The notes beneath the pieces were generated by a model, which was given only the letters and a program-made list of their open reading frames with translations, was not told the DNA's origin and made no database searches. Below, one piece after another: positions 1-64,000 of a stretch of 64,000 nt of DNA (positions are counted from its first letter, which is position 1; each line of letters opens with the position of its first letter). A program made the position numbers and the translations under genes. Source of the DNA: Podarcis bocagei (taxonomy: Eukaryota); assembly GCA_964188305.1 (NCBI GenBank), contig OZ076887.1; one strand, written 5' to 3'.

Positions 1-1804
1 TATGCTTCCAAGGGTAGCGATGCTGATAGAGGGCACAAAAGCTATGCTGCTTGAACTTGCTGATATGAAGAAAACAATGAGCTCTGCATGACTTCTGAGA
101 CCAGCTGAGACCAGAAAGTCTATGCAAGAAGTTTCAGCACTGCAAGTCAATCTCAACAGGATCAAGCAGTGCCACCATGCATGTTTTCCTGATGATATCC
201 TGATGTTATCCTTCTGTTTTCTCCACAACTTCTTTGGACACCCCATCAGTGTGCCCAAACCAGTTACTGAGAAAGAGCAGAAGCAAAAACAACAGCACAG
301 AATTCCATTAGGTTTCCTTTAATAATAGAGCCAATTTTAAAGCCTAATTCTGAAAGCACAGCAGATGAGGCTGTTATGCTTCCCTTGTTAAAATAGCTCA
401 CCGAAAACAACATTAGACATACATTAGGATTGGGCTATATGGGAACATAATGATCTGAGTAGCAGAAAATGAATATTGCAAGATACTTTGGGAAAGTGTT
501 ATTTACTAAGCAAGACCTCATTTAAACATTAAAATATTTAGAGGATAAACAAAGTCTTAGTAGCACTGTATAAGGTTAACACTGTAATGATGCCAACTTT
601 GTATATATCAGGCACTGATATGGAATGTATACAGAGATTTCCTTATTATTGTAAACAGCATTATTAAGTTCTATGCAAATACACTTTGAATATCAGAGCA
701 CCTGCAGCCCTTCAGATTCATATTCAGCCAGAAATAAGAATTGGCAGAAGCAAAGTACTCGCTGGGTTTTGTTTAGATTCAGCCCCTGGACTGAGGGGGA
801 GTATATGACAGAGAGGGAACTATGAGAATAACCATTTGCTACAAAGCACAGGGTGGTATGAGTAGCTGACTTTTTGGAAACACATAATATATCTCAAGGA
901 GCCTAAGAATTACTACAGATCTTTTGCAGTCTGTTTCCTGTACCACTGTTTCTAGCTATGTACAGAGTATGGAATGTCAATTCCGTCTGCATGGATGTTC
1001 CTGTTGAAACACACGTAGTAAGGCACAAATAGATCACCCTTGGAACATCCCAACTCAGAAAAGATGGTGGGCAAAAAGGACACAGTGCATTGTCTAGTTA
1101 GAAGATTGTGCTCCAAGAGAGATTTCAAATATGAACCAGGAATTTTTATTAGAGTTAAAAGAGTGATATCCCTAAGGCACCTTGCTAATCCTTTCTGTAC
1201 AGGGTAGTGTAATTAATAGCATCAACTCAACTAAATTAAAAGTATCAACCCGTGAAAAGGGCATAACTAGGCTCAGCTCAATAAAGAATACTTCCCAATG
1301 TGTAAAGAAAAGAGCTATACAGGAACAATAGGCCAGAGAACAATGTATCAGAAAAGTCAATTACCAAAATCATTGATTTGTTCCCACCTGAAAGAATTTT
1401 TTGAATTCTAGTCAAAGAAACCACTGCAAATCTTTTAAATAATATAAAAGAAAATATTGCTACAATTAAAATAAGGGATGGGACAGGAAGCTTTTCCCAT
1501 GGCTGATTTTGTGCTATCATGCTAAACTAAAAATGAGGAAAAGGTATTTTAAGGAAGTGATTATTATTATGGATATGAATAATTAGGAATGCGAATAATG
1601 CTGTTTTCAGTGCCGCCAAAACCTAAGAATCCAAGCACTAATCCAAGCAGAAATAAAAATTGTCACGAAACTCTATGATGTTATAAGCCCTATTCACATA
1701 CACTGTGTGCTGGTCCCGGGGCTAAGCTACCGTGAGTGTAGCAGAGTCCACACGAAGCGGGGCGAGGTCCGATGCAGAGAGACGGGCGGGGAACAGGAAC
1801 GCTG

Positions 1805-1965
1805 GAACAGGAGGCTGAGCAGGTAACAGGAACACCGGAGGGTCGGGAACAGGAGGCCGAGCAGGGAACAGGAGTACTGGATAGTCAGGGACAGGAAGCC
1901 GAGCAGGGAACAGGAGTACCGGTTAGTCAGGAACAGGAGGCCGAGCAAGGATCAGGATCACAGGA
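1805..1965. repeat. 42-bp tandem repeat (~3.7 copies) inside the LTR
   Basis: Unit ggaacaggaggccgagcagggaacaggagtactggatagtca and variants. It appears as the 14-aa EQEAEQxTG periodicity in ORF 1772..2086. Confidence 0.85.
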
Positions 1966-2039
1966 AGGTCCGAAGCCAACAACGACGTTGCTCCCGCAAC
2001 CTGGGGCCGGGATGAGTGGGCTTTTATCCTCTTCTAAGG

Positions 2040-2384
2040 TCAGGGGCGGTCCCGACCCCCAGGAGCCCCGCCTACTCTGGCCTTAAGGCGAGCACTCCTC
2101 CTGGGGGCAACTAGTTCCCTTCGCCTCTCTGCCCTAAGCCTCTGCAGATCAGGAGAGGCCGAAGGGTTACTGGGCCCTGGAGGAGGCTCACCTGTGGCCA
2201 CTGAGTCATCAGGCTCCTCTGGGGCCAGGAGGACTTCACCTGGGGCCAGCTCCTGCTGTACTGCCACAGGTGCAGGCTCTTCAGCCTCTAGGCCTTGCCC
2301 CAGTTCAGCCGGCCCTGGAGGCGGGGACTCCTGTGCAGGCTGGGATTCCTCTGTTTCATCCTCCGAATCGGAATCCCAGGCCAT
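2040..2384 (-). CDS. Putative 114-aa ORF inside the LTR U3 (MAWDSDSEDETEE...PRRSARLKAR...DRP)
   Basis: The ATG is at LTR nucleotide 5 (TGTG-ATG) and the frame is open to a stop at 2040, just upstream of the TATA-like box. Acidic N-terminus, Pro/Glu-rich middle, Arg-rich end. Translation is not demonstrated. Confidence 0.4.
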   Translation of the reverse strand: MAWDSDSEDETEESQPAQESPPPGPAELGQGLEAEEPAPVAVQQELAPGEVLLAPEEPDDSVATGEPPPGPSNPSASPDLQRLRAERRRELVAPRRSARLKARVGGAPGGRDRP

Positions 2385-2402
2385 CACACACTGGTGCATG
2401 AG

Positions 2403-2580
2403 CATAAGAACATAAGACAACCCTGCTGGATCAGGCCAGTTCCCCATCTAGTCCAGCATCCTATTCTCACAGTGGCCAACCAGATGTCTATAGAAAGCAT
2501 GGCTGCAGGATCTGAGCGTAACAGCATTGCCCCCTCCTGCATTTTCCAATAGTTGGTATTCAAAAGCATGCTTCCTCCAA
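2403..2580 (-). mobile_element. CR1 LINE 3' end
   Basis: cataagaacataaga tail plus ctgctggatcaggcc...catctagtccagc, the reverse complement of the squamate CR1 3' UTR. Confidence 0.75.
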
Positions 2581-2844
2581 AAGTTGGTAACAGGTTGGAT
2601 CAAGTAGCTTCACCTCCTGCTTTCTGAGCAATATGGTATGAATGTCAGTAGGCTGGGAGGCTTCAGATATATGTGCAAAATCTTCCTCCCTGCAGTCATT
2701 ACTGCTATACATGCAGACATCAGAGTGCAAGGCGGTAGGCATGACTTCAGAGGTGAGCTATTCAACACAGCTCTGCTCACATTCCTACCCTTTGTTTGTT
2801 TGTTCATTTTTTCATTTGTTAAATTCATATCTTGCCCTTCACAA

Positions 2845-4543
2845 AATGTATGAAGGCATGAGGATAGCCTTTGAACAAACAGTCAGGAAAACTGCACTAC
2901 TGAAAATATTTTTGGGAGAGATCATCACAGACCACAGCAAGCAGATGAAATGATGGGCAGAGCATGATCAAGAACTGTACTCTCAGGAAAACATGGTCCC
3001 TGACACAGCCATCAACAGTGTTCAGACTCTGCTTGTCTTGGAAGAGCTGGATATTCCTCCTTCCCTAAATTGATGAGCTGAAGAACACCATCAACTCAGG
3101 CATGTGGTAAAGCCCCAGGAAAGGATGTCATCCCAGCAGAAGTGCTGAAACCCAGCTTCAATTCCTCCCCATGGCACATCTCTACAGCCTCTTTTTGCAG
3201 TGTTGGGAACAAGGATCCATGCCACAAGACATGTGTGACTCCAGCAATATGACCCTCTTCAAGAACAAAGGTGACTGCAAGGGCAATAACAACTACTGTG
3301 GAATCTCCCTGCTGAATACTGTGGGGAAAGTCTTTACCCATGTGGTTCTCTACAGATCACAGTCACTTGCTGACCAGGTATTTGCGGGTTCACGGTGCAA
3401 ATTTAGATCTCAGAGGTTAGCAGACCATATGATTTTCTCACTGCGCCAGCTGCAGGAGAAATGCCGAGAGCAGGCATACCGCTTGTACATCATAGACTGA
3501 AAATGACTCTTCACACTTCTCAATGAGATAAGATGCCCACCTAAGCTGGTGTGAAACAGGGCTGTGTTCTTGCATATGGTGCTCTCATATGCCTTCAGCT
3601 CGACTGAAGACAGTGTGTACTTTCATTCATGAAGCAACAGGGGTCTGTTCAACCTGACATGTCTCCACACCATGACAGAGGTGTGGCAGGTCCTTATCCA
3701 ATGGATGTTGTTTGCAGATGACACAGCCTTGGAAGTTCTGCAGAGACTCTGCAACTATTTTGCCAAAGGCTGCAGGGAGTTTGGCCTTACCATCATCCTG
3801 ATGAAGACCAACATTTGAGACATCACCAGCACTCCATGTATCAACACTGGTAACCACACGCGTGAGGTGGTCAATGATTTTATCTACCTGGGTTCCACCA
3901 TAACCAGCAACTTGTCAATTGACACTGAGCTGGACAAGCGTTTTAGCAAGGCAGCTACAACAATGGCTCACCTCTCCAAAAGGGTATGGGAGAAGATGAT
4001 GCTAACATTAATACCAAGATGAACGTCTACCAGGCATCACATGGCAGGGCAGAGCTCAAAGAAAGTTGACCTCTCCCAGGCTCACATTCTCAGCATGTTC
4101 ATACTCCTGTCTCAGTGATGTCTACGCTGGCTTGGTAATGCCCACAGAATGGAATATGGCAGGAGCCCCAAGGACATGCTCTACAGGGAGCTGGCTTCAG
4201 GCCCCTAGGCAAACCAACTCTGCATTACAAATGTGACATGTAGGCTCGCAACATTTACCCTGCTGTGTAGGAATCCCTTGCAGATGGCCACAGTGCTTGG
4301 TCCACAGCAGTGACCAGAGGAGGAATGACCACTGGTATGAGCACTGAGAGAAGAAACACCATGATGCATCTGCTGCAGAACAACCAGATGCCTTCATCTG
4401 CACCAGCTGCAACAAAACATGTCTCTCCCATATCAGTCTCTACATCCATAGCAGGCACTGTAACTCGCCAACGGTTTGACTTTATCCCGAAAGGGGGCAC
4501 TCTTCCATTGTCTCCTGAGACAGATGAATGCCAACAACTACTT
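2845..4543 (+). mobile_element. Degenerate, 5'-truncated RTE-clade LINE (RT pseudogene)
   Basis: RT-like peptides WEQGSMPQDM..LFKNKGD..NYCGISLLNTVGKVF..MIFSLRQLQEKCREQ, LFADD and FIYLGS. C-terminal CxxC..H..C knuckle at ~4395-4460. RTE-like tail gacagatgaatgccaacaac. Multiple stops and frameshifts. Confidence 0.9.
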
Positions 4544-5461
4544 GCTATAGGAACCCTGGGTGGCATGAGCTTTGTGCCTGAGTACCTGCGCAGTGCTGTA
4601 ATTATTATGGTAAGATTGGCAGGATGAATATATCTTGGCTTATCTAAAGAGCCAGCAGCAACTACCTTTAAAAAAATCATATTGCTTTGTGGTGTTTCAC
4701 TTATATGTATTTGGTCTTTATTTAGTCTTCATATACTGGAAATTGCTGGAGACTTGTAATGGACTGAAATATTTGTATGCCTGGTGAACAGCATGTTCTA
4801 AGCACATTCTGATATCCATAATACAAAATAAAGGAGGGAGTTGTTTATTTTATGTTTACTTGAGCTGTTTTGAAAAGAATAGAACTTATTCACCTCTGTA
4901 TTGTTTGTTTTTCCAAATTGCTGCCTTCTTTCCCTATGGCTTTTGGAAACCATGGGAATAAATATCCACAGTAAAGATGCCATTCTTGTGTACTAATTTG
5001 TATGATGAGAAATGACTGGTGTATGAATGGTAATTAGTTATGGCCTAAACATGAGTGGCTAGACCCATCAAAATGTCCAAGTTCTTTTGTCTGGTTTCTT
5101 AGCAGCAATGAAGCCTAGTGTTTTCTTCCTTGTTTTGCATCTGGAAAAAGTGGATAGAGGAAGACAGGAATATATTAAAGCCTTATACCACAAAGTCTTA
5201 GGATTTATTGACCCCCCCCCCCATTTTCTGGAGTTTGCATACAACAACATATATACAAAGGAGTAGTGCATTCTCCTTGCATAGTATAAATATTTCTTCC
5301 TAGCAATTCAATGAAATATTTAAAACTCTGTTAAAAATCCTTGAAAGCTATCTGAACAGAACCAAAGTTAAGTGATCACCTAATGTGAATTTTATGAAGA
5401 TATTCTAATACAGCTAATCAAGGTGCACATTAGTCCCACTCACAGAGAATTAGCTACATAT

Positions 5462-5511
5462 AACTGGCAGTATCCCAACAAGCAGTATCCCAACTGGCAG
5501 TATCCCAACAA
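5462..5511. repeat. 15-bp tandem repeat x3 (aac[tg/aa]gcagtatccc)
   Basis: Read directly from the sequence; alternating A-B-A variants. Confidence 0.9.
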
Positions 5512-7949
5512 TAACTACAACATCAAAGCCTTCTGTAGAAATTATGGAATGGAAAAGATATTCTAGTGGTGGAACCCAGATGTAGAGTAACACACACTTA
5601 CAACGTTTGCCAAAGCATTCCATAATTCCATTGATTTCATCTTCGCTTAAAAAAATTTGACTTAGAATCATTTGGCCTTTCCTGAAATCATTGAAGATAT
5701 GCTGTAGCAGGGAACAGAAATCCTTTAAAATATTATTCCAGATTTCTAAAACATGTGTTTTAAGGCTGGGAGGGAACACTTAGAATACATTCTTGAAGTC
5801 ACAAATGTGATTCACTACCTATTCTTTGCAGACACATTTTGGGGGAATAATAAAATTGTACTAGACACTAAAAGCATTTTCTGGGTGTGTAGTAACTCAT
5901 CCAAAGCTCAGATGCAAAAACTGTAAGGCGTGTTATAAGAACATAAAATAAGCTCTTAGTATCATGGGGCAGGTGGGGGGGGGGAAGGGTTATGATAAAT
6001 AATCTGCTTTCAAACAACTGAACAAAAAAATGAATCATGTTATACCATAAAGCCATGTACATGCAGCATATTGTGGAAGGCAACCTCAATATGTAAATCA
6101 TTCCATCAATAAAGTAACATATTGATTGTTGAAGAATAATGCAGAGTGAAGGCTTAAATCTATAATGCTGACAACAGCAGAAGAAATCAATAACAGACAA
6201 GAGACTTGATGCAGAAATCTGCTAAAACAATACTATTAAACTAACTATCATGGGCCAATATTCACAACTTATAGACAAAGAGATAAGGATTAAATACAAC
6301 CTGGTTTTTCCAATGAACCATTATTTCCTACTTCCCCTGTTATCAGCACTAATAATACTCACAGATCTCAGAAGTGCTCTGAAAAATAAAAAAATAAAAA
6401 TGGCTATGTCAGTATTCGGCCTGAAAGACACATGGGTTCCTTCCTGAGTTACACTTTAAAAACAATGCCAAATAAGATTGCCAGGTTGGTCTCAAAGGAA
6501 GAAGGAGGTAGCCCGTGAGTAATATTATGGTTGAGAGATCTTTGTGCAAAAGCAGACTCAAATAACCACCTAAAAGAGCCAGGTCTTTCCAGGTAGAAAC
6601 TGGAGAATCACCATCGCTTGGCATCTCCTTGGGAACAGCCAACTCGATGGATCAAATGTTGTTGGTTCATAGGCTTAGGTGAAATAAAAGTATAGATGTG
6701 AACAAAAGAGGTGGGCAGGGATGTCTGTGAATCTGAAGAATGCAGACAACTATTTGCTTCAATCAGGGAGAGGTGTTTGGTGCCTTAAAACGTCTATTAA
6801 AATGTCTGGATTCTGTTCCCTGTGTGTTCATTTTTGTCTTGAAGGATGAACAGATAAGACACGTGGCATGCATTCAAAACTGGTCAAACTTTCCAATGTT
6901 AGGTCTCTGATCCAAGTTCAGCTGTAAATGAAAGGCACTAACAAGCCATGATACACCTCAATATAATAATGAGATGTTTCCTCCCTTTCTACATCTGAGA
7001 AAGGCCTGCCCAATCTTCATTTAAAAACATATCCACACACATATTATGGGAAGGCAGCCCACCACTTCCACATCATCCTGCAAACAAATCACATGTCTGA
7101 ACATCATGATGGGAGGAATTAAAACAGTGCTGGGGAAACGAGCCAAAAGGAGATGTTTCTTATCCATGTACCTCTTTTAAAAAAATCAAAGTCATAAGTT
7201 ACGGTAATTTGATCCTAAGCTCAATAGAGATGCAGCAAATATCTATAGTTTTTCCACTCCTGGTGTAGAATACACATTTTTGTTGTTGCTGATCATAGGA
7301 ACATACAGAGGACTTCGTAGACCTTCACGTCTAACCTCCTGCTCAAAGCTAAAGAAATTCCAGCGTTATAGCATCCCTAATGGAGCCTCTGCTAGTTGTT
7401 CCTCTCCGGGAGTCTCCAACTTACCTGCCACCTGAAGTTCAATAGGCCACCACATGGGAAAACCATCCATGAATCCTGGATTCTTGACAGCATGCTTACT
7501 TGGCAATAAGTCCCACTTCGTTTGTTGGGGTTTTCTTCTAGGAAAGAAGCAATAGGATCATCTGTGTTAGAATATACCTAGAAACATAATTGGATATTCA
7601 GTTATAGCATTTGCTTCTTACCACTGGTGCTTTGATCTCCCTGCTTCCATATGACAAGACTGACCAACACAGCACAAAAAATTGGAATATTATCTGTGAA
7701 ACTCTTTTGGTTAATTACTCAAGGTATTGTTATGCAAACTGTTTAGCACCGCATAAATGTTCATGATTCACAAGAACAACAAACTAGAAATTATTGATGA
7801 GGCAAGTAGAACATAGGCAGGGAGAAGAGTAGGACAGAATGATTAAAAGAAGAAAAAAACTGCACAGTGAAATAGTGAACCATAATATGAAATGAAATAA
7901 AATGGCTATAAGGAGAAGAAGCCAACAATACCCAATTTTTGTCTAATAC

Positions 7950-8370
7950 AAGGAAAGGAAAAGGGAATTATTATTTTTTGACAAAGTGATAATAATAAAT
8001 AAATAAGAGTAAAAATGTGCACCCCACCCCAAGACCATTCCATTGTAACTATCGAACCCCCCAAAATTTCAACACCTCTTGCAATGGTTTCTATTTTAAC
8101 AGAACAAATTCCACAAACACCTTCCAAATCTCCTTAAAATACTTTCTCCTGCCTATTCCCCATCTTACCTTAACAACACATGTTAATTTATCATCAACAG
8201 CAATATCCCACACCTCTTTATACCATTCTTCCATTTTATATTCACCTTGCCCCTTCCACTTCCTAGCTATAATAACTCATGCAGCTGTCAATAAATCTGT
8301 GTGCAAGTCCTTCATAGTCTGCAAACCTTCCATCCCATCATAAATTTATAATAATGCTACCTCTGGACAA
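7950..8370 (-). mobile_element. L1/Tx1-type LINE ORF2 C-terminus and 3' end
   Basis: Minus-strand translation LLTAA*VIIARKWKGQ..EEWYKEVWDIAVDDKLT..FKEIWKVFVEF resembles the ends of reptile L1 ORF2. Confidence 0.65.
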
Positions 8371-8494
8371 GGGGGTCACCATGGAGAAGACCCTTTCCTG
8401 CATCACTATAGAGGTTACACTATAGAGGTATAAGACTGGTGACTGCTCTGTTGTGTGACAAGCTATTGGTGTGGGAGAAGCAAAAAAACAACCC

Positions 8495-8630
8495 AACCCC
8501 TTTAATTTCAGGGTTGTGGGTTTAAGCCCCACATTGGGCAAAATATTCCTGCATTGCAGGGAGCTGAACTAGCTGGCCTTCATAGTCCCAACTCTACAAT
8601 TCTATTATTCCTTGACTCCATGATTCTGTG
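8495..8630 (+). mobile_element. tRNA(Lys)-derived SINE with CR1-type tail (partial)
   Basis: B-box-like cagggttgtgggtttaagccccacattgggc, then cctgcattgcaggg...ccaactctacaattcta. Same family as 23662-23805. Confidence 0.7.
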
Positions 8631-9185
8631 AAATGGTGACTGATCCCTCCTTAAGCCTCAGTTTGAGGTTTGTTTGTTTTTGCTTCCCACCTAATTGACT
8701 TGGGTTGCTGTCCCTCATCTCGTCCCCACATACCTGCTTCAAACTGCATTTTGTGCAAGGCTGAAATAGTTTCAAGTCCTAATGATCATTAGTCAAAACT
8801 GTCAGTCATGGGAAATAAAGGCAGTGGTAAAGAAGGTAGCGGGAATATACTATTGATTTGAAGGGTTATTGGTTTGGGGTTTGGGGGGAGGCTTTTATAA
8901 TGTACTTTGTGTTTTCATTTTGTATTTTTAGTCTGTATAATAATGCTGGTAATCATCCTGAGGCAACGTTGTGGGAAACTAAAGAATAGCCAAGCCAACT
9001 TTTGTGGCTGACCACTGTGAGGAAACTGAGACGGGGTGGTGGTTTAAATCTCATTTCAGCCTCAAGCTCACTATACCACCTTATGCACATATGCCACTCT
9101 ATATATGCATCACTCATCTGCAAGACTGAGACAATAACACAAGCCGACCTTACATGTGTGTGATGGAGAATAACTGACATTGTGC

Positions 9186-9245
9186 AGAAGAAGAAGAAGA
9201 AGAAGAAGAAGAAGAAGAAGAAGAAGAAGAAGAAGAAGAAGAAGA
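9186..9245. repeat. (AGA)20 microsatellite
   Basis: Perfect trinucleotide run. Confidence 0.98.
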
Positions 9246-9286
9246 ATAGAAACTTATCTGCACCGTTTAACTTGTCCTACTTCTAG

Positions 9287-9330
9287 CCAATTCATTGCTT
9301 CAGCGGGGGATCCTTCTGTCCTAGTGAAAG
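9287..9330 (+). CDS. Candidate internal exon (44 nt; 27 nt if the acceptor at 9303 is used) of an unidentified gene
   Basis: Branch-like gtttaac, then cttgtcctacttctag| acceptor and AAG|gtaaat donor. Open readings are PIHCFSGGSFCPSE(R/S) or QFIASAGDPSVLVK. Confidence 0.4.
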
Positions 9331-10374
9331 GTAAATTAGAAGAGAACGTTTACACCTTATGTTGCTGTGACCTCTGCTCCAGTGTGTGATAAAGCTAAAT
9401 CCGAGCCTATCCAGTCAGAGAAGTAGGATATGTAACAATTTAGCTGGACTGAGCCATCTCCTTCAGGTTAGTTTGCGGTCCATTTCAGCGGAATGATAGG
9501 AAGTCGGAAAAGGTAGATGGCCCTTGCTTTTTTCAGTATATCCTTGCTTAAGGGATGACCTTTTCATTAGACATAGTATACTGACCCACACTGTGGGAAG
9601 CTGTTCAAAGAGAGTTTGTTTTGTCCCCCCCTCCCAGCTCCCAAATGGATTTATTTGTCTGGGAGGCAAATCATTAGCTGTCTACTAGGCTGTTCGGTGT
9701 TGTTCCTATCAAAAGCTTCAAGCTTCTTGAAATGCTGGAAATAAGCCAGCTAAATACACATTCTTTTTCAAAGCTCAGATCTGAAATCTTTATTGGGAGG
9801 ATATATATACCACATGTTTTCAGTCTCTGAGAGTAAGATTGATCTGTTAGAAGGGAGGGAGGGAGAAGGCAAACCTTACGTAAGATCAACCTGCTCTTTT
9901 GCGGGGGGCGGGGCGGGGTATGAGTCCTGTAGCATTGCCATCTCATTTTAATGAGATAATTTCATTGACTTTTGACTTCATAACTCAGTATTTTTTCCTT
10001 TCCATTCTTTATTATTTTGTTTTTATTATAGAAGCAATATACAGTACATTGCTGGCTTTGCATTGAATCAGTGCACTGTTGTAATTTTGGCTATAATGTT
10101 TCCAGTTATATAGGTGTGTACCTATAAGCTGCCCTCTCATAAGATGGTAGGGTGATCATACACATTTAGGGCACATTGATATCAATGAGACGGCAATGCC
10201 CATCAAGTGGAATCATTAATTCAATTTGCTTACTACTGAAGAAGTTTTAATAGTTTATGTTTTAGTTAATCATCCCAGTTTTATGTAACAACAATAAATG
10301 TTGTTGTTATTGATGACGATAGTTTCCCTCTACCTGATGCAATTACAAGATATTGCCTTGAAAGCAATTAAAAA

Positions 10375-10490
10375 CATCCACTTGATAAATTTCATTGCCC
10401 TTTTGTGTACCTTTTCCAGCTCTACTGTGTCTGTTTTGAGGTTCAGTGACCAAAACTGAGCATGGTACTCCCAATTTTGTTGTAGCTTGA
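10375..10490 (-). mobile_element. CR1 ORF2 fragment
   Basis: EYHAQFWSLNLKTDTVELEKVHKRAMKFIK matches the CR1 EYCVQFWSP..KD..LEKVQKRATK motif. Confidence 0.75.
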
Positions 10491-12436
10491 TAAGATCTGT
10501 ATTGGTGCTGCCCAGATGCCTGGGAAAACGGAGGCTGGTAGTCTGTTTCAAATCAGCCATCAATGTTGTGCCCACCACCATCTTACTGTTGGAAGTTCAA
10601 GAGCAGAGATCATTCAGTTTATAATGTAAAGGTTAATTTGGTTATCAGTAAGCCAGCTAACCAAGAGGTGGTGGTGAAGGTATTGCTTAGCAACCAAGCA
10701 GAGTGGCATGGTGTCTAATACAGATATAGAAAGAGATTTTATGTATCCACTTAAAAGTATTGTTGGCGAAGGAATGTCTTCAGCAGGCACTGAAAAGTTA
10801 ATAGAAATAATTGCCTGTGACTAGTTTTCTTGGTTTTTTTGTCTCTATAAATTAGAGCAGTGCCGAAAATTACGATTCCTCATTTACCATATGTTGGGTA
10901 TGGGCAAAAGGAAATCTTTCTGAAAGATTGGAGAGGGGGGAAGGAAATTTCTCTTAAATCTTATGAAGCAGCTAAGGATTGCTAGAGGATCTTTTTTGTT
11001 GTTCTCTTTCAAAAACTTTTTCTGGAAGCCCTCCAGGTACTTACCAAGATGCAAGGTTCTTGGGAACTTCCTGCCTCTCACACTTCCTGGAATGACTTAG
11101 GATTGATGTCACATCACATTGTATCACTTTCATGGAATCTATTCCAGGAACTGGCTGCCAGAATATTGCATGAGGATGTCTCACAATTGATCATCAGCCA
11201 CACTTCCTGGTGACAGCCAGCAAGGCACACAACAACGCCCCCCCCCCAATAAAACCATACACTTTCAGATAAATTCCACCCACCCACCCAGGCGAAAACA
11301 TTGTCCCCTGATTTATATAATAAAATTATATGCAATCGTGCTAACACCAATGCCTTCTTCAGGCATTCGCTATGACCATGTGAAGGGGCAACTGGGGATG
11401 CACAGGGCAAGCCACACATCCCTCAGTGACAATGAATATGCCCCAACATTTCTATCCCAGCCTCTAAAGGCAAAGCGGCAGGGGCCCCATCCTACCTCTC
11501 AGGCTGCGCCCCATTTATGGCATCCTCTGTGTCGTCATCCTCTTCTACCTCATCAGACAGCAACTGCCACCCTAGCCCCAAGCTAGTTGGGACCACGGAG
11601 CTCAGAATAAGGGAGGACCAACTCAAGGGTGGTGTCCCAGACTGTATTGTCTTTGCAAATGTGTTGCTTCCATCCTACACTCACTCTCACCATGCATAGA
11701 TGTTCACATGCAAAGCATTTATTTCCAGTAACATGATAAAATAATACACGTGTTTTAGCATGTTATTTGAGGCATGTTACTGGATGCAATTGCATGTGCT
11801 AAACAGTTGCCACATGCACATATGTATGCATCATGGAAAGTGCCATGCTTACTTTTTTTTTTAAAGTGTGTCAAAAACTTGAAAGGCATTTCCTTTTGCA
11901 ATTACAGGCATAGAGGCTAGATTCCAAGCTCTTTATCAAGCACCACAGTGTTATGAATTATGAGAAATGTCTCATTTAATAGTAAGTATACTACAATATT
12001 AGTTACAATAGTAAGTACACTACAATAATGAATAGATATATTCAGGGAGTTGGCCTTCTTTGCAGAATGCAAAGCCCTGCTTTGCAGAAAAATAACTTCT
12101 TGTAATTTTTTGGGTGGAAATGTCCTCATGTCCCTGGCCTAAATATTCATTGCAGGTGTGATATAGTCTGTTTATTTCCCTCATCCTTTCATTTTTTATT
12201 GTATAGGGTCAAATCCTAGTAATCTCTGATGTAAAACAAGTTGGCTGTCATTATTTCAACCATTCCTAGTTTTGTGGTACACATAATTGTCAGTTTGATC
12301 GTCTCATATAACTGTACCTCAAAAGCTCCCATAGTCTGTAGTTATGGCATGTGGATTCTAAACATTAGCTCAGCCTGAAAAGAATGAAGTCTCCATTGTT
12401 TTCTTTACTTTAACTGTCACTGCTTGCCCTTGTCAG

Positions 12437-12533
12437 ACTGCTGTGTTTCTTCTATGCAGTCTTCGCTGTGGCTTTCACAGAGATGAGCCTTTATGTTTGG
12501 GCTGAAGAAATGGGAGGCTTGAAGTCTGTTTAA
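12437..12533 (+). CDS. Candidate alternative terminal exon
   Basis: Pyrimidine-rich acceptors ttgcccttgtcag|12437 and gtttcttctatgcag|12460. One frame reads LLCFFYAVFAVAFTEMSLYVWAEEMGGLKSV*. Confidence 0.25.
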
Positions 12534-12940
12534 TCAGCTTTGGAAGTGTGTTGACAGCATGAATCTGAACTATAACTACCATATATGGCACAAGTCATCA
12601 CTCACGATTACTGAAGGGTGATCTCAATTCAGAATTGGGCTTGGAAAATAGCTTCATTGTGAAGCTTCATTCCAAAGCTCAATTTTGAATTCAGAAACCC
12701 AGCTGCGCTCCTGAAGATGCCATTGGGAAAACAACAGTTTCTGAACACCTTCCTTAGCCAACTGCTCTGCGATTCTCTCATCCCCTCTAACACTTTCCAT
12801 TTCCCTTATCCCTTTGTACAAAGTTGCATCCTAGCAGGAGTGGCAGTGGCCATGGCAAATCTTTTCTGAAGACCCCTACAAGATTCCTCCTTCCCAGGCA
12901 CTCCATGGAGTGGTGTTCTTGAGAAATGTAGTTCTTCCAT

Positions 12941-13100
12941 CATAGGAGCATAGGAAGCTGCCTCATACCATTGGGCCATCTTGATCAGCATTATCTACAT
13001 TGACTGGGGATGGCTCCCCAGGGTTTCAAGCAGGAGATGCTGAGGGTTGAGCCTAGGACCTTCTACATGCAAATCAGTTGCTCTGCCACCGAGCTACGGG
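12941..13100 (-). mobile_element. tRNA-derived squamate SINE (Squam3-like)
   Basis: Minus-strand head gtagctcggtggcagagc...tttgcatgtagaaggtcctaggctcaa and tail gcagcttcctatgctcctatg. Confidence 0.75.
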
Positions 13101-16100
13101 TCTTGCGCAGGCCAAGCTCTATTCAGATGGTTTAATGCCTCACACAATGCAAAGCAGTGGGGACAAGTGTGCTTGTTCTGCTCACCCATTGCCATTCACA
13201 TCACCCTTCACAAGTTGAAAGGGTAGCTTATTCTGAAGCAGAAAGTCCCGTGGACTTGTGTAGGCATCCTGCATTATTTAAAACCTTGATCTTCCAGGAT
13301 TTAAAATCGTGCAGGGGGCTTACATGAATGGAGGGGGCTGTGTAGCTATTTGCTTCCAGTTTGGGGTGGGGCAGGGTAACTAGCACAGTCATCCCTGTTC
13401 TGCCTCACATGTTTCTAATCACATGGGGGCTTAGAACACCCAAATGAAGCTCCAGAGTTATACATTTTCCATAGCCTCTTGAATTGGGGATTATGTTGTT
13501 GTCCTGGTTGACTGCAATGTAAGAGTTTGTAGTGGTTGACAGGATAGGGTGCCCTGTGACAGACAGGCAGGACTAGCTGGTAGGAGTGGAATGGGGAAAG
13601 CCAATATTGCTGGTGGATAAACACTTTTAGTAGCTATTCCTTTGGGAGGCATGTTATGGTATCTTTGTATTCTTTGAAAATATTTTTAGTAAAAAGTTGA
13701 TCTCGGTAGAAACAGGCTCAAAGAAGGAAGAGTCTGGTCTCATCTTATAACGGGCTAGGCCTTTTTGAAGTCTGTTTTTCAAACTGGTAACAGCCCAGAT
13801 TCTTGTGCATCTTCCCCAAATCCTGGCCTAAAAGCAGAGCTGCATGCCATAGCTAAAGAGCAGCTTTGAAAAGCTGGTAGGAAGCAAATGAGATCCCTGT
13901 TGAGCTCTGCCAATATTCAGCAGGCAGCAATGTACAGCTCCCAGCTTAATTACTGGCTTCAGGGAGGCTTGTAGGAACTCACCTCACATGCTTCCAGATA
14001 TACTTTGGCTTTAAGAAGAAGCACATCCTCCCAGTTTAGCAAGAAGTGATGATGTTATCTATCAAAGCACCAGAGTAATTGACTGTACCTTCCTTACTCT
14101 CTCAAGTGAATGAGGTGATAACAAGGCTTTCGGGTTTTACTAGCATTTGTGACAGGTTACCCATATTGTTGTGAGTTGAGGGAGGGGATAGGTTGTATGC
14201 CTGAGACCCTTGTAATTCCTGGATCCAGCAAGGCCTAGCATCTGATGGAGGATTCAATTGCTGAAGTAGCCAGGCTAGATGCTGGTTAATGGCCCCCTAA
14301 GTATGGGTTGTTACAGTAACAAAAGAAGTGGCATTGTGCCAGAAGGCAAATAGGTGGGTCCCTTCATCACCTGGCTGTTGGTAAGAAAGACAAGGGCCAG
14401 AGAGTTGTGCATGATAGCTGGGCTAGATGCAAACAGCAACTGGAGAGACACAGTGATGCTTGATTTCTGCTTGAATCCAAGGCTGTGGCAATGACAGAAG
14501 CAGAACCCTCTTGGCATGTTAATGCTGGAAACTCTTCCATCTTGGGCTCAGGCTGTATAGATGTGTAAACAAACCATATATCATAAAGACACCACAGTCC
14601 CCGCTGCCCCTCATTCCAAGGAAATCAAACTATGGGTTTCTTGCACTGCTTGGAGATTGGCATGGCTTGTGACAATAGGAAGTCAGAGAATGGGCAACAT
14701 ATTCAAACAGAGGCTAGGTAAATAGTTATACTTGCTCCAAAAAGGGGTTTATGTTTCTAATTGAAAATTAAAGACTTTCATTTCCACTAGCTTTTATTTG
14801 TTAAAGCTCATTATGTTTTACAAGTTGAACGTATGTGGTCATAAGATTTCTTGGTTGATCAGCCAAGTGTACCCCTGTCTAAAGTCCAACTTGCCTACCA
14901 ATATAAGACCGTTTTCCAGTTCCACAGTCAACAGGTTTATGATCTTAATAAACTAGGCAGTATGCTATGCACTGTAGCTGTTTGGTGCATGTTTGTGCAT
15001 GTGTATATATAAATATATTGACACTGATGCCTAAATTCTGGACTGACTTTGAGCATATGGCTATGAGAACTGTGACGATGAGCTCAAAATTTACCACTTC
15101 ACTACAGTCACAAGTCGACTGTCCCAGCAGGTCATCAGCATCAGGAAAGTTAGCAGGAAATATAATCTCTGGTTAAACTGAGTAACACATAGACATTTTT
15201 GCCACTGTCCATTACTATAGTGTTTATAATGTTCACATTAAAGCAATATAGTGCCACTGTAAATCCTACAGTATTATTAAGTATATTAATTTGCATCAAA
15301 GATGTCAAAGAGCCAAGTTATCAGGGATTTTCAGAATGATCTGGATGATAAAGGAGACAAAGGCATTATTTGTTACAGGATTTATATATATCTATTATCT
15401 GAAACCGTTCTTTCCTTGGTCTCTTCTGAGAAACTTGCAGGGGGTGCTAATTAAAAGTATGATGGTGTAGATACCTTTGAACAGTATATAATATAACATA
15501 CTCACTTTATGAGGCCACTGAAATACATTGATCCACTGTATTTGTTTGGATTTAAAAATTTCTTGATAAAGATTAACATATCCCTTGGAAACCAGAGTTA
15601 TTGGTCTTTTAAGAAGACTGTACCATGCTGTTAGAACCCAAATAGAATTACCCTACAATTCACCTCATCATGTAACAGATAGCAATAATGTTAATCATAA
15701 TAATCGTAATTCTTCAGTAAGTGGTGATGGCTCGTGTAAATTTTTCCAAAAATAATTGCAGGAAGATGAAGCAAATTACATTGTTATGGGTTACTTTCAT
15801 GATGTTACCTGCATACTGTTCCTTCTTCCACCATGAAATGTCAGACTCTCAGAAACCTTCAATTGCATGGGAGCAATCCTTGACATTGCTCTTTCTGATG
15901 CAAATGTTCCCCAATTTCCAGGAATCACAACACTGGGGACGATAAGAGTCACGACTTGGGCAGCTAAACCCACTGCAATGGCTGTGCTGTGGAGTTTCCT
16001 ATTGAAATCAAGACATGAAATCAGCTGACTTACAGAGTTCCCAATGGGCTGAAAGCAACATTTGAAGTCAGCACCAATAACAGATTTCAAGCTGCACTTG

Positions 16101-16941
16101 AATCATCTTCGGTCGGCATAGAAGCTCAAATTCATGGTGATGTCAGGTGACTGGCAGATGGTTGCCCCTCTTCCACCTGTCAGGGTGCCCTGTTAGGTGC
16201 GTGAAAACCAAGGATCCAGCCTCTGAATGGAAAACATTCCCCAGACTATTCCTACAAAGCCTAGGATGGTTTCCACCATACCTTTCAAGATGTAGGGAGA
16301 TGCTTTGTGAAGATAATGTCAGAAAGTCCTCTGAAAACCGGGATGCTGGTAAATGAAGAAAAAATGGCTGGTTTATGGCCTAACACTTTCAGCCACTGTG
16401 CTGCCACAGAGTCCTGCAGAATTCAAACTCAGTGTCACAGTAATAGTGCTTTAGTCACAACAACAACAACCATATATTCAGCAGCAGTGCCAGTCACTTG
16501 TCACTATCTCAATTAGGCTTGCAAATGTTGCACAAGGTTAAATTAATGGGACTCAGGTGGGCAGCTGTGGTTGATCTCTTGCAGCAAAAACAAGGCAAGC
16601 AATTTTTTATGGCACTTTTATGGTAGGAGGAAAGGGACAAGCACAATGCTTTGGGTGAAATTAGGTCACAACTTTATTTACTTACATGCATGTTCATAGC
16701 CTTGAACTGGGCAAGGAAGAAAGAAGTATGAGTAGGAGGTCTGTTCTTGATCGTTCATGCTTAGTGGAGCTCGCGGGGCTGCCCATGCTGTGTCTTGCCC
16801 CCCCAGCATGCCTGAACTTCCACCTAAGTTGTTGTGGTAAGAACCTTATGGGAGAGCCACTTGGCCAAAGTGGTTCCCAACTTGCAGTTGGCTCGAAATA
16901 TCCTCAGTGATCCCCACACAGCCCCTACCTTTGCCTACAGA

Positions 16942-16986
<45 letters not shown>
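16942..16986. repeat. (AAT)15 microsatellite
   Basis: Perfect run. Confidence 0.98.
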
Positions 16987-19209
16987 TTAGCTTCCTTGTG
17001 CCTCATTCCCCTCACCTGCTTCAGTTGTGACAACAGTAGCCAAGCCAAACTATGTACAATACCCCCACTTCAAGAACCTCCCCAAAAAAGGTGAAAACCA
17101 TGTCTATGGCCAATCTGGAGAGCATGAAAAAATCCTTCCCTCAACCTTAGCCCTGGAAAAGTCTGACAAACCTTAGCCCAAACGGTAAGGTGGATGAGTG
17201 TGCCACACTGCTGCTTCAGCCCCAAAGAGGCCCTGCTGAGATCACACAGGTCTCAGGCTTTGCGATAATATGACCTCCAGTCTTGCAGTGGCTGGAGCCA
17301 TTGCCAGGCTTGCCTCCCAGCTGGCTCCAAGCATGCAGCCATCATCTCTTCTGGGTAGGAATGGGGCTGCCTCATTTCACCACAAACAGCCCCTCCCTTG
17401 CAGGCTCATGGGCCTCATTTCTGATGAACATCAGAACTGTTTCTTCCAGTGGCCCATTCCCATCTACGTGAGTTGAGGGGGAAATTGGGGGTGGTGAGGG
17501 AGACAGGAGGCCAAATGCGAGAAACCCTCCCTGGTCCTGACCAAGGGTGGCAACACTATAAGTAGATGTCCCTTTTCAGACCTTCAATTTGCTTACTAAA
17601 AATCCCTACTTTTTTTAATGGCTTTCCTCACAGTTTCTTTTTTGTCATGATGTTTATGCTTTCGGTTGCTGCTAACGTCCCAATACAAATAATTCATGTT
17701 TCTTTAAGCTCCTCCAGTGCTATTTAGACTGTCTCAAAGTCAAAGAATAGTTGTGTCATGCTGTCCTCATTTCTGCTTATTTAAGTGCCACCATGCTCTT
17801 TTACTTGAGAAATCAGAAGGGACTGAAAAAGAAAGAGAATAAACTACCACACTAATAGTAACGACAGTGGAAATATGTGTACTGTTTTGACCTTAATGCC
17901 TTTAATGGAAAATTACGCTTCCCTGGCCATCCATTTGAACATTCCAGACAACAGACACGATACATTCTTTCTAAAAACAACTATTATTACCTCATTCTCG
18001 CTACACTTATCTCTGCAGCACATCTGGAATCTGGAGTTATTATTTCCCTTCCGGTGGCAGATAGATAAATATGGATGTATATCATATACATATGAAGATA
18101 TTTTGGCTCAGATGCTTTGCCTAAGATCTACATAAGAGATAGAAAGCTGATATGTGGTGCACACAAGCACCGTAAAAAAATAATCCTGATGACTAGAAAT
18201 GTATGAAAATGGGAACACAGGATGCAAAGTGCAGTATATTTTGTAATAGCAAACAACAACAACAAAAACAACACATAATAACTGTGGCTACTACCTGTAG
18301 ACAGAGTAACTGTGAGAGTAACTCAGTTGGACTTAATTCTGAGTTTAAATGCAGAGAATTGCACTGTCAAACAGTTTTAATCATCCTTGGATTAGGGCAG
18401 GAACAGCCATATGACCCTCAATCTAATTGCACAAGGCCCTTAGCTTCATTTTAAAAGCCCTCTAGATGCTATCAGACCAAGAGTGGTCTGTTCCTCTCCT
18501 GCAGATTTCTGGGTGAGGTCAACGTGAAATAAAGAGAAGGAGGTGGCAAAGAGAGAAAGTTTTGACAGTGGCTTTGTCTACCACTGTCATGTGGCCCTGA
18601 ACAGATTATCCCTGGGGGGATGTGGCCCACCCCTGGACTAGGAGATAGAGATTTCCATTAGGAATCAGAAATATATACCGTATATGCAGGCTGAATTTGC
18701 AATGTATATATTATATGAATCTTATTTTAGACATTATTAGACTTGCATACACATTTTTTTTAAAAAATAGGTCTCTTCATTTGGTTAATAAAACAACAGA
18801 TGAAGAAAACTATGACACACTTACATTGGATATTGTGGGCAGGCAGTTTCAAACAGCACAAAGGTGTTCTTGCTTAAACCAAAATAATCTTTCCATTCTC
18901 CTATAAGAACAATTTATATGGCACTTGACAAGAGTCGAATAGGCAAAAACAGGCAAAGAAGGAAACAACAGATGGAATGAAGATGTTAACATCTGGGATT
19001 GACTAGTGTAATGTGAAGCTGCAGTTAGTTCAAAATACTTCTGGTAGATGTTGGCTAGGGCCAGGTGGTAGGAACATTGTTCTCCTGTCCTGTTCATGGA
19101 CTTCCTATAGGCATCTGGTTGGCCAGTGTTGGAGGTGGAATGGTGTATTAGATGGGTCTTAGGTCTGATCTAGCATGATCTTGCCAGAACTTCTGGTCTA
19201 TTTTTGGAC

Positions 19210-19620
19210 ATATTTCAAGGTGATGATGCTTACTTGAAAAATCTATAGGCTTAGGGCCCATGTACCTGGATAAACACCTGCTCTCATAACTAAGGTGCCC
19301 ATGTTCTGAGGCAATCTTCTGGTATTCTGTTCCAGGTGATCCCTGCCATCTGAATTCAGGTGAATGGCAACTCAAGAAGGGAGAGGGGGAAGAGAGAGAA
19401 TTCTCCTTGATGGTGCCTGTTTGTGGAAGAGTGGAACATGGATGCTTAGCATCTAGCACTAGCTTTTTGAGGTTAGACAAAGACACTTAAAAATGTATTT
19501 TTAACCATGCTGTTATTTATTCTATCTATGCCTATTATCTCATTTTGTTTGTATACCACCCTCAAAGCTTTGCTGAAGGGCACTGTCTACATCTTTTAAA
19601 TCAGTAGATAGTTAACTAAA
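19210..19620 (+). mobile_element. Old L2 LINE 3' remnant (preceded by a CR1 3' UTR remnant at ~19030-19185)
   Basis: ggcttagggcccatgtacctgg (GLGPxYL motif), then tgtataccaccctcaaag...gggcactgt, an L2-like terminus. Confidence 0.5.
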
Positions 19621-20294
19621 ACGAGAAAGAAATGATTTATTTTTATATGTATTAGGTCAAGGGGGTCCCTGGAGCAGCCTAGCATTGCCATTGGGTTACA
19701 GCCATCTATTTTGTCACAGGCTAAAGTATTTGATCTTGCCCTAGGTTCATAGCAAAGTTAATTGTTGCTCTGTAGCCCATAGCAATAGTTTTAAGCCTTA
19801 ATTTCTTATCTGCCACAATCTACAAAATTCATCGGCACTTCTTATGTACTTTGTGGCCTCTGTTAGCAGACCATCTAATTTGCTTCATCAGTTTGAAAAT
19901 AATGATAATAAGTCTGGGTTTAACATCTGCTATAAAATCGGTCTATCTTGGTAATATCAACTGTAGTAGGCAGTTTGCAAAATCATCACACATTTATCCA
20001 AGTAAAAATAATATTGGAAGATGAGTTATGCTTAATAATATCCAAACATATTAAGCGAACGATTACAAGCATTACACACAAGCCATAAAATCTAGGCTTT
20101 ATGGGTGAAATACATTCCCTGAGTGGCACATCTCACATTATCAGATGCATGAAATGAAATTTAGGAGGAAACATTTTACCTTTAATTAGCTCTAATTTCT
20201 TTAATCAGGTTGCCACTTAGTGTTCAAATGGCATCGATTAACCTCACAATATTCATTCATTCATCTTAACATCATTCTTCCTATCACAAACAGT

Positions 20295-20298
<4 letters not shown>

Positions 20299-20330
<32 letters not shown>
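20299..20330. repeat. (GT)16 microsatellite
   Basis: Perfect run. Confidence 0.98.
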
Positions 20331-20331
<1 letters not shown>

Positions 20332-20379
20332 GGATTTCTTTCTTCACTGTTGGGGGAGGGATCCTATTCTGCTTGGCTC

Positions 20380-20625
20380 TGCCACTCAACTTGGATGGTT
20401 TAAAAAAGTGATTAGACAAATTCATTAAGAACGAGGCTATCAATGGCTATATATTGCCTCCAGTATCAGAGTTGTTATGCCTCTGAATATCCATTGTTGG
20501 TGGTCATGAGTGGGACAGTATTATTGCACTTATGTTCTGTTTCTCAGAGGCCACTGTGAGGACAGCCTGCTGGACTAGATGATCCTTTGTTCTGATCCAG
20601 CAGGACCCTTCTTATGTTCTCATGT
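20380..20625 (+). mobile_element. CR1 LINE 3' end
   Basis: ttagacaaattcat..ggctatcaatggcta..gctggactagatg..tgatccagcagg..cttcttatgttct. Confidence 0.8.
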
Positions 20626-23474
20626 CCATAATGTTGCTGGGGCAACAAAATGACCAAAAAAATAATAATAATATTACAATTATTTCCACGCTATTACGGT
20701 AAGCATTCTAGCCTCCTCCCAGTTCCCAATGGAAATGGTTCAAAGAGGGTTACTGTGTACTGCTTCCTTTGCAAAACATGTACCGGTAAATACCCTGGTC
20801 CGTGCACATCTTAAGCTCTGTTTCTAAATATATTTAGAATAGGAAGTAAAAGGCGAAAGATTTATACAATCTGAGATGAAACCAGAGTATAGGAATAGAA
20901 TAGGAAGTAAGAGTTGATTCACAATTCTCGTATCACATCACTCAGTGGCTTGTAAATGAAAAGTGACCTATCTCTTGCCTTATATTGAAGCTAATGTTAG
21001 GCAATATGCAAGCTTTCTATTACAGTGGTCGATTAATAAATTCCCTTCCAGTGACATTTTAAAATGGAAAATGTTGAGTTAAACACACAAATATATTAAA
21101 GATCACAAACCTTGAGCATCAGTTTTTATTGCAGCTGCTTTGTACCTGGCATTAGATTGTATGTACAGTTTGTTTGATGGTTTCATCAGTAGCTTCTCCA
21201 AAAAAAATAGTAGCTTCTTCATAGTGGGGACTGGTTTATCCAAAGGGATCCAATACATATTGTTGCTTACCAATGCAGGGTGGTTGCAACTTCTTTTAAA
21301 GGACAGAATCTTGAAATTCCCCAGGTTCTTTCAGGGTCTCACTGCAGCTCAGATTTGTGCTCTCCTCCTCTATTTGAAGAAGTCCTCCATTTGAAGGGCT
21401 CCCTAGTCTGGTTTAAAGATTTGAAGAAACTACCCATAAGAAGGCAGCTCAGGGGCCTCAAAGTTGCTCAGCTAGAGTAACACCTGAACAATAGATTGTT
21501 GACATAAGGAACTTTGTTATCATGCATATGGCTATGCAGGATGGGACTAGAAAATTGCCTGAGACTGATTGGACCACTATGGAGGGATGTTCTGGGCAGA
21601 TGATCATTTATTCAGTAACCTTCTTCAAGGCACTTGTGAGAATGACCCATTGATATCCTTGATGTTTGGTTTGTTATTGGAAAAACCAAATTAAACATAC
21701 ATTTAAAACAGCAGCGGTAATCATGTTTAGTTTCTCTTTGGTGCTAAGCAAAGCTGTGTACCTTTACAATTTTAAAATACCCAAATATATAAAATGGGCA
21801 CATGCATGCTTTACAAATATACATGGTCCACATGGTGAGACACAATTTGCAGTACAAACCTAAGCATGCTTAGGAGCAAGCCATATTGGATTTCTGAGAA
21901 GACATGTATAGGATTGCACTGTCAGCATATGATGCATTGGCCATGCAGAAACCAAGTCAGGTGGCAAATAGACACCTGCAGAGCTCAGCACCAGATTCCA
22001 GCCACCCCAATTTCCTAGAGAGCAACGTTCTCATTGCATTGATTTTGTTCAATGGCAAAAAATGCTGCAGTTGTATAGTTTACTGCATGATCATTTTAAC
22101 TAGTCATAAAAAATGTTTTTTGTCTCTCCCGTGCATAAGTAGAAGACCGAAGATTATCTCCCTTCCAAGTATAGGCATGGGGGAGAGAGCATGCTGCATA
22201 CCAAAGGTTCACTCTGCACCTTACCATCTTCCAGCATGTCTTCCTCCATGTGAAAACACTTGACCACCTTTGAAAGCTAAAGGCCACAATGCTTCATATC
22301 ATAGGCATGTGATATGGAAAAACTCTTAAGTCACTCACTCTTCACTCACTCATCACTCTGCTGATGCCAGCCTGATGAGTCGTCTTCTCTTAGTATTACT
22401 TTAAAAACCCAGGAGAAATCCTGGGATTTTTGTGCAAGCTCTTTGATTATAATGTATTATACAGATGTTAAGAGCATGTTAACACTGCAAAGTTTTTGGC
22501 ACGCCACAATACGTGCTGCGTGTGCCAATTACGATTTGTTAGCCAAAGAGCCTTTAAATGGTGCCATTAATTTCTTCAGCATTAAAGTAAATTATTAAGA
22601 AGGCTTTCCTAATGCTCCGAAATATATTTAATAAGATTACTTTGAACAGTTTTATGTGAATTACTGTTTAATAATGTTGGCCTTACAAAGATAATCTTTA
22701 TCAGAAGAATAATCTGACCACCCTTTTTTAATGATAAAATTATCCTCCCAGGCTCATATTTCTTATAGCATTAACTGTTCACCTCAAACAAGCCTAGACT
22801 GAAAGGAACAAGCAAACCAATAAGGGTGGTTTTTTTTTATCCTTTTACTGGCACACAAAATTGTATTAATAGGAGACTCTCTAATCACTGCTATTTTACA
22901 ACTATCATTTGTAGTTTGGTGTGATGTAGTTAAAGAGCTGTTAAGGATGCATTAAAGTGCAGAGCAACAGACCAATGTCCTAAGGGCAAGTGTTTTCAGG
23001 TTTAGACATACCAGTCATAGCCACTTTGCTGAGAGATTCATATTTCATTGCTCAGATTTATTAAGTCCTCCATGTGCTAACAACTTCTAAATCAGCTGCT
23101 TGTGACATATTACTGGCTGTTCTCCCATTCTCACTGCCCCTACATTCTACTGCATTTTCTAAAATCTATCTCTTGCAGAGGTTCTCATAATCTAGACAAC
23201 CTAATATGACTTTTCCTTTAACTAGAATCATTGTATATTCTTTTTTCAGCCAACCATTGTCCTGAAGTGTTTTAGAGAACACCAGGAGAAGAGTATGGGA
23301 GACTGTGGAATGCATGCATTGTGGAAGTGTGCCCTATACAGCTTGGGACCTAGCTGTCTCAAGGACCACATCCTCTCCCACATTACCTGCCCATGCATCA
23401 TCCTCAAAAGGGTCATTTCCAGGTGCCATCAGACAGCTTGTGAAAGGATATTTTTGACTGCTTATTGCATTCCA

Positions 23475-23615
23475 TCCTTACATTTATATCTCATCTTTCT
23501 TCCAAAAAAGCTCAAAGAGGTATACATGGTTTGCTCTTTCCCCATTTCATCTTCGCAACAACCATGAGAGGCTGAGAGTCAGGTATTTGAACCCTGGTCT
23601 CCAAGGTCTCTACCC
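23475..23615 (-). mobile_element. MIR/CORE-like SINE remnant
   Basis: cccatttcatcttcgcaacaacc..gaggctgagag..atttgaaccctggtctcc. Confidence 0.55.
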
Positions 23616-23661
23616 TAGAAGGCACGCCTGCTGTCCAAAACAGTTTTTGTATTAGGTGAAG

Positions 23662-23800
23662 ATCATACAATCATAGAATTGTAGAGATGGAAGGCACCAC
23701 AAGGGTCATCTTGTCCAGGCCCCTGCAATGCAGAAATCTTTTGTCCAATGTGGAGCTTGAACCCACTACCTTGACATTAAGAGTGTCATGCTCTACTGAT

Positions 23801-23805
<5 letters not shown>
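23662..23805 (-). mobile_element. tRNA(Lys)-derived SINE with CR1-type tail
   Basis: Minus strand reads caatcagtagagcatgacactcttaatgtcaaggtagtgggttcaagctccacattgg (tRNA-Lys CTT-like), with a ctacaattctatgatt tail. A (CT)n run is adjacent at 23806-23850. Confidence 0.8.
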
Positions 23806-23853
<48 letters not shown>

Positions 23854-24048
23854 TATATTCCTAGGACTTTAAAAAATAGTAATAACTGAAATCAATTTTA
23901 TCTGTTATTTGCTTTAAAATATGTGGTGTTGGTTACCAGTTACTTTGGTTCTGGCTTTTAATTTAGGGTCTGGACCAGGCAATTTTGAAAGTTTAGAATC
24001 TGAACCACTCTGCCTGCCCTTGCATAATATTATCATTTGTACAGTGGT

Positions 24049-24127
24049 TGTTGTTGTTTAGTTGTTTAGTCGTTTAGTCGTGTCCGACTCTTTGTAACCC
24101 CCATGGACCAGAGCACGTCAGGCACAG
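24049..24127 (-). mobile_element. Very short Bov-B LINE 3' end
   Basis: Reverse complement of ctggtccatgggg..gagtcggacacgactaaacgactaaacaac, the same tail as at 48740-48794. 11-bp TSD tgtacagtggt at 24038-24048 and 24128-24138. Confidence 0.8.
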
Positions 24128-24131
24128 TGTA

Positions 24132-24389
24132 CAGTGGTACCTCAGGTTAAGTACTTAATTCATTCCAGAGGTCTGTTCTTAACCTGAAACTGTTCTTAAC
24201 CTGAAGCACCACTTTAGCTAATGGGGCCTCCTGTTGCCGCCGCGCCGCTGGAGCACAATTTCTGTTCTCATCCTGAAGCAAAGTTCTTAACCCGAGGTAC
24301 TATTTCTGGGTTAGCGGAGTCTGTAACCTGAAGCGTATGTAACCTGAAGCGTATGTAATCTGAAGCTTATGTAACCCGAGGTACCCCTG
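24132..24389. mobile_element. Tc1/mariner-superfamily MITE
   Basis: TA|CAGTGGTACCTCAGGTTA...TAACCCGAGGTACCCCTG|TA. Internal 16-bp repeats gtaacctgaagcgtat. Confidence 0.9.
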
Positions 24390-25089
24390 TAGTTATTTAT
24401 TTAAAGTATTTTTATCCCACTGTTCACCCCCCCCCCCAAAAAAAGAGGGTTTCAGAGCAACTTAAAAATATCTGTAATGAATACACACTTTGTCCTTAAG
24501 TGTAAAATCTAGACGGGACAGCACAAAAGGAAAAGGGGTTGGAGGGGAAAGCCAGCTGACTATAGCCTAATGTGCCTTACCGAATATGCAGTACATTCAG
24601 TATTTCCTGTTTAATTGTTATTCATTTGGATAACTAGGGTTTGGAAACAGTAGGACAAATTTATACTCTGGCACAGAGCATGGTCTTTGATTTTTGTTTC
24701 CGGGGTCCAGTGCTGTTTTCACAGTTGAGAAACCACATCCATAAACATTCCTTCATTAGTAGTTGAATTTGAGTAAAGGTATTCCAGAAGTTGTGCAAAT
24801 TTCCTGCTGGTATGAACTCATCAGTATATTAAAAGTAATGGGTGTTAAATGTTATTCCCATCTGGAGTCTGAGGCTGCACTGTAGAAGCAGGCCAGATTC
24901 ATAAGGAAACGGAGTATTCAGAATCCATGGCCTGGGGGAATAAACTTCCTTTAAAAAAATCTATAATGGGGGAGAAAATCACCAAGAACACAGGAATGTA
25001 GTGAGCAAAGTCAGCAGAGACTTCAAGAAACAATTGTGAAACATAAACCTTTACTGTGGTTGCGTTCTACCTCTGTTTTCTGGTTTCAG

Positions 25090-25195
25090 ATGTTTCAATG
25101 GTCTTGGTGCATTTGAGATGTCAACATTATCTCGTTTTCATCCCAGGCTTTGCGGCAAAAGAAACAAAACAAAAAATCCCTTAAATGAATTTTAA
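25090..25195 (+). CDS. Candidate alternative terminal exon
   Basis: Strong acceptor ttctacctctgttttctggtttcag|. Reads (R)CFNGLGAFEMSTLSRFHPRLCGKRNKTKNPLNEF* or (D)VSMVLVHLRCQHYLVFIPGFAAKETKQKIP*. UTR-like sequence follows. Confidence 0.4.
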
Positions 25196-26773
25196 CTCTT
25201 TCTGTTTCCTCCACTGGGTCTTTTCCCACTGCATTTCTCAACCATGGTTTATTCCCAGTGGATAGAACATCAAATTCCTTTTGAAACCTTATTGATATAG
25301 TCATGGAATGAGAGCTAAAATCACTGGAGAAGAAAAGAAAAGAACTGAATAATCCAAATACTTTGGTTTCACAAGGAAAAGTTTGCAGATATATGAATGA
25401 CTGCACAACTGAAAAAGTTCAGTTCTAGACTTCTTGGCTTTATTATCATTGTGAGTTAAGTCAATGGGTTAAGTCCACAGGATGTGTGGTCCTTTATGGT
25501 AATCTGAAATAGTCTGTGTTTTAAAAAGTCAGAAGGTATAGTCCAGCGGTAGGGAATCTTTTTCAGTAGTAATTCCTTCTGGACCACTTTCCGGGGTGGA
25601 GCAATGTATATAGTTTTTACCCTTGTACATTAGGAATTTTCTACACCTACACGCCCCTGTATCTTAAGGCAAAAAAGAGACATCAGAAGTCAAGGACACA
25701 TTCCAGCCAGGGAAAAATGTGCAAGGAAGGCACGATGAGAGGTGTGACTGGAGGATGTGCAGCTTGGGGAAAGCTTCTGGGGACCAGAGACAGACATGAG
25801 GGCCGCATTCAGCGTGGTTGCCACCCCTGGCATAACCACTAACACTATGAATAATTCAGACCACGGTAGGGCTGTTGCTGTAGCTTTCAGAAGATATTTC
25901 AGCCAGGCAATATCAAAATTTGATAGTGTGTTTAGATAAAATACCGCATCTCTCAGCTCTCTAACCACTAGTTGAGAGTCAATTTTAAAAGTCATGTAGA
26001 AAATAATACCAGTGTTAAAATTGAAATGTTGTGATCAATACGGATGAATAACATCTCATCCCAACAGATATAGCAGAATAACCTCCCAGTGTTTAAATTT
26101 TTTACACCAAAAGTAAAAGAATTGGATGGTTGGACTGATTTTCCTTTGTTTCCAAAGTCTTCCAATATTCCAAAAAAAACTATTTGTCCTCTTTAGGCTA
26201 GCTGTGCAATGCTGCGCTGGGCAGCTTTTTACTTTCATTATATTTGTTTTCTTTATGCTTGGTTGCGCCATAGAATGCTGTTCCCTATAATACTGAGCAA
26301 TCTAGCTTGCAGTTTTAAAAGCATCATTCACAGTAAATAAATGTGTCTGTCAGATCTAAGAAAGGAACCTGAACGTGCTATATCTTCTATCAAAGCACAC
26401 TCCATAGGAAAACTCTTCAAAGTAATTTTAAGCACTTCCCTGCATGCACATATTTAATGGGCATTTTGGCCCAGATTATCATAGATGTTTGTTTGCTTGT
26501 GGTGGTGGTGGTGGGCAAGCAAGAGTTTGGTGATTGTGGTATAAAAATATTCTGCATGGTAGAAAGATGAAGGTAGACTTCCTAGGAAAAAGATGAACAA
26601 AAAGGCACAGTGCATCTACTGTCATAAACTTTCATGCTCCTCAGAGTGTAATTTCCAAAGTCTTGAACCCACATGTGGAAAGCAAAGTACAATAAAATCT
26701 AACAGTGCAGTCCTATGCATCTATATGCAGAAGTATATTCAGTTAAGTACAATTAGGCATACTACCAAGTGTA

Positions 26774-27246
26774 CCATATTTTTCGCCCCATAGGACGCAC
26801 CAGCCCATAGGATGCACCTAGTTTTTTTGGGGGGAAATAATGAAAAAAAAAATATCCCCCCCCCCAGGTGCGGGGCTGGGGTGGGGGAAGCCTGAGCTTC
26901 CCCCGACCTCAGCCCCCAGAACAGGCTGCTATCCGCAAGCCGTGGGAGAGCTGCGCGACTTCGCGCTGCTCTCCCACGGCTAGCAGAGCGCTGCGCGAAG
27001 CCCGAAGCTCAGCGCGCCCCAAGCTTCTGGGTGCCAGCAAGCTCTCCGCTAGCCGTGGGAGAACTGCGTCTCCCACGGCTAGCGGATAGCTTCCTGAAGC
27101 CTGGATAGCGAGAGCGGTCGGTGCACACTGACCCCCCTCGCTCTCCAGGCTTCAGCGAAAGCCTGCATTCACCCCATAGGACGCACACACATTTCCCCTT
27201 CATTTTTGTAGGGGATAAAGTGCGTCCTATAGGGCGAAAAATACGG
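26774..27246. mobile_element. Tc1/mariner (pogo/Tc2-like) MITE, 473 bp, young
   Basis: TA TSD on both sides. 27-bp TIR CC(A/G)TATTTTTCGCCC(C/T)ATAGGACGCAC (25/27 match). CpG-rich with internal palindromes (gccgtgggaga..tctcccacggc). Confidence 0.92.
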
Positions 27247-28110
27247 TACATAGGATTGCAACTAAGTGTAAAGTTACATGCTGTAGGCTGTGATGTTAAA
27301 GCATAGGTACTAGGAAACACATTTTATTGAGCTCGGTGAGGTTTACCTATGAGCAGATTTGCTTAGGATCAGACTCCAATGGGATGTCAGATCCCAGCAC
27401 CCTTGGATTCTAATTTTACCTTTACATTTTGCTATCAGGGGTCGTTGCACAAGTGAATCATTACCTGCTAAGGATCACAGTGAGGGGCTATTACTGCTTT
27501 AAACAACATGCAACCCATATTGCCTCCAATGTGGAATTTATGCAGGTGTTCTATATGCCTGCTTTGTCAAGACCATTTTCCTTGCCTTTCTTTTTCTAAA
27601 TAAAAGGATTAAATGCAACAGAAATATAAAAGCAAAGTTTCTCTGTCTCTTTTTTAAATAAAACATCATAGTAAAGGTAAAACCTGCAGGGATTCAAATG
27701 CACTTGAAAGACCACTTTTAAACCATACTTGATCTAAGCAATCGAAAGGGATTTTGATAACTAATGAATACTGCATTTCAGACTGGGGCAGATAAAGCAG
27801 CCTGCCTCCTGTTTTGACCTCTTGTCCACACCAGTGAAGCTTTTTGTTTTAAAATGTCTAATTGTTTCTCAAACTAAGGTACCTTTTATTTTCCTTCCTT
27901 TGTTTTTCCTTTCTTTTCTTATTGTTTTGAAGACTTAATAAAAGTTCTGGTATGAAGTCTAGATAGGAATCTTGCCCCCACCCCCATTTTGTTTGGAAAG
28001 TAATTATGTTCTGGTTCATAGAAAACTTGCACAAGAACAAAACCTCGACCTAAGAATCCCTTTCCATAAAGAACTCCCTGACAATTTATATAATTTCTTC
28101 TCATCTTCAG

Positions 28111-28166
28111 CTGCCACTCCTCAAAAAGATGACGGACTTCCAGACATTGACCTTGTTCAGAAGTAA
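28111..28166 (+). CDS. Candidate terminal exon (coding part)
   Basis: Branch-like cctgac, then tttcttctcatcttcag|. Reads (A)ATPQKDDGLPDIDLVQK* in phase 1 or (S)CHSSKR* in phase 2. AT-rich UTR-like sequence follows, with AATAAA at 28931. Confidence 0.4.
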
Positions 28167-28755
28167 TGCTGAACCATAGTTAGTACTGGGTTTTCTTCCC
28201 TTTTCTTCCTCTTGAATAGCTGTGAGGAGGAAATCAGAACTTATTATCCACTTCTATTTTAAACAAACTACAATTTATAATCTTGTCTAAACTGGAAATT
28301 GTGTTCAGTTTTAACTGTGGTTTATCTGAATGAGGCAGGATCATAAAACATGGTTTTATGTTGACTTATTTGGACAAGACATAGTTAAAGCTGTGTACAA
28401 TTTGTCCTGACTTGGACATAGCGGAAAGCTGCACTTGGCTGACAGTGGAAGCAAAAGCTTCATATCTCCTCCACATTGACTTGCCATCAATGTTCTCAGA
28501 AACTTTATAGACTACAGGTGAGCTTGACAGCAGCATCCATAAATCTGGTGCTAGTTTCTTCTTGTCCAAAAGTACTAGTAGAGAAAGCATAGGGAAAACA
28601 ACAACCATTTTGCAAATCCACAATCATATACTGGCATGTATTCTATGGACCTCTTACCATTTAGCATCTGGGTTGGAAGAATTGACTGTAAAATCCAAAA
28701 GGAATTGACTGTAAAATCCAGAATGTTTGCATAGGTATGTACAACCAGTCTCAGA

Positions 28756-28831
28756 TATATATGGCATGTACAACCAGTCACACACACACACACACACACA
28801 CACGCGCGACTGGTTGTACATGCCATATATA
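28756..28831. repeat. Perfect 24-bp inverted repeat around a (CA)n loop
   Basis: tatatatggcatgtacaaccagtc (28756-28779) and gactggttgtacatgccatatata (28808-28831). Confidence 0.95.
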
Positions 28832-29623
28832 AACGCATACACATATATAAATCCATATCCTCCTGTCTTCAACCATTAAGCATATAATATGTTCTAATGA
28901 GATCTGCTGACCCATTTTTGCCTGTACAGTAATAAATCAAAGACATAGCCCTACACCATGCACAGGGCTTTACAAGCTTGTCAGCACTTGTGAAATCACA
29001 AGCACAGTGCTTCACAAACCCAGTGATCAGCTGCACAGCCTGTACCCTCCCCTTTGGCCCAAGCCTGTTTTTACCTCCCCTCAACACTTGACATAATAGA
29101 TGACGTCAGATGGGTGTGACTTGCCCAAAATGGGTCAAATGAGGAAGCCTGGCAGGACTTTTTAGGCCCATGGGCCAGAGGCTGAAGGTCTTTATTGCTA
29201 TTGGATCCTATACATAGAGAAGACACCATTTTCATTATGAAGAGAAGATAATATGGGTTATGCAAACAATAGTTAAAATCTTTAATGTACTTAAGATCAA
29301 ACCAGATTTTTGCTAAGCACTGTATGTGAGAGTGCAAGATCCTGACCGGAAGGCAGCATGTGGGGAGAGGAGGCTTATCTTTTCCCAACCCAGAACAATT
29401 AGAATGGCAGCCCCACCCCAGTAAGAAAACCAGAGGTGCATAAAACATTATACTACATATTTAACAAACAGCTAGTGTGACCTAAATTTGTCTCATTTCT
29501 GATAAACCCAGAAATGTCAACATCTTTGTAGAAAGCTGCTTAAATGCAATCACGAAGTTTTCCAAAAATCTGTGACACCCACAAGAAGCCTGTGTTAATG
29601 ATTCAGTTTTGTGCCCTGGGATT

Positions 29624-29866
29624 TCCTGCCAACCTAGCAGTTTGAAAGAATGTCAAAGTGCAAGTAGATAAATAGGTACCACTCCGGCGGGAAGGTAAAC
29701 AGCATTTCCATGCACTGCTCTGGTTTCGCGAGAAGTAGCTTAGTCATGCTGGCCACATGACCCGGAAGCTGTATGCCGGCTCCCTCAGCCAATAAAGCGA
29801 GATGAGCGCCGCAACCCCAGAGTCGTCTGTGACTAGACTTAACTGTCGGGGGTCTTTTACCTTTAC
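29624..29866 (+). mobile_element. Sauria SINE, 5'-truncated
   Basis: cctgccaacctagcagttt..gtgcaagtagataaataggtacc..gctggccacatgacccggaag..gatgagcgccgcaacccc..tttacctttac. Confidence 0.93.
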
Positions 29867-32800
29867 AGAAGGATTTACTAAGACACTTGAAAGCCTGCAC
29901 TCTCTTCTCTGAGAAATCGCTATCCTGCAACTGTGATTCCGAACTAGGTTTGCATCCTGATCAGAAACATTTGTGTTGACGTATCTAGCTGCAAATGCTG
30001 GCATAAATCTTGCCAAAATGCTATCCCAGCATCATCTTTGGTGGATGCTACACCGCCATAGCTGTTAGCATCCCTTCCTCCTCCCCACCAAATGTTTATG
30101 TGCTGGCATAACAATCAAGCTGTTAAAGCATTAAATAAATGAATGAATCTTCCCCCAGGCTCTCTTTAAAGCTGCCCAGCCAAAGATGTTTCTGCTCTTA
30201 CAGTAAAGAGTAGAGGAAGGCAGGGGAGGTTAGCAGTCTGTTACAGTAAATTGAAAAAATATCAAATCTGAAGCAGCAACATTTTGTTTTAGAGCATCTG
30301 AAAGGATGCTATAAACAATAATGAAGAAAACAAACCTACAGTACATACACACATAAAATAAATAATAGTTGACAGAGTAATCTTAAGAAGCTATTTGTAC
30401 TTCAGGCTGACCTAAAGCAAAATACATTCAAACTGACCTAGAGTAAAATCGTTCCTGTAAATGTAAAAATAAAAACAAAAACGCTGAATAAGTATAGAAA
30501 CAAATAACTTCTTAAAAGGATTAAATTCAGAGTTGCAAATTGTTCCCAAATAGAGATGAATCAAAGGTCCACACACAGTTATTGTGCCAGAGGATAAGAT
30601 TGTTTAAATGCTTATTTAGAAACTAACACTTTTGTGTTGTTTTAAAATCTCACTCCCCCCCCCCCCATTTAAGTTTGTTCTGCACTTATGCTGGGTAGGC
30701 TTCTATATTTGTGTCCTGTTTTCTCATTTTAGTTGTGATTAATATTTAAACTAAGAACAATTTACACCGTTTTAGCAATTTAAATGTTGATTCTCAAAAT
30801 AAAGTGCTTGCAAACGCAACTTGTATGCATCATCTTTAAGGTGTCTCTGATAACACACAGGATTCGAATGATTCTACTTTAGCAATGCTCCATGTAAACC
30901 ACTCTAGAGCATTAATTTGTCATAACACCAGAAAGAAGACATGTTTTGTGGGTTTAAAATATGCTATTTAAATATATATATATAACAAACTAGAAGATCT
31001 GCAGATCAACCAAACTGAACCCATTTGCTCAATCAGACATGCCCCATTTGACAAGCCACATCACTCCCTGTGGGAGACAGCAACTCTCCTCTTCTTTCAG
31101 GGGAGGGGTGTGTGGCAAGTACAACCCCCCCCCCAATAGAGGAGGAATGGAATTTGGCAACATGTTATGATGCTTAGAAAATCAGTATGTCACTCTTCTC
31201 CTTTGAAGCTCAGAAGATTTTTTGGGGGGGAGGGAGTGTATTAATAGGTGTCAATTATTTTAAAAGCAGCTATTTCTAGCTTGTGGGATACATTGGCTTG
31301 AGTTGAGACACACTAGTTGGAAACCATACAGAACAAATGGTTAAGGGAGCTTTTCTTGAAGTTCAAAAGATGAAACCATGTCTTGAATAAAGACATATCA
31401 CATATACAGGGCATCTCACTAATGTGTTTTGGAAATCTTAATTTATAGTCCCATCTTCTCCTTCAAAGGGGTGACCAAGCCTGCAAATTTCATCCAAGTC
31501 TGTCCACTTCTGTGAAAAGGAAAGTTGTGGCCATTTTTAGATTCCCCATTACAGTATAGTGAACTTGGAGAAAATAAAGTTTCCATTTTAACAGATCAAA
31601 TGATGAACAGAGAATAAAATAGGGAAGACATTGAGCAGCTCTGAAACAGACTGAGCTGCTTTCCAAACCTCCATTTACAGATGGAAGTCAAATCTTGTGA
31701 CTAGTGCGCCCTCTGAATTCAGCCTGACCATGCATGTTTAAATCCTTTTAGCATATGTTAGTCTGATGCCCAGTAGTGTTTTTCTAGCAGATTATTCTAT
31801 ATTAAAGCACCCTTATAGTCACAGTTAATATAAAGTATTTTCCCCTACCAGTTCTTAGTTATATTACATGAATAGAAGAGATACAGTGGCCTTAAATAAA
31901 AGAAGAATGATTGCAAACTGACACAAGGCTGTGGTACGACATATAATTAAAAATCATCTATCATCAAAAAGCAGATGAACTATTCAGCACTCCAGTTAAA
32001 TATGGGTTTTGATGATGGATACACCTGGTCATTTTAGAAATCCATATGAATCTGCAGGGATTTTCCTTATAAAAATGATGTAGTTCACAGTGGCAAGCGA
32101 CGGCTTGCCATATAACGTGGCATACAAAGACAAATAAGGCTGTTGAATTCATAGCGATTTATGATCTACCTAAAAGAGGTAGAAATTGGCTCATGCTTAG
32201 CTGGCGGCAAATGGTACAACTCTTACGTACAGTATCTACTGCTCCTTGCTTAAGCCAAAAAGACATCACTCGTCTGGATAATTCAAAGCACAGATCGTCT
32301 GTGTCATTTTTGAGACACGAATGCTCAATGAAACCATTAAATGATCCGAAAGTAAGGTGGGTTTAGTCCTTTGTTGTCATTTCTTACAGAGAATTTAAAG
32401 GCAACTTTGTCATGGGGCATTATTCTAGGTTTTGAGAAGCCACTCTGAAGCTATTTACTTCATAAGCTCTGCCCTATTGGATCAGACCCAGAGTCTGTCT
32501 AGACCAACATTCTATTTCTAACAGTAGCTAGGCTGATACAAGCAGGCTATGAAACCCTTTTACCTGAAGCACATTTGTTGTTGGAGAGGTTGATAGATAC
32601 ACCTCTGGATTCTACCTAGCTCATGAACCAAAATCTTTTAGGGAATTAGTGTTGCAGCATTCTGGGTATTCTCCAAAAGAATAGACCTGCTGCAATATCC
32701 CTTGGATTTCCCAGTTTTGCATGCACTGTATGTTCTGTTCTAATATGCTTATGGAAGACCAGGGACAAGGTGGACATCTAAGCTGATTAATTAAGACATT

Positions 32801-34915
32801 GATTGCTAAATTCACTCCTAATACTTTACAGCAAAACAAAACTGGTCTTCCAACCTCAATAAGCAACAACATGCAGCACTCTGAGCACATGCTGCTTCAC
32901 ATTTTAATATCAACTCATCATTGGTTGTCCAAACCAATCTACGTTACATGTTGTTCAAACGGTTCATTTGTCCATCACAGCTCTGACTTCATTCATTGGA
33001 TAAAAACATTGGAAGGTGGGAGCAGCTTAGAAGGGTAAATGCACATTTTGCTTCATACCTTTCTTTTTAGTGGGGATAGATAATTCATCTTTTAAAGAGA
33101 AGAAATAAATATCACAGCCTGCCCCACCCCACCCCATTGCTGGCTATGGGCCTCGGGCATCAGTACTTGTATACTCACCTCTCGGCTTCCCTACTTATCA
33201 GTATAACTGAAAACCTGCCTTTTTAATATGTTCTATGTAAAGCATGTGGGTAATTGTTAGTCTTAACTCACCGGTACATTTTTTTTCTTTTTTTGGAAAC
33301 TTTGCCACAGTTCATTTTTCAAAACTCAACCACAAAAAAAATAAAAAATTAAAACAATTATTTTCTAAACTAGCCTTTTGCCCAGCTATTTTCCTTAAAA
33401 AAAAATTACACTTTTTCCTCAAACAGCATCCCCCCTCTACCCCAGACAGTAGTGAGTCTAAGGCCACTCCATCTCCAACACATGGGTTTTCCACTTCTTT
33501 TTCTTTCAGGCTGATGTCTCCCTTCTCCCCTAAGCTCTTTCATATTCTTTGTGCTTGGCTGGGCCCACAAAAAATACTTTGCTAAGGCAGTTTAGCCAGT
33601 GCTTAACACTCGGAAACCATGAATCAAATTTCCTTCAGACAGATGAGATGGTCACCATGAAAGCCACCAAAACAGCCTCATAGAGGAAGAAGCTGATGTT
33701 GTCCCTAAGATACCTGCCGAATGTTTGCAAAACACAAGCAGATATTAGGGATGGAGTAGACTTCCACTACAACCAAAATCAAGGCTGCAGCCATGACTCC
33801 GACTGGATCAGAGCCAATATGGACCCAGCCTAGAACTAGTGCCCCCCCCCAGCAGGTTGTGTGACTGTTATGAAAATGCAGTGCTTACTCAGGGTGCTAG
33901 AGGCCTCAAAGCAGACAAAGAAAGGCCTAGAGCAACCCTGGTTGGTTGAACTGCTTGACTACTTCAATTGATGCTGGTCTAGCCAGTAATAGAGCCGTTA
34001 GCAACGCTTGACCCAAATCTCAGGCAAAATCCTAGATCCATAGATGACGTGGCCTTTTTTATTTTAGAAGGGAAACATGAGGTCAGAGCATGTGTGATTA
34101 AAAAAAAAATGTACAGCACCTTGGGGTTTTATTTTGCTATAAAGAGACTGAGATGATAATGATGCTTGAACTTTATATTAAAAATTATGGTTTATGGGAA
34201 ATATGAAATCTCAAGGCTTGGATTTTCTGCAGTTAACACTGCACGTTTTGCTCTGCAAAACACTGGCCCATAAAGAAATTAATTTGTTTCAAATTATCCA
34301 TCTATACCACTGGAAGCAGCAGTGTAAATCAGAAACCAGTGAAGTAAACAGAATGACACCCATGTTAATATGGTGTAAATCCAATTCATTCCCAGCCTGG
34401 AAGCTGTGGTGATAATTAGCCTGCTCCCAGAATCTAGTTAAAAGCTATTAATTATTTCTCTGCTCCTAACTGAATTGTGACAACATACTTTGTAACAATT
34501 TAATTAGAAAGCAAATGATCCCTATTTTACCATTTTCATTGTTTTTTGATCTCATAGATTATTGGAGTAAATGTCTGTGTGTTTCTAGGAAGGTGAGCAG
34601 ATGATATGGCTCAGTTAAACATTCTCCCCTCTAAGTTTGATCTATGTTAACTCTATTGGACTTCCAAGACTACTCCATTGTCAGAGTGCAGTGCTATGGG
34701 GATTTGAAATGCCACGTCCTTTATGAGTCATTGTGTGCATACATTTCTGTTGTTGTATGTCTAATCTTATACTGTATTATCACAGAATCATACATTTTGG
34801 CCATGGGTAGGCAAACTAAGGCCCAGGGACCGGATCTGGCCCAATCGCCTTCTAAATCCGGCCCACGGACGGTCCGGGAATCAGCATGTTTTTACATGAG
34901 CAGAATGTGTGCTTT

Positions 34916-35030
34916 TAATGTTTGATGTATTACGGTATTTTAATATTTTGTTGGAAGCAGCCCAGGGTGGCTGGAGAAGCCCAGCCAGATGGGCAGGGTA
35001 TAAATAATAAATTATTAAAAATTATTACTA
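34916..35030 (+). mobile_element. L2 LINE 3' terminus nested in the hAT MITE
   Basis: ggaagcagcccagggtggctggagaagcccagccagatgggcagggtataaataataaattatt. Confidence 0.7.
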
Positions 35031-35139
35031 TTTATTTAAAATGCATCTCTGGGGTATTTGTGGTGCCTGCCTAGTGTTTTTACATGAGTAGAATGTGTTC
35101 TTTTATTTAAAATGCATCTCTGGGTTATTTGTGGGGCAT

Positions 35140-35505
35140 TAAAAAAGGTAAAGGTACCCCTGCCTGTACAGGCCAGTCTTGACAGACTCTAGGGTTGTGC
35201 GCTCATCTCACTCTATAGGCTGGGAGCCAGCGCTGTCTGCAGACACTTCTGGGTCACGTGGCCAGCGTGACGAAGCTGCTCTGGCAAGCCAGCACCAGCG
35301 CAGCACACGGAAACGCCGTTTACCTTCCCGCTATAAAGCGGTCCCTATTTATCTACTTGCACTTAAGGGTGCTTTCGAACTGCTAGGTGGGCAGGAGCTA
35401 GGACCGAACGACGGGAGCTCACCCCGCCGCGGGGATTCGAACCGCCGACCATGCGATCGGCAAGTCCTAGGCGCTGAGGTTTTACCCACAGCGCCACCCG
35501 CGTCC
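35140..35505 (-). mobile_element. Full-length Sauria SINE
   Basis: Minus-strand head ggacgcgggtggcgctgtggg, B-box ggttcgaatcccc, and tacctttaccttt tail. 11-bp TSD ttgtggggcat at 35129-35139 and 35506-35516. Confidence 0.95.
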
Positions 35506-35887
35506 TTGTGGGGCATCCCCCCAAAAAATGATAGTCCAGCCCCCCACAAGGTCTGAGGGACAGTGGACCGACCCCCTGCTGAAAAAGTTTGCTGACCCCT
35601 GATTTAGTATCTGTTGAAATGAAACTTGTTTCACTGATTTGAATGGGTCTACTCTTAGCATAATGAAGGCTTTTCTTCCATGCACAGTTACCTGAGAATA
35701 AGTCTCACTGAAGTCAATGGAACTTACTTCTGACTAGATACACATAGCATTGTGCTGTGAGTCTGGATCCAACCCATCATGTCTTCACATATCCCTTCAT
35801 ATCATGTCCAATACTATACATAGAGATGGGAGAGAATTTGGATTCAGTTCACATTTAGAGGCAAAGTTACCAAATTTGAATCTAAAC

Positions 35888-36173
35888 CAGTGGTTTTCAA
35901 ACCTTTTTCCTCTGGGTCATACTTTCAGAATTTGCTCGCACCACACTGATTTTTTTATTGATAAGAAATACATGGAAAAAGAAAACTCCTAACAGTGCTT
36001 GATTCATAATATAGAACACAACTACTTTATAATATAATCACAGGACACCCTGATAGTATAAAACAGTGCAGGTACATAAGAACATGAACCATTCCCAAAA
36101 TATAATATAATTGTCCTTGAATCTTCCTGCCACATTTGCCATCCTCTACTGTCACACCCTTTGAAAATCATTG
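35888..36173. mobile_element. hAT MITE (286 bp)
   Basis: Perfect 8-bp TSD atctaaac (35880-35887 and 36174-36181). TIR CAGTGGTTTTCAAA / TTTGAAAATCATTG (12/14 match). Confidence 0.85.
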
Positions 36174-37733
36174 ATCTAAACACATTCTTCAGAATTCACA
36201 CTTTTCTGAATTTTCCAATGCTGCCCTTTTATTGTAGGACTCAAACTCTCCATATTTTCCTCTCTGTAGGTCTGTAACATGTTACTCAACTACAATGGAT
36301 ATTAATGTATCTATTTTGTATTGTTTTAAATTTTGTTTTAAATGTATTGGATGAGTATGTAGGTGTAGAAGGTGATTAATGCATCAGTGGTGATGATGGT
36401 AATAATAATAAATGTAAGATATTGTAGTCAGAAAAAGATGTCATCATTTGAACTTGACTGCAGATTGATCAGAAGCTTGTCTAACAATAGTCTTCAAGAC
36501 TTTTCAGAACCATGACCTTTGAATCCAATATGGGGATCCCTTTTACTTCTTTGTTACTTCTCTGTGTCTCCTTGCTACATGACCGTCTTTCTTCTCCCTC
36601 CACTCACTTTATTTTTTGAGGGGGGGGGAGGCTAAATAAACAACAAAAATTGTGGTGGCAACCCAGACTTGATCCGCCTTACATTGGAGCAAAGACCACT
36701 TGTGAGTCCCTGCCTAAAACACTTCTATTCAGAATATTTTAAACCACATTCTCAAATGTAACTCTTTTTTCTAGTGTCCACTGTAGGGTTTTTTCACCCC
36801 CTTTCTCAAACCGATAGCTTTCATAAAGTTGGGAAAATAAAATGAAGGCAGGAGGTTAATTTCCACTTCAGGAGAAACAGCATGACTTTTTTCACACCCC
36901 TGCCAGGAGTAATTATGAGTGTACTTAATTCTTAGATGTTCAGCCCTTTGAACTGTTATTGAGTCTTCAAGGTTTATGCTCAGAAGGGGGGAAAATCAAT
37001 GAACAACATTTTACAGAGTACTTAAACTTGATATTTACTCCCCATTATTCTGCAATTGTCAGGAAGTTCCAACTGTAATACAGAAGGCCAAATCTTTTTG
37101 AGTAGTTTCCTGCCAACAGCTTACTCTGTAGACAAAGGTGACTTTGTCGTCCTTTCTGCGATAGCAAAAACTTGTGAGATTTAAGGATGTATTACAAAAC
37201 TATCTTCCAACTTTTCCTTAATTGTATAGCACACTCTGACATCATCTGTGTAATTCCTCATCTGTGAAGACTCCTGTGCCTGCATATAAAATAAGGCATA
37301 TATATTGGTGACTGTTTCTTGCACAACTTTGATGTGAGGTGGGGCACTATAGAGGGTGCAGCTCTATGAACCTTCTTCTGTTCCTTGCATGTTCTCACAA
37401 TCTGTTCGTCCGCATGAATATGTCACATTCTCTGCCTAAGTTAATTCTTAGGCTCATTTCACCACACTAATTGGGGCCCACTGGCACACTAACCACATAA
37501 TCCTGTCATTCATGTCCCTTTGCGCCTATAAATTAGTAATTGGATATACCCTTTCTCACACTGAATATTCACACCTCTTTCATTAAACATGTAGTAGTTA
37601 CTGGCAATGCCACTCATAAAGACTTTTTTGTCTGTGCTCACCTTCACACCACAACACATTGACCCTCTATATTTATGGAGGCCTTATTTTAACCTACATT
37701 TAATATATTGTGGTTGAAAAACTATCCAGACCA

Positions 37734-37869
37734 AGGGTAGCCAACTTGGCTCCCTCCAAAAATTGTTGGACTACCATTCCCATCAGCCCCAGACATTATC
37801 GTCAATAGTCAGGCACGATGGGAATCGGAGTTCCCCAACATCTGGAGGGCACTACATTGCTTACCCCTG
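37734..37869. mobile_element. Short palindromic hAT-like MITE (ctacaactcccatca family)
   Basis: ggactaccattcccatcagcc..gatgggaatcggagt. Relatives lie at ~40640-40760, ~55440-55560 and 61646-61783. Confidence 0.65.
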
Positions 37870-38763
37870 GTGTAAGCTGTTGCCATCTGTGGCAAACTGT
37901 TATGAGTTTTATGACCTTTGTGAAGTGTGCTGTATTGTCTTATGTCAGAAGATGACATGGATTTCTAGGGCTATTATAGGATCCACAGTGCAAGGATTTG
38001 GCCAGGTTGCTTGCAGTGGTGAGGCCAACAATGTGTCCTCTTGATTATGGCTGGTAGAATGTAGTGGCAGGGGGTTGACTGAATTGGTTTGTGGGAGGGA
38101 GCTGTGCTCTCCACCTTGAAAGAGGCTATTCTTAAAAGAGTTTCTCCCTGGATCCAGAGGTTTTGGGGAAATACTTTCCGTTTTCTAATATTCATTTCCT
38201 GTGCAAGGTGATGGAGATTTACACAAATGAAATTATCCATTAACTACAGTATCCAAAATAGTTCATCCATTAATTATGCAGGTTGGATCCTAAGAATCTG
38301 GCAGAAATTAACTGAGCAATGGAAAGAGCAGAAACCGTCATGTTACTAGGAAGGAACCGACAAATAAAAATAGAAATAGCTGTTTGCCATGGGTATAATG
38401 ATAATTTAGGCCCCTTTGCAGCAGTACACATTGCCTCCTTGGTTTCTATTTCTTTCCGTTACGATAGCAGTGCACTTCACTCTCTTCTATCTTAAGCAAT
38501 AAGCAGGCAATTACTCAAATCTCAGAGGATAGTTAACATAGTTCCTGTTCGTTCCTGGTATCTAGAGTACAATTATAGATCATCTCTCTCCTGTTATTTT
38601 TCTTTTGCCCTCACTACTCATGCATGTGTAGGCCAGACTGTTGTCAGGTAGAGACTGAAATAATGTGTCTGTCTTCTTATTCTCCCAGTCATGTTCATTT
38701 TTCCTTTTCTATATTAAATTTCTTCCCTTTTCTTCTTGCTCTCTCTCTCCCTTCTCTCTCTGT

Positions 38764-38803
<40 letters not shown>

Positions 38804-40850
38804 TCCTAAAGATCATAACTAAGTAGACCTATTGGACTTAATAGACAAGAAACTTTAATTCCATTGATTTCAGTGGGTCTATTCTGAATTAGCTGACTAT
38901 CACCCTAAGTAAACAGAAACTGAAAATATCAGAACAAAGCCAGATTTTTAAAAATCTGCTGGTGTCAATGATTTACGTTGGCCAAATGAGCTTATTACTG
39001 CTCAAAGAGCCAGAGTCAAGCCTCTCAAAATAAAGTCTGCTTCACAGGAAGACCGTTGTTTTGAGAAGCACATTATACTATTTAGTATCTGTGATGCCAT
39101 AACACTTCTTCCTTTCAGAATAAAAGGTTTGGATTCCTTAAGTGGTTTGACTGGAACAAGCCCAGGGCAGGAAAATTACTCCAAGCCTTTAGAGTAATTT
39201 TACCATTAGGACATCACACTCCTGAGTTAGAAAATAAAGCAGAAAGTCTGAGACAAGGAAGACTGATTACTACAACAAAGTGCTACAAGTCGCACAAGAG
39301 GGGGAAATTAATAATGGACAAATGTCCACTTTTGTGAGCAAAAAGATACAGAAACTGATCATTCAGTTGCGGTCAACTATGGGAGAGATTTCCAGGCAAC
39401 CTGTTTATGAAGTGTCCAGGAAAAGAATTGATTTCAAGTTAATGGCTGGATACAGAATAGCAAAAGGACCTCTCTAGCATTGTAGAGGTGGCGTGTGAGT
39501 GTGTGATTTATGAGTGTGTTATGGGTTGTTATGCCATAGATGAAGAAATTCTGGCAGCTGTGTTGTTCCCTTAACAGATGTGCTAGAGCTAGTAGATGAG
39601 ATTGTGTGACAAGAGATTGTGCATGGCCTTGTGCTACCATGTATCTTGAGACCTTGTGCAAGACCTTAAGCAGGAGATTGCTTTCCACAGATGAAAGCAC
39701 CGTTCTTTTTCTACCACACAAGCTCTAAGGCTTGAGGTGATATGTGGAAGAAGCCTTAAGCCCCTATCTCAGTAATTATCTGAAAAAAGCCATTTGTAAT
39801 GTGTTACCACCATATGTTAGAACAAAGTATATCTGTCCTGTATAAGGATTTTAAGGATTAGATCCTTCTTTCAAAACAAACTAACTAACAAACTTTCCCA
39901 GAGCAGGCTAGTGTATAATAAGAATACTATCTGTACATTAAGAAGATTTGACCACTTAATCCTAAAGCTGGACATATACAAACCATCCCTTAGAAAACCT
40001 TGGCTGTTTTATGTGAAGGAGACCACCTATATATTGAAGCTCTTGCTTAATCATAGATTAATGAGCTAACGAAACTGTGTACCGGTAACTCACACAGAGA
40101 CTGAGTGGAGATAAGAATGAAAGCTTTGGATGATTTACATAAAACATTGCTGCTTTACAAAACATAGCATATGCCTTCCATCAATACGTTCTACCTTGAC
40201 ATGGGAAAATGTTTAAATTCATTTTTTTAACGCCTTACATTGGTTTATAACTTTTCACAAGATACCTGATTCACATTATATAATGTTGCTTCATATGACA
40301 CTAAAAATGAATCCCTGAAAATAGAAAAGCAGCATGTCAATGTATTCTAGTTTTCTGTGTGCAGGGAGTATTTGTGTTTGGGGGGGGGGGAGAGAATGAG
40401 AACCAACCTGCATCTGAAGTTGTACAGTCCATGCATAGGTTTACTGCCTAAGAGAGTACTAGATCATTCCCATTGACTATTTTTCAGTATATGTCTAGTG
40501 GATAATATTTGGTGTCAGGACTCTAGCCCAAATTAAAATAATAGTCTCTGTCCTGGATTCCTTACTCCTAATCTCAGATATGTAGATGCTCATAAACTAC
40601 AAAAGTAGAATAAAAGCCAATGATGTAGTTCTGGGCTGGGCAACCTTCACTCCTCCACTACAGTTCCCATCACCCATCATCCCTAGTCACTGGACATACT
40701 GAATGGGGCTGATGGGAGTTGGAGTTCAGTAATATATAGCTGGCCAAAACTCCCACAGCCATGGTGTAGTAGTAAATTTTGAAGTGCAGGGGTTCCTCAT
40801 GATAGCCCCCAAGGACAGTGAAAAAATGCAGGCTGCTGTGTTTATCCATT

Positions 40851-40881
<31 letters not shown>

Positions 40882-41602
40882 ACAAAATACAAAATGGAGG
40901 ATAAGACTATCAGTGGCTACTAGGCCCAATGGCTATGCTCTACCATCACTACTGGAGACTGAATACTGTCTCTAAATACCTCATCACAAATGCTAGTTAT
41001 TATTTTTTACCTGCTTATTAGCATTAAGCTGTCGATTATTGACATGATTAATATCATTCAATATGCAGATCAAATAGAGACCAATGTCATATTATACATA
41101 TTTTTAAAAGAATATAATTTGGTTCACATTGCTCTTTTGTCCTCTCTTCATCTGATCTAGGTATGAAGAGATAGTATTGTTTTCTCAAATGTGCCCAGTT
41201 TTTAGTTCATTTAAGAATTCATCGGGGAGGAGCCAGCCTTCTCAAATAGCTTCTCAAATTTTATTGCTGTATCCTCCCCTAGGATCTTTATGATCAAGGG
41301 CAGGTGAAAGATAGAACTATTTAAATTAATAAAATTTCAGAAACAGCAGAGAATATCCCAAGAAACACATTGAAAAAGGGCTGTGTACACACATTTCCAT
41401 CCTCCCCCAATAAATTATAGGTTGTGTCCAGTGCTGGTCATACCCAAAGGAGACCCACTGAAAGTAATGGACATGGGTAACTTAGGCCCATAATCTCAAC
41501 GTGTCTACCCTGAATATAAATTGCTTGACTACCACCCAACAGATGATATCGGGTGTTAGTCATACTCAGAGTAGATCCACTGAAATCAATGGACATAAGT
41601 AA

Positions 41603-42028
41603 GGCTCAGAAAAGGGCAACCAAGATTATCAAGGGGATGGGGTTACTCCCCTATGAGCAGAGGTTGCAGTATTTGGGACTTTCTCTAAACTAAAAAGTGA
41701 GCAAGAGGGACATTGTAGAGGTATATAATGTTATGCATGGCGTAGGGAAAGTGGATAGAGATTAGGGTTATCCCTCTCTCATGACACTAGAAGACATGGA
41801 CAGCCAATGAAGCTTAATGATGACATATTCAGGACAGAAAAAAGGAAATACTTCTCCATGCATAGTATAGTTAAACTTTGGCATTCTCTCCAATAAGAGG
41901 TAGTGATGGCCACCAAGTTGGAGGACTTTAAAAGAGGAGAGAGAAAAATCAGGATTGGAGGATAAAGCTATCGCTGGCTCCTAGGCATGCTGGCTGTGCC
42001 CGATCCAGGAGACTCTTATTATGTTCTC
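41603..42028 (+). mobile_element. CR1 LINE ORF2 end plus 3' UTR
   Basis: QKRATKIIKGMGLLPYEQRLQYLGL..DIVEVYNVMHGVGKVDR, followed by the CR1 UTR ending gatccagg..ttatgttct. Confidence 0.85.
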
Positions 42029-42748
42029 TCTGATGCAAACTGTTCTTATTTACTCTGCACAAATATCAAGTCCTGTGTGCACACTAACATTTTCAAAAGG
42101 CATTCATAAATCCTTTTACAAACAGTAATTTACCATGGACAGGAATGAGAAGATAAAAGGAATGGCCCTGGCAAATAGATTCAACTGGAGCATATGCTGG
42201 TAAGATGACCAAAAAAAAGTGTGCATATAATGATCAATGATAGTTTTATCATGGCACCTTCAGTTCTTTTAAAAAAACAAAACAAAACCCTATCTTCCAT
42301 CTTCAGGCTTAGCCAATGTTCTGCTAGCATAAATACAGTGAGCTACTGGAGCTGCAAGCTTGGAACAGCCCAGTCAGCCTTGAACTCTTCTATTATGCTT
42401 CAGGATGTGTTTTAAGGACAAGTCCTTAATTACATTTTATCAGTAGATAGCTGTAGTACTTGTATGTTCCATTGTTAAAATAAGCTCTTTGCAACCTGCC
42501 CTGAATGTGCCAGTTATTGTATGACAGCACTTGAGTGATGAATCTGCAGTCTATTTCAGATTGTTAAACACCACACACACACATTTGTCACATTGGAGAG
42601 CTTCAAAAATAATAGGCTGTATGTTGGATCTCCACAAAATATGGTGTTTTGAGACAGTAGTGGATGTGTTGGTGTGGAGCAGTAGTGGAAGGAGGCTGGA
42701 ACAGGAGAGTATCTTAGAGGGAGAAGAAGAAAAAGGAATCCTAATGAG

Positions 42749-43608
42749 TGTCATGAACTGGCAGGATGACGGAGATGGGGAAGATGAAGAGGATACCAGC
42801 GAGGGTGTAGCCAGGACTGGGACACACTGGGGCAAGCAGAGGATGGGGAAGGAAATACAGGGTGATGGAGGATGGCAATGGGATGGAGGTCAATGCAGTG
42901 GCGTAGCGTGGGTTGTCAGCACCCGGGGCAAGGCAAGTAATTTGCGCCCCCTAACCCGTGGATTTGCGCCCCCTAACCCGTGGATTTGCGCCCCCTAACC
43001 CTAACCCCCAGATGTTGCGCCCGGTGTGGCCGGCCCCCCCTGCACCCCCCACGCTACGCCACTGGGTCAATGCATGGGGACCAGAGCAGCAGGACCCATC
43101 ACCAGAGGATCCCCTGTCCCTATGAACACTGCAGGCTCTGAAGCATAGGGAGCAGTGGGAGGGGTGCTCTAGGAGACTGAGGCAAACAAGGGCCCACATC
43201 CCAACTCCCTAGCTAGCCAGGTAGTACTCACTAACTCTGTAGGGGGAAGTGATTCCTCAGCTGGAGTAGACTTGGAACAGGTGAGGGTCACATGCCTCAT
43301 CAAGCCCAGATGCTGCAATCAGCATGTAATGTACAAAAGGGAAGCAGAGCTGAGGTGCTGTGTCTGCTCAACTACCCATGTTGGTGGACCTCAGCTTGGA
43401 TGTTCCTGGACCTCTATGAGATTGTACTTTGGGTTTGACACTGGAATATATTCTTACTGCTAGACTTCAGACTTGGCTACTTGGTTTGACTTTTGACTGC
43501 ATTTCTTGGATTTTGGTCTTGGGACTTGCTTGTGTGGCTTGACCCCCAGACTTTGGACTTTGGACATGATGTACTACTTGCTTCCAAGTTGGCCAGGGGT
43601 TCAGGACA
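42749..43608 (+). mobile_element. Older solo LTR (Gypsy-type), interrupted by a MITE
   Basis: Termini TGTCATGAAC...GTTCAGGACA (9/10 inverted match). Perfect 5-bp TSD atgag (42744-42748 and 43609-43613). TATA-like tacaaaag at ~43332. ttggact-rich 3' part. Confidence 0.8.
42896..43064. mobile_element. hAT MITE (169 bp), young
   Basis: Perfect 17-bp TIR CAGTGGCGTAGCGTGGG. Perfect 8-bp TSD ggtcaatg (42888-42895 and 43065-43072). Internal 22-bp tandem atttgcgccccctaacccgtgg. Confidence 0.95.
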
Positions 43609-44390
43609 ATGAGCAGGAGCAGACTTTCTAGAGGATGTGTAGTACTTATCTTCTGTGCCAGTTGCTTAATTGCATCTCTGCCAATTCACTTTTCCTTGCA
43701 GGATGATGAAGTTGAAGGAGGCTACTTCAGAAATGGATAAACTAAAACAATGTTGCACATTTATTACAAGCCAATGTTTACATTATAAGAAGCCTGTGTT
43801 TTCATTTGGCCCAGAACATAGGAAATGGAACCAGTAACACAATTCATTTCCAAAGTTCATGGATATTATTTACATAGTGAAGAGGGTTACTCTGGAGCAG
43901 AACAGATGATGCAGGCTGAACCATTAGCTCAGATTCATGGGAAACAACGTTATTTCATGGATGAGACACAGAGATCCTCTTGGTTGTTGTTTTTTAAAGT
44001 GCAGCTTCTTTAAATTAAGGTGTTAAAGTATCTGTGGGTAAAATGGGCATAAGAAATTATACTCTTTTGTTTTTGCCATTTACAAGAGCTCCATGCCATA
44101 TCCTGGTTTCTCCCAAAAGGAGATTATGGGATACAGAAAGAAGGAAAGTATCCCACTGTCTTTCAGACTGCACATAATTCATCTGCATTTGCTGCCAGTT
44201 TTATAATCCATTAACTCTCCTTGCCCGTTTTATCTTTACAAGGACTGTTTCAGATAGTTAGGTTGAGAGACAGTGGCTGACCCAAGGCCATCAGCAAAGA
44301 TTCATTTTTGAGGGTGCAACTAGAGGGGATTGTGAGAGATCTGGGATTTGGTCTCCTACTGTTTTAAAAGCTTGCTAGAGGACTGTGACA

Positions 44391-44748
44391 GGGACGCGGG
44401 TGGCGCTGTGGGTTAAACCACTGAGCCTAGGGCTTGCCAATCAGAAGGTCAGCAGTTCAAATCCCCACGACGGGGTGAGCTCCCGTTGCTCGGTCCCTGC
44501 TCCTGCTAACCTAGCAGTTTGAAAGCACGTCAAAGTGCAATTAGATAAATAGGTACCGCTCCGGCTCGAAGGTAAACGGCATTTCCGTGCGCTGCTCTGG
44601 TTCGCCAGAAGTGGCTTAGTCATGCTGGCCACATGACCCGGAAGCTGTATGCCGGCTCCCTCGGCCAGTAAAGCGAGATGAGCGCCGCAACCCCAGAGTC
44701 AGCCACGACTGGACCTAATGGTCAGGGGACCTAATGGTCACACTCCTT
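44391..44748 (+). mobile_element. Full-length Sauria SINE
   Basis: Head gggacgcgggtggcgctgtggg and a diagnostic body. TSD-like tagagga(c/g)tgtga at 44376-44388 and 44749-44761. Confidence 0.95.
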
Positions 44749-47125
44749 TAGAGGAGTGTGAGGGGAGGGATTTGGATTGGGACTGTTGTCAGAGTGGGTT
44801 ATTCCTTTCCCTTTGTGCATAAAAATAACCCCTAACCTGAATCTCTCATTCAGCCTGATCGCAAGAGAGTTGATTGTGTGTACAGGGCCATGTGCGCATG
44901 TGCTGCTCTCCTCATCCTCTGTGCTGAGCACACCCCTTCCACCCCTTCCACCCCATCCTTTGTGTGTTCCGCACAAAGTTCTGTAGGGGCTTCTAGCCAT
45001 ATTCATATTAGAAGCCCTCTTTGGACTCTTGCACTAAAGACAAGGAATGGAGGGAAGCACTGAGTTCAAGGGTGGCCTACATGTATCTTTACATGATCAA
45101 GCTGAATGCTTGAATAGGGCTTAAGTCTACTGCGCCACTGAACTTCCGGGGGGAGGATACTCCTAGACTTTATCATCTATTTTTAGATAGACTTGTTTCT
45201 TTCCACAAAGGCAAAGCACATTGTAATCAAGATGATGTCAACCTGCTCACACCTATGGATGTTGACCTACTATAGATCTAAAAATAGTTCCTTAATTTCA
45301 AGTAGTAATAATATATTTGACTACAATTTGGGAAATCATATAAACACACACACATACAAACACACACACACACCAGTTATGTTGAAAAGCAAGGTTTTAA
45401 TACAATACGCAAAAGTAATTTATTTGGATTATGTAAGACTGAAACGTAAGTAGTGTCATTAATTCTTAGGCAGTTTAGGTGTAAGCCATGTGTTGTTAAA
45501 ATCAGTGCTGTACCTCATACTGATTTAATGGTTTCAAATTGTACCTTTTGCTTTGATAGTTTATAACACTAAAGCTGGGGTAGTGGTGGGGGGCAGAATC
45601 CAATGAGACCACTAGGAATTAGGAAGCAGACCCAAGCACAAACATAAAATTAAGAAGCAATCTTGGTGTTAAGACTTGTAGTTTATTCTTTTTTTTTTTT
45701 AACCCACCAATATTTTACTACTTTCCAAAAGAAAGTATGCTAGTAAATTTCCAAGCATCTGCTTAAAAGGTTTTCTGGGAGGGCTTTGAAATGTTCATCT
45801 CATAAAAACATACTGATTAACCTGAACAGCAAAAGTATTCTTTGCTGTTTTTGTGGCAAGAAATGGGGTCGGGGGGTTCATGTTGGTGGGAAGAATTCAT
45901 GTTTGTGTGAGTTTTTAATTAACTAGGGTTGCAGTCCTGTGTGCACTTGCAGTAAACTTGGGTATACACACGTCCATCAAGTGCTTCTGAATCCAGAAAC
46001 AAGGCAGATTATTTCAGTGCTTCTTTTCAAATGAACCCAAGTGCAACACTTTCTCTCACTGTGAGCCCAAGTTCAAGGGATTATGGGTTTTAAATAAGAA
46101 ATGTGTGCACATTGTCTTTATCAAAAGGAGTCCATTACCGCTTGCTATTAGCAGACTAGATAGACCTCTTAAGGGCAGGCAAATCATACAATGTTCTTAA
46201 GGCCAAGCTTATTTTTATTTCATTATAATTATTCTACCACTTGATTGTAAGAAACAATCTCAAAACACAAATGAATATTCTGTGGAATATTTTATATGGT
46301 TACTGAATTTTGTAGTGCATTGTTATTTCCTTATTAGTCCAATGTTTGATTATTTGAACAACTCCCAGTTTGTATGTCAGTCACATGAGAAGAGCTGACA
46401 TATAAAATTAAGCTGCCATGTTGAATCTGTCTACATCATTTTGTGCCTATCAAAGCAGGGAGGTGCCATGCAGAAATAACCCATTGCTACCGTCACCCCA
46501 ATCTTTGCTGATATTTAGGAATTGCTATCAACCTGACGAAGAGAGGGAGATTCCCTGATACTAGAACTGTCAGTCCAGGACAATTCCAAAAGTTTCACTA
46601 TATTCCAAAAGAATGGCCTCTTGTGCTTTAGGGGCCAGGAAAATGCAGAGAATTGTCTAAGTTGAGCATGGATTGGTTAAAACAACTTTAGAATTGATAA
46701 GTACTATAGGAGCAAGTACCTACCAAAATATTTCATGGTCCAGTGACTAGATCTAACTGTGGGTGGAGAGGTAAAGAGAAACAGTCCTGAGTCCTAAGTA
46801 AACATTTGGGCTGAAACTAAGTCTCAGCTAAAAGAGCCCCCTGCTTTTCTAGAGCGAGCAATATCCGGTGGACATAAAATGAATTTTTGTGTTTGGGTAA
46901 ATTTCTTAATACTGTTTTGGGGGAGTAGGCTGCTTAGAGGGTTATCTGATTAGTGCAAGGTGGCAGAGGCCAGCAATAGGTCTGCTTTTCGGTAACTTGT
47001 AAAATCAAAAAGCTTCATTGCTGCTTCCAGGGGTCGTAAACCTGTGGATCCAATGGGAATGTTGCCATACCAGTATTGATATGTTATACTTTGCTGTTAT
47101 GTTGCACTTCGGAGAGTTTCCATTA

Positions 47126-47375
47126 CAGTCATACCTTGAAAGTCGAACGGAATCTGTTCCGAAAGTCCGTTCGACTTCCAAAATATTCAGAAACCAAAGC
47201 ATGGCTTCTGATTCGCTGCAAAAAGCTTCTGCAGCCCATCATAAGCCACAGAAACCCCATTGGATGTTCAGCTTCCCAAAATAGTTTGCAAACTGAAACA
47301 GTCACTTCCACGTTTGCGGCGTTCGGGAGCCAAAACATTTGAGAACTAAGCTGTTTGAAAACCAAGGTATGACTG
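47126..47375. mobile_element. Tc1/mariner-superfamily MITE (250 bp)
   Basis: TA|CAGTCATACCTTG...CAAGGTATGACTG|TA, a perfect 13-bp TIR. Confidence 0.9.
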
Positions 47376-48387
47376 TAGTTCAATGGTCTTGGTGGAATAA
47401 AATGGACCTAAATCAAAGAATTTGTAGATAAAGTAGAATCTACAACTATATTCCATAGAAACATTAGGCTAAAGCATATACAGCTGAATAGGAAACAATG
47501 TAAAATCAAGCATGCAAAATCAAGCATGCACAGATGTAGCTTTGCTGAATTTCCATGCATAAACTAGATGCCATCGCTTTAAGAATAAGAATTACCTAAT
47601 CTGTGCCTTCTTTTTCTTTGCATTTCCCTTTTATTCTCTAGAATGACAAGAAGTTGGAAGCTTCGGCCCATCTAATCACAAAATGTGCCTTTCACTTTGA
47701 CTGCTATCCCAAACGTTCTTGGAGGTTTATGACTTTTTGGCCCTATTCCAATAGTACAAGACTATAAATTACATGCTATTTTTAATGTGCACAAAATAAT
47801 GTTTTATAATTAACCATTAGGCATTTAAATCTTTGCAAGGTAGGAGATACCTACAGGCTAATCTGTAAAATGATTTTATAACCAACTTCACAAGCAGATG
47901 TGACCTTCTGTACTGTTCAATGATAAGTATCTTGATACTATGGGTGAAATCTGGTGCTGCTGTTCTGCTCATTGAATAGCTTTCGATCCCATGGAAGTGC
48001 CTGCTAACATAAGCAAGTTCCACAAATTCCTCTCGCTCTGAATGCCCCCCTTGCCCTCTTCCATCCTGGGGTTTTTTTGGGGGGGGAGGGAGGAAGGCTC
48101 CCAGTCTTCAAGGGGATCAGCAAAAATCACCTATCTTCTCTTACATTAATGAATGATGCTGCCGGAATACAAACAATAACAGTTGGATGGCAACAGATTC
48201 ACTCATTGGCTTTCTACATGCAGTACCCAAGCTAGTGATGGTTAGGATTACACCTTACATGTATTAATTAGCCCACAACAACATATGAATAATTCAAGTT
48301 GGTCAGCAAGGGGCTGTAAGGTATTTCTTCATGTCCTTGTGGGTTTCTTGTCTCACTATAATATTCCCTGGGTAAAAGCAGAAAAGA

Positions 48388-48794
48388 ACCATAAAGAAGG
48401 CTGATCGCTGAAGAATTGATGCTTTTGAATTATGGTGCTGGAGGAGACTCTTGAGAGTCCCATGGACTGCAAGAAGATCAAACGCATCCATTCTTAAGGA
48501 AATTAGCCCTGAGTGCTCACTGGAAGGACAGATCGTGAAGCTGAGGCTCCAATACATTGGCCACCTCATGAGAAGAGAAGACTTCCTGGAAAAGACCCTG
48601 ATGTTGGGAAAGGTTGAGGGCACAAGGAGAAGGGTTCGACAGAGGACGAGATGGTTGGACAGTGTTCTCGAAGCTACAAACATGAGTCTGACCAAACTGC
48701 GGGAGGCAGTGGAAGACAGGAGGGCCTGGCGTGCTCTGGTCCATGGGGTCACGAAGAGTCAGACACGACTAAACGACTAAACAAAAACAACAAC
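48388..48794 (+). mobile_element. Bov-B (RTE) LINE 3' fragment
   Basis: IDAFELWCWRRLLRVPWTARRSNASILKEISPECSLEGQIVKLRLQYIGHLMRR..WRALVHGVTKSQTRLND. Tail gactaaacaaaaacaacaac. TSD aaaagcagaaa at 48374-48384 and 48795-48805. Confidence 0.95.
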
Positions 48795-48807
48795 AAAAGC
48801 AGAAAGA

Positions 48808-49020
48808 GATTAGACAGATTCCCGGAGGGTGAGCCAAATGGCTGCTTGTCGTGGTGGCTATGTGCTACTTCCACTATTGGAAAGTGCAGTTGCTTAGGAT
48901 CGTGCTCAGGAAAGTCTTGCTTGTCCTGCTTCCAGGCTTTTCACAGGCATCTGTTTAGCTACTAGGAAAACAGGATTCTGGAGTGGATGGTCCTTTAGCG
49001 TGATCAAGCAGGACTCTCCT
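48808..49020 (+). mobile_element. CR1 3' UTR remnant (host of the Bov-B insertion)
   Basis: gattagacagattc..caggcatctgtttagctact..gatggtcc..tgatcaagcagg. Confidence 0.65.
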
Positions 49021-49466
49021 TGCATTTGCATGTTCTTGCCGTTGTCATTTATCCCAAACTCTGTTGTTGTGTATGTGCAAATGTGGTGACAAAAGGGATA
49101 TAGAAACAAAACTATGAATATGGAATGGGTAGATGATCTTTGCCCTTTTCTTGGTAGTTGCTGCTGCTGCTTCCTCTCCCGCCTCCTGATTCTGCTTTTA
49201 ACCAGGCTGTCACTTTGTAGAAGGATTTTAGGAAAAGTGCCAGAGCTGTGTTGCTTGGCTCATTCTATCAGCCAAGGTCATTGTCCTTAAGGCACAGGAA
49301 AAGATAAAAAAAAATTATCCAGTGCTATATAAATGGTCCAAACCACCAGTTAAAAGGCTTACTTCCTTTACTGGATTCTGTCAGTCTTTACAAGCTTAAC
49401 ACAGCTGCCAAGCTATATTTGTCCCACATCTCTGTGTGCTTAAAGCTTCACACATTTCACCTTCTG

Positions 49467-49468
<2 letters not shown>

Positions 49469-49510
<42 letters not shown>
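49469..49510. repeat. (AC)21 microsatellite
   Basis: Perfect run. Other CA/TG runs lie at ~38764-38803 and ~40851-40871. Confidence 0.98.
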
Positions 49511-49512
<2 letters not shown>

Positions 49513-50842
49513 CTACATGTTTATCTTTATATCCTCAAGCTTCTTAGTCTTTATCTCATCTGGAATCAAGGACTTAATCCAGTTTAGTAGTGACAAGGAT
49601 CCTGAGGATATAACCAAAAGATTATAGGGCAAGAGAAGAACCTAATCACAGAGGCAATTTTGCAGTAAATAAGGCAGGAAAGTACGGAATCCAGACAATT
49701 GCTCCAGGATTGATAGATCCAAATCTCTCTTTTTCCCCCCATATCACAAACAAAGGAATTACAGCGCATCCGCATTATGATGACAGGTTTGGCACCAGAG
49801 GTTATTCTGTTTTGATTTAAAGTGAAAATGTTTCATTGGCCTACAGTAGGGTGGCTGACCTAAATCAAATCTAATTGTATGCACTTAGAACAGCTCGGGT
49901 CTAAATTATCTATGCTGCAGTGCACCAAAAGGCATTTAAAAATGGGTCAGAAGCATTTAGTCGCATTTGCCAGCATTTGTGAACTGCCATTTGCATGTAA
50001 AGCATTACTGCACCAAATATCAGACAATTGCAGCTTTAAGAAACAAGACGGCAGGAAAAGAGAAGCTCCTTTCTGTGAGGCATTCACTTTGGTGCTGTTA
50101 AATTGGGCTGAAAAACTCAGACCCCCAATGACAATGTGAGACAAGGAGCTAGTGATTTCCTGTACGGCTCTTGTTTGCCATTGTTGGTGTTTTATTTAAT
50201 AATAGCTCACAAGTGTATTAGGCACTTGAATTAATCCACTATCAACACAGGGCAGGGATTTTATGCTGTAGAATGATTTCATTAGTGGAGTTAATTCCAA
50301 ATAGCTTTCAAACTTTCAAGAGAGAGAGATTACTAATGTCTTATTGCCTATGGTAAAGTGTGTTTTATTCATACTTTACCATAGTGTATGCTGTTTTGTA
50401 CACATTACTTGGCTGGAGAACTGCATTGCAAAACTCAGAAGTGTGAATTTTATGGAAATCAGAGTTTAGGTTTGTGTATTGTCTCCAAAAGTACAAATGA
50501 GATATTCACCTTTAAATGCAAACTGATTTGATTTCTTCCCCGTCCCTTTAAATATCTGATCCATCATGGAGTTGTTTGATCTGCATTTTGGCTCCTGGAC
50601 TGTCCTGTGCAAAATGAAGCTCTGCTTTTCCTCATTTCAGTGAAATCTTGATTGTTTTTGTGCTCATTTTAAAGAATTCTTGTTTATTAATAAGTTTGCA
50701 TATACAGCATTTGGAAAACACCTACTAGTATACACAGAAAAGCAAGAAGAGGAAAACTGTAACACAAGAGGAAAGAAAACAAAAGGGTGAGGGATACAGA
50801 AATATGATGTTTAAGACAAACACGACAAGCAGTGCAGAGCAC

Positions 50843-51046
50843 AAATTCATAGCTATCAATGGCTGTGTTCTACTTTCAGAGACAGTATGCCTTTGAATAT
50901 TTGTGGCTGGGAATTCCATGCAGGGAGTGTTTTTCTACTCAGGTCCTGCTTGTGGACTCCCCATAGGCATCTGGTTTGCCAATGTGAGGACATGATGCTT
51001 GCCTAGATACGCCTTTGATCTGATCCAGCAGGCTCTTTTAGGTTCT
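50843..51046 (+). mobile_element. CR1 3' UTR remnant
   Basis: gctatcaatggct..cataggcatctggtttgcc..tgatctgatccagcaggctc. Confidence 0.7.
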
Positions 51047-51069
51047 AAATGCAAAACATATTTGGCCCG

Positions 51070-51256
51070 TATGAAGTTGCCTTATATTGGCTAAGTCTGA
51101 CCATTGAACCATATATCTCAGTGCTGCCTTGCATCAGATTTCAATGGTGTCTTATAGAGATCTTTCCCAGCTCTCGGTCCTAAGCTGGAAATGTGTGATA
51201 TTGAACCTGGGATCCTCTGCATGCAATGTATGTGCTCTTGCACAGTGCTTAGCCCC
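51070..51256 (-). mobile_element. Squam3-like tRNA-derived SINE, degenerate
   Basis: attgaacctgggatcctctgcatgcaa (reverse complement of the head) and gttgccttata..gaccattg (reverse complement of the tail). Confidence 0.65.
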
Positions 51257-54200
51257 ATTCTAGATTCCATTTGTAACTGGGAGCTGTAGAACACTGGATT
51301 CCTTTTCAATAGAAGGGTGCCATTAAGCAAAGACCAAAACAAGATGTTCAGTTCTTACCAATCCTTAAAAGCTAATATTTGTTTGTTCAAGTTGTAATAC
51401 TTATTTCTCTGAGCGGTTTAAAGTAACATTAAGAATGTACAAATACAATTTAAACTCTCATGTAGCAAAAGCACTTAAACCAACTATAAAAAGCCCATTT
51501 GAACTAGTACGCTACCCATCTTTGTCATAAACATAAAGCACAAGGATGAGTCTATGGGAGACATACAGGACTCCATTCACTGCCAGATGTATCTGCTTTG
51601 TAGAGTTTCCTCTCCTTTCAGTGTGATCCACAAAACACTTAATCAGACATTCATTAAGACTGTTTAATTGGAAGCAGAGTTGTCAGAGCTATTTGTGGCC
51701 CGCACTCTCTATCAATTAAACACCACTGAAAGTTTCACCATTACTAATTACGTTCTGGCAATTGTTTTCTCTAACAAGCTCCCAAACGTCTAATGTCATT
51801 TGCACTGAGCATGCAGATCAAACTTGGGTAGTTGCACTAAATGCCGTTAGTCCAGTGAGCTACCCTTATCAAGCATAGCAGCTAGACTGGACTTACGGTG
51901 TACTTTATCGGTGTAATGAATTCTGCTATGGTATCATTGACAAGGCTTGGAGTGATGGGACTGTGAAGCAAAGAAATATTGCCAATACAGGACATGAAAA
52001 CTAATCTAATTATTTCTAGAGATGTAGTCTTGTAATCCATTAACATAAGCAAGTTGTTTCATTACATACACCTACCTATTCATTAACTTTGTCTCATCAC
52101 TTATGATTTAATAATTGCTCAGTGTCATTACTTAGTGGTTATACAAATGAGCGGTGTTAACTCTCAACTTAGCAGCCATCATAGCCTTGTATAAAATAAC
52201 CTTGGCTATACTTAAGATGCATCAGATTTGGGCTTCCTTCCTGGCCTGACAAGGTTTACTTTATCTCACAGTCAGCAGGCAGCATTCTTCAGAAATGGTC
52301 ATGTCACCCTGAGCTTACCTCAAACCCAATCCTGCACTGATCTCCACTAGTCAGTGCAACGCACTGGACAGCCAATGAGTCTGCAGACAACTGTTACATT
52401 TTTATTGGTATTGCTGTTGTTTTTAATTGGACTTTGCATCCACCTTTCTCGAGAGCAAATGGTAGAATACATGTTTGGGGATAATGTCAAACCCCTGGAG
52501 AGTTACAGCGCCTGCTGTGAGACCAATACAGGAGAGACATTTTTTTTTATTGCAGGTGGGGCAGATAAATGTGTTTCATTGCTACAGGTACAACATGGTG
52601 TTTATTCTTTCTGTGCTGCTCCCAATGGCCATTCCTTCTCTGGTCACTGCTGTAGCAACAACAGCAATCAATAATAATGATATATTTCATTCATAGCAAA
52701 TTGATTTTTGATTTATGCACTATTATTATTTTATAATATTAACAGCGACAAATTTCATTTCTTCCTGATTTATTCATCGTCATTATTGCTTTCATGATAT
52801 TTCATTTATAGCAAATTGGTTATTTATTTATTCTTGCATTGCTTCCCAACCTTCCAAGAAACTTTTATGAGAAACTCTTTTGTGAGACTTGCCCTTGGGA
52901 AACAAGGAGCTTGTCACAGCTGTCCATAAATTTGTCATTTTAGTGGGTTGGATCCAGAGTGGATCCTCCACTCGTGGTGGAGAACTCTGTTCATGAGATG
53001 TTCCTCTAGAAGAAGGGGGCTGGTTCTCCTATAGCCCACTAAAAGCCTGCTCCAGGCAGTTAGATCACCTTCTTGATTATTATTTTTTTTGGGGGGGTGG
53101 GGGGTGGGAGGGTAGGCAGAATCAGGAACCCAGCAAATAAAAAAAAATTAAATTCACCCACTTCTCTCCCTTTCCCTTAGTAACAGCTTCTGCAGAGTCT
53201 TTGTTTTTGGCCTGAATAGAAGGAATCCAAAAATTATGGAAAGGGAAGCATGTGTCTAACCCACCCAGAGTATTCTCCACATGTTTACGGTGAGCCCAAA
53301 TTTAAACAGTACTTGCAGAATCTAGTCCTTGTTCTGAGGATGAGGCAAGAAAACTAAAAGAAAGAAAAAGAAAACTGAAGAAAAATGCTTAGGTATTATG
53401 TATAACTGATAGATAAAAGGCAATAGGAGAAGCTCTGAGCAGAGGTTATGAGGTTCTTACATATCTTTCAAGGGGGAAGCGATATTGCTCGCTCCCCACT
53501 CTCTAATCCTAAAATGAACTGCGTTCATTCAACAGCTTATAGTGAAAGGAATTTAGATGAGACTGAATAATGTATTTGTACCCCTGTATCTATCTAGCTA
53601 TCTATCTGCTATAATCAGTTTCAGCTAACAAAAAACAACCTTTGGTTGGGGGGCTGTAATACTTTACAAAAGATTTTACTTTTATAGGATGGTTTTTCTT
53701 AGGAACCTTTGCATTCTTCCATTCAGCAGTATTCAGTATGGGGAGGTGGTAAAGAAGGATTACCCTGGTTTAACAAAGTGCAAAACTAATTGAATCATTA
53801 ACTGGATATTCAGATTCAAATATCTTTGTTCCCTCTGTTTACTCTTCTGCTTTGTTCTTCTACACGCCTCTTTTCTTTCTCCCTGTTTGTAAAACTGCTT
53901 AAGTTTGAGACCTGTTCCACAAAAGGTCATGTGAAAACGCACATCAAACATGTCAACGAAAGTCAAGGCTTTCTATGTTAGTAGCTTTACGATTTACCCC
54001 CATTAGTACTTTTGGCTCTTAGCAATTGGAAACATCACATTCCCCATCCCCAGTGGGAATGCACAACTCTATTTTGTTTGGCCAGCTTCTTTTTTCACAT
54101 ATAGGTTTCCATTATAGTTTTTGAAAATGATCTAAAAATATAAGACAAAAGAGATCATTCTGCCACTGCTGTTCAAAATTGCCCTTTTTGCTTTAAAAAT

Positions 54201-54473
54201 AAATAAATATAAATTCACATTTTCTGGCTTCACTTATGAGACTGTGCTAGCTAAAGGGATTTCTTACTGGCCTTACATCCAGTGCCGGAGTCTTGAAAAG
54301 ACTCTGTGAACTAGAGACAGAAACCAAGGGACTGTTTCTTAGAAACAATGCATATTGTCCGGAAAACATGCACATTATAGTACAACCTTCCTCAAAGAAG
54401 GAATTGGGCTCTTTTCCTGGCTGGTATACATACAGCCCAACAGACCAATGCATATTGTACATTCTCCAGGAAA

Positions 54474-55373
54474 GCGTGTTCTCCTTCATGGAGAGCACGT
54501 GTTGCGGTGGGGTCTGCTGAGCCACCCCTCTGTTACCAGGCAGGGTCTCTAAAGATGGCCTGGGGCAGTGATAGGTTCACTGGGTTGCTGGGGTAAAAGT
54601 TATGTTGCAATTTTGGTGGGAGGGGTAAAATGTTTAAGTACTCTGCACGCAACCTGGAGCTTTCTCTTTGCTGCGTGCAACGGATCACCCGCCCACCCGC
54701 CCTTGAGTAAGGGGTTGTTGCATTGACCTTGCTATGCCTGTCATGGGGTCGTCTGCCGTTGGGGCAGGGGCCTGGTAGGAATTTTGTCCATCTGGCTGAT
54801 TGGCTGGGCCATTTGGTTTTTGCCTACTGCGTAGCAAATCGTCACAACTTGTAAGGTTGCGGTTAGGCATTGGTTATAAATTGGTGGAGGAGGGGTTAGG
54901 ATAGGCTGGGCCTGCCCCTCCATGGAGGGGTTAGGATAGGCTGGGCCTGCCCCTCCATGGTTGCTGCGGAAAGGGAATTCCGTTAAAGGAATCCTGGGGC
55001 TTGCCATCTTTTCGTCCAATCCCTGGAATGGGACTAGGGCCGGCAAGCCTTCGGGGAGCAGGCGGGTGAGAGGTGAGGGTCTGTGACTCAGCTCCATTTC
55101 TCCCCGACTTGCTTTCCCCCGCACTGTCTTTCGGTGGTGCCCGGAAATCAGTTTTGTCCCCAGGCGGGGGGACAGATAGTCTTAACCAATGCCTAAACAA
55201 CCACTCACGGTTTTGTATTTAAATAAAGTTTTGGCCAAAATTATGCCAAAAACCTTAAACAAAAATTAAGTGTGCGTTGTGAGTTATTTGGGGGGTGGCT
55301 TGGGGACCTCGACACGCAAATAAGCATAATCTCCAACAGGCTTTGAGTAATCTGTATATCTTGATAGGGGTTC
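54474..55373 (+). mobile_element. Young GC/CpG-rich retrotransposon terminal fragment (DIRS/Ngaro-like or LTR)
   Basis: Abrupt GC and CpG island. TATAAA at 54875 and AATAAA at 55222. 14-bp internal inverted repeat (54863-54876 and 55183-55196). 35-bp tandem duplication at 54889-54958. The family assignment is from memory only. Confidence 0.6.
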
Positions 55374-56879
55374 TACATTCTCCAGGAAACATGCACAATC
55401 TTAGACTGTGTATAACTGAACAATATCACAATGCAGCAGCCTTTCCCAACAGGGTTCCCTCCAGATATTGTTGGACTCCCATCATTCCCAACTCCCATCA
55501 TTCCATTTTGCTTATGGGAGTTGGAGTCCAAACCATCTGCAGTGCGCCAGGTTTGGAGAGGCTGCACTGCAATATAAAGAGGTCCTAGGTTGAAACTAGA
55601 TGTTACAGCCATCTTGTGCACCCCAACATTCAACACAACAGGGCTGTCAGTATCATTTCTGCCTCTTTTCTCCTTCCTCTATCCCAGTAGATAGCATGCC
55701 TCCTATTTTCCCCACAAAGTTTAGTATGGCAACAGCAAGAACACCATGGTGAGCTCCCCACAAGTGACACTCAGTGGTGTCAAGTTGAAGCATATTTGGA
55801 ACATGTCATGCATTTTGTCTTACTAAATGTTACCAGGGCGAGGAAATGAGAAGGAGACAGTCAGCTGCTTTTGGCAGCCACTACTGTGACATTAGTTCCC
55901 ATCCCAATTCTTCAGCATCCCACACTTTTGCTTTGCAAAGGCAAATGATCTAAGCCTACACAATAACGTAGAATCATGGCCAGTTTAAATCCAAAATAAT
56001 TTAGTATCCATTTCCCTTTTCAGCCCTATTGAGATTTCAGATAACTTGCTTGTAACTATAAAAATAAAACACCTCCTTCCACTTGCCTGTGATAAGAGCT
56101 GCCGGGGTCAAGAGTTTACTGTGTTTTCTGTCACAATTTACTGTTAAGACATCAGTTCACTCCCCCGTCAAGCTCCAAATTCATGGTGTGGGATCTGGAG
56201 AGACACTCTTCTAAGGCAGAGAGAGAGAGAAAGTTGTCTCACGGGGAACTAAAATATAACACAAAAACTACTGTCAAGCTCAGGGAAGCCAATGCAGACA
56301 TCAATCAGTCTTATGCTCACTATTTAATGCACCGTACAGCTACTTATGCCATTTGCCGATGAAACCACTGCACATACTGGTTTAAGTATTTCCATAAGCT
56401 TTATAAAGGCATAGCCTGTAGAAAGACATATTCGGGATCTAATAGAAAGCAATCATCAAAATTCCATTTCTCCCCTCAAGGATTAGAATGGTGGTACATG
56501 GAGAAACTCTAATAATGATTTTTTTTTTGGGGGGGGGAGCCAGCAAATCCTTGCTAGTACATATCTATTCCAATTTATTTTAAAATATAATTAAGAAAAG
56601 CTAGACCAAAAATGGCTACTTTCAGTTACATGACAAAATGGAGGTCTATTATTTGCAATGTATCTGTATACTGAAGACCAAGAAACCTAGCAACCATACT
56701 TATTGCAGAACTCTCCCCACCCCCATTTCTTCGTTGGCATTGCCTGGCTCATGGTGAAGAATTAGATGCACCTGCTGGGTGGTCTCCACCTAGACACCTT
56801 TTATTTTGTAATAAATAAAGGTGTGAGGAATTTTGGGGGCCCCAGATGTTGCTGGACTCCCATTTGCATCATCCCCTGT

Positions 56880-57250
56880 GGAAGAGAGCAAGGGAAGCAG
56901 GCAAAGGCAACACCAAGACCTGCTCCACCAAGATGGTTCCCCAGCCCCACTACAGAGTTAATGGATGCCATCTACCTTGTGAGAAGGAAGAAGAGAGTGA
57001 GGGAAGGAGGCAGAGGCAACATCAGAACCTGCTGTAGTCAAACTGCACCCCTCTCACAGGGCCAATAGGCAGCATTGGAAGGAAAGGAATGAGCGAGGGA
57101 GATAAGAACAGCACCAGAGCCTGCTCCAGTCAGACTGCCCACTTCTCGCCAACAAAGAGCCAGCATACACCATCTGGTTTGTGAAATGGAAGAAGAGAGC
57201 GACAGAAGCAAAGACCACATAAGGATCTGCTCCATTCAGACTGTCCCTTC
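56880..57250. repeat. Degenerate ~90-110-bp tandem repeat, 4 copies
   Basis: Recurrent gaagagagcgagggaag..ca(c/t)cagaacctgctccagtcagactg, with anchors near 56920, 57030, 57120 and 57228. Confidence 0.6.
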
Positions 57251-57499
57251 ACCTCCATTGCCCAGCCAACTTTGCAAGTTTTATTATATCTGTATTTTAT
57301 TTTAATACTTTAAATTTGTGGACTGCCTTGGGTGCCTTGTCAGAAAGAACATCACTGGGAGGGGGACAGGTTCCACACTCCTGAGAGTGGGTCTACTCTG
57401 AGTAAAACTTCACTGAATACAATGCATAATACTAAAAATCTAAGCTGAGAATACTTTGGTCATTCATCTGTTTGTGCCTTGGTACACACTACCTGTTGT

Positions 57500-57690
57500 C
57501 TTTGTCCATGGAGTTTTCTTGGCAGGGATACTGGAGTGGCTTGCTGGTTCCTCCTCCAGGTGGATCACGTTTGGTCAAAACTCTCCACTATGACCTGTTT
57601 ATCTTGGGTGCCCTGCTCGGTATAGTTCATAGCTTCCCTGAGTTATTCAAGCCCCTTCGCCACGGCAAGGCAGTGATCCATGAAAGGATC
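57500..57690 (-). mobile_element. Bov-B-related fragment
   Basis: tccatggagttttcttggcagggatactggagtgg..ctctccactatgacc..atagttcatagcttc resembles Bov-B sequence in reverse orientation. Confidence 0.65.
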
Positions 57691-58326
57691 TACCTACCAA
57701 GACCACACCTCTTTGTCTCTCTCCATGTGAATGTTCCATGAAGTCAGCTCTGCTCTCTCACCATTTGATCTTATTACATGGAGGAAATGGCACCCGAATA
57801 AAGCTAGTAACTGAACCTGAGCAGTTATGTCTCATCAATGTCAATATGGCTATCTAGTTTCTCTCCCATATTGCAAAGGCAGATGTCCAAGATGTGCAGG
57901 GATAACACTAATAATATGGCTAATAATTCGACATGCTTGTTTGCATTTTGCATATTACACATAAATGCCAGAAGCAATGACAAGCAGCCCTCTTTAATCT
58001 ACCTGACAGCTTTACTGTCATTGGCTGGTTGAACTTCAAGGAAAGTTATGACAGTAGCGAAGTTCGGCAACTGTGGCACATATTTTTGTAATTAAGTAAA
58101 TGATTGCAAACCGCATCGCATAGACTCTGCTGACGTTATTTACTAACACGTCAGATGCTGGAAGTAGATTGTATCCTTCTGCACGTACTATGTAGGAAAT
58201 GATTTACATTTTTCCTCCTCTATGACAAGCCAGAGTTCTCATTTATAATAGGTATTTCTATGATTTAAATAAGCACTTTTTTGCATTTTCAATGTTAAAT
58301 TAAAAGGCAATTTTATTTCTCTCTTA

Positions 58327-58413
58327 GGTTGCAATCTTATACTCACCTAGAAGCAAGTGTCATTGAACTCAATTAGACTTACTTCTGAGTAGGCATGTAT
58401 AGGACTGCACTGT
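58327..58413. repeat. Old palindromic MITE-like repeat (gcaatcctat..cattga..tcaat..ataggattgc family)
   Basis: Imperfect palindrome. Relatives lie at ~21850-21925, ~26705-27262 (split by a MITE), ~35690-35755 and ~61425-61512. Confidence 0.6.
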
Positions 58414-61075
58414 TTATGTATTTTATTCCATTTGAATTCTAAGAAATCAAGTACACATTTTTAACTTCTCCTCAACTGGAATGAAGTGATGTCACCACCA
58501 TAATGCCTTGGCATTTAAGGTTTACAAATGAAATCCTATTGGGATTATGTGAAACCCAAACAAAGTATGTTGTTATATTTTGTTTATTTGTATCCAGAAA
58601 TCTTTGTTTACTTCCTTCTTTCTTCTTCCTTTCTTTTTAATTCAAGACATGTAAATTCAAGTGGCAAACCATGGCCTTTCTCAACAACTGGCCCCCCATA
58701 CATAGTGTCAGTCCCCACCCCCACCCCAGTTTCATAATGACTTAGAAAAGCCTGTGCTAAACTGGGCTTCTCCAGCCAAACTAGGTTGCCAATCCTTCAC
58801 AGTAAGAATAAGGATAAATGGTTAGTATGCAAGTATTCATTTGAAGCTGATCACTAGACAGGCTGATTATTAAGAATTCTCACTTTGGGAATAGTTAATG
58901 GTGCTCTCGATAAAACCTTTTCCTTCCTTGGATCCAGGACGGTATTCACTGATGCATTCTGGGAAGGCTAACCAAATCTGTAGCTTAGGATCAGAAGGCA
59001 GGAGAAAGGCACAACATCTGTGTGTAGGGCTTTGCTGCATTAGTTTTACTGCAATTATCTTCCCATTTAGGCTGTTTAGTTCTGGGGTAGCTCAGTGGCT
59101 AAAGCCTAGGATTATCAGGCAAGAAAAGAAAATGAGAGGTGGTCTGGGATAGGCTGAGCTGTAATCTAAACAAGGGGAGAGTGACTGGGCATTATCTTAA
59201 TATGAATGGAGATTCCTGAGATAATGCATATAGCTCTTAACAGGGGGAAGAAAGGGGGCCTTGCCAACAGCCACTCCATTGTTCAGCTTTTGTCAGGAGT
59301 GAAATAAGAGCAGAAGAGCCTTTCAGGTCCTCTCTATGAGGCTAGAGGAGTGGAATGTGGTTGGAATCCAGCTAAGTGTTTGATGTCTCTCTTCTTCTCT
59401 CTGTCTCTCTCTCTTTCTCTCTCTGTGTTGAGGTCTTTTGTGAAAGAGACCTGGCAGGGACATGCAACTTTCCTAGAGAAAGGGCAAAGCCTGAAACAAG
59501 TCGCTTCCCCCGGTAATGAGCTGACATGCAATTTGAGGACAATAGCATGTCTTTATAGCCATCCATGGTTGAGCTAATAGAGTTGTGATGACTTTGCACC
59601 TGCTGCTACCGCAGCCTGACCATGGAAAGAGAACAACAACCCCCGCCCCAAATTCCTACACTATGAAATCTCCCACAGGCCCACTGCTGTCTAACGCAAG
59701 AATACAGTTTGACGGATGAAGTGCCTGACAATGACATATCTCTTCAGGACAACAGCGAAATGACTAGAATTTTAAATCATCATCTTCCATTTCTTTCCTT
59801 CCCTCCACCTACCTCTTCATCCCTGCTTTCCATCTGAAGAGCGATATATTGCCTTGAACATGCAGACAAGCTAACAGTACAATTTACTTTATTGGTAATG
59901 GTTCAAGATGGTTCCTTTCCTACAAGCCTTGTGATACATGCTGCTCCCACATAACAGTCCATGACAACTCATATATATTAAGGCACACTTTCACTGGAGA
60001 ATAGAAGACAGCTTGGAGTTTGCAGAAATGTCCACATGATGTGTACTTAAAAAGAGGGGAAATGTTTTGAATAGAGGATTGGTCACTCAGTTGTTTTGCT
60101 TCACATGCTACTGATAAAAAAAAAACAGGCTCAGTTTCTTTAAATAGCAAGATGGTGTCTCTCTCCCCCCCCCCTTTAAATATCCTTTCCTTTTTGACAT
60201 ATACAATGTGTAGCTTTGTTATGGCGTTGTGGTAAATCTTATAGGGGAAGACACAGCAGGGTCAGTGAGATTCTGTATTCACAGCAGAGTGTCTGGGAAA
60301 GGAATGTTTACATGACCCTTAGCACAAAGTTTAAATATATGCAGCAGTTTTGCTGTTAACTCCTTGAACTTTCTGGCTGAGCAGACTCGTTGCCGGGAAG
60401 AAAATTCTGTTCCACTTGTTTGTTGCATTGTTACTGTTTAAAAATGTTCACGTCCTGTCAGCTGTTTCGGACATCTGCTCAGCTCTATAAATTGTCTGCA
60501 TGGGGCAAGCGGTCTTCCCCTTCATCCCACCCCCACCAGTTTGGTCATTTTGAGGGGTGGAGATTGAGGAACATAAATATTGGCATGTCTCTTTTATTTG
60601 TGTTGGTTGAAGACGAATGAGAGAAGAGGGAAGAAATCTTGCAAGCCCAGCCAAAAATAATGTGTGGCAAGGTTCTTGCCTGACAGAGAGCTGTCTTGGT
60701 CTTTCAAGTCTGTAACCTACATGCAAAGAAAAGCAGAGCTACAAGATGACCTAATGTTTGGTTAATGTGTAATTTAACAAGAGCGAATCAGAAATCCATT
60801 TTGTAATACAAGACTAGCTACAATCACATTTGGTGCCTTTTGACTTAGACGTGATTGTCTTATTCAACATCGGCCCTATTGTTTGTTAAAAGAGAGAAAA
60901 TCTCCAGACTAGAAACATAATTCAAAAGTGCCCACGCACCACATCCTGAGCAACTAAAACAGGAGAAACCAGATTGGACAAACCACAGAACTGTCTCCAT
61001 AGTTTGAGGAACATTTTGATGAACTTTGGTAAGTCCACTACTTAGCTAAGCATTCCTGGTGTCCTTCGCCTAGGA

Positions 61076-61407
61076 CAGGGGTCTGCAACCTTTAAGTCAA
61101 AAAGAGCCACTTGGACCCGTTCTTGAAGAAAACAACAACTGGGAGCCGCAAAACCATTGCAACATTTAAAACAAATATATCTCCGGAGCCGCGATCTGAC
61201 AGCTGGCGGGAAGGTGACGTCGGGATGGTGCGTGACTAACGCACGCACCGCCCCCATGCGACATCACAGCCAGTACAGCACCCGCCACAGTGGGGAGTGT
61301 CAGGGCGCACAATGCACCTCCTCCCCTCGCTAGTATCCGCCCCGGAGCCGCGGCAAAGATGTAAAAGAGCCACATGCGGCTCCGGAGCCGTGGGTTGCAG
61401 ACCCCTG
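61076..61407. mobile_element. hAT-Charlie-type MITE (332 bp), young
   Basis: Perfect 15-bp TIR CAGGGGTCTGCAACC. Perfect 8-bp TSD gcctagga (61068-61075 and 61408-61415). CpG-rich. Confidence 0.95.
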
Positions 61408-61645
61408 GCCTAGGACAATGAGAACACAACCCTGTGTATGTCAACACAGAAATAAGTCCCATTGAGTTCAGTGGAATTTACTTCCAGGTAAGTCTGTATA
61501 GGATTGCAACCCTTGAACTGGTTGATAAAATATAGTATCTCAGCTGGCTGATATGTTAGTCATCTACTTGTGTGAGCCATAAAATCATTTCTATGGAAGT
61601 CTTCAAGGGAAGTTGCGGTAGCAATTCCCATTAAAACATCAAAGC

Positions 61646-61783
61646 CAATGGTTCTCAACCTGTGGTTCCCCAGATATTGTTGGACTACAACTCCCATCAT
61701 CCTTGAGCTCTGGCCTTGCTATCTAGGGGTGATGGGAGTTGTAGTCCAACAACATATGGGGACCCACAGGTTGAGAACTGCTG
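61646..61783. mobile_element. Palindromic hAT-like MITE (138 bp)
   Basis: gttctcaacctgtgg..gttggactacaactcccatca and tgatgggagttgtagtccaac..ccacaggttgagaac. TSD atc(a/t)aagc, 7/8 match. Confidence 0.85.
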
Positions 61784-62429
61784 ATCTAAGCAGTTTCCAG
61801 TGGGGCCTGGTCAAAAAGTAGCTGTGCAGCTTACTATGGGAAATGCCCTCACCAATAAATATAGAGAGAGCTTTTATTTTGCTGTCATCCAATTTGAGAT
61901 TTAAGGTGAGCTGATGCTTGTTGTGATGCCAACCACCTCAGATAAAGAGGGGCCTGGTCTTCAACCACCAACCTGGTAAAAAGATAAATAAACCTTTATA
62001 TCTGTGCACACACTGTTAAAACCAGGTCTTTACCAACTCCTCAAATGCCACATTGTATTGGTTGTGATCTATGTCTAGACTGTCTGCAATGTCATCCACT
62101 GGTTGATGCAAAAGAGATTCTATGGCTGTGCAGTTCCCCACCCCTAAGGACTCCAGAGAGACCAATCTGTTTGCATAAGTGGGTTTGTGAATTGCAGTCT
62201 GTCACTCAGCCAACAATTCCAGTGTGCACTCAGGAGCTATAATAGGCAGTGCTTCTCTGCACAGGCAAGGACTTCCCCCATTCCCTTAATGATGGGGAAT
62301 AGTCCATCTGCAAACTAGACTTGTGCCAGTGGACCACTTGCTGACATGAAACTGCAGAGGACAGCTCCTGATTATGCAGAGCATATTCTGCCCGGAAGAA
62401 CTCCCTCAGATCATTAGTTTGCTCCCTGC

Positions 62430-63100
62430 AGCTTTGATCGTTCTATTCTGTGTTTCTAGCATTTGCATTAGTTTTAGGCCATTAGTGACATGGTTTAGCA
62501 ATTTGCCTTAAACCTTTAGTAGACGTTAAACAAATATTGTCCTTTTAATTCAATTTCTAAACTAATGTCAATGTGTAGATTCATGTAAGAGCGGTAAAAC
62601 TTTAAAAAGGAGGGTAATCGGCTCAGGCATAAGAGACACTGGTTTTTTTTTTAATATAAGTTCAGCAGCTAGTGAGCGATCCGAGGGAAATGACAGAGTG
62701 AATACATTTTAATTCATGCAACATGTACAAGACTAAGTTGGCAATGGCTTGGTAGTTTCCATCGCAGGAATGTCAGAGATGATCAAAGGGAAAGTGACAA
62801 CAAATGCCCTTGTGGAAGGCACAGCACAGCACTAGCGACGGCACCAAGAATGGCTGGCTTTGTCACTTGCATCTTGCTATTTATCTTATGATGCAAACAT
62901 TTCACCATATTGCTAGTCACTTAAGCTTCACTGTGAAGTTCTCATGCATTTTGGGGAATACAAGAGTGACACTAAAGAATCTTGGTGTTGTTGGGGGTTT
63001 TTTTAAAACGTCTGCCCCCTTTGAGAAAGTCCCACAGATGGATCTGACAGCTGTTTGCACCTGACAGATTAAATCTGGTAACTGAACTTGTTGTTTGTGC
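62430..63100. promoter_or_regulatory. Candidate conserved enhancer-like block
   Basis: Repeat-free with retained CpGs. Clustered GGAATGT (TEAD-like, 62767), TGTCA (TALE-like, 62771) and GATCAAAGG (TCF/LEF-like, 62781). Confidence 0.3.
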
Positions 63101-64000
63101 ACTCATCCAGTCCTTGAACTAGAACCCACGGGGAGTATTGAAAGCAGGTTTAGCAACTGAGTCAAAAAAGAGAGAACCTGCCATCAGCCAGACTAATAGC
63201 TGTGCTAAGCTTGTCACGGTTGGAAGTCGGCTATTTGAAAATCTTAAAGCAGTACTGTAGCAAGTGTCTTCTGCCCCTCCCTGTCTTCTCCCTTCTTTAT
63301 TCTTAAACACAAAATCCAAAGTAACATGACACAAAGAGCTGAACATTTCACATAACTTGAAGCATAAAACACTGGGAGTATCCATGCTATTAAGTGATGT
63401 CCAGCAGGATTACTTACTGTAGGTAGTTTAAGACTGAAAAAGTGGTTTATCACATACAATCAATGTATTCTTGTATCATGCTGATGATTCTAGCAGACTT
63501 CAATCCTAGAAGTGATCCTGGCAATAAACAGAGAATATATTCATAGAAAGCCACACTGCTGTGAAGTGGCCTTTCTAAATCCTGCTAGGGTGAGAGAATC
63601 CTGGAGGTCATAAGGCACACTTTATAAGGTTGCACACCTGAACTTCTAGGAAATACGGACTTTCCCAGCCAGTTCCTTTATGTTGCCATAAGACTCTATA
63701 GCATCAGCTACCTCATGGTCCCAGTGCCTGCTTGCTGTTCCATCTTAAAATATCTCTTCCTTTTCCAAAATAATTGGAACGACAATGCTAAGCTCCAGCC
63801 TGGCACTGCAATGCATTGTTCCAGTTCAGAAAGGTCTGTTCACTCACAGCTTCAGTCACTTCATCAGCAACGATTCTAGCAGTTGTTCAGTGGGAAGGAA
63901 GACTGGGAGACAGGGCCAGCCCACCCATGAGGAAAGGTGAGGGGACCGCCTTAGGTGGCTAATTCCACAGGGACAGCAGATCCCAATGGAGATCTTCACT

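Follow-up and report, generated by a model that had tools for sequence, protein, structure and literature searches.

The window, i.e. the whole stretch of 64,000 nucleotides of Podarcis bocagei DNA that was analysed (assembly GCA_964188305.1, contig OZ076887.1), carries near its start a 683-bp solo LTR with TGTG...CACA ends, bounded by a perfect 5-bp target duplication (CACTG on the plus strand). On the minus strand of this LTR, an open frame of 114 amino acids plus TGA runs from 2384 to 2040. An earlier note on this DNA had described such a frame, with an acidic head, a Pro/Glu linker and a basic RRSARL end, and had placed its ATG at LTR nucleotide 5 and its stop just before a TATA-like box. 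All of these parts were seen on translation, the stop ending at nucleotide 349 and the box starting at nucleotide 361. The following features were distinguished:

1706..2388, minus strand: solo LTR of a young Tf1/sushi-type chromovirus, subfamily A, from 99-100% genomic matches and pairs spaced 5065 bp apart
1701..1705, no strand: left copy of the target-site duplication, a perfect 5-bp repeat
2389..2393, no strand: right copy of the target-site duplication, a perfect 5-bp repeat
2040..2384, minus strand: last 114 Gag-Pol codons (residues 1442-1555 of P0002), within U3, from frame continuity in full-length copies
2343..2384, minus strand: acidic head of the tail (residues 1-14), from translation, kept in six subfamilies
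2151..2309, minus strand: fast-evolving Pro/Glu linker (residues 26-78), whose length differs between subfamilies by 18 and 30 nt, in frame
2076..2150, minus strand: conserved basic block (residues 79-103), amino acid identity between subfamilies 80-100% against 45-89% in the linker
2085..2102, minus strand: RRSARL, HMGN-like motif (residues 95-100), from translation, with the motif definition of PMC12487698
2021..2028, minus strand: TATA-like box GATAAAAG
1988..1997, minus strand: inferred RNA 5' end and self-primer, from 10-nt complementarity to the primer-binding site of full-length copies
1804..1970, no strand: 42-bp tandem repeats in R/U5, three copies in register (repeat family D2)

The window LTR differs from its nearest copies at 6/683 bases. 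Because the copy is this young, its frame can be intact without any need of selection; about 3% of single substitutions in it would create a stop. Among 200000 shuffles of the 114 residues, RRSARL occurred in 10 and RRSxRL in 86, for a motif that was chosen post hoc. The solo LTR was most likely left by LTR-LTR recombination and is in itself ordinary. An upstream in-frame ATG at 2447 was rejected as a start, being located in flanking DNA. Likewise, an antisense frame of 104 residues (1772-2086, plus strand), which crosses the 42-bp repeats, is not a gene; it is open in subfamilies A and B, and its form is not kept in C-F. A Pfam scan of the 24 other long frames of the window gave nothing above the cut-off. 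At about 3000-4450 a decayed LINE-like reverse-transcriptase fragment was recognised by eye, with no Pfam match, which we take to be of the RTE/Bov-B type.

Searching this genome with the LTR yielded 1865 candidates; 40/40 scored ones were 99-100% identical, and many were paired 5065 bp apart. Five LTR pairs were extracted; they bound elements of 5.75 kb, each flanked by a 5-bp duplication and encoding a single long frame. The encoded polyprotein contains, in this order, gag, PR, RT, RH, IN, a Tf2-type SH3 domain and a chromodomain, with no env, and its best PDB match is Ty3 Gag-Pol (E 4e-140). An unbroken frame of 1555 amino acids from the gag ATG was present in three of the five full-length copies; in the remaining two the frame is broken further upstream, and the last pol segment still ends in the peptide. 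The chromodomain (PF00385, E 8e-15) occupies residues 1371-1418 and shows a Y-W-Y cage when compared by eye with what PMC3605345 defines as group I. After it the pol frame passes the polypurine tract and extends 349 nt into the 3' LTR, so that the LTR ATG becomes an internal Met1442 and 114 residues of the 127-residue tail lie in U3. Taken alone, the 114-residue peptide (P0001) matched 0 Pfam families (E up to 1) and, in a PDB sequence search, gave one chance match (E 7).

The nearest public protein, a Podarcis muralis gene model (P0003, 97%), already ends in the same tail. Among the best 150 integrase matches, 39 frames of 1564 codons and 7 of 1558 bear the tail, and 6 of 1459 and 3 of 1449 are tail-less. 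The LTR frame is thus almost certainly to be read as the C-terminal tail of a chromovirus Gag-Pol polyprotein. A C-terminal extension of Pol had been one of two options in the earlier note, and it agrees with the frame of the full-length copies, which continues from the chromodomain across the polypurine tract and enters the 3' LTR without meeting a stop, and with P0003. The element itself is best classed as an abundant young Ty3/Gypsy chromovirus of Tf1/sushi type, with trees built from database and other relatives only.

Regarding transcription, the primer-binding site of the full-length element is complementary over 10 nt to LTR nucleotides 392-401, which on sequence evidence only is a self-priming arrangement. 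Self-priming in place of a tRNA primer is described for Tf1/sushi elements in PMC6317226. In real copies of all six subfamilies (A-F, see below) the site lies 30-31 nt downstream of the TATA-like box, and the older subfamilies D-F have their stop codon in the TAA of GATAAAAG. From this site the RNA 5' end is placed near LTR nucleotide 392, and therefore the entire frame would lie in U3. The U3 placement given in the earlier note thereby gains independent backing. Full-length RNA would have the frame at its 3' end. The promoter of a solo LTR or of a 5' LTR would leave it untranscribed; in the solo copy, where the inferred transcription start comes after the frame, it is likely silent.

Raw RNA reads of a related organism (four runs with 189, 160, 70 and 72 reads, thin over pol and U3) show that the element family is transcribed there at a low level. 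In these low-depth runs (70-189 reads) we detected no splice joints and no start or end peaks. Read depth was higher over U3 than internally, as is expected because of the many solo LTRs, and the reads could not be assigned to the window copy. Among the indexed sequencing runs, no RNA run was on record with the element.

To describe how the tail evolves, 190 LTR copies, one per insertion, were grouped into six subfamilies. It is important to add that this is a best-match sample of about 2000 candidates which favours well-preserved copies, that the older subfamilies were reached stepwise from chance neighbours, and that loci at which no LTR start could be recognised were left out (2/30 in D, 4/30 in E and 4/30 in F). 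Searches with anole-like and other integrase pieces and with PF00385 mostly yielded the same young family. The frame was intact in 156/190 copies (A 43/48, B 31/31, C 32/34, D 20/26, E 11/26, F 19/25), and RRSARL was retained in 135 of the 156 intact copies. Intact frames measured 108-129 amino acids across the six subfamilies; their lengths differ by 18 and 30 nt, i.e. in frame. The other two frames of the same strand carry 1-3 and 9-12 stops, with stops in every subfamily. Among about 112 between-subfamily substitutions in the pol frame there was no stop (P 0.03-0.04).

The substitution rates gave a weaker signal. Pairwise dN/dS of the tail was 0.33-0.57; most pol domains gave 0.05-0.2. Judged from the private changes, neutrality would correspond to a ratio near 0.67 on the same scale, so that the tail's 0.45 represents a modest deficit; in the U3 tail of a second chromovirus family (see below) the ratio was 0.81. 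When nonsynonymous and synonymous changes between subfamilies were compared with private ones, the head gave 10/11 vs 39/22 (P 0.21), the linker 49.5/25.5 vs 71/40 (P 0.88) and the basic block 7/9 vs 26/10 (P 0.065), and the whole tail was not significant (P 0.28). The dN/dS test suggested in the earlier note is only weakly positive. Real copies of A and F share 45% of the amino acids of the linker; for the basic block the figure is 80%. Between the window and F copies, dS was 0.24 in the basic block and 0.74-0.87 in the linker; because synonymous sites in the basic block are slow, DNA-level promoter constraint may contribute. Altogether, the tail is probably translated and maintained by selection. 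As a side observation, the subfamilies are mosaic: A and B are near-identical in gag and RT (dS 0.005-0.07) and have an integrase dS of 0.39 (L031, L102, L107, L096, L097), a pattern pointing to recombination.

A point against a maintained tail comes from the junction between the polypurine tract and the 3' LTR. In this assembly 50/95 junctions were in frame (A 25/38, B 18/32), and the low share in the older subfamilies (7/25) counts against maintenance. The out-of-frame junctions arise where a run of G in the polypurine tract has changed its length by one base. The shifted copies do not group into a clade: each of two poorly resolved trees needed 10 changes, against 11.1 and 10.7 for shuffled labels, and 160/500 and 214/500 shuffles had as few changes. 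In contigs of four other runs, which drop rare variants, shifted variants made up about 10, 18, 2 and 0% of depth. These shifts most likely stem from recurrent slippage or assembly error.

We then compared the tails of related proteins, counting single-chromodomain relatives and leaving aside multi-chromodomain proteins. RRSxR[L/I] follows the chromodomain in 5/289 relatives (shuffle mean 0.20, maximum 2 in 300) and, in a search seeded with motif-bearing sequences, in 1/99 further relatives (shuffle mean 0.03); these tail counts are diluted by the many database tails that are gene-model fusions. The bearers, 6/388 relatives, are P0364, P0007, P0008, P0214, P0185 and P0098. The Anolis protein P0364 has a 103-residue tail ending in RRSARI, P0214 also shows RRSARI, and the toad proteins P0007 and P0008 show RRSPRL. 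Because the two toad proteins are sisters, the six matches represent about five lineages. Motif-bearing tails sit on scattered branches and their linkers cannot be aligned. When the motif is mapped onto a tree of the SH3 domain and the chromodomain, 6 changes are required, of which supported branches force at least 4; this is no fewer than with shuffled labels. The distribution may reflect either repeated gain or old presence with many losses. Judged by the peptide junction only, the motifs of these relatives would lie in U3.

Acidic-then-basic tails that lack the motif are found in an amphisbaenian (P0189), a viper (P0199), P0011 and P0130; RRSxRL was absent from the basic ends of the squamate relatives P0189 and P0199, of P0011 and of the second family. 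Most fish and fungal relatives examined have short tails, ending within a few dozen residues. The second chromovirus family of this genome has a Pol that is 48% identical and a frame reaching 349 nt into a 453-bp LTR; its tail is again of the acidic-linker-basic kind, with an Arg-rich end without the motif. Among these sequences a charged tail is the general rule and RRSARL one recurrent ending. Directly after the chromodomain, RGRP was found in 30/289 (shuffle mean 2.7) and 6/99 relatives, those named being fish, in both cases far more often than in shuffles; RGRP is the core of the AT-hook.

Some further observations concern the second family (L136-L142 in this genome, G000; first seen in L038:2-810). 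It is young, has gag and pol as separate frames, and its pol extends past the inferred self-primer of its LTR. Between chromodomain and polypurine tract it has two acidic motifs ending in GF, similar to one in Anolis P0364; these presumably resemble the FxGF motifs that bind TFIIS-N/LEDGF-type domains. Two nested insertions were seen: in L038 the tail of a second-family element is interrupted by an element of subfamily B, and in L138 a second-family element splits the env-like frame (by eye) of another retroelement. Contig C19 of this genome holds a large share of the full-length matches of both families, with several tandem elements sharing an LTR, and one guess would be a non-recombining sex chromosome.

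Concerning the HMGN likeness, the tail reads RRSARLKA, compared with the full HMGN consensus RRSARLSA; the RRSAR core is present, and there is no HMGN Pfam domain. According to PMC12487698, RRSAR of HMGN2 and RRSSR of Dsup are resolved on the acidic patch. Yeast Dot5, with RRSARIAT, shows the same acidic-patch dependence (PMC13347269), and its motif nearly equals the RRSARI of the anole tail. A complex prediction with residues 76-110 and the genome's own H2A/H2B scored 0.02 against a mark of 0.34 and gave no verdict; as such prediction is reported to fail for HMGN2 too (PMC12487698), the low score counts neither for nor against docking. The putative chromatin tether considered in the earlier note gains indirect support from the recurrence of the motif.

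Based on these findings, the following mechanism can be proposed. The tail would be translated from full-length RNA and would stay on the integrase after protease cleavage. The Y-W-Y cage of the chromodomain could then read the methylated H3 tail, and the arginines of RRSAR, at the end of a flexible acidic linker, could bind, as those of HMGN2 and Dsup do, to the acidic patch of H2A-H2B; the RRSARL end perhaps doubles as a nuclear import signal. We lean towards this combined reading, i.e. a Pol tail read through the polypurine tract into U3 whose RRSARL end tethers the integrase to nucleosomes. That nucleosome docking would be the main job of the tail is about an even call. More tentatively, chromovirus integrases may repeatedly have gained or kept a C-terminal HMGN-type RRSAR[L/I] anchor, encoded in U3 in tetrapods; such a protein would read the nucleosome at two points, with its chromodomain and at the acidic patch, while the LTR would be promoter and coding region at once.

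Other explanations have to be weighed against this tethering tail. If the tail is translated, its basic end might act mainly as an NLS or a general nucleic-acid-binding segment, the HMGN likeness being incidental. This is supported by the other Arg-rich ends that relatives have in place of the motif, by the abundance of RGRP after the chromodomain given above and by integrase NLSs being common in retroelements (PMC3605345). However, several branches show the exact R-R-S-x-R-[L/I] spacing, well above what composition would give, and an NLS needs no serine, so that we regard this explanation as rather unlikely, yet the most serious of those considered here. It is less probable still that the tail is a tolerated read-through, in which case U3 would be conserved for its role as a promoter, and the open frame would be a by-product, as would the motif. 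The near-neutral linker, the non-significant overall N/S test, the slow synonymous sites in the basic block just above the TATA-like box and the frequent junction frameshifts would fit such a read-through. Against it, the pol frame alone is open in all six subfamilies and changes its length in frame, and in other species tails that cannot be aligned end in the same peptide motif. The junction shifts themselves are scattered on the tree and make up 0-18% of depth in four other runs, as for recurrent slippage or assembly error.

The remaining option of the earlier note, an accessory protein like sag or nef, would require that the 114-residue product is also made separately from its own ATG, on a spliced or read-through RNA. 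This ATG is found in all six subfamilies, where this end sequence was itself used to choose the copies, and the four motif-bearing vertebrate-type tails have it in the matching position; it belongs, however, to the att end (Sushi pattern TGTYANR in PMC3601003) and lies about 390 nt upstream of the inferred start site. Met is missing at that place in P0011, P0199, P0130 and the second family. The higher RNA depth over U3 would suit a separate product but is expected from the many solo LTRs. Five automatic gene models also start at the LTR Met (P0125, P0127, P0128, P0132 and P0133); as they splice it to gag or to a family-3 GPCR, they are likely annotation artefacts. With no separate frame, and no splice joint in the four low-depth runs, the accessory protein has little support and is very improbable.

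Returning to the tethering Pol tail, if it binds the acidic patch, a retrotransposon integrase would join the short list of HMGN, Dsup and Dot5, and the vertebrate chromovirus chromodomain would be accompanied by a second targeting element, in parallel to the LTR-encoded CR motif of plant centromeric elements. Reading the frame as a Pol tail also accounts for the apparent ORF in thousands of lizard solo LTRs, which gene predictors join to host exons. In the literature searched, with most subscription papers outside the search, we found no HMGN-like or acidic-patch motif on a retrotransposon integrase and nothing on squamate chromovirus tails. As far as that literature goes, the HMGN-like ending would be a new feature of tetrapod chromovirus integrases; pol extending into the 3' LTR is already known from plant chromoviruses.

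MMTV sag and HIV nef are separate proteins encoded in U3 and made from their own RNAs. The lizard frame resembles them in being coding sequence within U3 and differs in being fused to pol. Like HMGN, Dsup (RRSSRLTS) and Dot5 (RRSARIAT), the tail has both anchor arginines and the serine of the RRSAR core within a low-complexity protein (PMC12487698 and PMC13347269). Unlike HMGN, it has K for the second S and no HMGN Pfam or PDB match, and it is part of a retrotransposon integrase. In the case of Tf1/sushi chromoviruses (GyDB V-clade: Sushi-ichi, Amn; PMC6317226), the lizard element shares the Ty3/Gypsy order, the C-terminal chromodomain, the lack of env, the self-priming-type site and the 5-bp duplication; in contrast to most fish and fungal relatives examined, it carries the 127-residue post-chromodomain tail. 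Targeting by chromodomains is reviewed in PMC5053271. In plant CRM group A and the beet Beetle/Bingo chromoviruses, the pol frame extends into the 3' LTR, and in CRM the LTR-encoded part is a putative targeting domain and the LTRs begin with TGATG (PMC3059260 and PMC3605345). The lizard pol frame likewise enters the 3' LTR, by 349 nt. Yet in CRM the CR motif replaces the chromodomain, whereas the lizard element keeps a group I chromodomain upstream of the polypurine tract and its LTR-encoded part appears as an added acidic-basic tail.
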